NCBI RefSeq assembly: GCF_006345805.1
Contig: NC_043001.1
Span: forward strand, 126,542,001-126,606,000
DNA from: Octopus sinensis
Lineage: Eukaryota
Direction: 5' to 3'
Length of the DNA: 64,000 bases
Part shown: positions 1-64,000 of the stretch, in pieces
Numbering within the stretch: the stretch's first letter is position 1
Layout of the letters: each line of letters starts with the position of its first letter
Made by a program: the position numbers and the translations under genes
The notes under the pieces: generated by a model
Databases searched by the model: none
Told to the model about the DNA's origin: nothing
What the model saw: the letters and a program-made list of their open reading frames with translations, nothing else

Positions 1-1339
1 CAACAAAAACATGCGGAAAAAGAGGGAATTCAGAAGGGAAACGTTAAAAGGATGAAGTGTTGGACTTGTGGTTTGTTACGGATGTGGGAGAGAAGACACA
101 TTATGACTAACAAGAGGAAGAAGGACGAATGAATTGGGGAGGCTTTGGTGGAGGTCTATGTTTTATTGCAATCAGGCCACTCACTATTTTCTTAATGAAA
201 CTTGATTTCCTGACGAACAGAATTTGTTATAATCTTACAAAGCGTTCTGAATAGCAACGAGTGTTGATTAGGAAGCTGAGCTGAGTTCCAATGGAAGAAA
301 GCCCGATATTCCCTGCCAATGAAGGTCTCTTGGAAACTATTATCGCTACCCTGGGTTGACACAAAACCACTCAATCACATTGCACACTATAAAGTATATT
401 AGTGCATGTCTGGATGAACAGAAATGCTTGTCAGCCGGGATGTATTTGGAGCTATAGATCTCTGATATGTACATAGTTTTATTAAACAGCTACCTTCCTA
501 CCACGATTATGTCTGTTTACTGGATCAGAGATAAGCTACACAACATTATTACTAATACTCAAAGAGTTACTTCAAAGAAATAAAACATCGAGAGCTCTAG
601 GTGAGTTCCCAGCCTTTTTACAAACAACGAAATCTTTTGTTTACGTAAAAGAACCCCAGGTTTTTGAAAGGTCACTCTATTCATTTAAGCCCACCATTAT
701 TATCTTTGGTGACCTGTAGTGGTCCGCCAACGTCAAGCTGGAAACCGCTGCTTTATGTTATCGCTCAATCTTCTTGAAATAGCAACAGAATAACCATCAA
801 ATCACGCCATACAGCGACAGTTTTTAATGTTTTTCTAACTACACTGTATTAGGAAATAAAAGCATTTGGACACACCCACATCTTTTACAAGTTCTATTTT
901 AGATACATAAAGAAAAGGTAATTATTTAACTTCTACTTTAACGTATTGCACCTTGTTGCAATGAAGTACACACGTACTGGCATGGGACATTCAAAACACT
1001 CAAGATGTCTAAATATCCTGCTGTTTTCCGAATCTTTTGAAAACCTCGCGGCACACCTGCAGGCTATACTCAGCACAGTGGTTGGAAATTTCTGCTACAC
1101 AGTTTAAATTATATGAAGGATATATTAAAAGGTATTGTACTGTCTACGCTGTCTGGTATACATAAGAAACATGAGATGGTCATTTCTGGAATGTCTTTGA
1201 TCACGGATTTGCCCGATCAAAGATGACCTGGGGCTAAACAACAATTAGAATGGCAATAATAACACAAGAAACAAAAATCAGAAGCAATGTCCCTTTATGG
1301 CTTTTGCAGTTAAGAAAATAGTCACATACACGTATACGC

Positions 1340-1405
1340 ATATGAACACATACATACATACATACATACATACATACATACATACATACATACATACATA
1401 CATAC
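1340..1405. repeat. (TACA)n microsatellite
   Basis: Direct reading of the tandem tetranucleotide; explains ORFs 1234..1437 and 1297..1689. Confidence 0.95.
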
Positions 1406-1752
1406 ACATACGCATATCTCAACAATGTCTTTTCCATTACGTACTGTTGTTTCTAATAGAAATTGCAGCTGGACGTTTTTATTTCATTTTATTTCAATTA
1501 CAAAACAATAAAATGAGAAATACAGAATTAGAAATAAAGAAACAAAGAAAGAAAGAAGGAAAGAGAGAAAGAAAGAAGGAAAGAAGAAAGAAAGAAGGAA
1601 AGAAGAAAGAAAATCCTCACAAAAGCTGGAATAAAACTAAAACAGAAATATGTAGCTTTATTTCCTTCCTTCCTTCCCTTCTATCTTGATCAGGATTTAC
1701 TTTGCATAAATTTTAGGCTGGTTTATTTTGCTTAAAAACAACACCAACAATG

Positions 1753-1755
1753 ATG

Positions 1756-1800
<45 letters not shown>

Positions 1801-1809
1801 TAATAATAA

Positions 1810-1847
<38 letters not shown>

Positions 1848-1918
1848 ATAATAATAATAATAATAATAATAGTAATAGTAATAATAATAATATAATAATA
1901 TTAATAATAGTAATCATA

Positions 1919-1950
<32 letters not shown>

Positions 1951-2004
1951 TTAATAATAGTAATAGTAATCATAATAATAATAATATTAATAGTAATAGT
2001 AATC

Positions 2005-2052
<48 letters not shown>

Positions 2053-2097
2053 GTAATAGTAATCATAATAATAATAATAATAGTAATAGTAATAATC

Positions 2098-2132
<35 letters not shown>

Positions 2133-2135
2133 CAT
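1753..2135. repeat. Long imperfect (TAA)n microsatellite with an internal (TTA)n inverted block
   Basis: Direct reading; the poly-Ile ORF 1914..2135 is an artefact. Confidence 0.95.
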
Positions 2136-2444
2136 GAAGCTTTCGTTCTCAGCTAACGTGTTTGCTTAAAATATTTGAACCGTAGCCGTGACGGATAAGC
2201 TCAATGTCTGGTTGGTTGAATAAGCTTCCACTCCCGAACAATTCGGGTTTTGTTCATTTTCTTCAAATTTGTTCGTTCATCTCGTGTTTTTGTTTATTTG
2301 AATGATATTGTCAAGAGCAATTTTAACCCAATATTGTTCCTCGCTCTCCAAGTTATAATTAGTTGGAAAATTAGGAGCAGCGGGGTAGAATTACAAATGC
2401 ATGCACGCACGCATGATCACACGTGTTTATGTCTCTCTCTATGA

Positions 2445-2477
<33 letters not shown>

Positions 2478-2579
2478 TGTATGTATGTATGTATGTATGT
2501 ATGTATGTGTGTATGTATGTATTAATGTATATTATATGTGTATATATGCCTATATAAATACATATGTGTTTGTATAAAT

Positions 2580-2637
<58 letters not shown>

Positions 2638-2648
2638 ATGTATGTGTG

Positions 2649-2682
<34 letters not shown>

Positions 2683-2700
2683 AAGAAAGAGAAATAGATA
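2445..2700. repeat. Compound microsatellite (TATG)n/(TA)n/(TG)n/(GA)n
   Basis: Direct reading. Confidence 0.9.
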
Positions 2701-3187
2701 GACAGGCAGACAGACAGAGAGCAATACATATATAAATGTATATATTAGTATCTGTGTATTAAGTTTGTAAGTGTGAGAGAGATAATAATTAAATCTATAT
2801 AAGATACAAGAGCACTCAATACCAGTTTTTGTAGTGCTTAACGTAATACGGTCAAAGCTAAGACCTTATATAGGTACAGGCTGTTTCGTTAACGTATGCA
2901 CAAGCTGCATAAATACACTCATCCAGATCCCGTATCGTATCTTATCTCTCTCCTGCCGTGGGAGAATGTAGTAAGTACTTTAAAAGGTTTGATGTATTTT
3001 GAAAATAACATTATCGCTCCCCAATGCTTTAAGCCGTTTTAAATAACTTCCGGTTTCTCACACAGAGGGGAAAGGATGAAATGCTTAAAAGCAGGTTGTC
3101 CGAATAAGTGCACTAAGCAGAGGAACGGAGGTTCAGGAAACAGACTGTAGCCATAAACAACTGTAATTGCTGACTAAGTTATTTCGT

Positions 3188-3320
3188 TGCTGTGTGGTAA
3201 GAAGCTTGCTTCCCAATCATAATGGTTCTAGGTTCAGTCCCACTGCGTGACATCTTAGGTAAATATCTCCTACTATGGCCGATCAAAGCCTTGTGGGTGG
3301 ATTCGGTAGACGGAAACTGT
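3188..3320 (+). mobile_element. tRNA-derived SINE family A (CORE-like), 5' half
   Basis: gctgtgtggtaagaagcttgcttcccaa...ggttcagtcccactgcg head; the same sequence recurs at 16720-17106 and elsewhere. Confidence 0.85.
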
Positions 3321-3780
3321 ATATATAATGTATATATTAGTATCTGTGTATTAAGTTTGTAAGTGTGAGAGAGATAATAATTAAATCTATATAAGATACA
3401 AGAGCACTCAATACCAGTTTTTGTAGTGCTTAACGTAATACGGTCAAAGCTAAGACCTTATATAGGTACAGGCTGTTTCGTTAACGTATGCACAAGCTGC
3501 ATAAATACACTCATCCAGATCCCGTATCGTATCTTATCTCTCTCCTGCCGTGGGAGAATGTAGTAAGTACTTTAAAAGGTTTGATGTATTTTGAAAATAA
3601 CATTATCACTCCCCAATGCTTTAAGCCGTTTTAAATAACTTCCGGTTTCTCACACAGAGGGGAAAGGATGAAATGCTTAAAAGCAGGTTGTCCGAATAAG
3701 TGCACTAAGCAGAGGAACGGAGGTTCAGGAAACAGACTGTAGCCATAAACAACTGTAATTGCTGACTAAGTTATTCCGTT

Positions 3781-3910
3781 GCTGTGTGGTAAGAAGCTTG
3801 CTTCCCAATCAATGGTTCTGGGTTCAGTCCCACTGCGTGACATCTTAGGTAAATATCTTCTACTATGGCAGATCAAAGCCTTATGAGTGGATTCGGTAGA
3901 CGGAAACTGT
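3781..3910 (+). mobile_element. SINE family A, 5' half (duplicated copy)
   Basis: Same head as 3188-3320. Confidence 0.85.
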
Positions 3911-3944
3911 ATATATATATGTATATATACATATACATACACAC

Positions 3945-3975
<31 letters not shown>

Positions 3976-4004
3976 CATACACACACACACGCACACACAC
4001 TTAG

Positions 4005-4159
4005 CGATTTTTTTCCTCTGTCTTCCCTTCTCTGGATCTTTCCTTCTCCGCTCGAAACGTTAAACCCTCCTTCTTTCCTTCTTTCCTGAGCGGCCAATAA
4101 TACTATATTTGTTGCACGTCCTCGCGTTGTTGTGTTTTTTTGTGCTTTCTTGTTTGTAT

Positions 4160-4165
<6 letters not shown>
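4005..4165 (+). mobile_element. Penelope-like terminal (pLTR-type) fragment with a partial hammerhead motif, abutting (TA)n
   Basis: Reverse complement of the 9001-9200 sequence; keeps ctccgctcgaaacgttaaac but lacks the 5' core. Confidence 0.55.
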
Positions 4166-4203
<38 letters not shown>

Positions 4204-4741
4204 TATAGATATATATAAAGCACGATCTATTAGTGATCAGAGACGTTCGTAAACCCAGGTACAACTGTATTAAATGAATATGAGAAAGACAGGAGATGAA
4301 GCACGATTTATTCGGGATCAGAGTTGTTAGAAAACCGAGGTACAACTGTATACGATTAATCTGCTCATTGTATACTTACCTTATTTTTGATTTTTGATTC
4401 TTATATACATATTTTATTTATGATTAGTTGTAAGTGGGCTTATTACTCACAAAAGGGAACTGTACTTCATTCTAAAGTATTCTATAGCTTGATCTCCCTT
4501 GTACGCCACCTGCTACAGGCAAATATCGAAATATATTATAATCGAAATACGTGAAACCGGGTTTAATGAGCGAGATACCTTTTGAAAATCACATGACGAC
4601 GTACATCTGCACAGAATGATGCGCCACAATCAGTTGCACAGAATCTCACCAGCGAGGTACCGTTGCACGATGTTGTCGAAACGATCGTAGTGATCAATAA
4701 ACAATCTCGTGAATTCTATTTTCTCTTTCTCTTGTATATGT

Positions 4742-4784
<43 letters not shown>

Positions 4785-5249
4785 TAATATTATATCGTCT
4801 GAATAAATGAATCCATGAAGATGATCTACCCGATGCCCACGGTTACTACGGACTACACTGCAACCATACCAGGAATACGGACTGTGATCTGTGATTTGTG
4901 GAAATGCGCGTAGCGGTGCATCAAAATGTTTATAAATTCCATCCAAGGATTATTGTTATCATTCCTATATTTATCCTACCTTACATCGGTACAGCTCGAT
5001 GCAACCCTCCGAAAACAGGTTCACCAGTCAGCAGCATTAGACTGTGGCCAGCATAATAGAATAAGCGTTTTATTTGCATATTCAAAAAGTTCCCCGTAAA
5101 CCAATTTAAAAGATACATACACACACACACACACATACACACACATATGTATATATCCTTTTACTCGTTTACATATTTCAGTCACTTGACTATGGCCATG
5201 CTGGAGTACCGCTTTAGTCGAACAAATCGTGTCTGTGTGGTGGTGGCGG

Positions 5250-5600
5250 GGGGCGTGTGTGTTCTGTTCCTCTTCCTGTAAGCTCATGTCTGTACATTTC
5301 CCACTATATGTATATCTTTATTTGCTATCAAGGTACTATCCCACACTTGTTTTGGCAAAAGTATAAACTGCTATTAAAATGCTGGCCGCTGATTGCTTGC
5401 AGGAAAATGCACTATCAGTACCTCTATTCTTCAAACATCTGTGTGGACCAGCCGGCAGACTTTCTTTCTTCTCATCAAGATTTCGGTTATAGCACATCCC
5501 GAGAAGGTAGTTATCTGCCCCTGGTTGGAACTCTCCCGTATGAAATTTACGCATGCTCAGTGACTTGCTTCTACTTCTGCGTACTGCCGACTCACAGGCT
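5250..5600 (-). pseudogene. Decayed second ORF of the PIF/Harbinger (ISL2EU-like) element, divergent from the transposase
   Basis: ORF 5336..5554 (...LPAGPHRC...SCKQSAASILIAV) loosely resembles a SWIM-type segment and lies head-to-head with the THAP-DDE ORF, as in ISL2EU; weak similarity. Confidence 0.3.
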
Positions 5601-5616
5601 GTATGACCGATTTATA

Positions 5617-6840
5617 TGATGTCTTCGTAGAAATCGCGCAAATACTGTTGTATATGCAGCAATTATAGAGGGAAGAATGTAGACGGCAAAGTTATTTCAC
5701 TTCGTAGATACCCAGCAAACGTCGCTATTCGTCGTATTTAGCTTCAGAGATCGAGACTTGTGAGGAAAGTCTTTGTTTACATTGCAAATAGCCAGATTAG
5801 CTGCCAGCATTTCGTCAATTCTAATGGACCATTCACAGAACACCCCTTGCCATCCATTTTTCCAAACAAAGTATTTAAAACATCGGTACGTGCATGATCA
5901 TACACGCAGTACTCGGACCTTGGAAAGTAAGATGGTGGATTGTGAAACACAGGCAAATGCACCTGTGCTTACATATGAAGATGTGAAAAATGATAAGCAG
6001 AAGTTTCTATTTTGCACAGGAATACCAGATTCCATAACTTTTGATTGTTTTCTTTTTATGAAAACTACCAGACATGGTGAATCATCAGAGCAAGAGAGAC
6101 CCAGGCAGCTTCGATTAATTGATGAATTTTTTTTTGCATTTATGAGATTGCGACTTGGGCCACTATTAGAGGATTTAGCATATCGCTCCTGCATTAGCAC
6201 AATAACATGCGGCACAATATTTTATAAGTGGATTGATTACTTAGATGTCCAGTTATCCTTTCTGGTAATATGGCCATCAAGAAAAGCAGTAAATGACCAT
6301 ATGCCACCATCATTCCGTGCAAAGTATCCAACTTGTCGAGTTATAGTTGATTGTACAGAAATACGAACTGAGACTCCTTCTTCCCTACAAAGCAAATCAT
6401 TGATGTACAGTGATTATAAATCACGTATGACATGGAAGGGCTTAATAGGTATCAGTCCAGCTGGTGCAGTAACTTTTGTATTGTAGTTATGGGTAGGGAG
6501 TGTAAGTGATAAAGTTTAACACAGAAAAGCTATTTATTAGATCTCTGCCAAAATAGCGATTCCATAATGACCAACAAAGGATTTCTTATCTTTGATCTTA
6601 CAACAGCCGTGGGATCCAGTTGATCCTACTCCCGTTTAAAAACCAGAAAAGGCAACTATCCAAGAGGGAAGTTTTGGAATCACGGACTATTGCAAACCTT
6701 CGGATTCATGTTGAGCGTCAGATGGAAAGAATTAAGAACTTCAATATTTTGAAAGTAGTCATGCCTTTAAGTATGTCTCACCAAGTATCAAAAATCTGGA
6801 AATTGTGTGCTACATTGAACAATTTACAGCCACCACTTAT
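5617..6840 (+). pseudogene. PIF/Harbinger (ISL2EU-like) transposase pseudogene: THAP domain, HTH and DDE_Tnp_4-type core
   Basis: THAP-like CCICSNY...RRYPANVAIRRI*...SCQHF...LPSIFP; core IVDCTEIRTETPSS...YSDYK...KGLIGISPAGAVTF, then IANLRIHVERQMERIKNF. Several stops and frameshifts. Confidence 0.9.
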
Positions 6841-7161
6841 TCTGTTGGTCTCTTTTTGCCAAACCACTAAATTACATAAGCACACACCCCTGCGCAACAC
6901 TGGCTGTCAAGCGGTGGTGGAGGACAAAGGTGGTGAGTTGGAAGAAATGTTAGCACGCGAAATGCTTCGCGGTATTTCGTCTGCCGCTACGTTGTGAGTT
7001 CAAATTCCGCCGAGGTTGACTTTGCCTTTCATCCTTTCGGGGTCGATTAAATAAGTACCAGTTACGTACTGGAGTCAATATAATCGACTTAATCCGTTTG
7101 TCCTCTCTGTGTTTGGTCCCTTGTGGGTAGTAAAGAAATAGGTGGTGGAGGACAAACACAC

Positions 7162-7208
<47 letters not shown>

Positions 7209-7306
7209 GTGCTTCTTTCAGTTTCCATCTACCAAATCCACTTTGTTCAACCCGAGGCTATTGTAGAAGACACTTGCCTAAAGTGCCGCACAGTGGGATT
7301 GAACCT
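6836..7306 (-). mobile_element. SINE family A, interrupted by a family B SINE
   Basis: Family A 3' half at 6836-6928, then the (CA)n middle and 5' half at 7157-7306. Confidence 0.8.
6929..7140 (+). mobile_element. tRNA-derived SINE family B with a 16-bp TSD
   Basis: Head ...ttagcacgcgaaatgc, body gactttgcctttcatcctttcggggtcga; TSD ggtggtggaggacaaa at 6913-6928 and 7141-7156. Confidence 0.9.
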
Positions 7307-7819
7307 AGACGAGGAGCCTCAATCACCATGCTCCACCACCCCAACCTCGTCCTCTCCATCAGTGTTGCTGTCATTGACCAAAATCAATTATCTCATATAT
7401 TAAGCCCAGGCTCTCCTTATATTTAAAGAAATTTCAGCAAAATTCTTACGATGATATGACGTGACACAAAACAACAATGGCGTGGGGAGTCCGCGGAAGT
7501 CGAATTGTCTGCATGGAGCACCGCCTTGCCAAGGGAGATAATCTACTTATCGGAATGGCTCATAAGTAGCGATGACTAGCTTTAACTGCAACTTAATATC
7601 AATAATCTGAGCTTACATGTAAATGTTCCGGGAGAATACCAGCACAGCCGTTATGAACATTCCTCAGTTAATCTTTCATTGACCTCTTGTGATTTAAACT
7701 CCCCTAACATTCAAGTGTATCCTAACCTTTTGTCAGTACTTATATAGGAAAGAGGAAAGAGGAAAGGTCCAGGGAAATGGTAAAAGTCGAAAACCACGAG
7801 GCTGAAGTGACCGATATGA

Positions 7820-7857
<38 letters not shown>

Positions 7858-7882
7858 AGAGAAAGAGAGACAAACAGACAGA

Positions 7883-7924
<42 letters not shown>

Positions 7925-8202
7925 GGCAGATAAACCGACAGACTGACAAATAAATAGACAGATAGAGACGCGGAGAGAAAGATATTGAGGTTTAATAAAA
8001 ATTCCCGTTTTTCGGTCTATGTTATAAAGTATAAATTAGTAAACAGTCACATTATTATATTGTTGGTCATTGTGGAGACTGCATTGCCACGCACCGTTAA
8101 GCTTGTATACAGTTAGCTCCGATAAACGTTATCCCACTTATATATAGTGTCCCATTATATATGAGCAGTCACTCATTTTATGGTGTACGAACCAGATCAA
8201 CC

Positions 8203-8285
<83 letters not shown>

Positions 8286-8287
8286 CC
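8203..8287. repeat. (CT)n microsatellite
   Basis: Direct reading. Confidence 0.95.
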
Positions 8288-8849
8288 TTTCTCCTCCTAA
8301 CCTTTTGCACTTATCTCTTTCTTTCTTATGGCTCCTATCCTATCGCATTTCCGTCCATAGTTTTCGCACCAATCTATTTTTATTAGGCCTGGAGTTATTA
8401 ATGTCTAGATAGGTGTCTAACAACACTAATACACTAGAGACATTTTGAAAATACGGTAATGAAACATCTACACAGAGTGGCTCGATCTGCTAAATATAAC
8501 CAACTAGTAGCCAAATAGCTCTGCACCATAACCTGGCCTATTGTCATTGACAAGAAAGGATGACTTGAATAATTTCGTTGTTGGATTTGGTTTGCAAGAT
8601 TCTTAATGTGAGTTGGTGTGTTGATGCATATTTTGCTGTGTCTGAGGAGAGTCATTCTCTTTTGGGGCCCCATTATTTAATACACTCACCAGTTTAGTTT
8701 CCACTCATTTACTTATTTGCTTTTTCTTGCATTTTCGTTGCGTTTTGCAACCTTTTCAGTAATCGTTGATTTTGTTCTCTGAACTGCATTCTTTTTGTTT
8801 GTTTGTGCGCATGTGTATGGGTCAATGTGCGTGCTCATACACATATGCG

Positions 8850-8950
8850 TGTATGTATGTATGTATGTATGTATGTATGTATGTATGTATGTATGTATGC
8901 ATGTATGTATGTATGTATGTATGTACGTGTTTGCATGTATGTGTGTGTGT

Positions 8951-9000
<50 letters not shown>
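8850..9000. repeat. Compound (TATG)n/(TG)n/(TA)n microsatellite
   Basis: Direct reading. Confidence 0.95.
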
Positions 9001-9005
<5 letters not shown>

Positions 9006-9200
9006 TAATCCAAACGGGAAAACAGAAAAAACAACAACACGTGGAACAATTACAGTATTATTATTATTAGGCGCTCAGGAAAATGGAAGAAGGAGGGTAT
9101 GACGTTTCGAGCGGAGCTCTTCGTCGGAAACATAGGAGAAAGAAAGATCCCGAGACGGGAGGACAGAGGAAAAAAAATTGCAGGTAGTCTTCACGATGTC
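9001..9200 (-). mobile_element. Penelope-like terminal region containing a minimal hammerhead-like motif
   Basis: Starts exactly at (TA)n; shares ggcgctcagga and the gtttcgagc...gctcttc motif with 15710-15900 and 4005-4165. Confidence 0.6.
9097..9134 (-). ncRNA. Minimal type I hammerhead-like motif, variant core CCGACGA(+A)
   Basis: Minus strand: UAUGUUU CCGACGA A GAGC-UCC-GCUC GAAAC GUC AUAC. Helix II is perfect; helix I is poorly paired. Confidence 0.4.
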
Positions 9201-9306
9201 ACATACTGAAAAGACGGAAGTAGTAAAACAGGAGGAAAATGTTTTTTAAAAACAGGAGAGCTGAATCAAAGAGGGAATGGTAAAAAAGGTGTGCGAGAAA
9301 ACGAGG

Positions 9307-9338
<32 letters not shown>

Positions 9339-10029
9339 GTGTGTATGTGTGTGTATGGTGGACAGTGGCTAGTAGCAGGCAGTAGTAGAATTAAAGGAGT
9401 GTGTGGGGGTACCCTAGCAAGTCAGAAAGGCAGATCAGAAACAGGGAGGTATGTGTGTGTGCGTGTGTATGTATGTGTGAGTGTGTGCGTGTGCGTGTGT
9501 GTATGTGTGTGTGAGGCGAGATAAAAAAACAAAAAATATGTATATGTTAGTGCGTGCAGGGCGAACAGATGACATAGCAAGTCTCGAGTGAGTGGTCAGT
9601 GGTAAAAAAAGGGAGGAAGGAGGGAAGAAGGGAAGGAGGGAAAGGGTGGGGGCGTATGTAACGTGCCAGTGTGTGTGTAGAGTGGTAGTGTGTCCAGTGT
9701 GTGTAGTTGTGTGTATGGCAAGTAAATTTGAAGTGTGTGTAAGTGTAATGTATATATATATGCAAATGTGTGTGTGTGAGTGGGTGTGTGTATGTGTGCG
9801 CGTGTGTGTACAAAGAGGGGGGGTTAAGGAAAAAACTGCAGCGGAGGGGGGGGAGATGGAAGAGTGGTCCCGCGGCGACAGGCGTGGGAGAACCCAAAGG
9901 CACGCGCCGGCCCCAGATACGTACAGGAGATCTAGTCGGTCAAACCACGAGCGTGGTGCATGCATGCGTGTATGCGTGCGCGAACGTGCACAAGCGTGTA
10001 TGTGCGCGCGCCTGCGAGTGTGTGTGTAA

Positions 10030-10620
10030 GTATGTATGTGTGTGGATGTGTGAGTGTGTCTGTGTGTAAGTCTGGGTGTCAGTGTGTCCGATGAATGTAT
10101 GTAAGTATGTGTGTGTATATGTGTGTATATAGATGTATATGTGTGTATATAGATGTATGTCCGTGTGTGTTTGTGTGTATGTGTATGAGTGTGTATGTAT
10201 GTACGTGTGTGTGTGTGGAAGTGTGTGTAGGTGCATGTGTATGCGCGTACATGCAGGTGTGTGAGTGAGTGTGTGTGTGTGTATGTATATGTGAGTGTGT
10301 ATGTCTGTGTGTGTAGGATACATGTATGTGTATGGGTGTATGTATGTGTGTGTGTGTGTATGTATGTGTACGTATATATATGTATGTGTGTACGTTTGTA
10401 TGTATGTATTCTGCATACTCATGTGTTTGTGTTTTTATGTTTGTTTGTGTGTGTGTGTATACCTCTGTCTCCTTGTCTGTGCATGTCTGAGTGTGTTTGT
10501 GTATGGGTTTTTGTGAATATGTACTTGTGTATGTATACACATATACATACGTGTATGTACATATATATATATATAAACACATGCACACACATGCACACAT
10601 ACATACATACTTCCACATAA
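10030..10620. repeat. Degenerate TG/TATG low-complexity tract
   Basis: Direct reading; generates many artefact ORFs. Confidence 0.9.
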
Positions 10621-10684
10621 GAGCCCACTAACTATTCTATCTGTATATATATATAGTGTGGGTATAGGGGTATGGTTACCTACT

Positions 10685-11349
10685 ATGTATATTTCCTATT
10701 TAGTACTGGGGATGTTTCATTTATGAGAACGTACTCCTGTATTTGTCTGAGTGTTGTGTCCTTCGGGTACTAGGATAAAATGCGGATGTGTAATTGACCC
10801 AGGTTGCCTCCATGTCGGTCTTTGGCATGTTAGTAGAGTATGGAGGACTGTTTTTTGTAGTCATATTGTCTCAAATATCCATTTAGTCTTTCCGAAATTC
10901 TTCTCGATAGCTCACCTATGTATATCATGTTCTTGTCTTAATAAGCAAATTCTGTGCACCTTATCCTGTAGACTAGTTCTAGTTCTACAGTTAATTCCAG
11001 GGTTAATCCTACATGCCATGCAGTTATCATTGGCACATTTGGTATTCTTAAAGGGGTACGTCCTACATAGCTGTGATCTGATGGAGCTCCCTCACTTTTC
11101 AACGATCTTAATGTCGAGTTTGGCCTCTTTCAGAGCTCTCCTAAATCTACGGTCTCGTTCTCCATGGGCTGTGGCCTCTACAAACATCACTCCTTGATAT
11201 TTGTAGGTATTGTACCACGTGTTCACCCTGTATGCTTTGTCACAAACTCTTTGTATTCTATTCCCGTCTTTACTTCTATATCTAGGGCAGGTACCACTGG
11301 TTTCATTACATTCAAATAGATTGTCGGAAATATAAATTCTATGTGACAT
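10685..11349 (-). pseudogene. Penelope-like element ORF 3' part: Cys-rich linker and GIY-YIG endonuclease
   Basis: Translation ...KCANDNCMACRINPGINCRT.ELVYRIRC...MIYIGELSRRISERL...SILY*HAKDRH...RQIQEYVLINETSPVLNRK*; internal TAA/TAG stops. Confidence 0.88.
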
Positions 11350-11579
11350 TTTACATTATGAGATCAAATTTCGTGTAAGTCATCTTTAATTTTCATCCCC
11401 CACTCACGAGATCGATAAACTAAACTAAAAGTCAAGTACTGAATCGTTATAATCGATTAACTCTTAACATGAAAGTTTTCAATGTAAAGATTTAAACATT
11501 GTGTCTAAAATAACACCATACTACCTGTTTTACCAATAAACTGGTACCTGACAAATTCATTGGTAATTAATATTTTATT

Positions 11580-11800
11580 CTTTCATTCTTTTACTTGTTT
11601 CAGTCATGTGATTGCGGCCATGCTGGAATAAGGCCTTTAGTCAAATGGACCCCAGGACTTAATCATTTTAAACCTAGTGCTTATCCTGTCGTTCTCTTTT
11701 GCCGAAAAGCTACGTTACGCGGACATAAGCACACCGACATCGGTTGACAAGCGATGGTGAGGCGACAAACAAAGACACATAAATACATATATATATACAT
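11580..11800 (-). mobile_element. SINE family A, 3' half
   Basis: ttttacttgtttcagtcatgtgattgcggccatgctgga...; probably the same copy as 12650-12812, split at its TA tract. Confidence 0.8.
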
Positions 11801-11832
11801 ACATAATACATACATATACATATATATATAAC

Positions 11833-12400
11833 TTATTTCTATGCCAATATGCTGATAACAGACTTAAAAAAAAACTTCATCCTATATTAGTAGTAGACTT
11901 ATTACTACTCGCTATAGGGACTGGTAACCACTATGAGCTGTATTGGAGAACAGTTCACACGTATGTTGAGGCTGACCAAAGAATTTTATTTTTAGATATA
12001 TCTGGGGTACTTATATGTACTCATGATTTTTGTTTCGGCTTTTTTCCATGGGCGCCTGTAAGTATCTTATTTATATCCTTTCGTATTTTCTACTGAGGAG
12101 GAAAAAATCTATTATGAGATTAGTTCCGAAATTGATTCAATATAGAAATAACGATCTTTAAAAAAAAATTCTATCGGCCGGCTTTCCTCGATTTCAGCTC
12201 TTTGTGTTTTTTCTGTAGCGAGTAAATAATATGTGGAAATTGACGATTTAAAAGTCTGTTATCAGCATATTGGCATAGAAATAATTTTCTTTAGCCCTTA
12301 TTTATAAGTTGTTTATAATTTAAACCTTAAAGTTTTAATATGCTGCCACATTTATTGATGGAATTTTTTTTCTGTAAAAAAACTACATCCTATATTAGTA
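11833..12400 (+). mobile_element. ~508-bp terminally redundant hammerhead-bearing unit with a 33-bp inverted tail (retrozyme/pLTR-like)
   Basis: 25-bp direct repeat at 11868-11892 and 12376-12400 (1 mismatch); 11833-11865 is the exact reverse complement of 12252-12284; (TA)n on both sides. Confidence 0.75.
12087..12148 (+). ncRNA. Type I hammerhead ribozyme (CUGAGGA core, AUA cleavage triplet)
   Basis: Helix I UUUCUA/UAGAAA; core CUGAGGA; helix II GGAA..AAUCU-auuaug-AGAUU..UUCC; GAA; helix III AUUGA-u-UCAAU; H17 = A12142. Confidence 0.85.
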
Positions 12401-12649
12401 TATATATATATATATATATATATATGAATAAAGGAATTTTGCTAAAATCTTCGTTCGACTCCATTCTTTCATTTATTCATATTTAAAATAACACACAAAT
12501 TTCCACATAAGCACACGGGGTTTCTGCCCTTGGCATATAGCTTTAACCGTGTTTTCTGACGTGAATTTGCTACCCAGGTATCGATTAACCGAATTATCCA
12601 TACTAGGATAATTCATTCACCTACTGATATATATATATATATATATATA

Positions 12650-12812
12650 CGACGGTCTTCTTTCAGTTTTCATCTACCAAATCCACTCACAAGACTTTGG
12701 TCAGCCCGTGGTTACATTAGAAGACACTTGCTCAAGGTGTCATGCAGTGGGTCTGAACCAGGAACCATGTGGTTAGGGAGCAAGCCTCTTGCCACACAGC
12801 CACTTCTGCGCC
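12650..12812 (-). mobile_element. SINE family A, 5' half
   Basis: tttcagttttcatctaccaaatccactcac...ccacacagcc. Confidence 0.85.
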
Positions 12813-13017
12813 TATTTAGTCTACGTTCATGTAATATTTACTTCCACTTCTCTACAAAGCTCTAAAAGATATGCTTAGGTTAATTAGCCTAACGTATCTG
12901 GCCAATTAATGTTTCTATTAGTTGTCTAGATCTTATTTATTTATTTGTTTTCCGTTTTCCGACATTGATATGTTCTGTAATTTCCGTTCTTTGAAACGGG
13001 GAAGGGGATATATATAA

Positions 13018-13064
<47 letters not shown>

Positions 13065-13068
13065 TAAA

Positions 13069-13854
13069 GGGTGAAATATAATTAATTTAATAAAATCAAC
13101 AAATTTCACCAAGTAGTATTTCGGTATGGAAAAGGACCATATTCGGTAAAAGTTTATATAATTATAACAAAGAGGGTCTTTGCAACAAGTTGCTAGACCA
13201 CATACCGAAAGTATTAGAAATAGCAGTCAGAGGACTGTTATTTCTTTTACTACAAAAATATGTCTCCACAGACAACAGTATTTGTAACTCATTATGTGGC
13301 AAAAAAAAGAAGAAAAATAACGAAATCAAACAGTGTCCGGTCAATTATGGACGCATGTTTCTGGATTAGAATCAAAGATTCATTTCCTTCATCAACATAA
13401 TATTCCGATAAATAAATCTAGAAATGCTAGGAAATCTTACTCTCCATATTTCCGACCGGGCAACATCGGGGCATACAGAAGCTGATCAGCATATCCACAT
13501 TTATATAGACAAGTGAATTCGTATTTCCCTCCAGAATTTTTTCCCAAGTGAGTTACAAAATAATACTGCCGAAAATAGATTCGTAGTTCTGTCGTAAGGG
13601 AGTAAAATAATCAATACAGTTAATGGGTGAAATATAATTAATTTAATAAAATCAACAAATTTCACCAAGTAGCATTTCGGTATGGAAAAGGACCATATTC
13701 GGTAAAAGTTTATATAATTATAACAAAGAGGGTCTTTGCAACAAGTTGCTAGACAAGTGAATTCGTATTTCCCTCCAGAATTCTGGAGGGAAATACGAAT
13801 TCACTTGTCTATATCAATGTGGATATGCTGATTAGCTTCTGTATGCCCCGATGT
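13069..13854. mobile_element. pLTR-like unit: 130-bp direct repeats (period 556) plus a fold-back tail with a 62-bp perfect palindrome
   Basis: 13069-13198 equals 13625-13754 (1 mismatch); palindrome at 13750-13811; 13781-13854 is an inverted copy of 13463-13538; starts next to (TA)n. Confidence 0.75.
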
Positions 13855-14229
13855 CTTTCATATACACTGCGTGCAATCAATACTGATTTTCTGGAGATGC
13901 AATGTTACATGATTAAAATATAACAGGAGACGGTAATTTGGTTGACAGGGGAAAGGATATCCCATTAAACAATGTAGGGGCTATCTGAGAGAAGGAAAGA
14001 AAAAGACTGCTACCAGTTCATATCTGGAGAACTTTCATGGGACATCTGCTGCTTATGGGTGTAAGATGAGGAGAAAAGAAAAGGTTAGAAATTAACCGGC
14101 AGAGTTGGAAGAACCTTATCACCTATATACCGATGGAGGTGGGCGGACATTAAGTACTTTGTGGTACTTTTTATGAAGAAGTGTTAAGGTTGTTCGGTGT
14201 TAAAGATCAAGAAATATCTATATTTTACG

Positions 14230-14524
14230 TATTACTTGCGCGCCCGCTCTATTCGCCAGATGAACTTCCATCTCTTCCCCAAGATCAAAATGGAGCTCAA
14301 AGATCCCCGTTTTCACACCGTTGTCGAGATCTAGAGTGAATCGCGGAAGGTCCTCAGCTCCCTTGCGGAAAACGACTGCCAGGTCGGATTCCAAATGTGG
14401 CAGTGCCGTTGCAATTGGCATGTTGCGCAAAGTGACTATTTCGAAAGAGATGATGTTAAAACTAAGGTAAATAAGTTATTTTTTTATTAAACTAACTAGT
14501 CCTGGAACTTTTTGATGATACCTC
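14230..14524 (+). mobile_element. Mariner transposase C-terminal remnant
   Basis: ..PLYSPD..HLFPKIKMELK..RFHTVVEI..DYFE; same family as 34660-35090. Confidence 0.75.
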
Positions 14525-14558
14525 CTAAACAGTAAGAATGCAAGCTGATATCAATATC

Positions 14559-14792
14559 TATTTCTTTACTACCCACGAGGGGCCAAACACAGAGAGGACA
14601 AACAAGGATAGACAAACGGATTAAGTTGATTATATCGACCCCAGTGCGTAACTAGTACTTAATTTATCGATCCCCGAAAGGATGAAAGTCAAAGTCGACC
14701 TCGGCGGAATTTGAACTCAGAACGTAACGGCAGACGAAATACCACTAAGCATTTCGCTCGGCATGCTAACGTTTCTGCCAGCTCGCCGCCTT
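14559..14792 (-). mobile_element. Full-length SINE family B with an 11-bp TSD
   Basis: TSD atatcaatatc at 14548-14558 and 14793-14803. Confidence 0.92.
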
Positions 14793-15709
14793 ATATCAAT
14801 ATCGTTAAAGCGTCGGACACAATTTAGCAGTCTTTTCCCACCATTTTTAAAATTGGGGTACAAGATTACATGCTTACAGATTAATTGTTTAAACACTTGG
14901 GTGTTACACTCGTACCTCAACTCCTTCACCACTTCAGGAAAGTTTCAAGATCGCCTGGAAATGTTACATGCGATAGGCTAACATTTTACTCACGCAATGA
15001 TATGCTTCGTGTTTGCTTCATGCTATGGAATAAGGGGCTCTCAGAAGCCTAATATAAATCATTGTACATACTTTTTGTATACCTAGCGCTGTATTGTCTA
15101 ATATGTCCTCCTCTCTTAAATATAGTACGGTGCGAGTTAAAAAAAAATAGCTGATATTTTCAGTATGTCGAGCGACTACGTAAAGGCCCCGTCATTGGCT
15201 CATGTGAATGTTGCCACTTTTTTTATTTAACACCACATTAACCCTAATCAAATACACCATGACTAACCCGTCCTTTGCCTGTGTACAGAGAACCTCGGAA
15301 CATATCTCAAACGTACACATTTCTAATGCAGCAGGGCTGATATTTCTCGCAAAGTGAATTGACCAAGTGGAGGCTCTCTTATTGGCATGTGAGTTTGGAC
15401 GTGTAGTGGATGGTGTTTAAAATAATGTTCTCTGTGACCGAGCAACTCCTTGCAAAATATTATTTATTAGTAGGATGTGAAAGACATATTTTATCTGTCA
15501 GTCAAATAACCTGCCCTACTGACTGTCAGTTGCTTTGATTGTTTGTTTGTATATTTATTTATAAGTTTCCTCCTTCCCCCCCTCCACTTAATTTATATGA
15601 CTAAATTACTTGTATCATAACCATCACGAAAATCTTTCAATCTCATATATGTGCGTGTGTGCGTGTGTGTGGTTGCGTGCATTTATATGTATATATATAT
15701 ATATATATA

Positions 15710-15900
15710 ACGGGAAGCTTTATGAAAATAAACAAAAGACGAAGGCAGGTGGAAAACAAACGGACAATTGTATTAGTATGGCGCTCAGGAAATATAAATA
15801 AAACAAGTCTTTAACGTTTCGAGCCTACGCTCTTCAACAGAAAGATACACAGAGAGAGAAAAACACAGAAAGAAGGAGAGAAAAAAAATGCGTGCAGTAG
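15710..15900 (-). mobile_element. Penelope-like terminal region with a hammerhead-like motif, abutting (TA)n
   Basis: Related to 9001-9200. Confidence 0.6.
15808..15845 (-). ncRNA. Minimal type I hammerhead-like motif, variant core CUGUUGA(+A)
   Basis: Minus strand: UCUUU CUGUUGA A GAGC-GUAG-GCUC GAAAC GUU AAAGA. Helices I (5 bp) and II (4 bp) are perfect; A6 is replaced by U. Confidence 0.55.
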
Positions 15901-16018
15901 CTAACGAATCAACATGGCGATCTGATTTCGGCCAGAGGTCAAAGATCAAACATGAGACGCGAGAGCGAAATAAGGGGAGATAATAGGGTTGATAAAGGGG
16001 TTGAGGGACCAGCTAAAA

Positions 16019-16335
16019 GTGCGTGGGAGGGGTCTGGATGTGTGTATGTATAGGGTTGGTGTATGTATTAGTATGTATAAGGGTGTGTGTGTGTGTGTGT
16101 ATGAGAGAGTATTAGTGCGTAGGATTGGTCTGGACGTGCGTATGTATGGGGTTGGTGTATGTATTAGTATGTATTAGTATGTATTAGTACGTATTGGTAT
16201 GTATAGGTGTGTGTGTGTGTGTGTGAGAGAGTATAAGTGCGTATGCGGGTCTGGACGTGTGTATGTATAGGGTTGGTGTGTAAGTAGTAGTATGTACTAG
16301 TATGTATTAGTACGTATTAGTATGTATTAGTGGTG
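16019..16335. repeat. Minisatellite, 3 imperfect ~100-120 bp units
   Basis: gtgcgt...ggtctggacgtg..tatgtat.gggttggtgtatgtattagtat repeated three times. Confidence 0.8.
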
Positions 16336-16389
16336 GTGTATTAGTATGGCACATCATATGTGATGTGATGTGTAAAGTCATGTGGTTGT

Positions 16390-16620
16390 AGTGAGGAGAA
16401 GAGGGGGAGGGGGAGAAGAGGGGGGAGAGAAGGGGGAGAGGAGAAGAGGGGGAGGAGAAGGGGGAGGGGAGAGGATGGGGGAGAGGAAGGGGATGAGGGG
16501 GATGAAGGGAAAGAGGGAGAGAGGGGGAGAGAAGGGGAGAGAGGAGTGAGGGAGCAGAGGGAAGGGGAAGAGGGAGGGAGAAAGAGGGAAGAGGGAGGGG
16601 GAGTAGGGTGAAAGGATGAA
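16390..16620. repeat. G/A-rich polypurine low-complexity tract
   Basis: Direct reading. Confidence 0.85.
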
Positions 16621-16719
16621 GGACTGAAGAAGTAGGGGTCGGGATATATATATATATATATATGTGGTGTGTGTGTGTGAGTGTGTGTGTGTGGTATGTA
16701 TATATATATGTGCATGTAT

Positions 16720-17106
16720 ACTCTTTTACTTTTACTCTTTTACTTGTTTCAGTCATTTGACTGCGGCCATGCTGCAGCACCACCTTTAGTCGAGCAACTC
16801 GATCCCGGGACTTATTCTTTGTAAGCCCAGTACTTATTCTATCGGTCTATTTTGCCGAACCGCTAAGTAACGGGGAGATAAACACACAAGTATCGGTTGT
16901 CAAGCAATGCTAGAGGGACAAACACAGACACACATACATATATATACATATATACGACGGGCTTCTTTCAGTTTCCGTCTACCAAATCCACTCACAAGGC
17001 TTTGGTCGGCCCGAGGCTATAGTAGAAGACACTTGCCCAGGTGCCCGCAGTGGGACTGAACCCGGAACCATGTGGTGGTAAACAAGCTACTTACCACACA
17101 GCCACT
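16720..17106 (-). mobile_element. Near full-length SINE family A
   Basis: Complete head, CORE-like gacacttgcccaggtg, TA/CA middle and 3' tail. Confidence 0.92.
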
Positions 17107-17202
17107 CGAAATATTACCGTCATTTTTATCACTTAGAATATATTCCATGTTTAACACTTCGGTATTACCAGAGTGAATAATTCAATGTATCCAGTGGAAA
17201 TC

Positions 17203-17420
17203 ACACACACACACACACACACAGACACACACACACACACACACAGACACACACACACACACACATACACACACACACACACACATACACACACACATAC
17301 ATATACACACACACAGACACACACACATACATACATACACACACACGCATACACACACACACATACACACACACACACATACACACACACACATACACAC
17401 ACACACACATACACACACAC
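17203..17420. repeat. (CA)n microsatellite
   Basis: Direct reading. Confidence 0.95.
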
Positions 17421-18039
17421 AAATGAATAAATGAATAAAGGCTTAATATAGATGAAAATAAAATGAGGTAGCAAATAACTACTTTCAACCCAATGACCCC
17501 TGCAAAAAGCAGAAAAGATGTTAAACTGACAATTATGGGACACAGTTAATATAGTAAATAACAACAAGAAAAGAACATGAAAGATAAGATTACAAAAATA
17601 AAATAAAATAAAATAAATAACTAAATAAAGCCCAAACCCCCCAGGCACCCACCAAATCCACACAGAGCAAAAATGACGACGAAGCTCAAAGCGGAAGTAG
17701 GCGGGACAGGGTGAGACGGGATCATGAAGGACTCCGTCTGTATTTTAGCGTCTAATGTTTCGAATAAATGCAACGTTCTGGAAACGGATCTGAAATTTCA
17801 ATGAACCAAAATGAATGATCTCGTAGAAAAAGGCAAAAAAAAAAAAAAAAGAAAAATCTGAATTTGAAACCGAATATATTCTTTACACGGTGACCGCTGA
17901 GAGCCAAATGAGCGACAACAGTATCAGCATCAACAACGAGACAGCTAGAATTATAAGTTTTCTTTTTTTTTAGATTTTTTCTTTACAAGGCCAGCAATTT
18001 ATGTGAAGGGGTTTAGTTGCTTATATCGACTTCAGTGCT

Positions 18040-18562
18040 CAACAACTGGTACAAAACATTTTTTCATCGAAAGTCAAAGTCGCACTCAGCAGAATTTGGA
18101 CTTGGAACATTAAACCAGAAGAAACACCGCTAAGCATATCCGTAGCGCAAACGATTCTACTTGTCCACTGCTTTTAATAATAATTTCTTCTACTATAGGC
18201 AAAAAGCCTGGTATTGTTGGGGGGGGGGGGGGCTTGTCGATAGCATCGACTTCAATTGGTTATTATTTCAGTGACATCGAAATGATGGTACGCAAAGTCG
18301 ACATTGGTGTAATTTGATCTGAGAACGTAAAGCCAGGAGAAAAATACCTATTTCTTTATTACCCACAAGGGGCTAAACACAGAGGGGACAAACAAGGACA
18401 GACATAGGTATTAAGTAGATTACATCGACCCCTGTGAGTAACTACTGGTACTTAATTTATCGACCCCGAAAGGATGAAAGGCAAAGTCGACCTCGGCGGA
18501 ATTTGAACACAGAACGTAACGGCAGACGAAATACCGCTTAGCATTTTGCCCGACGCGCAAAC
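18040..18562 (-). mobile_element. Cluster of SINE family B copies: older decayed copies plus a young copy at 18349-18562
   Basis: Repeated aaagtcgac..ggaatttg..agaacgt motifs. Confidence 0.8.
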
Positions 18563-18564
18563 AG

Positions 18565-18745
18565 ATCCATCCATCCATCCATCCATCCATCCATCCATCC
18601 ATTCATCCATCCATCCAATATCTATCTAAATATCTATCTATCTAGCTAGCTAGCTATCTACAGATATGTGTATGTCGATCTACAGGCAGACAGACAGACA
18701 GACAGACAGACAGATAGATAGATAGATAGATAGATATATAGATAT

Positions 18746-18812
<67 letters not shown>
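18565..18812. repeat. Compound (TCCA)n/(GACA)n/(GATA)n microsatellite
   Basis: Direct reading. Confidence 0.95.
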
Positions 18813-18813
<1 letters not shown>

Positions 18814-18894
18814 ACGGCATAGTTCAAGGCTTCAGAATTTGAACAGCAACAACGAGAACAATGAAAATGGTAATGACGACGACGACGACGACGC

Positions 18895-18926
<32 letters not shown>

Positions 18927-19114
18927 GTGTTCACGAATGCTAATGATAAAAATGGGTTACAAACCAAATATAGTAAAAGTAAATAAAAAAGCACAAAACA
19001 TATACATACATACATACACACATACATACATACATACATACACACACATACATACATACATACATACATACATACATACATACATACACACATATATACA
19101 TACATACATACATA

Positions 19115-19586
19115 TATAAAATATAAATAGTAACGGGTAAAAACAAATGTAAATAGGATAGAATAGATAGAAATCGTACTGATTAACCTAATGGAAGAAT
19201 TCAGTTAGAGTAACCTGAATTTTTGGACGGAGACATACCATTAGTCATACGTATATGCATATATGTATGCAAGTGTGCACAGATACATATATACATACAT
19301 ACATACATACGATACATACCATACATACATACCTACATACCACACATACATACATACATACTTACATACATACACACAACACACATACATACATACATAC
19401 ATACGTACATACATAACATACAACATACATACTACATACATACATACATCGTACGTACATACATAATCCATACATACACACATACACACACATACTACAT
19501 ACATACATACATACACACACATACATACATACATACATACATACATACATACATACATACGTACATACATACACACATACATACAC

Positions 19587-19633
<47 letters not shown>

Positions 19634-19821
19634 ATATTATATATATATATATACATATGTCTATAAAATATAAATAGTAACGGGTAAAAACAAATGTAAA
19701 TAGGATAGAATAGATAGAAATCGTACTGATTAACCTAATGGAAGAATTCAGTTAGAGTAACCTGAATTTTTGGACGGAGACATACCATTAGTCATACGTA
19801 TATGCATATATGTATGCAAGT
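19115..19821. repeat. 160-bp identical direct repeat (19115-19274 and 19662-19821) separated by (CATA)n/(TA)n
   Basis: Direct comparison; period 547. Confidence 0.9.
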
Positions 19822-19903
19822 AAGCATACATACATACATACATACACACACACACGTATACATATATATATATTATATATATATTATATATATATATATA
19901 TAG

Positions 19904-19935
<32 letters not shown>

Positions 19936-20203
19936 TATATTTAGCAATTAAGGACAACCACTTAATAAGAAAACTTAACAAGAATTGTCAGGTAGCGTAA
20001 AAACCTCATAAGAGAAAAAATTTCGAAAATAATTATTTCTTATTGAACATATTAATTTATATATAGAGGGCATTATACATACATGCCAGAAGGCATTATA
20101 CATACATGCCAACCGCTAAGAAGGACAATTAGTCATTTCTAACCAAAAATATTACTAATCCCACCGAATGCAATTTTTCAAAGTAAGACATTTAAAAAAA
20201 TAT

Positions 20204-20251
20204 AGACCTGTATCACAGTGATTTCATACTTACGTACTCATCAGCAGGCCT
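20204..20251 (-). ncRNA. Type I hammerhead ribozyme, copy 1
   Basis: AGGCCUG CUGAUGA GUAC-GUAA-GUAU GAA AUCAC-U-GUGAU A CAGGUCU: 7-bp helix I, canonical core, AUA cleavage site. Confidence 0.92.
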
Positions 20252-20682
20252 GAATGTATTATAAATAAACAACGACCCTGCCCCGCTTAAGCCGATCAGC
20301 TAACTGCTCACATCAACGAAGCACATGGGTGAGTTTACATATATTACATCCGGATAAATGGCAAACTTTTACGAATTGCATTTCGGGAGAGGAAAAGTTT
20401 TTTCGGAATAAAAATTTAGCAATTAAGGACAACCACTTAATAAGGAAAACTTAACAAGAAATTGTCAGTAGATAGCGTAAAAACCTCATAAGAGAAAAAA
20501 TTTCGAAAATAATTATTTCTTATTGAACATATTAATTTATATATAGAGGGCATTATGCATACATGCCAGAAGGCATTATACATACATGCCAAACGCTAAG
20601 AGGGACAATTAGTCATTTCTACCAAAAATATTACTAATCCCACCGAATGCAATTTTTCAAAGTAAGACATTTAAAAAAATAT

Positions 20683-20730
20683 AGACCTGTATCACAGTGA
20701 TTTCATACTTACGTACTCATCAGCAGGCCT
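20683..20730 (-). ncRNA. Type I hammerhead ribozyme, copy 2
   Basis: Identical to copy 1. Confidence 0.92.
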
Positions 20731-21138
20731 GAATGTATATAATAAACAACGACGACCCTGCCCCGCTTAAGCCGATCAGCTAACTGCTCAACATCAACGA
20801 AGCACATGGGTGAGTTTACATATATTACATCCGGATAAATGGCAAACTTTTACGAATTGCATTTCGGGAGAGGAAAAGTTTTTTCGGAATAAAAATTTAG
20901 CAATTAAGGACAACCACTTAATAAGGAAAACTTAACAAGAAATTGTCAGGTAGATAGCGTAAAAACCTCATAAGAAAAAAATTTCGAAAATATATTTCTT
21001 ATTGAACATATTAATTTATTATATATAGAGGCATTATACATACATGCCAAACGCTAAGAGGGACAATTAGTCATTTCTACCAAAAATATTACTAATCCAC
21101 CGAATGCAATTTTTCAAAGTAAGACATTAAAAAAATAT

Positions 21139-21186
21139 AGACCTGTATCACAGTGATTTCATACTTACGTACTCATCAGCAGGCCT
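21139..21186 (-). ncRNA. Type I hammerhead ribozyme, copy 3
   Basis: Identical to copy 1. Confidence 0.92.
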
Positions 21187-21260
21187 GAATGTATTATAAT
21201 AAACAACGACCCTGCCCCGCTTAAGCCGATCAGCTAACTGCTCAACATCAACGAAGCACA

Positions 21261-21308
21261 TGGGCTGCTGATGAGTACGTAAGTATGAAATCACTGTGAT
21301 ACAGGTCT
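21261..21308 (+). ncRNA. Type I hammerhead ribozyme, copy 4 (inverted; helix I 5' arm altered by the junction)
   Basis: UGGGCUG CUGAUGA GUACGUAAGUAU GAA AUCACUGUGAU A CAGGUCU. Confidence 0.8.
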
Positions 21309-21807
21309 ATATTTTTTTAAATGTCTTACTTTGAAAAATTGCATTCGGTGGGATTAGTAATATTTTTGGTAGAAATGACTAATTGTCCCTCTTAGCGTTT
21401 GGCATGTATGTATAATGCCTTCTGGCATGTATGTATAATGCCCTCTATATATAAATTATATATATGTATATACATACATACATATGTGTATGCGTGCGTG
21501 TGTGTTTGCATGTATACGTATAAATATATAAGCATATATTATTACTCTATGCGGTATCAGTGTTTCGTATGTATGTATATATATGTATGTGTGTATGCGT
21601 GTGTGTATGTGTACATATGTGTATACATATATACATATTCACACGCATACACACGCACAAAATGAAACACCTTTATTCAAGCAAGAAAACCGTTTATTCA
21701 TATATAGTTGCAAGCATGCATACGGCACGTAAACACACACACACACAAACACATACACGCAAATACACACAAATACGCACACAAAAATATACGCTTTCAT
21801 ATATATG

Positions 21808-21840
<33 letters not shown>

Positions 21841-21940
21841 CTGTGTGTGTGTACATGTACTTATATTTATATTTGTATCTCTCTCTATGTATACAGATAT
21901 GAATGTAATTAAATATATATAACTACAAGCATATATATTC

Positions 21941-21980
<40 letters not shown>

Positions 21981-22494
21981 TACAGATATATATACTTGTG
22001 TACGTGCATATGTCTGCGTGCGTGTGTATATATGCGCGCGCGCGTGTGTGTATGCGTGAAGTGAATATATGAATGCCTTCATGAATACAAGTAAATATGT
22101 ATATATTTACTTATAGCTAAGCAAACTAAAATACTACTATATACACACATATAGATTTAAGTACATACATCCACATATTTGTACGCTCACACACTCAGAC
22201 ACAAAGATACGCACAAAATTGGTCTGGGGAGCGATTGACGCAATTCACAAACTCATAAAGACTCCACAATTGCTGAATATTGTATATTTACATTAGATCG
22301 GTACATCTATTCAGGTTTATAATTTACAAAGGTGATGGGTTTTAGGTTAGCTGAACTAGTACCACAATATAATAATTTGATACATTCCTACATACATACA
22401 TGTATGAATGCATACATGTATAAACGCTTTTACGTATAGACGTATATATATATACAACAATATATGTATGTATGTATGTAAGTATGTATGTATG

Positions 22495-22528
<34 letters not shown>

Positions 22529-22530
<2 letters not shown>

Positions 22531-23525
22531 AGGTCATCCCATAAGTTCTGTCAGAATTTTGAATAAAGAAAATAAGTGATCAAATGTTATATTTAATTGA
22601 AGTTTCATCATAAATGTACTTTCTGTGATTATCAATGACTTCCTTCCATCTATTTACAAGGTTTTTAATCCCATCAATGTAAAACTCTTTTGGTTTCAAA
22701 GCGAAGAACTTTGAAATATCAGTTTCTACCTCCTCCTGGCTTGCGAAAGTTATGTCCCCCAAATAATTCTGTACACTACGAAACAAATGGCAGTCTGAAG
22801 GAGCAAGGTCGGGAGAATAAAGTGGATGAGGAATTTTTTCTCAACCAAACTCTTCGATCTTCTGTGATGTGATCTTTGCAGTGCGGGGTCACGCATTGTC
22901 CCGATGAAACATCATTCCTTTTCGATTCACTAAAACGGTTTTTTCTTCAAAGCTTGGTTCAAGCACTCTTATTGCTGACAGTAGACTTGAGCATTGATTG
23001 TTGCATTAGGTGGTAACAATTCAAAATGAATTACTCCTTTGCAATCCCGCCAGATACAGAGAAGAACTTTTTTCCATGAAGATCCCTTCTCGGGTGCGGT
23101 TGAGCTTTTACTCTTTTACCAAGCCATTGTTTACGACGTTTAACATTTCGATAGAAGATCTAGTTTTCATCACCAGTCACAAGTCTATCCAAAAAGGGTG
23201 AAATGAGTTCGCGAGAACGGAGAGAAGAGCAGATGTCAACTCGGGATTTGCGGTTGCTTTCGGACAATTCATGAGGCACCCATTTTCAAAGTTTAGGAAC
23301 CTTTCCAAGGTGTTGAAGATGACGGTGAACAGTTGCATGGTTTGAACTAAGCTTTATTGCCAATTCTTCCACTGATAATGCATGATTTTTCTTGCCTGCA
23401 GCAGTTAATCAAACGTTTGAATATTAACAAAAAAGTTCACATTTCAGACGTTTTTCTTCTTAACAAGTCGACCATTCTCTTCTAGTGAAATTCGATAGAT
23501 GGAAATCTTTTCTTGTAATTCAAGT
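22529..23525 (-). mobile_element. Mariner-family DNA transposon, decayed
   Basis: FHRDNA*P...IPHPLYSPDLAPSDCHLFRSVQNYL...RWKEVIDN; terminal tcaggtcatcccataag next to TA. Confidence 0.9.
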
Positions 23526-24199
23526 TTCAGTTATGTCACGCTGCTTCTACTTTAGAATTATGTTAATGGTAAATGAGTTTGTGGAATACTAGGCCACAAT
23601 TGCCCCATGGGGGTTGAGTTTATAAACCAAGTTGCACTACAGACAAACACAGAAATTAGCACTTATGTGAGTGTGTGTGTGTGTGTGTGTGGTCTGTGTA
23701 AGAAGTCTCAAGCAAGGCGACGATCCACTTAGTGTAAGGGATTATGAAGAAGTTCAAATTGTTGGTCACTCAACAAATGGTGGCTTGAAGTGGGCCGTCG
23801 AATTTTTCCCTGTTGATGTTACGAGCAAAAATAACAGTTGCGCTGCTGGAAAATTTGTTTTTCTGCTTGTTGAGACTTCGTTCTTATTCGGTTCAGTCAA
23901 GTTTTTTTTTACAATAGGACCTTCTAGGCTGCTGTAAAAAAAGAATTCTTCCGTAGCTGCTCTGTGACTTGGTCTATATCTGTGGTCACAGAGACAGTTG
24001 TACACGTTGGAAAGAATTAATTGATATGCATTCAATCTTGTACCTACAGGCGTCTACTTGTATGTAGTTGTCACTGTTAGCCCCTTGGTGAAGTAAGTTC
24101 ACAAACAGCGAGGTTGAAAAAAAACAATTTTCATTGGGAGGAGGAGTTTGTTGATCTTTTTGTGTTTGCCTTTTTTTTTGCTTTGTGTAGGAAGGGAAT

Positions 24200-25520
24200 G
24201 GGTGGGTTTGGTGTCTGTGGGGAAGGGTGGGTGAGAGAGGGAATGGGTGGGGTGGGTATTGTTTGAGGTTCTACTTTACTCTGTCCTTTCTATCTCTTCC
24301 TTTTTCTTCCTTCAGCTACCACCCACTATTCTTCGTTTCTCTTTTCTTCCTGTTGCACCTTCTGCTCCTTTCTGACATCCGCTGGACTTCTCGGCTTCTG
24401 TAGAGAGCAGTGTACTCTAATGAGACCTTTTTGGCCACATTTAAGGCGACGAGGGATTCTGCCCTCCACCCACACTCTCAATATCTCCAGTGGTCACCGT
24501 TTCCACCACATTTTCCAGTGTTTCTGCAGTGCCATGTATGATCAGGTTCAACGTTTGGCCTTTCCATACTGATCTTTTTGTTTCCGTGGCTTGGAGTACG
24601 GCTATTTCTTCTTTACTTCCTAGAAGAACAGCCGCCTCAACCCAAGCTACATCTATTTCCGGTGGGATGCCCTCCACCCTAATTCTGGAAGTCCTTCTTC
24701 CAAGATAAGTAGGTAGAAGGACCACTTTATCCGACTTTACTGTGGCTACTGTGTATTCTTTTGCTTTTCCATCTGACTTGAAATGAACCACAATTGTTCC
24801 ATATCTGCTTCCTCTGGCAAGATATGTTATGCCTTGCCAGACGGAGCACATGGTCTTTTCTATTATTTTTGCCTCAACATTTTCAATTTTCCTTTCTTTC
24901 ACTGAGTACACCTTATATATTACTGCTTTCTTACTCTTCCAATACTTTCTGGGATGGTGACAACTTAACGTCATCACCTACCCTACATGCCATCTTCTCA
25001 TATTTTTCTGTTTGTCAGATCCACCTCCTTTTTTGTGACATCTTATTTCTTTACTACCCACAAGGGGCTAAACATAGAGGGGACAAACAAGGACAGACAA
25101 ATGGATTAAGCCGATTACATCGACCCCAGTGCGTAACTGGTACTTAATTTATCGACCCCGAAAGGATGAAAGGCAAAGTCGACCTCGGCGGAATTTGAAC
25201 TCAGAACGTAACGGCAGACGAAATACCACAAAGCATTTCGCCCGGCATGCTAACGCCTCTGCCCACTTCCGAAAACTTTTCTTCCTTAAGCATTTCTCCA
25301 TCTTATCAACTGCTCGTACGGGCTCCCCCTCCGAAGAGGACAATTCGGACCCACTAAGGTCCGAATAGAACATGTTTCTTACTGTTGACATTGCTGACCC
25401 TCCTCAAGACGGAGAGAAAGCACAACCAGAAAACCGCTGCAGAGCAGCACAAGACAGTCGACTACTCCTCACACAATCAGTAAACACACCAGCATGATAC
25501 GAACTCTATGAGCGAGAAGG
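24200..25520 (-). mobile_element. Non-LTR retrotransposon ORF1 (gag-like) region with a decayed CCHC zinc knuckle and 5' leader
   Basis: ORF 24441..24977, then in a shifted frame VEGRIPRRLKCGQKGLIRVHC (Cx2Cx4Hx4C with C>R and H>L); N-terminus at 25149..25391 is split by a SINE. Confidence 0.6.
25043..25265 (-). mobile_element. SINE family B inserted in the LINE ORF1
   Basis: Matches the family B body and tail. Confidence 0.9.
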
Positions 25521-25626
25521 GAGAAAGAGAGGCGCAGGGAACAGAGAGGCGGGGGGAACAGAGAGAGTGAATAAGCTCAAGAGCTCTTCTATAGAGGTGT
25601 CCTTCCCGAAAGGCTTACTGTCTCGT

Positions 25627-25707
25627 TGCGCATGCCCACCGGAAGTTTGTGTGATCTCGCTCCGGTCTCGAGCAGCTAATGTCTGCCAGCGAGATCTCAA
25701 TATGGCG
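25627..25707 (+). promoter_or_regulatory. Putative housekeeping-type promoter (NRF1-, ETS- and YY1-like motifs)
   Basis: TGCGCATGC at 25627-35, ACCGGAAGT at 25638-46, CAATATGGCG at 25698-707, in a CpG-rich patch. Confidence 0.4.
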
Positions 25708-25996
25708 CGCGCGTCTGTGCGACACTACAGTCTCTTCCAACTCATTCTTTATTTCCTTCTTATAAAACTCTTTCAAGTCTAAAATCTGGAGCAAATATGG
25801 CTGAACTTGGGTTCATGGAGAGAGAACGCTACTCTTTAATATACACTACAAATGATTATGGTATCTTGGGTTATAGAAACTTGGAAGACCTCTTTAAGAT
25901 TCAAAGGACTATGAAAAAAAAGTCTTCCTTCACAACTTCGCCACCAAGAAGGTGGCCGGTCAAAATAAACTCTAAATTAAAACGAAAGAGAACACA

Positions 25997-26034
<38 letters not shown>

Positions 26035-28927
26035 CACAGATAGATATAGATAGAACTGAATATAGGTAGAAATGAATATACATATATATGCGTTTGTGTG
26101 TGTCTATATACACACGTACGCATACATATACATACATGTATACATAGATGTACATGCACAAATATATATGTGTGTGAATGCGTGTGTGTGCCTGCGTGGT
26201 GCGTGCTTGTATGTTTGCGTGTGTGTGCGTGTGTCTTTGTATGCGTGCGTGCTTGTGTGTTTGCGTGAGTGTGTGTGTTGTGTGTGTGTGTGTGTATGTG
26301 TGTGTGTGTGTGTGTGTCTGTGTGTGTGAGTGTCTGTGTGTCTGTGTGTGAATTTACCAGCGAGCGAAAAAAACCCAAACGCCTGCAATAGGAATAAACG
26401 CGTTTATATATTTATTCAAAGACGACGCTGTGAGTCGCTACTCGGCGTTTGGCGTTTCCGTTTTCACCAAGGTGAAAAGGGAATCGCGACCACGAGTAAG
26501 TTTTCTCTCTTTCTTTCACTCTCTCGTCCCTCTTTCCCTCTGTCCCCCTCTCTCCCTCACTCCCTCCCGCTCTCACTCCCTCCCTCTCTCGACCTCTCAC
26601 ACTCTCTCGTTTGTAAATATATGTTTTTTTTCCTGTGATTTTGATGCTACTGCTATTAGCGGTGGCGCTGTTGTTCACTATTGTCCTCGCTGCTGTATTG
26701 AGTTCTAACGAAGGAAACATATTGATAATTCTCTCCAACTTCCCTTGGCACGATCGTAATTATCACATCTAAACCAAGTGACTAAGTGGGTCGGAATTTA
26801 TCAATATTCTATTTAATACTCCTCCGACCCCATCCTCATCACCATCTTTTATCTCTCTATCAATTTTGTTATTCATGAATTTGTTTGTTTTTTTTCTTAG
26901 TTACATGCAAATGAAGAGGCAACCCTTGTGCGTATTTTTTTCCTCTCATTTTGTTGTTGATGCAATTGTTATTGATGTTGATGCTGCTCGCCTTTCTTTT
27001 TAACTCACTTTGATTTTAGCGATGTTTTTTTTGCGTTGTTGTTCTTAACTCTTTTTTTGTTTTCTTTGCTGTTGTGGTTGTTGATGTTGCTTTTACGGTT
27101 TCCTTTCTAATTATTTCGCTGGTTCTGTTGTTGCTGTTGTTATTGTTGCTGTTGTGTCCTTTGAGTTGTTGGCTGTTGACGTTTCTGTCTTTTATTGTTG
27201 TTAGTTTTATCATTGCTCATTTCGTTATTTCACAAGATATTTTTGTTGTTGTTGTTGTTTTGTTGTAGCTCTTGTTTTCACTACGTGAGCCCCGATCGCA
27301 TAGACTGATAATCATCGGCATTCAAACGATGTTTATATCATTGTTATTCGAAATTAGTATATCTGGGATTATATTATTAAGTCTGTATTTATTTTTTTCA
27401 AAGCCAGTACAGTTTATAATATGAAGAAACAAAATGACGATTATTTCAAATTGATCAATCAACAAAATACAAGCTTCCTCCTGTGTGAGCTATTTGCATT
27501 GTTTTTATCATCGTTATTATTAATGCAATTTTTAGGGTGGTGAAAAGATTAAAGTGTCGGGGAAATGCTTTGCAGTATTTGTTCCGTTTCTTTTTGTTCT
27601 GCGTTAAAAATTGACCGAAGTCAACTTTGCTTTCATCCCTCCGGTATCGATAAAATGAAGTACTAATAACGCTCAAATAAGCGGAAATCAGGATTTGCAA
27701 TTTCACCGCCGCTACTGAACGCTTTTCGTCTACTTCTGATATACTTCTGTGCTTTTTAGCACAGGATTCTTTCTCGAGACAAATACCGCAGTTGTGTGGC
27801 TTTCTTCGTTAAGTCAGATATATAGAATACTATTCTGAACTAATACTGCCTCCGTCGCAAATAACGAATTTCTACAAATTCATGGTTCATGACCTCGCCG
27901 AAAGTGCCTCCTCCAGAAGTACTTGCGCCTAAATTAGATATAATGCTTAATGATATTGTTGCAAGGACAAGTCAAGAATTACAAGGAAGAAACCATTTTA
28001 AATTTTGGGGTAGAATGAAGTAAGCTACTTAGTTCCCTTTACATTGACAGGTTCGATTTGTGGCGCGAATGATTTTCTCATTCATCGATTCCGGAAACGA
28101 AATACTGGAATTTGTCAATTTGTCGATAGTGTTCTCTTCCACAATATTTAAGCTTCATGCATGTTGGAAATTTATATTTACGATATTGTTATTATGATTT
28201 CTGATATCAAGACGTTCTAATTAGGCGTTCCTACTGTAGATGGCGTCTGAATGTGTATGAGTGTGTGGATGTGCGTGCGAATACATACATACATACATAA
28301 ATACATACATACATACTACATACATACATACATACATACATACATACATACATGCTTGCATGTATGTATATGTGTATACACACACATATTGTAGGTGTCA
28401 TGAAACTTAAGGAACTTCCAGAGAACAGGAAACATTTCAGTTTTAGAGCAGAGAAGCTCGAAGCAGATAAAGCTATGAATAATATAAATAATAATAAATT
28501 AAATCCCGTTGGATAGTAAAAGTTGAAGGCTCTCAGTGGGACTCGTTCCTTATGACGTCAGCAACAGACAATTCTCTCTGACAAGAGTAAAGTTTTGTAA
28601 GTTTGTAAAATGAATGGCGAAATTCGAAGGATAGATTTGGTCCGATGATAGAACGAATGTCATGTTTATAGATATGGGTTCGAGTTCCACGAGCAGCCTC
28701 CGATATTTTCTATGTATGTATGTATGTATGTATGCATGTTTGAATTAAATATCGTCTACACCAATATATATTTTTCCTTTCCTTAATCTTTATTGATTTT
28801 GCAAATACTGAATATATATTTATATATATTCTTTGCTTGGATTGTGCCGGTGGACTTGGATGTTTAACATCCCTTTGAAGAATTCGATGCTCACCTCTTT
28901 TATATATGTGTGGTGTGTGTGTGTGTA

Positions 28928-29843
28928 CAGGGAGGGTGAAAAGTAAGTAAACATTAAAAATTGGTAATAAAATCCATAATCCTTCAACATATTTATTGAA
29001 ACAAACGATACAAGTTCTTTACTATATGGGAAAACTGAAAGTAAATCTTCATATTTCAGCGTAACCACCAGTGGCATCAACCAGCTTCCACAAACGGCCA
29101 GGAATGGAATGAACAAACTTCTGAAGGATATCATTTTGCATATCACTGAGAACATCCTGAATCCGTGTCTCCAAGTCTCCTGTGTGCGAGGTTTTGTCTT
29201 GTGCACATTCTCTTTTGTGTAACCCCATTGGTAAAAATCACATGGTGTGAGATCTGGACTTCTTGTAGTTCTGGACTTCTGTAGTCACAGAATTCTGGTT
29301 TTAGCTCCTGCATAAGATGAGGTTTCCACGGACGGAAATTCAATTCTTTGAGCAACACCGTATTCATTGTTTGTCTTGTTAGCCCACTGTATATATTATT
29401 TATCTTGTTAGTCCACTTTCACGTGTTGATTTTTGCGGGCTGCGATTAAACATTTTCTGCAATGTTGCCACGTTCTCCGCTGATCGGAATGTCGTTGGAC
29501 GGTCACTTCTTGCATCGTTCACAGAGCTCGTGGTTGTCAGCTTTGTATGACAACTTTATATTGTCTTCGGACGTAAAGTTGCCTGCTTACCTTTCCATGC
29601 ATGCCACCATCTCTGAACCAAAACAATGGAATTCCACACTTCATAGCGTGCTGCTATCTTAGCTTGCTCCCAAACAGACAACCGACCGGCCATCTGGAAA
29701 ATAAGAAATAAGAAACAAGACAATAAGAAAATAAGAAATCCCCATTAGTGTTGTCTGTTTAAAAAATAATTTCGCAATGACTTAAGCTATGCTAAAAATT
29801 CTATAGGCAATTTCTAATACCTAGTTACTTTCCACCCACCCTG
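28928..29843 (-). mobile_element. Internally deleted Tc1/mariner element (DUF4817-like N-terminus) with TIRs and TA TSD
   Basis: TA-cagggagggtgaaaagtaagta ... tagttactttccacccaccctg-TA; remnant MAGRLSVWEQAKIAARYEVWNS and KELNFRPWKPHLMQELKPE. Confidence 0.85.
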
Positions 29844-30516
29844 TATATACATACACATATATACTTCCTAATCATGTTAGTGAATGAAATGTGGGCACTG
29901 CATTAAAGATGTAATATAAATAAACGTCAACTTATTTCTACATATGTATATGGACTGTGGGTATATTTGATCCGATATGCTTGTTTCTACAATAAAAAGA
30001 AACCTCGTCAGCTATAATTATAAAAATTATAAAAATATGTTTCCGGTCGGAATCATTGACAAAGTAATACGTCAGTATTTGTCGTATCCAGAGGGAATGC
30101 AGTTTAAGACGTAAGTGGTGGGGAAAAAACCGAATACTTACAATATGAGCAAAACGTTAAAGAAAGAGAAAGCAGGAGTTAAAAGTACAAAGAAATAGCG
30201 ATATTTATCAGGTGATATGGTTTTAAATTGAAGTATATTTTAGGTTCACGCCTATAGATTATATATCAATAAAAGAAGGAGCAATAAAAATATCGTTTTA
30301 TCATTTCGGGGATCAAATATCACTGCCCTATATGAAATGACGTCCTATGTGTATGAGTGTGAAAGACAAAGAGAGTGAATAATTGAGAGAGGGAGAGAAG
30401 CGGGGAGAGAGAGAAAGTTAGAGATAGAGAGAAGAGAAAATGTGTAAGTGTAAAACGAATTAGAGAAACAGAGCAAGGGAAAAAGCGATAGAAAGATAAA
30501 AGAGACCATGTATTTG

Positions 30517-30551
<35 letters not shown>

Positions 30552-30719
30552 GAGAGGGAACAAGACAAAGGGAGAGACCGAGAGTGAGCGAAAAATTTAG
30601 AGTGACAGTACAAGAGCAGAAGAGTAAGAGAGATAGAGGTTAAGAGTATAAATTAGATATAGAAAGCGCAGAAAAGCGGACAAGCAGGATAGGGTTATTT
30701 AGATCTAAAAAAGAGCCTC

Positions 30720-30860
30720 ATTATCAATGGAGCACGCTATGCCAAGTTACTGAGGCAGTTACAAAAGGCTCTCAAAACCAAATGCCCAGGAAAACTGACG
30801 AAAGGCGTCTTGTTTCATCAGGATAATGCTAACACAAACGTTGTTGGTTTCAATGGCTGT
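30720..30860 (+). mobile_element. Mariner transposase fragment
   Basis: INGARYAKLLRQLQKALKTKCPGKLTKGVLFHQDNA. Confidence 0.8.
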
Positions 30861-31901
30861 TTTTAGGTCCATTCTTCCTGTATTTAATTCACATAGGTAT
30901 ACTAACCTAGCACCGACTATTTGTTAAATTAATTTCTTAGAGATTAACTAATTTGCTTACAAAATTTAAAATTTATTGTTTATATTCTTATACATCTATA
31001 TATAGAGCGGTGTTATATTGTGTTCTTGAGCCAAACGCTTCCTCTCACAATGTTCCCCTCTTCTCAGCTGTAAATGGATAACCATGTGACAAATTGGTTT
31101 CTGTTCAGAGGGAATGTTGACCTGCCTGCCTACCCGCTTACTAGCGAAGTGGCATCATTCGAAAGCTAACAATAATGTGCATTGTGACCAGCAGTGTACA
31201 ATAAATATTCCATAGTCTGGTCGATATAATTATATAGTCAAATCGGTAACGAACGGCGAATTAAAGAACAAAAACAAAAATAACACCGTGAATATATTCT
31301 TTTGACGCTCTGTGAAACTTTTAGAAGTGAAATTAAAAGTAACAAAATGATGTTTCAAGCATGATTCTTTGTTGGATAATGGAAGAAAGTCCAGAGAAGA
31401 GGAAAAAGGCAGAAGGGACGGACAGTAACGGGGAAAGCATGTGAGTTGCTATATGGTGTGTTTGTGAGTGTATGTGTTTGTGCGCAGGCATATACGCGTG
31501 GATAAATATTACGGAAATGATATACGAGGGACTTCATAAACACAAATTTAGTGTTACTGTACTAGACTAATCTGTGTACAAATCACAAAAGCGTTGGTAA
31601 CTAAAGTTGACGATCGATACGATTAATATTTGCCTTTCTCGTGACTAATCAAGGGGCGATATCCTCGCTTATCACGAAGACTTATAAATTATGTAAATGA
31701 TTTATTGCTGACGTAAAATATTTTACATAACGTTACTAGGTTACTGGTGGTCTAGGTTTTATAGCAAAAACATAGATATAGACTGGTTAGGAATGTATAC
31801 ATACAAACACATATATGTGTGTATGTATATAAGTGTCAACATATTTAAGTATATACAAATATATATACATACATACATGCATACATACACACACATGTAT
31901 G

Positions 31902-31978
<77 letters not shown>

Positions 31979-32474
31979 TAATACATAATCTCTCTCTCTC
32001 TTTCTCTCTCCCTCTTATAAACGTCTATTTATTAAAGTGGAAAAATTATCAGAATGACCATTCATTTTTCAAATACAATATATATATATATATATAATAA
32101 TATATGTATGTATATAATATAGATATAGATATATTTATACATACATATTTACATATATTGACATAAGCATACATACGAATGTGTATGTGTGTGTGTGTAA
32201 ACTCACAAAATTTATGAATGACTGCGTGGGTGTACAAAAGATGGAACTAAAAATAACAAATAAGAACCGAAGGTCCCTTGGGATAACTAAGACCCTTTTA
32301 AATCTTATACAATGTTAAAAAGATTATCGTATTTCATTTAGTCACATCACTAACATATTTCACTGACAAGAGACCTTTCAAGTGTGATTTCTATTTTCTT
32401 ATAAACATAACACATCTACAAACACCGCAACTTCAGACGGGTATGTTTCATCTTGGTGGTGGCAAAATACATTT

Positions 32475-32540
32475 GTACACACACACACATACACACACAC
32501 ACACACTAATAGATAGATAAATTGATAGATAGAAACATAG

Positions 32541-32597
<57 letters not shown>

Positions 32598-32622
32598 TAG
32601 ATAGATAGATAGATAGATAGAT

Positions 32623-32707
<85 letters not shown>

Positions 32708-32790
32708 GGAAAGAAAGAAAGAAGGAAAGAAAGAAAGAAAAGAAGGAAGGAAAGAAGGAAGGAAGGAAGAGAAACAGACCGACCGACCGA
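32475..32790. repeat. Compound (CA)/(GATA)/(GA)/(GACA)/(GAAA) microsatellite
   Basis: Direct reading; the 233-aa ORF 32399..33100 is an artefact. Confidence 0.95.
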
Positions 32791-33253
32791 CAGATATACA
32801 GTCAGGAAGATAGTAATATATATTCAGAGATACTTGCTTAGATATGAACCAGACATCTACACACGCATACACATTCAGACCAAGGTGTTTATAAGTATAC
32901 ATACATATGCATTCTTTCATATATATATACATACACATACTCATGCATACATACATATGGATGCATGGATAAAAACAAATGCGTATAGACATATGCATAT
33001 ACAAACTTATACAAACATACACGCATACATGAAAGATGCCTATTGCGCATATGTTAAAAAAATTATCTGTCATAAACCACCCAGGTGGATACTGAACCAA
33101 CGAGAAATGTCAACAACCTGCGCTGTGGATTCGTATATTTAGCTGACATCCTGAAGTATAAAAAAAAACTACATTCATTTTTATACAAATCACATCTTTG
33201 ATGTAACACAGAAAGCAAGGAATTTTCGAGATCGCACGACCTGCTTAGAAATA

Positions 33254-33760
33254 CAGTATTTTCCGGTGTACAACTCGAATTTTTCTGCCCAATATTTATT
33301 TCCCAAACAAGGAGGTCAACTTATTCACCCAGACGGCTACAGAGGAGGAAAAACTCCATGTGAATGCAAGAGGATTTGAAAAGATGGTGACGTTGTTTCA
33401 ATGTTTACATTTCTGGTGCACATGGCGGCGTATAACATAAAATTCAGTTACCTGTTATTTCTATTTATATTTGCTTGGTGTTCATATAGATGTGCAATTA
33501 TAATCATAAATAAGGGCAAATATCAAAAAATAAAATTTAAAGCATTTAAACATTACTTCCAATAGTAATTGTTTTTTTTTTCCTTTTCACCTGATTACGA
33601 AATATTCCATTTTTCTCTGTAGAGAAAAATTGCTGGCAGAATGATTATTCGAGAGAAAGGGGGTCGAATTATGCGGTGAGTATAGACTTAAACACTGATT
33701 TTTTACTGAAACATTTACCTCGACTTATATACAACGTCGACTTGTATGCCGGAAAATAAG
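33254..33760. mobile_element. 507-bp MITE (Tc1/mariner-pogo type) with TA TSD, nested in another repeat
   Basis: TIRs cagtattttccggtgtacaactcga and tcgacttgtatgccggaaaataag; the host sequence gacctgcttagaaa-TA-gcagccaaatctcc rejoins when it is removed. Confidence 0.85.
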
Positions 33761-34501
33761 TAGCAGCCAAATCTCCTTTGAATCTAACCCTAGAAGGATT
33801 ATTGCGGCTCTTGCATCTGCAAGCCTGGTTAATTTCTTCAAACCACTAAGAAAGGTCCCCGCTCTCCAAGCCACCGATGTTTCTCGTAGTGAAAAACAAC
33901 CGACTAGGACTGATACAACTTGGCACTTTTGTCGTTGCAGATGCTGCTATAAGAACGTAAAGAGCTGGACAGTATTCAGCCGAACCTTATAGATGTGTAA
34001 ATTTAGAGCCCTAGATAGGCACGTTCTTATCAACCACGGAAAGATAAAAGGTAAAGTTGACTTCGTTGGAAATTGAACTGAGAGCGCAGAGTCGGAAAAA
34101 ATACCGTGAGGCATTCTATCCAATCTCCTAAAGACTCTGCCAATTCGCTGCCTTCAACTCAAATCCAACCATCTTTATAAAAACAATGATGCATTGGACA
34201 GATACGTTATAGACATACAATAATACCGTTTTCTCATGCCAGAAATTCTTTCGATCAGCGATAAGCTCAGGCAGTGCTGACGAAAGGATAAATAGCCTCA
34301 AGTTGTACTGAACTTATTTCAAGCTGTAGTGAAAGGCATATCGCCCCGTCCGTGGGTGATTCCAATACCATATCAGTTTTTCTACGAGAAGTTATTGCTT
34401 GTATCTCACCCAACCGCTCTCCCATTTCTAGAGGGGCGTTGTAAGTGGTTTGTCATGACACTTCTCAAAACAAATCGATTGAAAGAGAGATATAGGGAGA
34501 G

Positions 34502-34539
<38 letters not shown>

Positions 34540-34659
34540 AGGAGATAAAAGAACAGAAGTTGTGGCCAAATATGCAGTATGACTTAAAACGAAAAAGAAA
34601 TCCAATGGAATTTTCACAGATGCAACGCTTTTGGTGACAAGGTTGGTAGATCAGAGTTG

Positions 34660-35090
34660 ACCTGGTGCTAAACAACACTAGTAAAAACACCATGAGACAC
34701 GAAATAGGACTTCTTTGCCATCGATAGCAAGTTTCAAAATTTTGAAGCGTTAGAGGGAGGACATTGGGTGAAGGCGACCGGATCTGTGAAGCACGGGTAA
34801 TTGGATTCTTCACGACGACAATGCACTGAGCTCTCCTCGTTCATGAGTTTCTAGCCAAAAACAACGTTGCATCGCTTCCGCACTTGCCTTATTCGCACCT
34901 GCATACTTCCATCTCTTCCCTATCATGAAAATGCAGTTCAAAGGTGGCTGTTTGCACACCGTTGTCGAGATTCAGAGCGAATCGCAGAAGGTCTTCTACA
35001 TGCTTACGGAAAACAACTTCCAGGCTGGATTCCAAAAGTGGCATGAACGCTGGTTCCAGTGTAATAGTGCGTAAGGTCAATATTTCGCTG
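34660..35090 (+). mobile_element. Mariner transposase C-terminal remnant
   Basis: NWILHDDNA...FLAKNNVASLPHLPYS...FHLFPIMKMQFKG...FQKWHERW. Confidence 0.82.
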
Positions 35091-35429
35091 TATTTTGCAA
35101 TTAATTTCAATTATTCCCAAAATTTATTCCCATGTTTTCAGTACTGCGATCGTTTTCGGCGACTTTTCGTGACGAATTGTTTTGTACGATAACAATTTTT
35201 ATAACATGGAAATAAGTTTGGGGAATAATTGAAATTATTTGTAAAATCCAGCGAATATTTTCGGCGATATTTTTAGGAGATTTTTTTTTTGCAATGAATA
35301 TGATCATCATTGGGATATGACTCTGGAGGAAGCAATTGCAATGAATTCTCCAAAACAAGACAGAGATCTGTTTGCAGATCTTCCCATTCGGGGTCAGGAG
35401 CTTAAACGCTATATACTAACTAAAGCCGC

Positions 35430-35431
35430 TA

Positions 35432-35473
<42 letters not shown>

Positions 35474-35510
35474 ATATATAATATATTATATATATATATA
35501 TATTATATAC

Positions 35511-35572
<62 letters not shown>

Positions 35573-35860
35573 TATATATATACATACATACATCATACAT
35601 ACATACATAATACATACATACATACATACATACATACATGTATATATGAATATATATATACATATGTATGTGTGTGTGTATGTGTGTGTATGTATATTTA
35701 GATACATACATACACACACACACACACACAAACATATATACGTAAATGTCGAACGATGAAAATGAGTGTTCAGCACCTCAAGACAGACAGCCAGACAGAC
35801 AGGCAGGCAGGCAGGCAGACAGACAGGCAGGCAGCCAGGCAGACAGACAGATAGACAGAC

Positions 35861-35929
<69 letters not shown>

Positions 35930-35930
35930 T
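35430..35930. repeat. (TA)n/(CATA)n/(GACA)n/(GATA)n microsatellite cluster
   Basis: Direct reading. Confidence 0.9.
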
Positions 35931-36209
35931 AAAGTATTTGTTGGTTATATGTTTGTACAATTCAAAAATAAAACACATCATTGATACCTCATGTGTCTTT
36001 AGGAAATCACGCGGAAAGAAACGTACGAAACGTGATCCAGTCATATACTTAGGATGTATATTTCTTCAGTAGAATACACATACAAGTAATAAACATACAC
36101 GGGTCTTCAATATTCGACCTATACCGAAATTAGCCCACTAATGAATGAGCACGTGATGGGAAAATCATAAATGCTTTTATCAGATTCTGTTCCATAAAAT
36201 GACACGTTT

Positions 36210-36248
36210 CTTTGTTTGTTTCTTTCTTTCTTTCTTCCTTCCTTCCTC

Positions 36249-36310
<62 letters not shown>

Positions 36311-36320
36311 ATCTTTCTCT
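36210..36320. repeat. (TTTC)n microsatellite
   Basis: Direct reading. Confidence 0.95.
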
Positions 36321-36943
36321 ATTTCTTTATGCAAATACACTCAAACATCATACACACACATACGCAGAGGATCCCGTACATATACAAAACACCCACAAAG
36401 GGATATGCATATGTACACACACAAATCACGCATACGCCCATATATATATATACACACATAAGTCCGTATATATGTACACACATACGCCCATATATATATA
36501 TGTGTGTATGTGTGTGTGAGTGTGAGTGCGCGCGTGTGTGCGTGTGTGTAATATATGTATGTATAAGTATTTATATATGTGTGTATGTATATATGTATGT
36601 ATGTATGTATGTGTATGTATGTATGTATGTATGTATGTATGCATGTATGTATGTTTGTATATGTATGCAAAGGTTTTCTGGGTCTCTGTGCGCCCCTATC
36701 AACTGTTGACCAACATTATATTCTTTTTCAGTCAAAATATTTTTCTTGAATCAGTTTAATGGATAAATCAAAAGGAAATTACGTTCATGGTATTCCATAA
36801 AATAGCAGTAACAAAGAGGGAAGCAAAATAACATCCGACTTTCTTCTCTTGTGTTGTGAGTCACGTGGTATGTCGTCAATAGTTTTGTAACCACACGATA
36901 CGGTTGTTCGTCTGCTCACACTATGCATACACACACACGCCTT

Positions 36944-36944
<1 letters not shown>

Positions 36945-37006
<62 letters not shown>

Positions 37007-37042
37007 TTATACATATATACATACATACATACACACACACAC

Positions 37043-37109
<67 letters not shown>

Positions 37110-37136
37110 ATATATATACATATATATTATACACAC

Positions 37137-37223
<87 letters not shown>

Positions 37224-37260
37224 ATGATATATAATATATATAATATATATATATATACAT
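36945..37260. repeat. Long imperfect (TA)n tract
   Basis: Direct reading. Confidence 0.95.
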
Positions 37261-37638
37261 ACATGCATACACGTAAGTACATATTATCCATACAAACATT
37301 CTCAGCAGTACTACTTGTCTTCTTTGTGCCTACTCTGTCGGATAACCGCAGCTTCAGGTTTTGTCTTCGTCCCTTCCCCCTTTTTCTTCCACTCTGTCTT
37401 CATTAGTATATACTCCATTTTTAAACCTCTCTCACGCCTCCCTGTTGCTTCCTGGTGTTCTTTTATTGTTAGTTTCTGATGGAAGTCGGTCTAGAACTAG
37501 AAGGTTCCTATCTACAACTTGATCCTCCGAAATGGAGAGATCTATGAAATAGCTTACAATAAAGGAACAACACGGATATTACTTCAAATAAAATAGACGC
37601 CTCTTCTCTTTGTGTGTTTGTGTTGTGTGTGTGTGTGT

Positions 37639-37688
<50 letters not shown>

Positions 37689-38043
37689 GAAGTGAGAGAT
37701 AGAGTCAAAGATCTTCGAGAACACAACATAACTTTTGTTGTTTGATACGAATGCATGCTGGTTGAGCGAATAGTTCGCTAATCTGTTCCTATCTAATACG
37801 TATATTCTGTGTGTATCTAGGCGTCATATCTTGCTCCCCGTCTTTCTTTCTGTCCGTCTAATCTGCCAATATTTGTTTGTCCCTGTCTGTCTTTTTGTTT
37901 CTCGCCGATTCACTTATGCCCTCACTATGTTCTCTGTGTCTACATTTTTATCTGCCTTACGCACATATTCAGAGACCGTATCTCTGCAACACATGCGTAT
38001 ACAGACGCATGCACTCTTATAATACATGCATATATGCATGTGA

Positions 38044-38114
<71 letters not shown>

Positions 38115-38270
38115 GCATGAATATTTCGAAAAGCTATATTACCAACTTATGTTTACCTGCTACAAAATCTCCATACACATAAATACACACACACACACAC
38201 ACAGAGGCACGAACGCATAAACATATACATATATGTATATACTTTTATCAAAGCCGAAACTACCTTCACA

Positions 38271-38312
38271 AACTGTTACTCTGAGTTTCACGTTACCGTT
38301 CTTCGGACAACT
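38271..38312 (-). ncRNA. Type I hammerhead-like RNA with a CCGAAGA core (U4>C) and GUA site
   Basis: AGUUGU CCGAAGA ACG-GUAA-CGU GAA ACUC-A-GAGU A ACAGUU; all three helices pair. Confidence 0.7.
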
Positions 38313-39280
38313 GTAATCATTATGTATACTGTATGATCACAACTGTTCCACGAACGGTAACGTGAAGCTCTGGATAACAGTGTGTGAGGACTTTTTCAGA
38401 TTTAACAAAAGCATTCGAGTACTACTTTTTCCACCGCGTTTTGTATTTATGCGCTTTCTCGTGTATACATGTATACGTGTATACATAATTTCAACAGCTA
38501 TAGTACTAAGGCAACGTGGATATGACTAAATGAATCCGCAGACAAGTCACAATATGTTTAATACGCATACAACTATTGAAAATTGATCATGAATAATATA
38601 TAACGCTCTCGAGAATTTGAAGTGATAATGTGATCAACTAATTTCAGCGTCATTTAAAAACTGATTAGCGATCTCTTATATCAACATATATCTTTATATG
38701 ACTTTCATTTTCTTATTTATTCATAACAACACAGCTTTGGTTCTCTTGTTGTCTATTTCCAACAGTGATTATTTTGTTAATTTATTATATAAAAGTATAA
38801 TCCTCCATTATTTCATCTGGCTATAAGACATGATGCAGTTATTTAATTAAGACAAAACTAAACAGTCTAACCCTCACACCAGCTTGCTGAAACCTGTGTG
38901 GTTTTTTTATTTACATACACATGTATGAACGTGGTTTGCATTCAGCCCTCTGTGGTTTACCTCGAAAGTCTTCTCAAATATTAAAAAAAAATTTGGACCT
39001 ATAAAATATACGTTGAATACATTCGAAAATACCTATGGAAAAATATTAATTCACACCGAGGTTACGAACGGGTCTTTTACGAAATATTTACCGTATTTTT
39101 AAAGCCATTTTCACTTTAAAATATTTTTTAAATATGCCAAAAATTTTTTGTAATGGTTTTCACTTGAAAAGAAATTTTAGGTATACCAATATTTATATGG
39201 TATCCAACTGACGTACCAGTGAATTAGATGTTTAACACACCCCTTCGAAGGATTTCTTTTCGTCAGTTTCTTACTATATA

Positions 39281-39316
39281 TGTCCGAAGAACGGGGATGT
39301 GAAACTCTTAGTAACA
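39281..39316 (+). ncRNA. Second member of the CCGAAGA hammerhead-like family
   Basis: UGU CCGAAGA ACG-GGGA-UGU GAA ACU-CUU-AGU A ACA. Confidence 0.6.
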
Positions 39317-39429
39317 GCATTTTAAAAATATTTCTGCTGCTTTTAAATAAAGCATATTACACTACATCTGGTATTTGAGTACTCTTTTTTCCACCTTGTT
39401 TCACATTTATGTGCTTACTCCGGTATGTA

Positions 39430-39547
<118 letters not shown>

Positions 39548-39944
39548 GGCGTAAAATTTCGTAATACAAAATCTATCTTTCCATTGATTTCCTGGTTATC
39601 AGTAAAGATGCGCTCGGAACATTTTTTTTCTTTTATTTGCGACGTGAACAAAAAAAATGAAAGAAATAGTGTTTTTGCACGAAAAATTTAGTCTACAAAC
39701 GAAAAGTTGCAGAAAATGGAGAGAGAAAAATTACGCGATGAGAGATTGTCCGTGAAAAATTTTCACACTGAATATACAAGTGTTTAGTCTAACAATTATT
39801 TTACACGAGTTTCCATGATTACAGGCTACATCCTAAAATTTCTGCAGGCGTGGTTTTCAGGTTACCCATGTTGCGGAGTATGTATGTATGTATGTATGTA
39901 TGTATGTATGTATGTATGTATGTATGTATGTATGTATGTATGTA

Positions 39945-40420
39945 CACAAGCACCGGTTGCGTTGGACTGGACACCTTATTAGAATGGAGGATAGAAGGAT
40001 TCCTAAGCAGATCCTCTATGGAGAACTTGTGAATGGAAGGAGACTCCGGCAGAAACCAAGGCTGCGATTTAAGGACTGTGTCAAGTCCTCGTTAAAGGCC
40101 TTTCATATGCAGGACACTGACTGGGAGAACAATGCTTGTCATCGCCACTGATGGAGGAAGCAGGTTAAGGAGGGGATCGACACTTTTGAGAGAGCACGTA
40201 TCCAGCATGAAGAACTTAAGCGAGCTGCGCGAAAGCGCACGGCTCGTATAGTGAATGGGGAAAGCTTGGTCTGCAATGTTTGCAGTCGTGTATGCTTGTC
40301 AAGAGAAGGGCTCATTAGCCACCAACGGAGCCGCAAAGGCAAAATATAAGTTAGTCCTAGAGCGCACAATGTTCCTGAAGGTCGGCAATGGTCTTCCTCG
40401 GTCACGAGTGGACGACCATC
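39945..40420 (+). mobile_element. 5'-truncated RTE (BovB-like) LINE 3' end within (TATG)n
   Basis: HRLRWTGHLIRMEDRRIPKQILYGEL..GRR..KPRLRFKD...LVCNVCSRVCLSREGLISHQR (C-terminal zinc finger), short 3' UTR, TATG repeats on both sides. Confidence 0.9.
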
Positions 40421-40494
40421 ATGTATGTATGTATGTATGTATGTGTGTATGCGTGTGCATGTGTGTGTGTGTATGTGTGTGTGCAAAATGAGCA

Positions 40495-40820
40495 TGGCGT
40501 GTGGCTTATAGGTTAAGGTATTCGACGCACAGCCGTAAAGTCGTTAGTTCGATTCACGGCGGCAAGTTGTGACTTTGAGCAAAACATTTTATTTCACGTT
40601 GCTCCAGTCCACCCAGCAGGCAAAAAACGAGTAGTATCTGTATTTCAAAGGGCCAGTCTTGTCACATTCTGTGTCGTGCTGAATCTCCCTAAGAACTACG
40701 TTAAGGGCACACGTGTCTGTGGAGTGCTCAGCCACTTGTATGTTAATTTCAAGTGCAGGCTGTTCCGTTGATGGAGATCAACTGGAACTCTTGTCGTAGT
40801 AAGCGACGGAGAGCCAGTCA
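40495..40820 (+). mobile_element. tRNA-derived SINE, a further family
   Basis: Head ggcgtgtggcttataggttaaggtattcg...gttcgattc, followed by CORE-like gtgactttgagcaaaacattttatttcacgttgctccag. Confidence 0.65.
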
Positions 40821-41789
40821 AAATCAACAAAGTATAAATGACTGGCCTAGCATATTAAAATGAAGTACAAAACATAGGCTCCTGTTTCAGTGAGAAAAAG
40901 AACAACATTTGTCGGTACACGAATCCTGTAACTATCACTTGTCGGGTGACCGCATTACTAGTTATGATGCCAAGCGTAGGTAAGAAACTGTTTATAATTT
41001 AGTTTTATAAATATTACTATTACTTATGTAGACCAGTTCATTGGCCATAGCTATGTCACTTATTTCACAGATACGTCGCCATTCAGTTAACAATAGGAAA
41101 AGTAAGCTATTCTGTAACAGACGCCCGCCCATACCAATACATACACACATTCATATATGTCGGTACATCTATGCATAGTGGCTAGAGTGGCATATACACG
41201 CGCGAGCGCATATGTGTGTATGTACATATACGAAAATTAGCCAGGATATTTATAGTTATGTAGTGGTTAACATACTTATTAGTAGGGAGCCAAATATGAT
41301 TGTATTTAATTAATAATTACATATACAATGAATGAAAAATTGGAAAAAATATAGCATCAATGAATTGGTGTATGCAATTGAAGTATTATTAAATTAAAAC
41401 AGCCATCTAAGCATCATATTTAATGTATACATATTGCTGACAGGCAAAATACTGCGGTTTTAATAATACGAAATTTGAAGCCTCTGATATATATAAGAAA
41501 TAATGGTTGATATATTCAATGATATTGCGAATAGACGCCGGGCTGAATAAAAACACTGTGTATGCAATTGAGGTGGTATTAAACTTAAAGAAAACCATCT
41601 ATGTTTCATCTTTAACATATATGTATCTTCACAGTTAAGGTATTGAGGTTTACGTCTGAGAAATTTTTTTATCACGGACGATAACTCCGACATGTATTTA
41701 TTTTACATTGACTGATGCTGAGCCTAATATTTGATAAATACACTAATAACATCGACAGGTTTTGAACCTGAAACCACGTGGTTTTAATT

Positions 41790-42185
41790 TTTATCCTATT
41801 CTTTCAGTCCTTGGACTGTTTATGCTGGAGCATCAGTTTGAAGGGTTTCGTCGAACAAATCTACCCTAGTATATATTATGTTAAACTCTAGTATTATGTT
41901 AAACTCTTATTCTATCGGTTGCTTTTACCGCACCGCTATTTCTACAGTGACGTAAACAAACCAGCACCGGTTGTCAAGCTGTGTTGGGGCACACACAGAC
42001 ACACACTCATACACACTTACATACACATATACGACGGGCTTCCACACAGTTCTCATCAAACCCATTCAACAGGAATTCGTCGGCCCAGGGCTATAACAGA
42101 AGATACATGCCCATGGTAGTACACGGAATGACTGAACCTCAAAACTCGCGGCTGGAAAGCAATCTTCATAGACACACAGCCATGA
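41790..42185 (-). mobile_element. SINE family A, diverged
   Basis: Both halves are recognisable. Confidence 0.8.
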
Positions 42186-43154
42186 CTGCGATTGTGTGTT
42201 TATATTAATGTCTCTATGCATGGATTCTTACAATAAATATTTAAGATGACATATATATTATATATATTTTTGCGTATGATAGTCTATATGTATTGCCATC
42301 TATATATGTGTATGTGATAAAACGTTTGAGGGCGAATATGCTTTTTTTATGTACGGTGACAAATTATAGCGGAAATGGCACCAAGAAAACAGAACCACCC
42401 ACCAATTAAAAACAACTTGCCAAAGCTTACATAGGGAATGTGATTACAGGATCCCACCTCAAGTGACACGTGAATACACACACACACAAGGACGGGGGAC
42501 ACACACACACACACGCACACAAATACATATATGTGTGTGTGTGCGTGTACATGTATATATGTATGTATGTTTGTATGTATGTACATATATGATACATATA
42601 TATGCATACATGTGTATATATATATATATACATATATACATATATATATATGTATGTATGTATGTATGTATATAAATATATATATATGTATGTGTGTATA
42701 GATATGCCTGTGTGTGTGTTTGAGAGAGAGAGAGAGAAAGAGAAACTGAGCGTTACACCTTATACAATAGTATTTCTATTGACAACTGCCTTCTTTTGTG
42801 GTCATAGCTATTAAGTTGTAATTTGAACTCGGAGAACGAGAACCCTCTGGCGTTTAACGGTGCACAAAATAAGATCGTATCGCAGCATTGGTGGCCGTTG
42901 ACTGGTTAGATGCTTAGAAAGAGATAGATAGATAAATAGATAGTTAGATAGATAGATAGAGAGAGAGAGAGAGAAAGAAGGAGTTCGACAGACACACAAG
43001 TGTGTATGTATGTATCCACACGCACGCACACACTCACAAGCGCATACGCGCGCACATACATAGAAGGTAGCCCCAAAACAAGTACACGTTTGAAAATTTG
43101 AAAGAAAATAAATAATAAGTAAAATAAAAATATAAAATAATTGCTTAAGTATAG

Positions 43155-43316
43155 GCATGGCTGTGTGATAAGAATCTTGCTTCCCAATTGCATGATTCTC
43201 GGTTCAAACCCACTGTGTGACTCCTTAGGTAAGTGCCCTCCACAATAGTCTTGGGCCGATCTGAGCCTTGTGGACTTGTGAATGGATTTGTAAATAGAAA
43301 CTGAAAGAAGCCCTTA

Positions 43317-43320
<4 letters not shown>
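43155..43320 (+). mobile_element. SINE family A, 5' half (3' part resumes at ~44150-44250)
   Basis: ggcatggctgtgtgataagaatcttgcttcccaa... Confidence 0.8.
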
Positions 43321-43361
<41 letters not shown>

Positions 43362-43466
43362 AATATATATCTATATATATTTATGTATGTATGTATGTAT
43401 GTATGTATGTATGTATGTATGTATGTATGTATGTATGTATGTATATATGTATGTATGTATGTATGT

Positions 43467-44020
43467 CATGTCACTTTCGAGTGCTACTGGTAACATGTAA
43501 TCCAGTACAACCTGTTGCATGGTCGGGTCGTCGTCGACTAAAACGGCAGCCCCACCAAGCTTGCTTGGTGAGGAGGGTGTTTATTGGACACCCTGCGGGA
43601 GGAAAAACAAAACCCGTCAAAGGGCGGAGAAACTCTTGAGAGTCAACGGCCATCCAATATATATGTCTTAAGGATGTATCATGCGCGGGGACATAGAAAT
43701 AATCGGACTGAATACCCGATCACGCGGTTAAACTATTGGGAGTGAAGGACTTCTAACCTTTGTTAGGGCATCCTTCTAGGAGAAGGTAACTCAGGTAACT
43801 GGGATAACTCCGGCATAAATCTGCGGCTCAGTGGTTACCGATGATGTTGACTTGTTCTTCTTTTCGGATTATGACTGCTGTTGCTTAGTGAGTGGGATTG
43901 ACTCAGTGCACAGCCTTTCCTCACTTTAAAAAAAAATCTTCTTGCACAGCCATTGCACGATAACAACATTGATTAAGCTTCGTGCAATAGCCATACTCGA
44001 TAACGAGGGGGCAGCCACCA
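43467..44020 (+). mobile_element. ~554-bp non-coding RTE-related element in (TATG)n
   Basis: Contains the RTE-5'-UTR-like motif ctaggagaaggtaactc; 3' end ctcgataacgagggggcagccaccatg resembles ctcggtcacgagtggacgaccatcatg at 40398-40423. Confidence 0.55.
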
Positions 44021-44299
44021 TGTATGTATGTGTGTGTATGTATGTATGTATGTATGTATGTATGTATGTATGTATGTATGTATGTATTATGTATGTATGT
44101 ATGTATGTATGTATGTATGTATGTATGTGTGTGTGTTTGTGTGTCTTTGTTCTATGTTTGTCCCACTATCACCGCTTGACAACCAGATTTAGGGTGTTTA
44201 CGTCCCCGTTATTTAGCGGTTCGGCAAAAGCGGCCGATAGAAATAAGTAATTTGGAATTGCGATGAGAACAAAAGCAGCCCCAGTTTTTGTAAACCCAG

Positions 44300-44663
44300 T
44301 AATGGGGTATTTCGAATTGACTGTATATCAAGTATCCCTTCAAAATATGGACACTCCTATTTCCTATATATAAGAGAGGATTGGAAATGATGTCGGGCTG
44401 ACTGCTTTATCATTTGGAATAAAAGTATTGATAAACTATTCAAACTGAATTCACTGCTCAGCGGTATAAATACCAACATCCAATTCACAATGGAATACAG
44501 CAAAGAGGAATTTCCATTTTTTGATATTTTAATAAAAGAAATGTTAACATTCAAATTGAAAACTATAAACCTATAGACTCTAAGCAATATTCTGCTCATG
44601 TCACTCGAAACAATTCAAAATATATGTTTTTTGTGTGTGTGTGTGTGTGTATGTGTGTGTGTA

Positions 44664-44710
<47 letters not shown>

Positions 44711-45410
44711 ATGTGTGTATGTAATTCAGCGAAAACAATTTGCTCAGATAGTGTCGAGAGACATTACCCACCTTTACTTACAAATGATTGAATAAAACGT
44801 GCCAAGAGGATTGATGCCCAGACGCCAAGAGAAGTAAGACGAAATAATACACCCGATTTTTAAAAACGCTACCCTATACATCTACCTGCACCTAGAAACA
44901 ATGAAGCATATAACACCATCATTCAAAATTTACCTACGCTTACTAGGGACCCTAAAATGAATCAAATTCTTTGCACTCACAAAATTCATCAAAATAGAAA
45001 AAAAAAACAAGCAAAATCACGAAAGAGAATATTGACATATGCAAAATTATAGCCAACAACAACAGAACCAAGAGTTGCAGAAAGTGGGAGACCTAATTGA
45101 GGTACAAATTCCAACTTACTTGAATGTTCGGATTTACATTTTAGATAGGAGCAAAGATTCAAAATAAGATTGAGTTTACCTGTACATCCAAAAACTTTAT
45201 CTACGTTATACTTTATTCAGGATGCGGACACAACTATATAGGCCAAACAAGAATGTCTTTCAAATGAAGATCACCGCATAAAGACATGCGGGAAATCTCC
45301 CATCAAACATCAAAATTTTCCCTATTTACCAATGCAGTAGCACAACCTCTGTACAACAACAGTTAAATGAAGAAAAATATCAACAGTGGGTGAATATGAA
45401 TATATAACCA
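44300..45410 (+). pseudogene. Penelope-like element RT and GIY-YIG fragment, interrupted by (TG)n at 44633-44720
   Basis: DCFIIWNKSIDKL...NTNIQFTMEYSKEEFPFFDILIK (PLE RT); FTCTSKNFIYVILYSGCGHNYIGQT (GIY-YIG). Confidence 0.88.
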
Positions 45411-45884
45411 ATTTTGAAAAATAAAATATTTTTAGTTCATAAATATATATCTTTTTATTCTACATATATTTCACTTTTTATGTGTGCATGCATGTATGTA
45501 TGTATGTATGTATGTATGTATGTATGTATGTATGTATGTATGTATGTATGTAGGCAAATTTTAAACATACGTACATGCACACACAAAGACGAATATAAAT
45601 AAAGATGTGTGCATATGTGTTCGTGCTTGCGATTCGTACATATAAATACGTATACTTATATTAATTTATATATATATATATAGCACATTCTTACTCAAAT
45701 ACAAATGAATTTATATTCACATGCAGTACACTCATAATGACATTCAATATATGAGTACTTCAAGTGTCACTGTACTGGCCAAAGTTATTAACCAGAAGCC
45801 TGAATTTACTTACGTTAGCGCCCCTACGTCATGAAATGAAATATAGATAGTTCCAGTTCAGAGGGTGCAGATGAGCGTTTCGAG

Positions 45885-45924
<40 letters not shown>

Positions 45925-46044
45925 GAACAAAATACATATGTGTGTGTGTTTTTATATATATGTATATACGTCTATATATGTATTTATATATGCATGTATG
46001 TATGTTCATATACATATATACATATATAAACAGACAGACAGACG

Positions 46045-46082
<38 letters not shown>

Positions 46083-46189
46083 CGGAAATTGTTCTTTAGA
46101 GAGAGGAGATGTGCTAGAGAGTGGTTTTTGACACGTAAACATCTACACAAACATATTACATGGACATACAGATACAGAACCTCTGGCAC

Positions 46190-46312
46190 ACACACACCGC
46201 CATGCGTTTACACCGACGTACAACTATACACACAGACACCACACACACACACACACCGCCATGCGTTTACACCGACGTACAACTATACACACAGACACAC
46301 ACACACACACAC
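46190..46312. repeat. Tandem duplication of ~58 bp bounded by (CA)n
   Basis: ccgccatgcgtttacaccgacgtacaactatacacacagacac occurs twice. Confidence 0.9.
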
Positions 46313-46838
46313 ACTACAGAACAAAGAAGCCGGAGTTTTGAAGTGCATATATGTTTGTACCTATCCGCAGGGTATTTTTCAGTGCTTTTGAAATTTCAGT
46401 TTCTATGCATGCATGCTTACATATGTCTATACGTAGAAGATGTGTGTTTATGTTTATCGGCATGAAGTGTCAGAACAGTGAGTGGCACAGGTTTTATAAA
46501 GTATATATATGCTGTATATGTCATTATGTCAGTTGGCTGACATGACTTATTTCTACGTTTCCTGAACGGTGTGAAAATGGAGACATTTTGTTTTTGAAGT
46601 TTTACAACGGTTAATCAGTTACAATTACCCCCCTTTCACACTAACACTTCTCCACATTTTTGCCTTCATTTCCATGTTGTTGTTTAGTCCAGGCACCCTC
46701 AACCACCGAGCTGTAGACCATCACCGGAACGCACAGAAAGAATAAGATTTTAAATTTTATTTCTATTTGATTGACTATCGCAGTTTGCGGAATGTTTTGC
46801 ATTATATATGTATTATATAATTGATATATGTATTATAA

Positions 46839-47052
46839 GGCGGCGAGCTGACAGATCCATTAGCACGCCGGGCAAAATGCTTAATGGCTATTCGTCCATC
46901 TTTACGTTCTGAGTTCAAATTCTGCCGAGGTCAACTTTGTCTTTTAACCTTTCGGGGTCGATAAAATAAATACCAGTTGAACACTGGGGTCGATTTAATC
47001 GACTGACCCCTCCTACAAACCTGCTGGCCTTCTAGCAAAATTTGAGACCAAT
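46839..47052 (+). mobile_element. SINE family B variant (alternative 3' tail) with a 15-bp TSD
   Basis: TSD atatatgtattataa at 46824-46838 and 47053-47067. Confidence 0.88.
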
Positions 47053-47728
47053 ATATATGTATTATAAATGTAATAGTTTAACTACATACTATGCCCTTTA
47101 TTACGTTTTGTTATGCACGAGGTCCCACGATTCGTGGAAAAAATGTTTCACTTCGAACCTGTCCTTGGTGCAAAAATGGTTGGTAATCGTTGATTTAGTT
47201 CCATCATTTGAATACTGACAAACCGGACCTTCAATTAGAGCCGTTCCAGTAATGAACATCACATCATTTTAGGGAGATTTTGGGACTATTTTCACAATGC
47301 TAGTCCTGATCCCTGTACTATGAAATATTAGCGTCGTTATCCACTATTCCAAATTATTAACAAAACCACCCACCTACATCATTACTGCTTATGGAATTCT
47401 TCAGATGGGCAGGGTTGTCCATACATGGTAGGGTGTGGACCAAAACATTGGCAACATCATCTTCTAAGACATCTAGACATATATAACGAAATAAGGTAAG
47501 TAGTTACCGTATTTGAAGGAGTATAAGTCTCACATTTTCCTAAAAAGCTATCTAAAAAAGCACCCTGGGTCCTATATGCGAAGTTTGACCTCCTATAAGC
47601 TTTACTGCCAAAAAACAAAAATATATTTTTCGTTGAATGTGCTGTAGAAAATGAGGTGTGTCTAATATGTTTGTGTACCTTTTATGCCTTGTAGTGCGGT
47701 AAATAAAAGTTGTAGCTTCATTCGGCAT

Positions 47729-47960
47729 AACTAAATAAAACATGTATCTAAATTAGATTTGTAGTTAAAAAGAAGGATGTAGCTTTATAAAGATATGTAG
47801 CTAAATGAAACATGTACATGAAGATATTGCTCCGTAGGATATGTAGCTAGATAAAAGATGTATCTCAATAATACATGTAAATAAAAGAAACAACTTCATA
47901 TGACGTAGCTAAATTAAATATTCTACCTGAATATAACATGTAGTTAAAGAAGACATGTGG
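47729..47960. repeat. Degenerate ~20-bp minisatellite (atgtagctaaataaaag-like)
   Basis: Recurrent atgtagct/atgtagtt cores. Confidence 0.7.
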
Positions 47961-48246
47961 CACTATTATTTTTCTGGAGAGACATTACTCGTGGGGTTAT
48001 GTCGTTCGGAGATCAGCGAGTCCCTCCAAGGTCAAGTCACTCTTTCTCCACCTTCAGAGGTCACAGCTCCATCAGAACTCCAGTAATATGGACATGTGAT
48101 TAGAACTTCGTAGGAAAGACTCAAAAAACGAAGTATTCAAGCCGAGCCATGTGCACAGAAGAGCTACAGGTAGAGCAACACTGAAAAGGTTGGCTGGTGT
48201 GCCATTGTTGCAGTAGGTCACGCTTGAAAATCCAGCCGGAGATTCA

Positions 48247-48705
48247 TATTTCTTTATTGCCCACAAGGGGCTAAACACAGAGGGGACGAACAAGGACAGA
48301 CAAACGGATTAAGTCGATTACATCGACTCCAGTGCGTAACTGGTTTGTCCCCTCTGTGTTTAGCCCCTTGTGGGTAATAAAGAAATAGGTACTTAATTTA
48401 TCGACCCCAAAAGGATGAAAGGCAAAGTCGACCTCGGCGGAATTTGGACTCGAACGTAGCGGCAGACGAAATACCTATTTCTTTATTACCCACAAGGGGC
48501 TAAACACAGAGGGAACAAACAAGGACAGACATAGGTATTAAGTCGATTACATCGATCCCAGTTCGTAACTGGTACTTAATTTATCGACCCCGAAAGGATG
48601 AAAGGCAAAGTCGACCTCGGCGGAATTTGAACCCACAACGTAACGCACACGAAATACCGCTATGCATTTCGCCTGGCGTGCTAACGATTCTGCCAGCTCA
48701 CCGCC
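48247..48705 (-). mobile_element. Composite of nested and partly inverted SINE family B copies
   Basis: Tail, inverted tail, body, then a second full body and head. Confidence 0.85.
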
Positions 48706-50180
48706 CTCCAGTCGGAGATTCTAATGGTGGTTACTTTTAATAGGATTCCATGGAAGAAGTGCCTGAAAACTCTACCCCAAATACTCTACCCCTGAAACAG
48801 AGGGCAGAACAGATGAATGGATGGATGGGTGAATGGAGACTGATTTTCGAAGTAAATTGCTTCTTATGATAGGTAATCTAAATATTCTGAAACTCAAGAT
48901 TCGTATATCATGCGGTCACAGAATCGGTAGACTGCCAGACTAAAACCCTTGCTGTATCTAGCTACGTTGAAATCGATTAAAGGAGTATCATATCGATTAA
49001 ATCGACACCACTTTTCGCCCGATTCAGTTAGCTACAACCCTCGAACTCATCTTTATTCTAATAATTGTTTTTAGCATACGTAAAAGGTCTGAAATTTGGT
49101 GCAAGTGGTTATTCGATGAAAACAGATTCCAGTAAATGGACGATTTTTTTTTCTTGATCTCGAAAGGATGAAAAGCTAAGTTGACTCCAGCAGAATTTGA
49201 ATTCAGAATGTTAACAACCGGAAAAATTACTGCAATGCATTTTGTCCGATATTCTAATGAATCTGCCAACCTACCACCTTTATATATATGTTTATAGTTA
49301 AAAGGATGTATTTTCAAAAGTAACTACAAAAATTTTCTAAACAAAAATAAAAAAAATTAAAGGGTATAGCATGTTTACCTTCTTTCTACTATACTCACAA
49401 ACCCTGAAACTTTTGGGGAGGGGATTAGTCGATTACATCGACTCAAGTACTTATTTTAACAACCCTGAAAAGCAAGCTCGCCCTCAGTGAAATTTAAACT
49501 CAGAAGGTAAATCCGGAAGAAATACCTTTAAGCATTTTGTCCTGTGAGATAACAATTTTGCCAGATCGCTACTTTACAGTGCGTACAGTATTGAATCTTC
49601 TTACTTGTGTTTTTTCTGTATTTATGTATCGATATCGGAATGTCGAGGATGTGACAGCCGAAAGAAGAGAGAGGAACTCAAAATTCTCAGCTGAAGGGAG
49701 GAACTCGCGGCTAAGCAAAAATAACAATAATTGCGAGAACAAGCAAGGGAATTTGTATGTGGTTCCTCGACATGATAATTACATCGGAATGCTTCAGTCA
49801 TAGATTGGTGTGCTCAACAGATTCTCACCTATGACTAAATAGAAGCAAAATAAAATGTTTTAAATCAGTAAAAGAATTGATAAAATTCGTTGTTTTGTTT
49901 TTTATTTGTTTCAGTCTTTGAATTGCGATTTGCAGTGTTTTAACGAAGCGAATCAATCCTAGTACTTATTTTTTGAAGTTTGGTACTTTTTCTATCGGTT
50001 TATTTATTTATTTTTTTTTTGCAGAACTGCTAAGTTACGGGGATGTAAGCAAAGCAAAACCGGTTTTCAAGCGGCGATGGGTACAGACGCAAACATTTAG
50101 ACACACTAGGTTCACACACACATAGATATATACGTACATACACGCACACATGCACACACACACTCACATACACATACGTG

Positions 50181-50226
<46 letters not shown>

Positions 50227-50300
50227 GTATGTATGTGTATGTGTGTGTGTGTGTATATATGTATGTCTATATATATATGCGTGTGTGTGTGTATCACATA

Positions 50301-50680
50301 TGTGGTTGCGTGATAAGAAACTTGCTCCGCAAAGACATTGTTCTGGGTTCAGTCCCACTGTGTGGTACCTTGAACAAGTGTCTTCTGCTAGAGCCCCAGG
50401 CTGACCAAAGTCTTGTGAGTGGATTTGGTAGACGAAAACTGAAGGAAGCCCGTCGCATGTGTGTGTGTGTGTGTGTGTCTGTCTGTCTGTCTGTCTCCAA
50501 ACAAGCACTTCACAACCAATGTTGGTATACATAAGTCCCCGTAACTTAGCGGTTCGGCAAAAGAGACGGTAGAATACGCACTAGGCTTACAAAGAATAAA
50601 TCTTGGGATCGATTTCTTTGCCTAAAAGACAGTGCTCCTACACCGCCGCGGTCACATGACTGAAACAAGTAAAAGAATAA
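50301..50680 (+). mobile_element. SINE family A
   Basis: Both halves are recognisable. Confidence 0.85.
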
Positions 50681-50919
50681 AACAAAATCATACAGACATG
50701 TATGTGTGCATGCATGCATACATATATGTATGCACGCGCACGCATACACACAATACATACATACATACATACATGCATACATACATACGTGCATACGTGC
50801 ATGCATACATACATATATAAATACATACATGCATACATACATGCATACATACATACATACATACATACATACATACATGCATGCATGCATACATACATAC
50901 ATACATGCATGCATGCATG

Positions 50920-51070
50920 AGGGGCTGACTTCAGTTTCAGTCTACCAAATCTATTCACAAGGTCTGGCACTATAGTAGAAACACATGCCCAAAGTTCCAC
51001 GCAGTGGAACTGAACCCAGAACCACATGGCCGGGAAGCAAAATTCGTAACACATAACCATACCTGCACCT
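50920..51070 (-). mobile_element. SINE family A, 5' half
   Basis: ttcagtttcagtctaccaaat...gcagtggaactgaaccc. Confidence 0.75.
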
Positions 51071-51469
51071 ATGAAAAATAATTGCTGGCACCCTCTTGAT
51101 GTCGATAATTCTATTTTGGGATTGAGTATCGCTCTCAATAGGCGATCAGCATTATTATTTCATATATATACACGAAGTTACAAAAGCCCAACGCAATATC
51201 CCTGTCATAATATATCTTATTTATGATTTTGTTGTTGCTTTCCTGCAATTTCCTTTTTACACTTCAAACTAGTGTGACCCGAAGCATTTTACCACATTAC
51301 AATGAAAGACGGGACACCTGCTGATCATAATAAATGTATTAACAGTGTAAATAATATAGATAAATATATATAAAGGGGCAAAGAATATGTCTCACTTGTT
51401 TCCGTATAACTTGGCTTCTGCGGGCACCTGGATGCAAACTAAATGTCGCATCACCAACTTGATATTGCT

Positions 51470-51540
51470 CCACCACCACCACCACCACCACCACCACCAC
51501 CACTACCGCCACCGCCACCACCACTACTACTACTACTACT

Positions 51541-51596
<56 letters not shown>

Positions 51597-51800
51597 GCTG
51601 CTGCTGCTGTCGCTGCGCTGCGCTGCTACCAATGTAGCTACTACTACCATGACGGCGACGACGATCACCAGCGTCACACAACATTGACGGCGACGCGACG
51701 ACCATGAAGACAGCGACTACGGCGACGAGACGAAAATAAAGAGACGCGGCGACTACGGCGACGAGGACGATAATGACGGCAACGAAGATCAAGTAACTCC
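51470..51800. repeat. Compound trinucleotide repeats (ACC)/(ACT)/(GCT)/(ACG)
   Basis: Direct reading. Confidence 0.9.
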
Positions 51801-52633
51801 AAAGATAACAACAGAAATCCCATTACAAAAACCAATAATCATATGTAACATACAAATACATCTCTTTAGCTCCCTCTTCATCGCCAGCACCAGTAAAAAG
51901 ACAGAAATCCACACTTTCCCGAGACACATAGAAGTGATGATTCATAAATGATGATGATGTCTTATACAGATAGGCAAAGCGCAGGCTTGAAATTTTGGTG
52001 GCAGTCGTGTATATCGACCCCAGTATGTGTCTGATACTTTATTTTTGTTAACTCCGGGTTGAAAAAAGGTAAATTTGATGGCGATGGGATTTGGTCTCAG
52101 GACTTAAAGCAACAGATCAAATATCGAGGAGCATGTTGTTCAATGCTCTATAATTTCTGTCACTGGCACAGAGCCAAAGATTTGGAGAAAAAAAGTTAAT
52201 TGTTTCAATAGTCTCCAGTACCTGATTAATACTTTATCGATCTCCGAAAGAATGAAAGGTGAGTTGATCGCGGTGGTTTTCGAACGCAGCATTGAAAAAG
52301 CCGGAACAAATATACAAAGCATTTTGTCGGATCCTCTAACGATTCTGCCAATCCACGTAACAGTTTCTAATGCATAATATCTGTACCATTACAAGAGCAA
52401 ATAGCAAAAACAATGAACTGTGTTCGAGGTGGGAGTCAGTCATCTTACTCTGGTTATCTATATTTTGAGATCTTTTTATGTGAATTCTTTTTTCTTTGAG
52501 ATACATTATCATTTGTTTGGGCTGATACTTCAATGAGAAAGCGAATCCTTATTTGGTGATGCCTGACGTCAATATACGACTGATTGCCTTTCTTCTTTTT
52601 ATCTGTCTGTTTGTCTCTCTCCATCTCTCTCTC

Positions 52634-52704
<71 letters not shown>

Positions 52705-54241
52705 GTATTTACTTATTTCAAAGTATGGGTATCTTGTCATTCTCTGAGACCTTTGTCTGTTGTATATCATAATGCTAGAATTAATTCCGATGTATGAATA
52801 TTCTAACTCTAATACGATTGTAGATGTAATCTTTCTTTGCTAAATCTGAACCACACTATGCCAGAAACCACGTGATTAATGTTCTTTTCTCCCTCTCCAC
52901 TTATTACGGAGTTCCATAATGAATCTTGATTCGTAATATGCATTTGATTGTTTTTGTTAAGACGACTTTCGTTCTGTGCCCTAGTCAAATAATGGAAAAT
53001 AGAATAGAAAAGTGTTGAAGACGGAAGAGCCCTTAGAGCCAGTCAAGCAATTATACTGATTCAAAATTGCTTAAACTGCAAAAAGTAAAATGCTTTCTCT
53101 CGGCTGGAGTCTCTAGCATACAGGCACATGCTGAAACTAAACCCATCCACTCGTGCCATTCTCGCCACTCTCATTCATCTTTCAGAAAATTCATTATAGG
53201 AAAGCACCTCCTCATTCATCGCCTTCTTGTCCAACCGGAATTTTTCAAGCTTGATTGAGGAATTGACCGAAGAGGAAAATGTCTATCTTTATTACATTCA
53301 AACTTATCCTTCTTACAGTTTCTTTAGCCATAGCCACCAGACTGAAGAAAACTGTTTGCCTTCTCGGCCAAAATAGAAGTAAAAGAAGAAAAAGAAGTGC
53401 TGAGAACGATTGATATAATCACGATTGGCTCAGCTTATAACCAAATTCTTCTAACATATGAAAATAGTTGTACTTTAGCAATCAATCGCCACAGTGGTAG
53501 CCGATAGACGGTCAGTCGGCCTTCTAGAAAGTGTAAGCAAGTCTATCTCAAATTATTATATCCACCGTCTTGTGAAAGACGTTCACAGCACAATGTGGTA
53601 TAATAAGGAACGTGTTTAGGAAATAAAATAGGATTGTTACAGACAGTAAGCCTTTATCTACAGGTCTACTTATATTATGCCTATAGTTCTGCCTATAAGT
53701 CTATTCGATCAACAATAACAAAAACCACACGTACCAGAAATATTTTCTCAAACATCACTACCATTATCACCACCACCGTCACCATCACCACCACCACCAC
53801 CTCTACCATCACAACCACCTCATTTTAATGGATACCACGATATCGCCTTCTACTGCAGCATCATAATCACCACCGCTATCCCGGTTGCTACGGCTTTATC
53901 ATACAGCTTTAGCAACATACCCACAACAACACATCCCCAACCATGGCTACCAAAACTACCATCGCAATTTCTATTACTTTAGAGATAACAGAGACGCCAT
54001 TTTGCTTGCAAAAGTTGGACCCCAGCTTTCACCTTTTTCTCCCTGCATAAACAAAAAAAAAAATGTGTTTCCTCCCAAAAATCTATAAGTAATAGATACA
54101 GAAAAAGTTACATACAGAAAAACAACAAGTTACATACAGAAAAACGGCGGTGCATCACCATGGCCGCAGCTCTGAGTTGAAACTAGAGAGAAAAAAAATT
54201 TCCTTTATTTCAGATTATTATATCATTTTTTCCCGTCCTCA

Positions 54242-54376
<135 letters not shown>

Positions 54377-54724
54377 CTTCTCTCATTTCTCTCCGATTAA
54401 TTCAAAAGAGCTGCCACAAACAATAACAAGAATGTTGTTACCCGCTGACCGGAAAATACACAAATAAATAAATATAATACAATTATTATTATTATTATTA
54501 TTATTATTGTTGTTGTTGTTGTTGTTGTTGTAGTTCTTGTGTTATGTCTATTTGCCTCACACATGCTGTCACCTGCAAGTAAGCTGTGTACTTACCGCAT
54601 TGTCAAGAGAAGACAAAAGTTTCCTGTCACCACCTCCTCGGGGAAAGCCATACCGTTCTGAGTTGAACAGAGATGGCTTACGAAATGACGTAAAACATGA
54701 CTCTAATTGCAATCTGGGTTCGAA

Positions 54725-55090
54725 ATGGTGGTGATGGTGGTGGTGGGAGTGGTTGTAGTAGTAGTAGTAGCAGTGGTTAGGAGGATGTTAGTGGTTTTGG
54801 CATTCGGGATAATGATGAAGATAGTGGTATTGGTGGTATTGGTGGTAATGGTGGTGGTGGTGGTGCTGCTGCTGCTGCTGGTGATGATGATGATGATGAT
54901 GTGGGGGGAGGAGGACGAAGAAGACGAAGAAGGGGAGGAGGGGAGGGGAGGAGGAGAGGGGAAGAGAGGAGGTAGAGGAGAAGGAGGGGAGGGGAAGAGG
55001 ACGGGGAGGAAGTGAAGAAGACGAAGAAGAGGAGGAGGAGGATAGTGGTTGCGATGGTTACGGCGAGGTTGCTGTTGATTGCGGTGGTGG
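54725..55090. repeat. Degenerate trinucleotide and GA-rich low-complexity tract
   Basis: Direct reading. Confidence 0.85.
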
Positions 55091-55539
55091 TGATAGAGAA
55101 GTGGTATTGCATTTGTGCTGACGATAGTAACGGTAGTAGATCGACGATGACGTCGTAACTGTTACCATTTGAGGGCGATGGTAACTGGCATAGTGTCGGA
55201 GTGGTATTTACCGTATTACTGGTGTGGTAGCGACGACAGCTGTCGTGTAGTTGGAGTCGAAAGTGAAGTGTGGTTATAGTGTTTGTGTTGTTGGCGTTTC
55301 ATGTAGATGTTAGTAATATCGTGATCGACAAAGTAGTTTGAGTAATAAAAGAATGAGATGCAAGTGTAGGGGTGGGTGGGAAAGGGTTGAAAGGAAAGTG
55401 TTCAGGTTTTGGTCAATCCGTCACCACCATCTCCATCGCCAGCCACAACGGATGCAAACCTCACCATCACTGTCTTCTAAACCCTTGTCCCAAATTTGTG
55501 ACATTGTACCTGAGTTAGAAACAACAAAAACGGCAACGC

Positions 55540-55575
55540 CTCCCCCTCCGCCTCCTCCTCCTCCTCCTCCTCCTC

Positions 55576-55618
<43 letters not shown>

Positions 55619-55829
55619 CACTACGACAACGATGACAACTTCTACTACCACCACCGCCACAACTTCTACTACCAACGCAACATCCACCACCTCCACCACT
55701 ACCAGCACTACTACTATTATCATGACGACCAACACCACCACTTCTACCACCACCATCACCACCTCAGCAATTACCACTGCCACTACCACCATCACCGTCA
55801 AAACTACTACCAGCACAAGCACCACTACC

Positions 55830-55864
<35 letters not shown>

Positions 55865-56015
55865 TAGTACAACTGCTGCTGTTGCAACTACTACAACTAT
55901 TATGACGACGACGACCACTACTACCACAAACACTACCGCCACCATCAACACCTAAGCAACTATAACAAGCACTACCACCAACACCACCATTATTACGACT
56001 ACTACTACTACTACT
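55540..56015. repeat. Degenerate (CCT)/(ACT)/(ACC) trinucleotide tract
   Basis: Direct reading; the poly-Thr/Pro ORF 55338..55955 is probably an artefact. Confidence 0.85.
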
Positions 56016-56109
56016 TTTGTCATTCATTGTTTGAAAAGTACATAAGTTTCCTTGTCCGTCTTTGAAAAAAAAACTTGCATAAAATGTCACAAGTTTTAAC
56101 AAATGCTCT

Positions 56110-56640
56110 TTGAGAATGTCGTAATGAAATTTACAGATTCCCTTATTGCTGTTTTCTGGAATGTGCCATGTCTATCCTTATATGTAATCTGTCAATGTCT
56201 CTACAGAAATGGTTGTATGTCACAGCAGTTCTACTAGTTGCTAATGAGATGATAGACACATTCTTTAATTACTAAATGTTTATAATTCAGCGGTTAGGTC
56301 GATGTAAATTTTTAGCTTTTCAGCTCAGTTTTGCATAACACTAGAGACATTAGGTATTGTCATGTTGATAATTAGTTATACTGTCGTTATTTTTGTCATG
56401 TAGAATGGCATTCATGTTATGTCCTCTTTGATGGCTTCCCTGTATACTGAAATCTAGTAGTATTTTCGCATTGACATTTTCTAAGACAGCTGGAGGTTCA
56501 CACGAGGACAACAAAGCCTTTTCCTTGAAATATTTGAAACTGAGTGACATGGCGTGTATAGAGCGGCTTTGCTATGTTATTGTGAGTTGTCCAGGTGTGT
56601 ATGGCAGGAACTAATGAAGGACATCGGGTACAGTGTGGTT
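56110..56640 (-). mobile_element. Decayed R4/Dong-like LINE 3' end (restriction-like endonuclease domain)
   Basis: EPPAVLENVNAKILLDFSIQ..HQRGHN...LHDKNN; in a shifted frame LIINMTIPNV...AEKLKIYIDL. Confidence 0.6.
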
Positions 56641-58106
56641 TATTGTTTCAAAAACTACACCAGACGGCCAAAATTTGCGATGAGTGTATGTGAGTACGAG
56701 TGCGCGCGTATGTGGGGTGTGTGTGTGTGTTATATGTGATAATTATGAGATGATGACCTAAATATTGAACTTGCCCCAGCTTTTAACATAGCAGTATGAT
56801 ATTTGCTTTCATTTTAGACCAGGGTCAACCTTAACCCGACTATTCAGCCTTGACCAACACCTTAATATCTTTTTTCTATTCACTCTATTTTCATCATTCA
56901 ATTTGTCCTTAATCTTCTATTCGTAAGGATACTAGTAATGTGTAATTTGAGGGAGATTGCGGTGGTATGTCTAGCGGGTCGAGAGCTCACGTAGAGATAC
57001 CGTTGTTAGACGTTATAATTGCTATAGGTTTTAGGATCATTGTTTCTCTTTGTAGTTGTGTTTGCTTTATGATAACATGCAATTTGGTGTCTCTGTTGTG
57101 GTTAGTATTGAGTTTCTTGATGTCGTTGAAATTGGTGTTGTTGATGTTCTTGTTGTTGTTGCTGTTTATATCAGGGATAAAACTATGGGAAATATTTAGT
57201 TTGTATCTCATAAAAAGGCTTTCTTTGTTTAACTCGGAAACCTTTCTCACATATATGTACGCGCTCCATATAAAACTCTCAGACAAATGTACACACACGC
57301 ACACACACATACACACACATACACACACACATACACACCCACACATACACACACACATACACACCCGTACATACACACATACATCTATGTTTGTGTGTAT
57401 AGGCGTATATGTGTGCGTATAGGCAAGTGTATAGGTATGTATGTATAGGCATGTATGTGTGTATATATATAAGTATGTATATGTATGTATATACATACGT
57501 GTGCATGTATATGTGTGTGTATGGGTGTGTGTGTTTGCGCAGGCGCGTGCGTGCGGGTGTTCATACACGTATACACACATAAATACTTAAAACAAATCTT
57601 GTAATGATTCAAACATTACACAGAAATGCGATAATACTCTTGTATGCAGAAATGCAGAGTTGCTCTCTCTCTCTCCTCTCTCTCTCTCTCTCCCTCCCTC
57701 TCCCTCTACCTCTCTCTTTCACTCTTGCTCTTCTCTCTCTTTCTCGCTCTCTCTTACGCACGCTCACGCACATATATACACACGCTGACGCACGAATGTT
57801 TTTTCTGGTCTTACAATCAGACAAATGTTTACTAGCTCTTTACACACTCACACACTAACCCAATCACACACACACACACATACACACACGCACACACACA
57901 TACGCACGTGTATATAATATATACGTGTGTATGTATATACACACACAGACACAAACATGTATGTATACCATCAAAAATTGCTTTTCCCTGTTATTTTGGA
58001 TGACTTTTATTTAAATCTGCAAGTAATTATACGTGATAGGTCTAGACTCAAAGCGTTTTTGTTTTTATGCACACACGCACACACACACATGCACACGCAC
58101 AGACAC

Positions 58107-58150
<44 letters not shown>

Positions 58151-58681
58151 TACAAGCAAACTTACATACGGGTGCATGCACGAATATGATACACGCGTAG
58201 ACATATACAAATTACATAGCCTTTTGGAAATGAGCTGTGTCTGTCACAAATTGTCTTTGCATTTCCACAATTAGCCTTAACAATTACCAGCCGTTTGGGT
58301 AGAAGTTAGCGACAATCGTTAATTGTTAAATAACAATGAAATTGATCAGGTTGACACGTATTCTATGCTGCTGTATACACACCTAAGCCAAGTCAGTCTG
58401 ATTTGCATCACAGTACTGGCGCTCACAATGTAGAGTTTTAATTAAGAGAAATTACACAACGTCTTTTAAATAATTCATAACCTTTCGTTACGCATATAAT
58501 TTAGCGTATCATGAAAAGGAAACAAACTGGTTGCAGCAAAGCTTTTTTCATTTCGAAGGAAAAAAATGACATTAGTTTTATCAGTTTCGTATTGTATTAT
58601 ATCAGCATCAAAGAGCGACCCGTCCACTGTTCACAGAGAGAATATTAGCTTATTACTATTTGCAGCACATCTTTTGGTCCA

Positions 58682-59100
58682 GGCATAGCTGCGTGGTTAA
58701 GAAACTCTCTTTGTAACCACCAGGGTTCGGGTTCAGTGTGCTACTGCGCTGTACGTTGGGCAATTGTCTTCTACTATAACCCCGAGCCGACCAATGCCTT
58801 GTGAGTAAATTTCGTAGATGTAAACTGTGTGGAAGGCCGGTGTAGAAGTGTGTGTGTGTGTGCGCGCGCGTTTCTTGTATGTATGTGTATGCGTGTTTTT
58901 GTGCTTGCATTTGTCCCCCGCCACGGCTTGACAACTTGTGCTGGTGTGTTTGCATTAGCAGTTCGACAAAAGCGACCCATGAAATAAGTATCAGGCTTAA
59001 AAATTAACCACTGAGGTAGATTTGTTCATTTAAAACCCTTCAAAAGGTTACCCCAGCATGGCCGCAGTCCAATGACTGAAATAAATAAAAGAGGAAAAGA
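58682..59100 (+). mobile_element. SINE family A, diverged
   Basis: Both halves are recognisable. Confidence 0.8.
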
Positions 59101-59219
59101 ATTAGCTTATGACTATTTATAGTACATTTTAAAATGTTTAAGACAATATATAGTATATTTATATTAATCTATAGCTATTTACAGTATGTTATATTGGCTT
59201 ATAGCTATTTATAGAAAGT

Positions 59220-59885
59220 TTAGAGGGTATTCGCGCTCAGTTTGACAGCTGAATAAAAGGAAACGAAAACACAATATTCTATCCAAAGATAAAATTATTT
59301 AGAAATAAAAGAAAATCAACAAGACTATGGCTGAGAGATAACAGTTTACTAAAAGTAGCCATCCTCGGATTTTATCATGACCTCAATACGGTTCCAGAAC
59401 CAGGAGCGTATATTCCTCTCTGTAACCCTGAGAAAATATTCGAACACCTCCTTGATCTTGACCATCAGCTCGGACTCGGTGTTGCAAGCCGAGTAGTCGG
59501 TGTCTTTCTCAGTTGCGCCCCATACATTGTAAAACATGGGATTACAATTGAGAGGATTGGAAGGTCAGAAATTGGAGCTAGTGAAGCAGAATTTCTGCAA
59601 CAAACACTTCTGATTCTTTCCAGAGGTATGGCAATGAACCGAATCCTGCTGCCACATTTATGGTCTTCTAGCAAAAATCCCCTTCAGCCAGTGTTGGCCA
59701 GAGTCTCTATCTAGTTCGCATAGCCGTCTATATTGATTGAACCTAAGGCCCTGTTGAAAAATATGGGACGGCATGCCGTCACCCTCACTAGGGATACACC
59801 AAAAACTATAACAGTCTGAAGGAAATTGGTTTTCATGATGCCCATGTCACGTCTTACACCCTTTACAATGTTCACAAAGTATTGA
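59220..59885 (-). mobile_element. Tc1/mariner (maT/DD37D-like) transposase C-terminal remnant
   Basis: F*PSNPLNCNPMFYNVWGATEKDT...EVMIKSEDGYF, a decayed WPPNSPDCNP.DY.VWG motif. Confidence 0.75.
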
Positions 59886-60140
59886 GCAGCTGTCACGATA
59901 TCGGCATTTTGATACCTGGGGTGAGTCATCATGATACAGGTATCTTTTCCAACATTCAGATGGCTTTTAGTCCTCCATATCTGCTAACATTTTCTCAACA
60001 ACAGCTTTACTCTTTGTACTCTCCAACTCTGCTGACTGTTCACCAATGCATCAAGCCGTTCATGGAAAAAGGAAACATAAAAGTTGTCACATGTAACCCG
60101 AACACCTTTTCTATTAGTTTGTACCCATTTATAGTATATA

Positions 60141-60400
60141 ATGGGTTGGAAACTAAGTTCCCGCCGTTTGTTTCAAATTTAAATTTTTTAAAAGGTTTAA
60201 TAAAAAATAACAGCTAATTAATCAATAATGTATTCACTCTTGTTGTTTACAACTTCTTCCCAACGTTCAAAAAGATTTTCAATACCTCGTTGGTAGGAAT
60301 CACCTGATTTCGACTCGAAAAACTGATCCAACCAAGCTCTCAATTCTGCATCAGTATTGAACGAAACTCCGCGCATAGCATTTGAAAGAGATCTGGCTTC
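60141..60400 (-). mobile_element. Mariner 3' end with TIR
   Basis: RSLSNAMRGVSFNTDAELRAWLDQFFESK...RWEEVVNNKSEYIID; terminal tgggttggaaactaagttc. Confidence 0.88.
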
Positions 60401-60419
60401 CTTGGTCATATTGGCGATA

Positions 60420-60595
60420 AGAGGGGACTAGTCGATTACATTGACACCAGTGTTTCACTGGTACTTAATTTATCGATCTCGAAAGGATGAAAGGCAAAGT
60501 CGACCTGGGCGGAATTTGAACTCAGAACGTAAGAAACGAAATGCCGCTAATCACTTTGTCCAACGTGCTAACTATTCTGCCAGCCCACCGCCTTA
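60420..60595 (-). mobile_element. SINE family B variant
   Basis: Family B body with an alternative tail. Confidence 0.85.
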
Positions 60596-60884
60596 ATAAT
60601 AATAATAGTCATAATAATAATAATAATAATAATGATAATAATAATAATAATAATAACAACGATGATAATTTTTTTTTTTAAGTCAGAGAGTTTTAAAAAA
60701 TCAGATGAACATTTCGCTCTTTCATGATTCCTCGGTGCATTTTTGTAGATTTAAGCAAAAATCACGAATTGTATTATGATTTCTCTCCGCAAGAAACAGA
60801 AATCAAATATAATATCTGAACTTATACATACATACATACATACATACATACATACATACATACATACAAACATACATACATACA

Positions 60885-60916
<32 letters not shown>

Positions 60917-60927
60917 CATACATACAT

Positions 60928-61375
60928 AAAAAGGAATACTGATGGAATGTACCAGTGAAGACCTCAGTAAAATATAAGCAAATTTGACCTGATATAATCA
61001 TTTGGGATAGAGAAGAGAAAGTATGCACAATTGTGGAAATTAGCTGTCCAGTGAATGTTAGCATAAGGCTGAAGATCAGTGAAAAAGAGAACACCTATGC
61101 TGAACTATTGAGAAATCTGCAGTTACTCTATCTAGATTACAAGTTCAGGTTTATACATATTACAAGTTTATACAGGTTACAAGTTCAGGTCTACACATAT
61201 CCCAGGACCCCAATAATTGGGAACCTGGGATATGTAACACACTGCCTAAATACCGATCTTGAGAAATTAGGCTTCTCAAAATGAGAAAACAGAAAGCTAA
61301 TTCGAAGATTACAGATCCAAGCCATCACTGGAATTATAAAAATCTCTAAAACTTTCCAGTAGTTTATCATTTAAA
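60928..61375 (+). mobile_element. R4/Dong-like LINE 3' end (restriction-like endonuclease) in (CATA)n, copy 1
   Basis: WNVPVKTS...PDIIIWDREEKVCTIVEISCPVNVSIRLKISEKENTYAELLRNLQ...PIIGNLGYV; ends tttaaa(cata)n. Confidence 0.85.
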
Positions 61376-61501
61376 CATACATACATACATACATACATAC
61401 ATACATACATACATACATACATACATACAACATACATACATACATACATACATACATACATACATACATACATACATACATACATACATACATACATACA
61501 T

Positions 61502-61975
61502 AAAAAGGAATACTGATGGAATGTACCAGTGAAGACCTCAGTAAAATATAAGCAAATTTGACCTGATATAATCATTTGGGATAGAGAAGAGAAAGTATGC
61601 ACAATTGTGGAAATTAGATGTCCAGTGGATGTTAGCATAAAGTTGAAGATCAGTGAAAAAGAGAACACCTATGCTGAACTATTGAGAAATCTGCAGTTAC
61701 TCTATCTTGATTACAAGTTCAGGTTTATACATATTACAAGTTTATACATATTACATATTACAAGTTTATACAGGTTACAAGTTCAGGTCTACACATATCC
61801 CAGGACCCCTATAATTGGGAACCTGGGATATGTAACACACTGCCTAAATACCGATCTTGAGAAATTAGGCTTCTCAAAATGAGAAAACAGAAAGCTAATT
61901 CGAAGACTACAGATCCAAGCCATCACTGGAACTATAAAAAGATCTGTAAAACTTTCCAGTAGCTTATCATTTAAA
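61502..61975 (+). mobile_element. R4/Dong-like LINE 3' end in (CATA)n, copy 2
   Basis: Near-identical tandem copy with the same 5' breakpoint. Confidence 0.85.
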
Positions 61976-62889
61976 CATACATACACACATACATACACAC
62001 ATACATACACACATACATACATACACACATACATACATACACACACACATACACACATACATGCAAAAATACACTGTTGACGCTGAAATTCGAATGAAGG
62101 AGCTTTGGATCGAGGTTAGAAATCGACCCTTTCTCTGTTGATAAGAAATCTTGAAGTAAAACCGAATAATTATATACATACATACAAACAACCATGCATA
62201 CATACATATATGCATACATACGTACATACATACATACACACATACACAACACACGCATTTATGAATATTAATGTACCATATATCTGTATTTGTATACGTG
62301 TATACACACACACACACACGTGTATATAAACACTCACACATACACAATCACAAATATACACACGCTTGCTCACACAAATTTGGTAGTGATAAGCCTTGGG
62401 ATAGAAACGGCGATGGCGTTGATGGTGGTGCCAATGGTAGTGGAAATGCTGGGGAGATTTGCGGCGATAAGGGTGGTGGCGAAAAAGCGGTTTTGTCTGA
62501 TGTTGACGGCACCAGTAGTCGTTGTTTATCTCTTCCGGCTTTCAGTTTCATGCTTGTTATATGTAATTAATATATTTTACAAGGATTCATTCTAAAATTG
62601 TACCTCGAATGCGTGTATTCACACGCGCGCACGCACTTACGCACCCACATATACATGTATATAATCTATTTATTTTCAATTAAATGTGAATGTCGTCGAT
62701 AAGCAGATTATAAGAACAAGGGGACAAACGTGGGATACAAAGTCGTTGAAGAGATCACAGGATGTGTGACGAAAAAGCTTTGGCAAAGACCTAAAATAAT
62801 AATAATGATAATGCTGAAGTGAAGACCACATATAGAGCGTGTGTTTCATTGACGAAATGTGATCATTTCCGAGTGTAACAATACAGATT

Positions 62890-63300
62890 TGAGCTGGCAG
62901 AAGCGTTAGCACGCCGGGCGAAATGCTTAGCGGTATTTCGTCTGCCGTTACGTTATGAGTTCAAATTCCGCCGAGGTCGACTTTGCCTTTCATCCTTTCG
63001 GGGTCGATAAATTAAGTACCAGTTACGCACTGGGGTCGATGTAATCGATGTAATCCGTTTGTCTGTCCTTGTTTGTCCCCTCTATGTTTAGCCCCTTGTG
63101 CGTAGTAAAGAAATAGGTATTTCGTCTGCCGTGACGCTCTGAGTTCAAATTCCGCCGCGGTCGACTTTGCCTTTCATCTTTTCGGGGTCGATTAAATAAG
63201 TACCAGTTACGCACTGGAGTCGTTGTAATTGACTTAATCCCTTTGTCTGTCCTTGTTTGTCCCATCTATGTTTAGCACCTTGTGGGCAATAAAGAAATAA
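62890..63300 (+). mobile_element. Dimeric or nested SINE family B
   Basis: Head-body-tail, then a restart at gtatttcgtctgcc (63117) with a second body and tail. Confidence 0.9.
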
Positions 63301-64000
63301 GATTATAGGTATTAAGAAACAATATAGGGATTAACAATATTTGAGCCTAATTTCTCGACAACTATCTAGCTATGTCATCTACTGTCACATCACGGGTCGC
63401 TCGATCTGCTAGATCTTTAAAGACGGTATCGTCTTTAAAAAGAGAACACTTCAGATCATATAGACTTAGTTAACTCCCAAAAATTATAGGGATTGCAGTT
63501 AAAAGGAGTCTTATTATAAGATAGGCTCGGTTAGCGTTAACCTCGCCTAAATAATAACAACTATTACAAAAACAGTTACGATTAAAACGAGGGAGCTCAT
63601 ACGTGGTCACTCGGCATGTAGTGACGAAGGTGAACTTGTTAGTTTGTAGGGCCCGAGCAGAAACGCCAGGGGACAGATTCCTCGAGGACCAAACCTCTTA
63701 GAAAAATTTGCACGCAGTGAAAATGAAGAAAGTCCTTTTAGTTACAGCTTTTCAAAAATGATTTTTGAACAAAGTGATGAAAGAATTTCGGTTTTGTATT
63801 TGGTTTCAAAGATTCTTTATGCGAATTCGAGTGTTGAAACAACTTTTGTTGTGTCTAGGGAGAATCATTACGCCAATATAAATAACACACGCACCGGTTC
63901 AATTCCATTCCTTTATTATTAGTCAACTAGTTAAATATCTCTCCAACTAGCTAATCGATCGTTTGCTTGACTTGTTGGCTAAACAGTCAATCATTTTTTG

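What the first reader, a model, noticed from the sequence alone, without database searches (positions are those of the whole stretch)
19941..21264. Retrozyme-like tandem array: every ~477-bp unit carries an intact type I hammerhead ribozyme
Seen in sequence: three head-to-tail non-coding units, each with the identical minus-strand motif AGGCCUG-CUGAUGA-GUAC-GUAA-GUAU-GAA-AUCAC-U-GUGAU-A-CAGGUCU (7-bp helix I, canonical core, GNRA-capped helix II, near-palindromic helix III, AUA site). Established: tandem HHR repeats (newt satellite 2, Schistosoma Sm-alpha, non-LTR retrozymes) self-cleave to monomers that can circularise and are thought to be mobilised by Penelope-like RT. Inference: cuts at 21146/5, 20690/89 and 20211/10 would release monomers of 456 and 479 nt. 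The 1-nt helix III loop suggests dimeric cleavage between neighbouring units. I cannot tell whether this cephalopod-like family has been described.
Basis: partly seen in the sequence, partly recalled or inferred. Interest (0 to 1): 0.93.

Follow-up and report, generated by a model that had tools for sequence, protein, structure and literature searches.

The report
Octopus-type hammerhead retrozyme tandem array
This is a short tandem array of a non-coding mobile element whose RNA carries a self-cutting hammerhead ribozyme that should work only when two copies pair; it is a new, probably octopus, member of a known element class, not a new kind of system.

Summary
Window 19941-21264 holds 2.8 head-to-tail units of 456-481 bp. 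Each unit carries an identical minus-strand type I hammerhead (HHR) motif: complete catalytic core, 7-bp helix I, 4-bp GUAA-capped helix II, 11-nt near-palindromic helix III and an AUA cleavage site. A structural descriptor finds it against 0.01 hits expected per shuffled window. The predicted cut sites and the 456- and 479-nt monomers are correct.

- A fourth copy lies on the + strand (21262-21462), an inverted 5'-truncated partial unit joined head-to-head to the array.
- Helix II closes with G10.1-U11.1 rather than G-C.
- Rfam scores the motif far below threshold.
- A second, unrelated hammerhead element with the same architecture sits at 11830-12400.

Folding supports dimeric cleavage. The minimum-free-energy fold of a real two-hammerhead transcript is the double hammerhead. 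The monomer prefers an inactive fold.

The insertion is a partial tandem with an inverted 5'-truncated copy, embedded in (TA)n. That matches Penelope-like element (PLE) integration.

The best reading is a non-LTR retrozyme of an octopod genome. It is a new member of a known kind, of modest interest. Catalysis, circular RNA and copy number were not tested.

The parts
19941..21264 (-). Tandem array of the retrozyme unit, 2.8 copies. It consists of a 5' partial unit (21264-21146, 119 nt), monomer A (21145-20690, 456 nt), monomer B (20689-20211, 479 nt) and a 3' partial unit (20210-19941, 270 nt).
   Evidence: TRF period 480, 94% matches; alignment and blastn of the units; 33% GC; no ORF above 51 aa.
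21139..21186 (-). Hammerhead 1 (type I): AGGCCUG-CUGAUGA-GUAC-GUAA-GUAU-GAA-AUCACUGUGAU-A-CAGGUCU. Predicted cut between 21146 and 21145.
   Evidence: Descriptor hit and exact core. It lies in one arm of a 59-nt perfect inverted repeat with the + strand copy (I5). It would be sequestered in read-through RNA (-123.8 kcal/mol, z -18).
20683..20730 (-). Hammerhead 2, identical motif. Predicted cut between 20690 and 20689.
   Evidence: It forms a double hammerhead with hammerhead 1 in the MFE of transcript 21200-20670.
20204..20251 (-). Hammerhead 3, identical motif. Predicted cut between 20211 and 20210.
   Evidence: Rfam RF02275 aligns the core and helices II and III at 16.6 bits, E 0.053, below the gathering score of 52.
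21262..21462 (+). Inverted, 5'-truncated partial unit joined head-to-head to the upstream end of the array. It runs from inside helix I of the hammerhead to unit position about 157. Its hammerhead (21265-21304) keeps only 3 bp of helix I.
   Evidence: Inverted repeat I1, 197 nt, 99% complementary to 20533-20729; blastn 98.8% over 162 nt; relaxed descriptor; junction sequence.
19857..19940 (.). (TA)n microsatellite abutting the 3' end of the array; probable insertion target.
   Evidence: TRF; boundary sequence. (TA)n is a reported preferred PLE target (PMC8557442).
21463..21500 (.). TA/TATG-rich microsatellite abutting the outer (3') end of the inverted copy. The copy ends inside the unit's own UAUAUAUAAAUUA tract.
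   Evidence: Boundary sequence.
11830..12400 (+). Second, unrelated hammerhead element, a solo unit of about 508 bp. It has a type I hammerhead-like motif at 12087-12148 (UUUCUA-CUGAGGA-GGAA..UUCC-GAA-AUUGAUUCAAU-A-UAGAAA), a 25-nt terminal direct repeat (11868-11892 and 12376-12400), a 41-nt inverted fragment at its upstream end (11830-11870, copied from 12247-12287), and (TA)n on both sides.
   Evidence: Descriptor; repeats; no similarity to unit 1; unit fold -130 kcal/mol, z -5.4. No Rfam hammerhead hit.

Best explanation
The array is a genomic copy of a non-LTR retrozyme. This is a non-coding, non-autonomous retroelement carrying a type I hammerhead, in what is most likely an octopod genome.

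Proposed cycle:
1. The minus strand is transcribed through several units.
2. Two neighbouring hammerheads pair through their 11-nt near-palindromic helix III (10 bp plus a central U-U) to form a double hammerhead. Each cuts after A17.
3. This releases 456- or 479-nt monomers. Helix I and a compact self-paired fold hold the monomer ends together.
4. A cellular RtcB-type ligase closes the monomer into a circle. In the monomer the active hammerhead fold is disfavoured, so the circle is stable.
5. The reverse transcriptase and GIY-YIG endonuclease of an autonomous Penelope-like element (PLE) copy the RNA into a (TA)n microsatellite. This leaves a partial tandem plus an inverted 5'-truncated copy.

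Shown here: the motif, its statistics, the fold predictions and the insertion architecture. Inferred: transcription, cleavage, ligation and mobilisation by a PLE.
For: Motif: there are three identical complete type I motifs, against 0.01 expected per window. The Rfam hammerhead model aligns the whole core and helices II and III, though below threshold.

Dimer mode:
- The isolated hammerhead fold (-9.4 kcal/mol) loses to an alternative fold in which core bases pair with helix III bases (-12.4).
- The helix III hairpin alone scores 0, but its self-duplex scores -10.1. The two-strand co-fold MFE (-30.5) is a double hammerhead.
- In the real 531-nt transcript 21200-20670 the unconstrained MFE (-126.6) is exactly the double hammerhead. 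Two monomeric hammerheads cost +9.2 kcal/mol.

Retrozyme-like RNA: the 479-nt monomer folds to -130.5 kcal/mol (z -5.8). Its complement reaches only -95.8 (z -4.0). Helix I joins the two ends of the monomer in that fold.

Class features: 33% GC, no ORF, no tRNA module, and no RT or endonuclease ORF nearby.

PLE-style insertion:
- An inverted 5'-truncated copy abuts the upstream end, and (TA)n lies at both outer ends.
- The same architecture appears in a second, unrelated hammerhead element at 11830-12400.
- PMC8557442 describes this signature.
- Hammerhead pairs on opposite strands 100-700 bp apart are reported for PLEs in PMC4209133.

Host:
- The best named hit of a transposase remnant is Octopus bimaculoides, and many repeat families are shared with an O. 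bimaculoides locus.
- O. vulgaris has 30 recently active Penelope families (PMC13282606).
- The units differ by a single substitution (A vs B), consistent with a recent insertion.
Against: - No experimental or expression data are available.
- No other copy of the family could be retrieved. There is therefore no covariation or conservation evidence beyond this locus.
- The four hammerheads are identical, but so is nearly everything else in the units. Their identity says nothing about selection.
- G10.1-U11.1 replaces the near-universal G-C pair and may weaken catalysis.
- No Rfam hammerhead family reaches its gathering score.
- No PLE coding sequence was found among the ORFs tested in the window. 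That test covered only part of the six-frame space.
- The first hammerhead would be trapped in a very stable hairpin (about 65 bp in the predicted fold) if transcription enters from the inverted copy.
- The unit length of 456-481 bp lies at or just above the 150-450 bp range quoted for the class.
Confidence: 0.75

Rival explanations
1. The array is a dead relic or an ordinary satellite. The units descend from a hammerhead-bearing element, but the ribozyme no longer works (G10.1-U11.1, weak helix III). The array grew by unequal crossing-over or replication slippage rather than by reverse transcription of circular or multimeric RNA.
For: Non-canonical 10.1-11.1 pair and sub-threshold Rfam score. 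The monomer MFE is not the hammerhead fold. There is no evidence of selection on the motif within the array. The 2026 preprint discusses local amplification of retrozyme units by unequal crossover.
Against: All thirteen invariant core positions, the A15.1-U16.1 pair and the H17 site are intact in four copies. The double hammerhead is the predicted MFE of the real transcript. Axolotl retrozyme hammerheads with a U-U mismatch at the base of helix II still cleave as dimers (PMC7229834). The array is very young (1 substitution between units). The inverted 5'-truncated copy and the (TA)n embedding point to retrotransposition rather than crossover.
Confidence: 0.12
2. The array is a fragment of an autonomous Penelope-like element, not an independent non-autonomous family. 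It would be tandem or solo pseudo-LTRs left by 5'-truncated insertion of a full PLE whose pLTR carries this hammerhead.
For: PLE insertions are heavily 5'-truncated, form partial tandems with inverted copies, and carry type I hammerheads in their pLTRs (PMC8557442 and PMC4209133). Xenopus retrozymes are sister to the pLTRs of PLEs (2026 preprint).
Against: There are 2.8 consecutive units with no ORF-derived sequence between or beside them. A pLTR pair normally flanks an RT-EN ORF of about 3 kb. The unit folds into a compact, strand-specific structure like retrozyme circular RNAs.
Confidence: 0.1
3. The feature is a chance motif or an assembly artefact, such as a collapsed or expanded repeat or a chimeric palindrome from a long read.
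For: Differences between units are almost all small indels (A vs B: 1 substitution, 11 gap events). That pattern is typical of residual long-read error. Complex PLE-type insertions are known to cause assembly problems (PMC8557442).
Against: The motif is expected 0.01 times per window and is found three to five times. The head-to-head junction is not a true palindrome: the arms are separated by 76 nt and the two copies break at different unit positions. A missed-adapter artefact would not give that pattern. An independent element 8 kb away shows the same architecture.
Confidence: 0.03

Closest known systems
Metazoan non-LTR retrozymes (Cervera and de la Pena 2020, PMC7229834; Li et al. 2026 preprint 10.64898/2026.07.22.740005)
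   Same: Tandem non-coding units of a few hundred bp. One type I hammerhead per unit. Low GC (33%). No LTR, PBS or PPT. A highly self-paired monomer RNA whose ends are joined by helix I. Co-occurrence with PLEs in the host lineage.
   Different: The unit (456-481 bp) is at or above the quoted 150-450 bp range. Helix III is an 11-nt near-palindrome instead of 1-2 bp plus a palindromic loop. Helix II closes with G-U. No cephalopod family is described in those papers. Expression and circular RNA were not tested here.
Newt satellite 2 and axolotl HHR_Amex1/2 retrozymes (dimer-dependent type I hammerheads)
   Same: Weak intramolecular helix III. Efficient cleavage is expected only as a double hammerhead between tandem copies. 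Amex2 also has a weakened base of helix II (PMC7229834; PMC6155905).
   Different: Helix III here offers 10 intermolecular base pairs around a U-U mismatch, a much longer dimer interface. There is no sequence relationship. The host is a mollusc rather than an amphibian.
Hammerheads in the pseudo-LTRs of Penelope-like elements (Cervera and de la Pena 2014, PMC4209133; Craig et al. 2021, PMC8557442)
   Same: Small palindromic helix III and proposed dimer action. Pairs of motifs on opposite strands 100-700 bp apart. Partial tandems, an inverted 5'-truncated copy at the upstream end, and a bias for microsatellite, especially (TA)n, targets.
   Different: No RT or GIY-YIG ORF is attached. Helices I (7 bp) and II (4 bp, GNRA loop) have canonical sizes, unlike the minimal PLE variants with a long helix II and short helix I.
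Schistosoma Sm-alpha hammerhead repeats
   Same: An abundant invertebrate repeat carrying a type I hammerhead.
   Different: From my own knowledge, Sm-alpha is a SINE-like element with a tRNA-derived Pol III promoter, and its hammerhead works as a monomer. ARAGORN finds no tRNA-like module here, and the hammerhead-sense strand carries five T runs of 5-7 nt per unit. Both argue against Pol III.
Plant LTR retrozymes (PMC4918200)
   Same: Non-autonomous retroelements that are proposed to spread through hammerhead-processed circular RNA.
   Different: They carry type III hammerheads in true LTRs, with PBS, PPT and 4-bp TSDs, GC above 55%, and are mobilised by Gypsy elements. None of these features is present here.

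Membership tests
Hammerhead ribozyme, type I topology | Conserved core C3-U4-G5-A6-N7-G8-A9, G12-A13-A14, A15.1-U16.1 pair, H17 (not G) at the cleavage site | tested here: met
   CUGAUGA ... GAA-A...U-A is present in all copies. The Rfam HH9 alignment matches every core position.
Hammerhead ribozyme, type I topology | Three helices around the core, with helix I open and helices II and III closed | tested here: met
   Helix I has 7 bp including one G-U. Helix II has 4 bp with a GUAA loop. Helix III has 4 bp plus a triloop within one molecule, or 10 bp between two molecules.
Hammerhead ribozyme, type I topology | G10.1-C11.1 pair closing helix II (near-universal in natural hammerheads; from my own knowledge) | tested here: not met
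   The pair is G10.1-U11.1 in all four copies. G10.1 itself is retained. A weakened helix II base has a precedent in axolotl Amex2.
Hammerhead ribozyme, type I topology | Score at or above the gathering threshold of an Rfam hammerhead model (clan CL00010) | tested here: not met
   No hit at gathering score. Best hit is RF02275 at 16.6 bits against 52, E 0.053 on a 91-nt search.
Hammerhead ribozyme, type I topology | Loop 1 - loop 2 tertiary contacts | tested here: inconclusive
   Loop 2 is GUAA. Helix I is followed by about 9 unpaired nt (AUAUUUUUU) at a junction in the monomer fold. The mussel retrozyme hammerheads also lack most of the conserved nucleotides of the archetypal contacts.
Hammerhead ribozyme, type I topology | Site-specific self-cleavage | not testable with these tools
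   Needs in vitro transcription of one-unit and two-unit constructs.
Metazoan non-LTR retrozyme | Tandem repeats of about 150-450 bp with a type I hammerhead in every repeat | tested here: met
   2.8 units, three hammerheads. Unit length of 456-481 bp is marginally above the quoted range.
Metazoan non-LTR retrozyme | Low GC (below 45-50%), non-coding, no LTR, PBS or PPT | tested here: met
   33% GC. Longest ORF is 51 aa. No terminal repeats other than the tandem itself.
Metazoan non-LTR retrozyme | Highly self-paired monomer RNA | tested here: met
   -130.5 kcal/mol, z -5.84, 0 of 100 shuffles as good. This is stronger than the complementary strand.
Metazoan non-LTR retrozyme | Expressed as linear and circular monomer RNA | not testable with these tools
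   No transcriptome data are available here.
Metazoan non-LTR retrozyme | Multiple dispersed genomic copies (a mobile family) | tested here: inconclusive
   The window has only this locus. No copy was found in 20.5 kb of O. bimaculoides or in a 16.8-kb ENA contig of unidentified origin, nor in the metagenome or viral collections, nor in protein space. No animal genome collection was available.
Metazoan non-LTR retrozyme | Co-existence with autonomous PLEs in the host | tested here: inconclusive
   None among the 26 ORFs scanned in the window. The literature reports recently active Penelope families in O. vulgaris and PLEs in cephalopods.
Penelope-like element (autonomous) pLTR | Repeats flank an ORF encoding RT plus GIY-YIG endonuclease | tested here: not met
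   No ORF lies between or next to the units, and no Pfam hits were found in the flanking ORFs.
Penelope-like element (autonomous) pLTR | Insertion architecture: partial tandem, inverted 5'-truncated copy at the 5' end, microsatellite target | tested here: met
   compared with the description in PMC8557442. This is a mark of the integration machinery and is shared by non-autonomous passengers.

The most novel reading that the evidence does not exclude
Octopods may carry at least two unrelated, recently mobile retrozyme families that share one unusual design: an 11-nt helix III palindrome with a central U (AUCAC-U-GUGAU and AUUGA-U-UCAAU). This design would make cleavage strictly dependent on a double hammerhead. 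Their head-to-head, (TA)n-embedded insertions, with both 3' ends facing outward, would be a direct structural footprint of two-ended (twin-priming-like) target-primed reverse transcription by PLE machinery on retrozyme RNA. That would be locus-level evidence for the PLE-retrozyme link, which has so far been argued from co-occurrence and pLTR similarity. Because Rfam misses them, such elements and their circular RNAs could be abundant yet unannotated in cephalopod genomes and transcriptomes.
Probability: 0.3. Interest if true: 0.55.

Novelty: new member of a known kind. Interest (0 to 1): 0.35.

Why it matters
The class is established. The locus adds four modest points.

1. It extends characterised retrozymes to cephalopods. 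There, hammerheads have only been counted by Rfam (235 loci in the giant squid, PMC6962438) and never described as mobile elements in the literature I could search.
2. It shows a blind spot. This family scores 16.6 bits against a 52-bit threshold, so standard ncRNA annotation will miss it.
3. The junctions are clean: a partial tandem plus an inverted 5'-truncated copy in (TA)n, seen twice in one window for unrelated families. This gives locus-level support for integration by PLE machinery.
4. If expressed, the elements would give abundant structured circular RNAs and long perfect hairpins. That is relevant to RNA biology in animals known for extensive RNA editing. This last link is speculation.

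Tried and rejected
- Rfam at gathering score over the whole window gave nothing. At E up to 10 over 1.9 kb it gave only microsatellite or hairpin look-alikes of miRNA families. These included a 'MIR4227' hit that is simply the head-to-head hairpin.
- Public DNA scans with CTGATGAGTACNNNNGTATGAAATCAC gave 0 hits in metagenome and viral contigs.
- A relaxed 19-base pattern gave 9 metagenomic loci. All lack helices I and III and show no similarity to the unit beyond the searched core pattern itself, so they are chance matches.
- A protein-space search with concatenated stop-to-stop translations of the unit found no hit.
- I fetched 20.5 kb around the O. bimaculoides relative of the nearby transposase and a 16.8-kb ENA contig. 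Neither holds a hammerhead or a copy of the unit.
- A literal search of the ribozyme sequence in 8 million papers gave no hit.
- Pfam on 26 ORFs across the window found only Harbinger-type transposase remnants and no RT or GIY-YIG. Roughly 220 shorter ORFs were not scanned.
- ARAGORN found no tRNA-like module, so an Sm-alpha-like SINE design is rejected.
- I considered using hammerhead identity among copies as evidence of selection. I rejected this because the whole units are nearly identical.
- I considered a missed-adapter palindrome artefact for the inverted copy. I rejected it because the junction is asymmetric.
Full report
OBSERVATION. Tandem Repeats Finder reports a single long-period array at 19939-21264: period 480, 2.8 copies, 94% matches, 4% indels. 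The 34-nt hammerhead core with helices II and III (CTGATGAGTACGTAAGTATGAAATCACTGTGATA) occurs exactly at 21146-21179, 20690-20723 and 20211-20244 on the minus strand. None are expected in shuffles.

I wrote a generic type I descriptor: CUGANGA, a closed helix II, GAA, a closed helix III starting A...U, H17, and helix I of at least 4 bp. It recovers the three minus-strand motifs with 7-bp helix I, 4-bp helix II and 5+5 helix III. It gives 0.01 hits per dinucleotide-shuffled window (200 shuffles). A relaxed version gives 5 hits against 0.015 expected.

The array is a 119-nt 5' partial unit, then 456 nt, 479 nt and a 270-nt 3' partial unit. The longest ORF in the units is 51 aa. GC is 33%.

THE RIBOZYME. 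The motif reads AGGCCUG-CUGAUGA-GUAC-GUAA-GUAU-GAA-AUCAC-U-GUGAU-A-CAGGUCU. All invariant core positions, the A15.1-U16.1 pair and an AUA (NUH) site are present. There are two deviations.
- The pair that closes helix II is G10.1-U11.1 instead of G-C.
- Helix III cannot have a 1-nt loop. Within one molecule it is at most 4 bp with a CUG triloop.

Rfam finds no hammerhead at gathering score in the window, nor at E up to 10 in a 1.9-kb search. In a 91-nt search, RF02275 (Hammerhead_HH9) aligns the complete core and helices II and III, but at 16.6 bits against a gathering score of 52 (E 0.053). So curated models recognise the motif, but routine annotation would not report it.

DIMER PREDICTION.
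- The 48-nt motif alone prefers a fold in which UGAU of the core pairs with AUCA of helix III (-12.4 kcal/mol). The hammerhead fold scores -9.4.
- The 11-nt helix III segment has no stable hairpin (0.0) but a self-duplex of -10.1. Two motifs co-fold into a double hammerhead at -30.5.
- I then folded the real 531-nt minus-strand transcript 21200-20670, which contains two neighbouring hammerheads and the 456-nt monomer between them. Its unconstrained MFE (-126.6) is exactly the double hammerhead: helix III of copy 1 pairs with helix III of copy 2, the 3' strand of helix I of copy 1 pairs with the 5' strand of helix I of copy 2 (so it encloses the monomer), both helix II hairpins form, and both cores stay unpaired. 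Forcing two separate monomeric hammerheads costs +9.2 kcal/mol.
- This agrees with the rule established for newt, viroid and most metazoan type I hammerheads: a weak palindromic helix III makes cleavage depend on a second copy (PMC4209133; PMC6155905; PMC7229834).

THE MONOMER RNA. The 479-nt monomer in hammerhead polarity folds to -130.5 kcal/mol (z -5.84, 0 of 100 shuffles). Helix I joins its two ends. The complementary strand reaches only -95.8 (z -3.96). The strand asymmetry and compactness fit the 'highly self-paired' circular RNAs of retrozymes.

ARCHITECTURE OF THE INSERTION. Directly upstream of the array, in hammerhead sense, lies an inverted partial unit at 21262-21462 on the + strand. 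It is 197 nt and 99% complementary to 20533-20729 (98.8% by blastn).
- Its 5' end is truncated inside helix I, so its hammerhead keeps only 3 bp of helix I.
- Its 3' end faces outward and stops inside the unit's own UAUAUAUAAAUUA tract, against a TA-rich microsatellite.
- The 3' end of the array faces the other way and stops at ...GCUAAAU against (TA)n at 19857-19940.
- The structure is therefore two copies joined 5'-to-5', with both 3' ends outward in TA repeats.

[quoted passage not shown] Cervera and de la Pena also noted pairs of PLE hammerheads 100-700 bp apart on opposite strands. The junction is asymmetric, with arms 76 nt apart and different break points. That rules out a simple long-read palindrome artefact.

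One consequence follows for transcripts that enter from the inverted copy. The first hammerhead (21186-21139) would be buried in a near-perfect hairpin (-123.8 kcal/mol, z -18). In that case only the 479-nt monomer, cut by hammerheads 2 and 3, would be released with confidence.

A SECOND ELEMENT. The descriptor also hit 12087-12148 on the + strand: UUUCUA-CUGAGGA-GGAA[20 nt, itself a stem-loop]UUCC-GAA-AUUGA-U-UCAAU-A-UAGAAA. It sits in an element at 11830-12400 that has no similarity to the first unit but the same layout.
- It has (TA)n on both sides and a 25-nt terminal direct repeat spaced 508 bp.
- It has a 41-nt inverted fragment at the upstream end.
- Its unit RNA is strongly structured (-130 kcal/mol, z -5.4).
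- Rfam gives no hammerhead hit for it, so it is less certain.

Both families have an 11-nt helix III palindrome with a central U. They differ at three base pairs, each changed on both sides. My first descriptor did not require that exact geometry.

HOST AND PARTNER ELEMENTS. A Harbinger-type transposase remnant at 5773-6997 has its best named relative in Octopus bimaculoides (81% identity), followed by other molluscs. Many short interspersed repeats in the window match a 20-kb O. bimaculoides locus at 70-88% identity. An octopod genome is therefore likely.

I found no RT or GIY-YIG remnant in 26 ORFs across the window, including those flanking the array. The literature reports Penelope elements in coleoids and 30 recently active Penelope families in O. 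vulgaris (PMC13282606), so a mobilising partner is plausible.

AGE AND SELECTION. Units A and B differ by 1 substitution and 11 small gaps. The inverted copy differs from B by 2 substitutions and 3 gaps. The array is therefore young or homogenised, and part of the indel noise may be sequencing error. With this little divergence, the perfect identity of the four hammerheads is not evidence of selection.

WHAT IS KNOWN. Non-LTR retrozymes are defined as tandem, non-coding, low-GC repeats of 150-450 bp, each with a type I hammerhead. They are expressed as circular RNAs of about 170-400 nt, and PLEs are the proposed mobilisers (PMC7229834). A 2026 preprint argues from co-occurrence and pLTR similarity that they derive from PLEs. 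Neither paper covers cephalopods. The giant squid genome paper lists 235 Rfam 'hammerhead 1' loci without further analysis. No paper in the library combines octopus with a hammerhead retrozyme, and none prints this ribozyme sequence.

VERDICT. The locus is a new, probably octopod, member of the known class of non-LTR retrozymes. It has a clear predicted double-hammerhead mechanism and a PLE-type insertion footprint. Catalysis, expression, circularisation and copy number are untested, because no animal genome or transcriptome collection was available. Interest is modest (0.35).

Noticed in passing
window 11830-12400 (+), hammerhead-like motif at 12087-12148: A second hammerhead element, unrelated in sequence. 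It is a solo unit of about 508 bp with a 25-nt terminal redundancy, a 41-nt inverted fragment at its upstream end and (TA)n on both sides. Its helix III has the same 5-bp/U/5-bp palindrome design. Rfam does not recognise it.
   Followed up: partly
window 21120-21330: The head-to-head junction of the array and its inverted copy forms a near-perfect hairpin (about 65 bp in the predicted fold; -123.8 kcal/mol, z -18). It produced a spurious sub-threshold 'MIR4227' Rfam match. A read-through transcript would be a long dsRNA and so a possible substrate for small-RNA or editing pathways. That last point is speculation.
   Followed up: partly
window 5773-6997 (+): Remnants of a Harbinger/PIF-type transposase (HTH_Tnp_4 and DDE_Tnp_4), split over at least two ORFs. 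The closest named relative is an Octopus bimaculoides protein at 81% identity.
   Followed up: partly
window 60421-60607, 62890-63048, 48541-48705, 25109-25263, 18414-18552, 14624-14801, 6927-7089 and others: Many copies of short interspersed repeats, about 140-200 bp, match the same segments of an O. bimaculoides locus (L001 17310-17486 and 11590-11990) at 70-88% identity. These are probably octopod SINE families. ARAGORN finds no intact tRNA.
   Followed up: no
window 19941-21264: The units differ almost only by 1-3-nt indels in homopolymer or simple runs, plus one 23-nt copy-number difference (one copy of GGCATGTATGTATAATGCCTTCT in unit A, two in the others). Substitutions are nearly absent. 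This may partly reflect long-read indel error in the assembly.
   Followed up: partly
window 19700-19940 and 21450-21800: Sub-threshold Rfam matches to mir-297, mir-466 and similar families fall on TG/CA/TA microsatellites. They are artefacts of simple sequence.
   Followed up: yes
window 24441-24977 (-): A 178-aa ORF of normal amino-acid composition has no Pfam match. It may be part of an unclassified repeat or gene.
   Followed up: no
window 46187-46314: A 59-bp unit repeated 2.2 times at 98% identity, embedded in CA-rich sequence.
   Followed up: no
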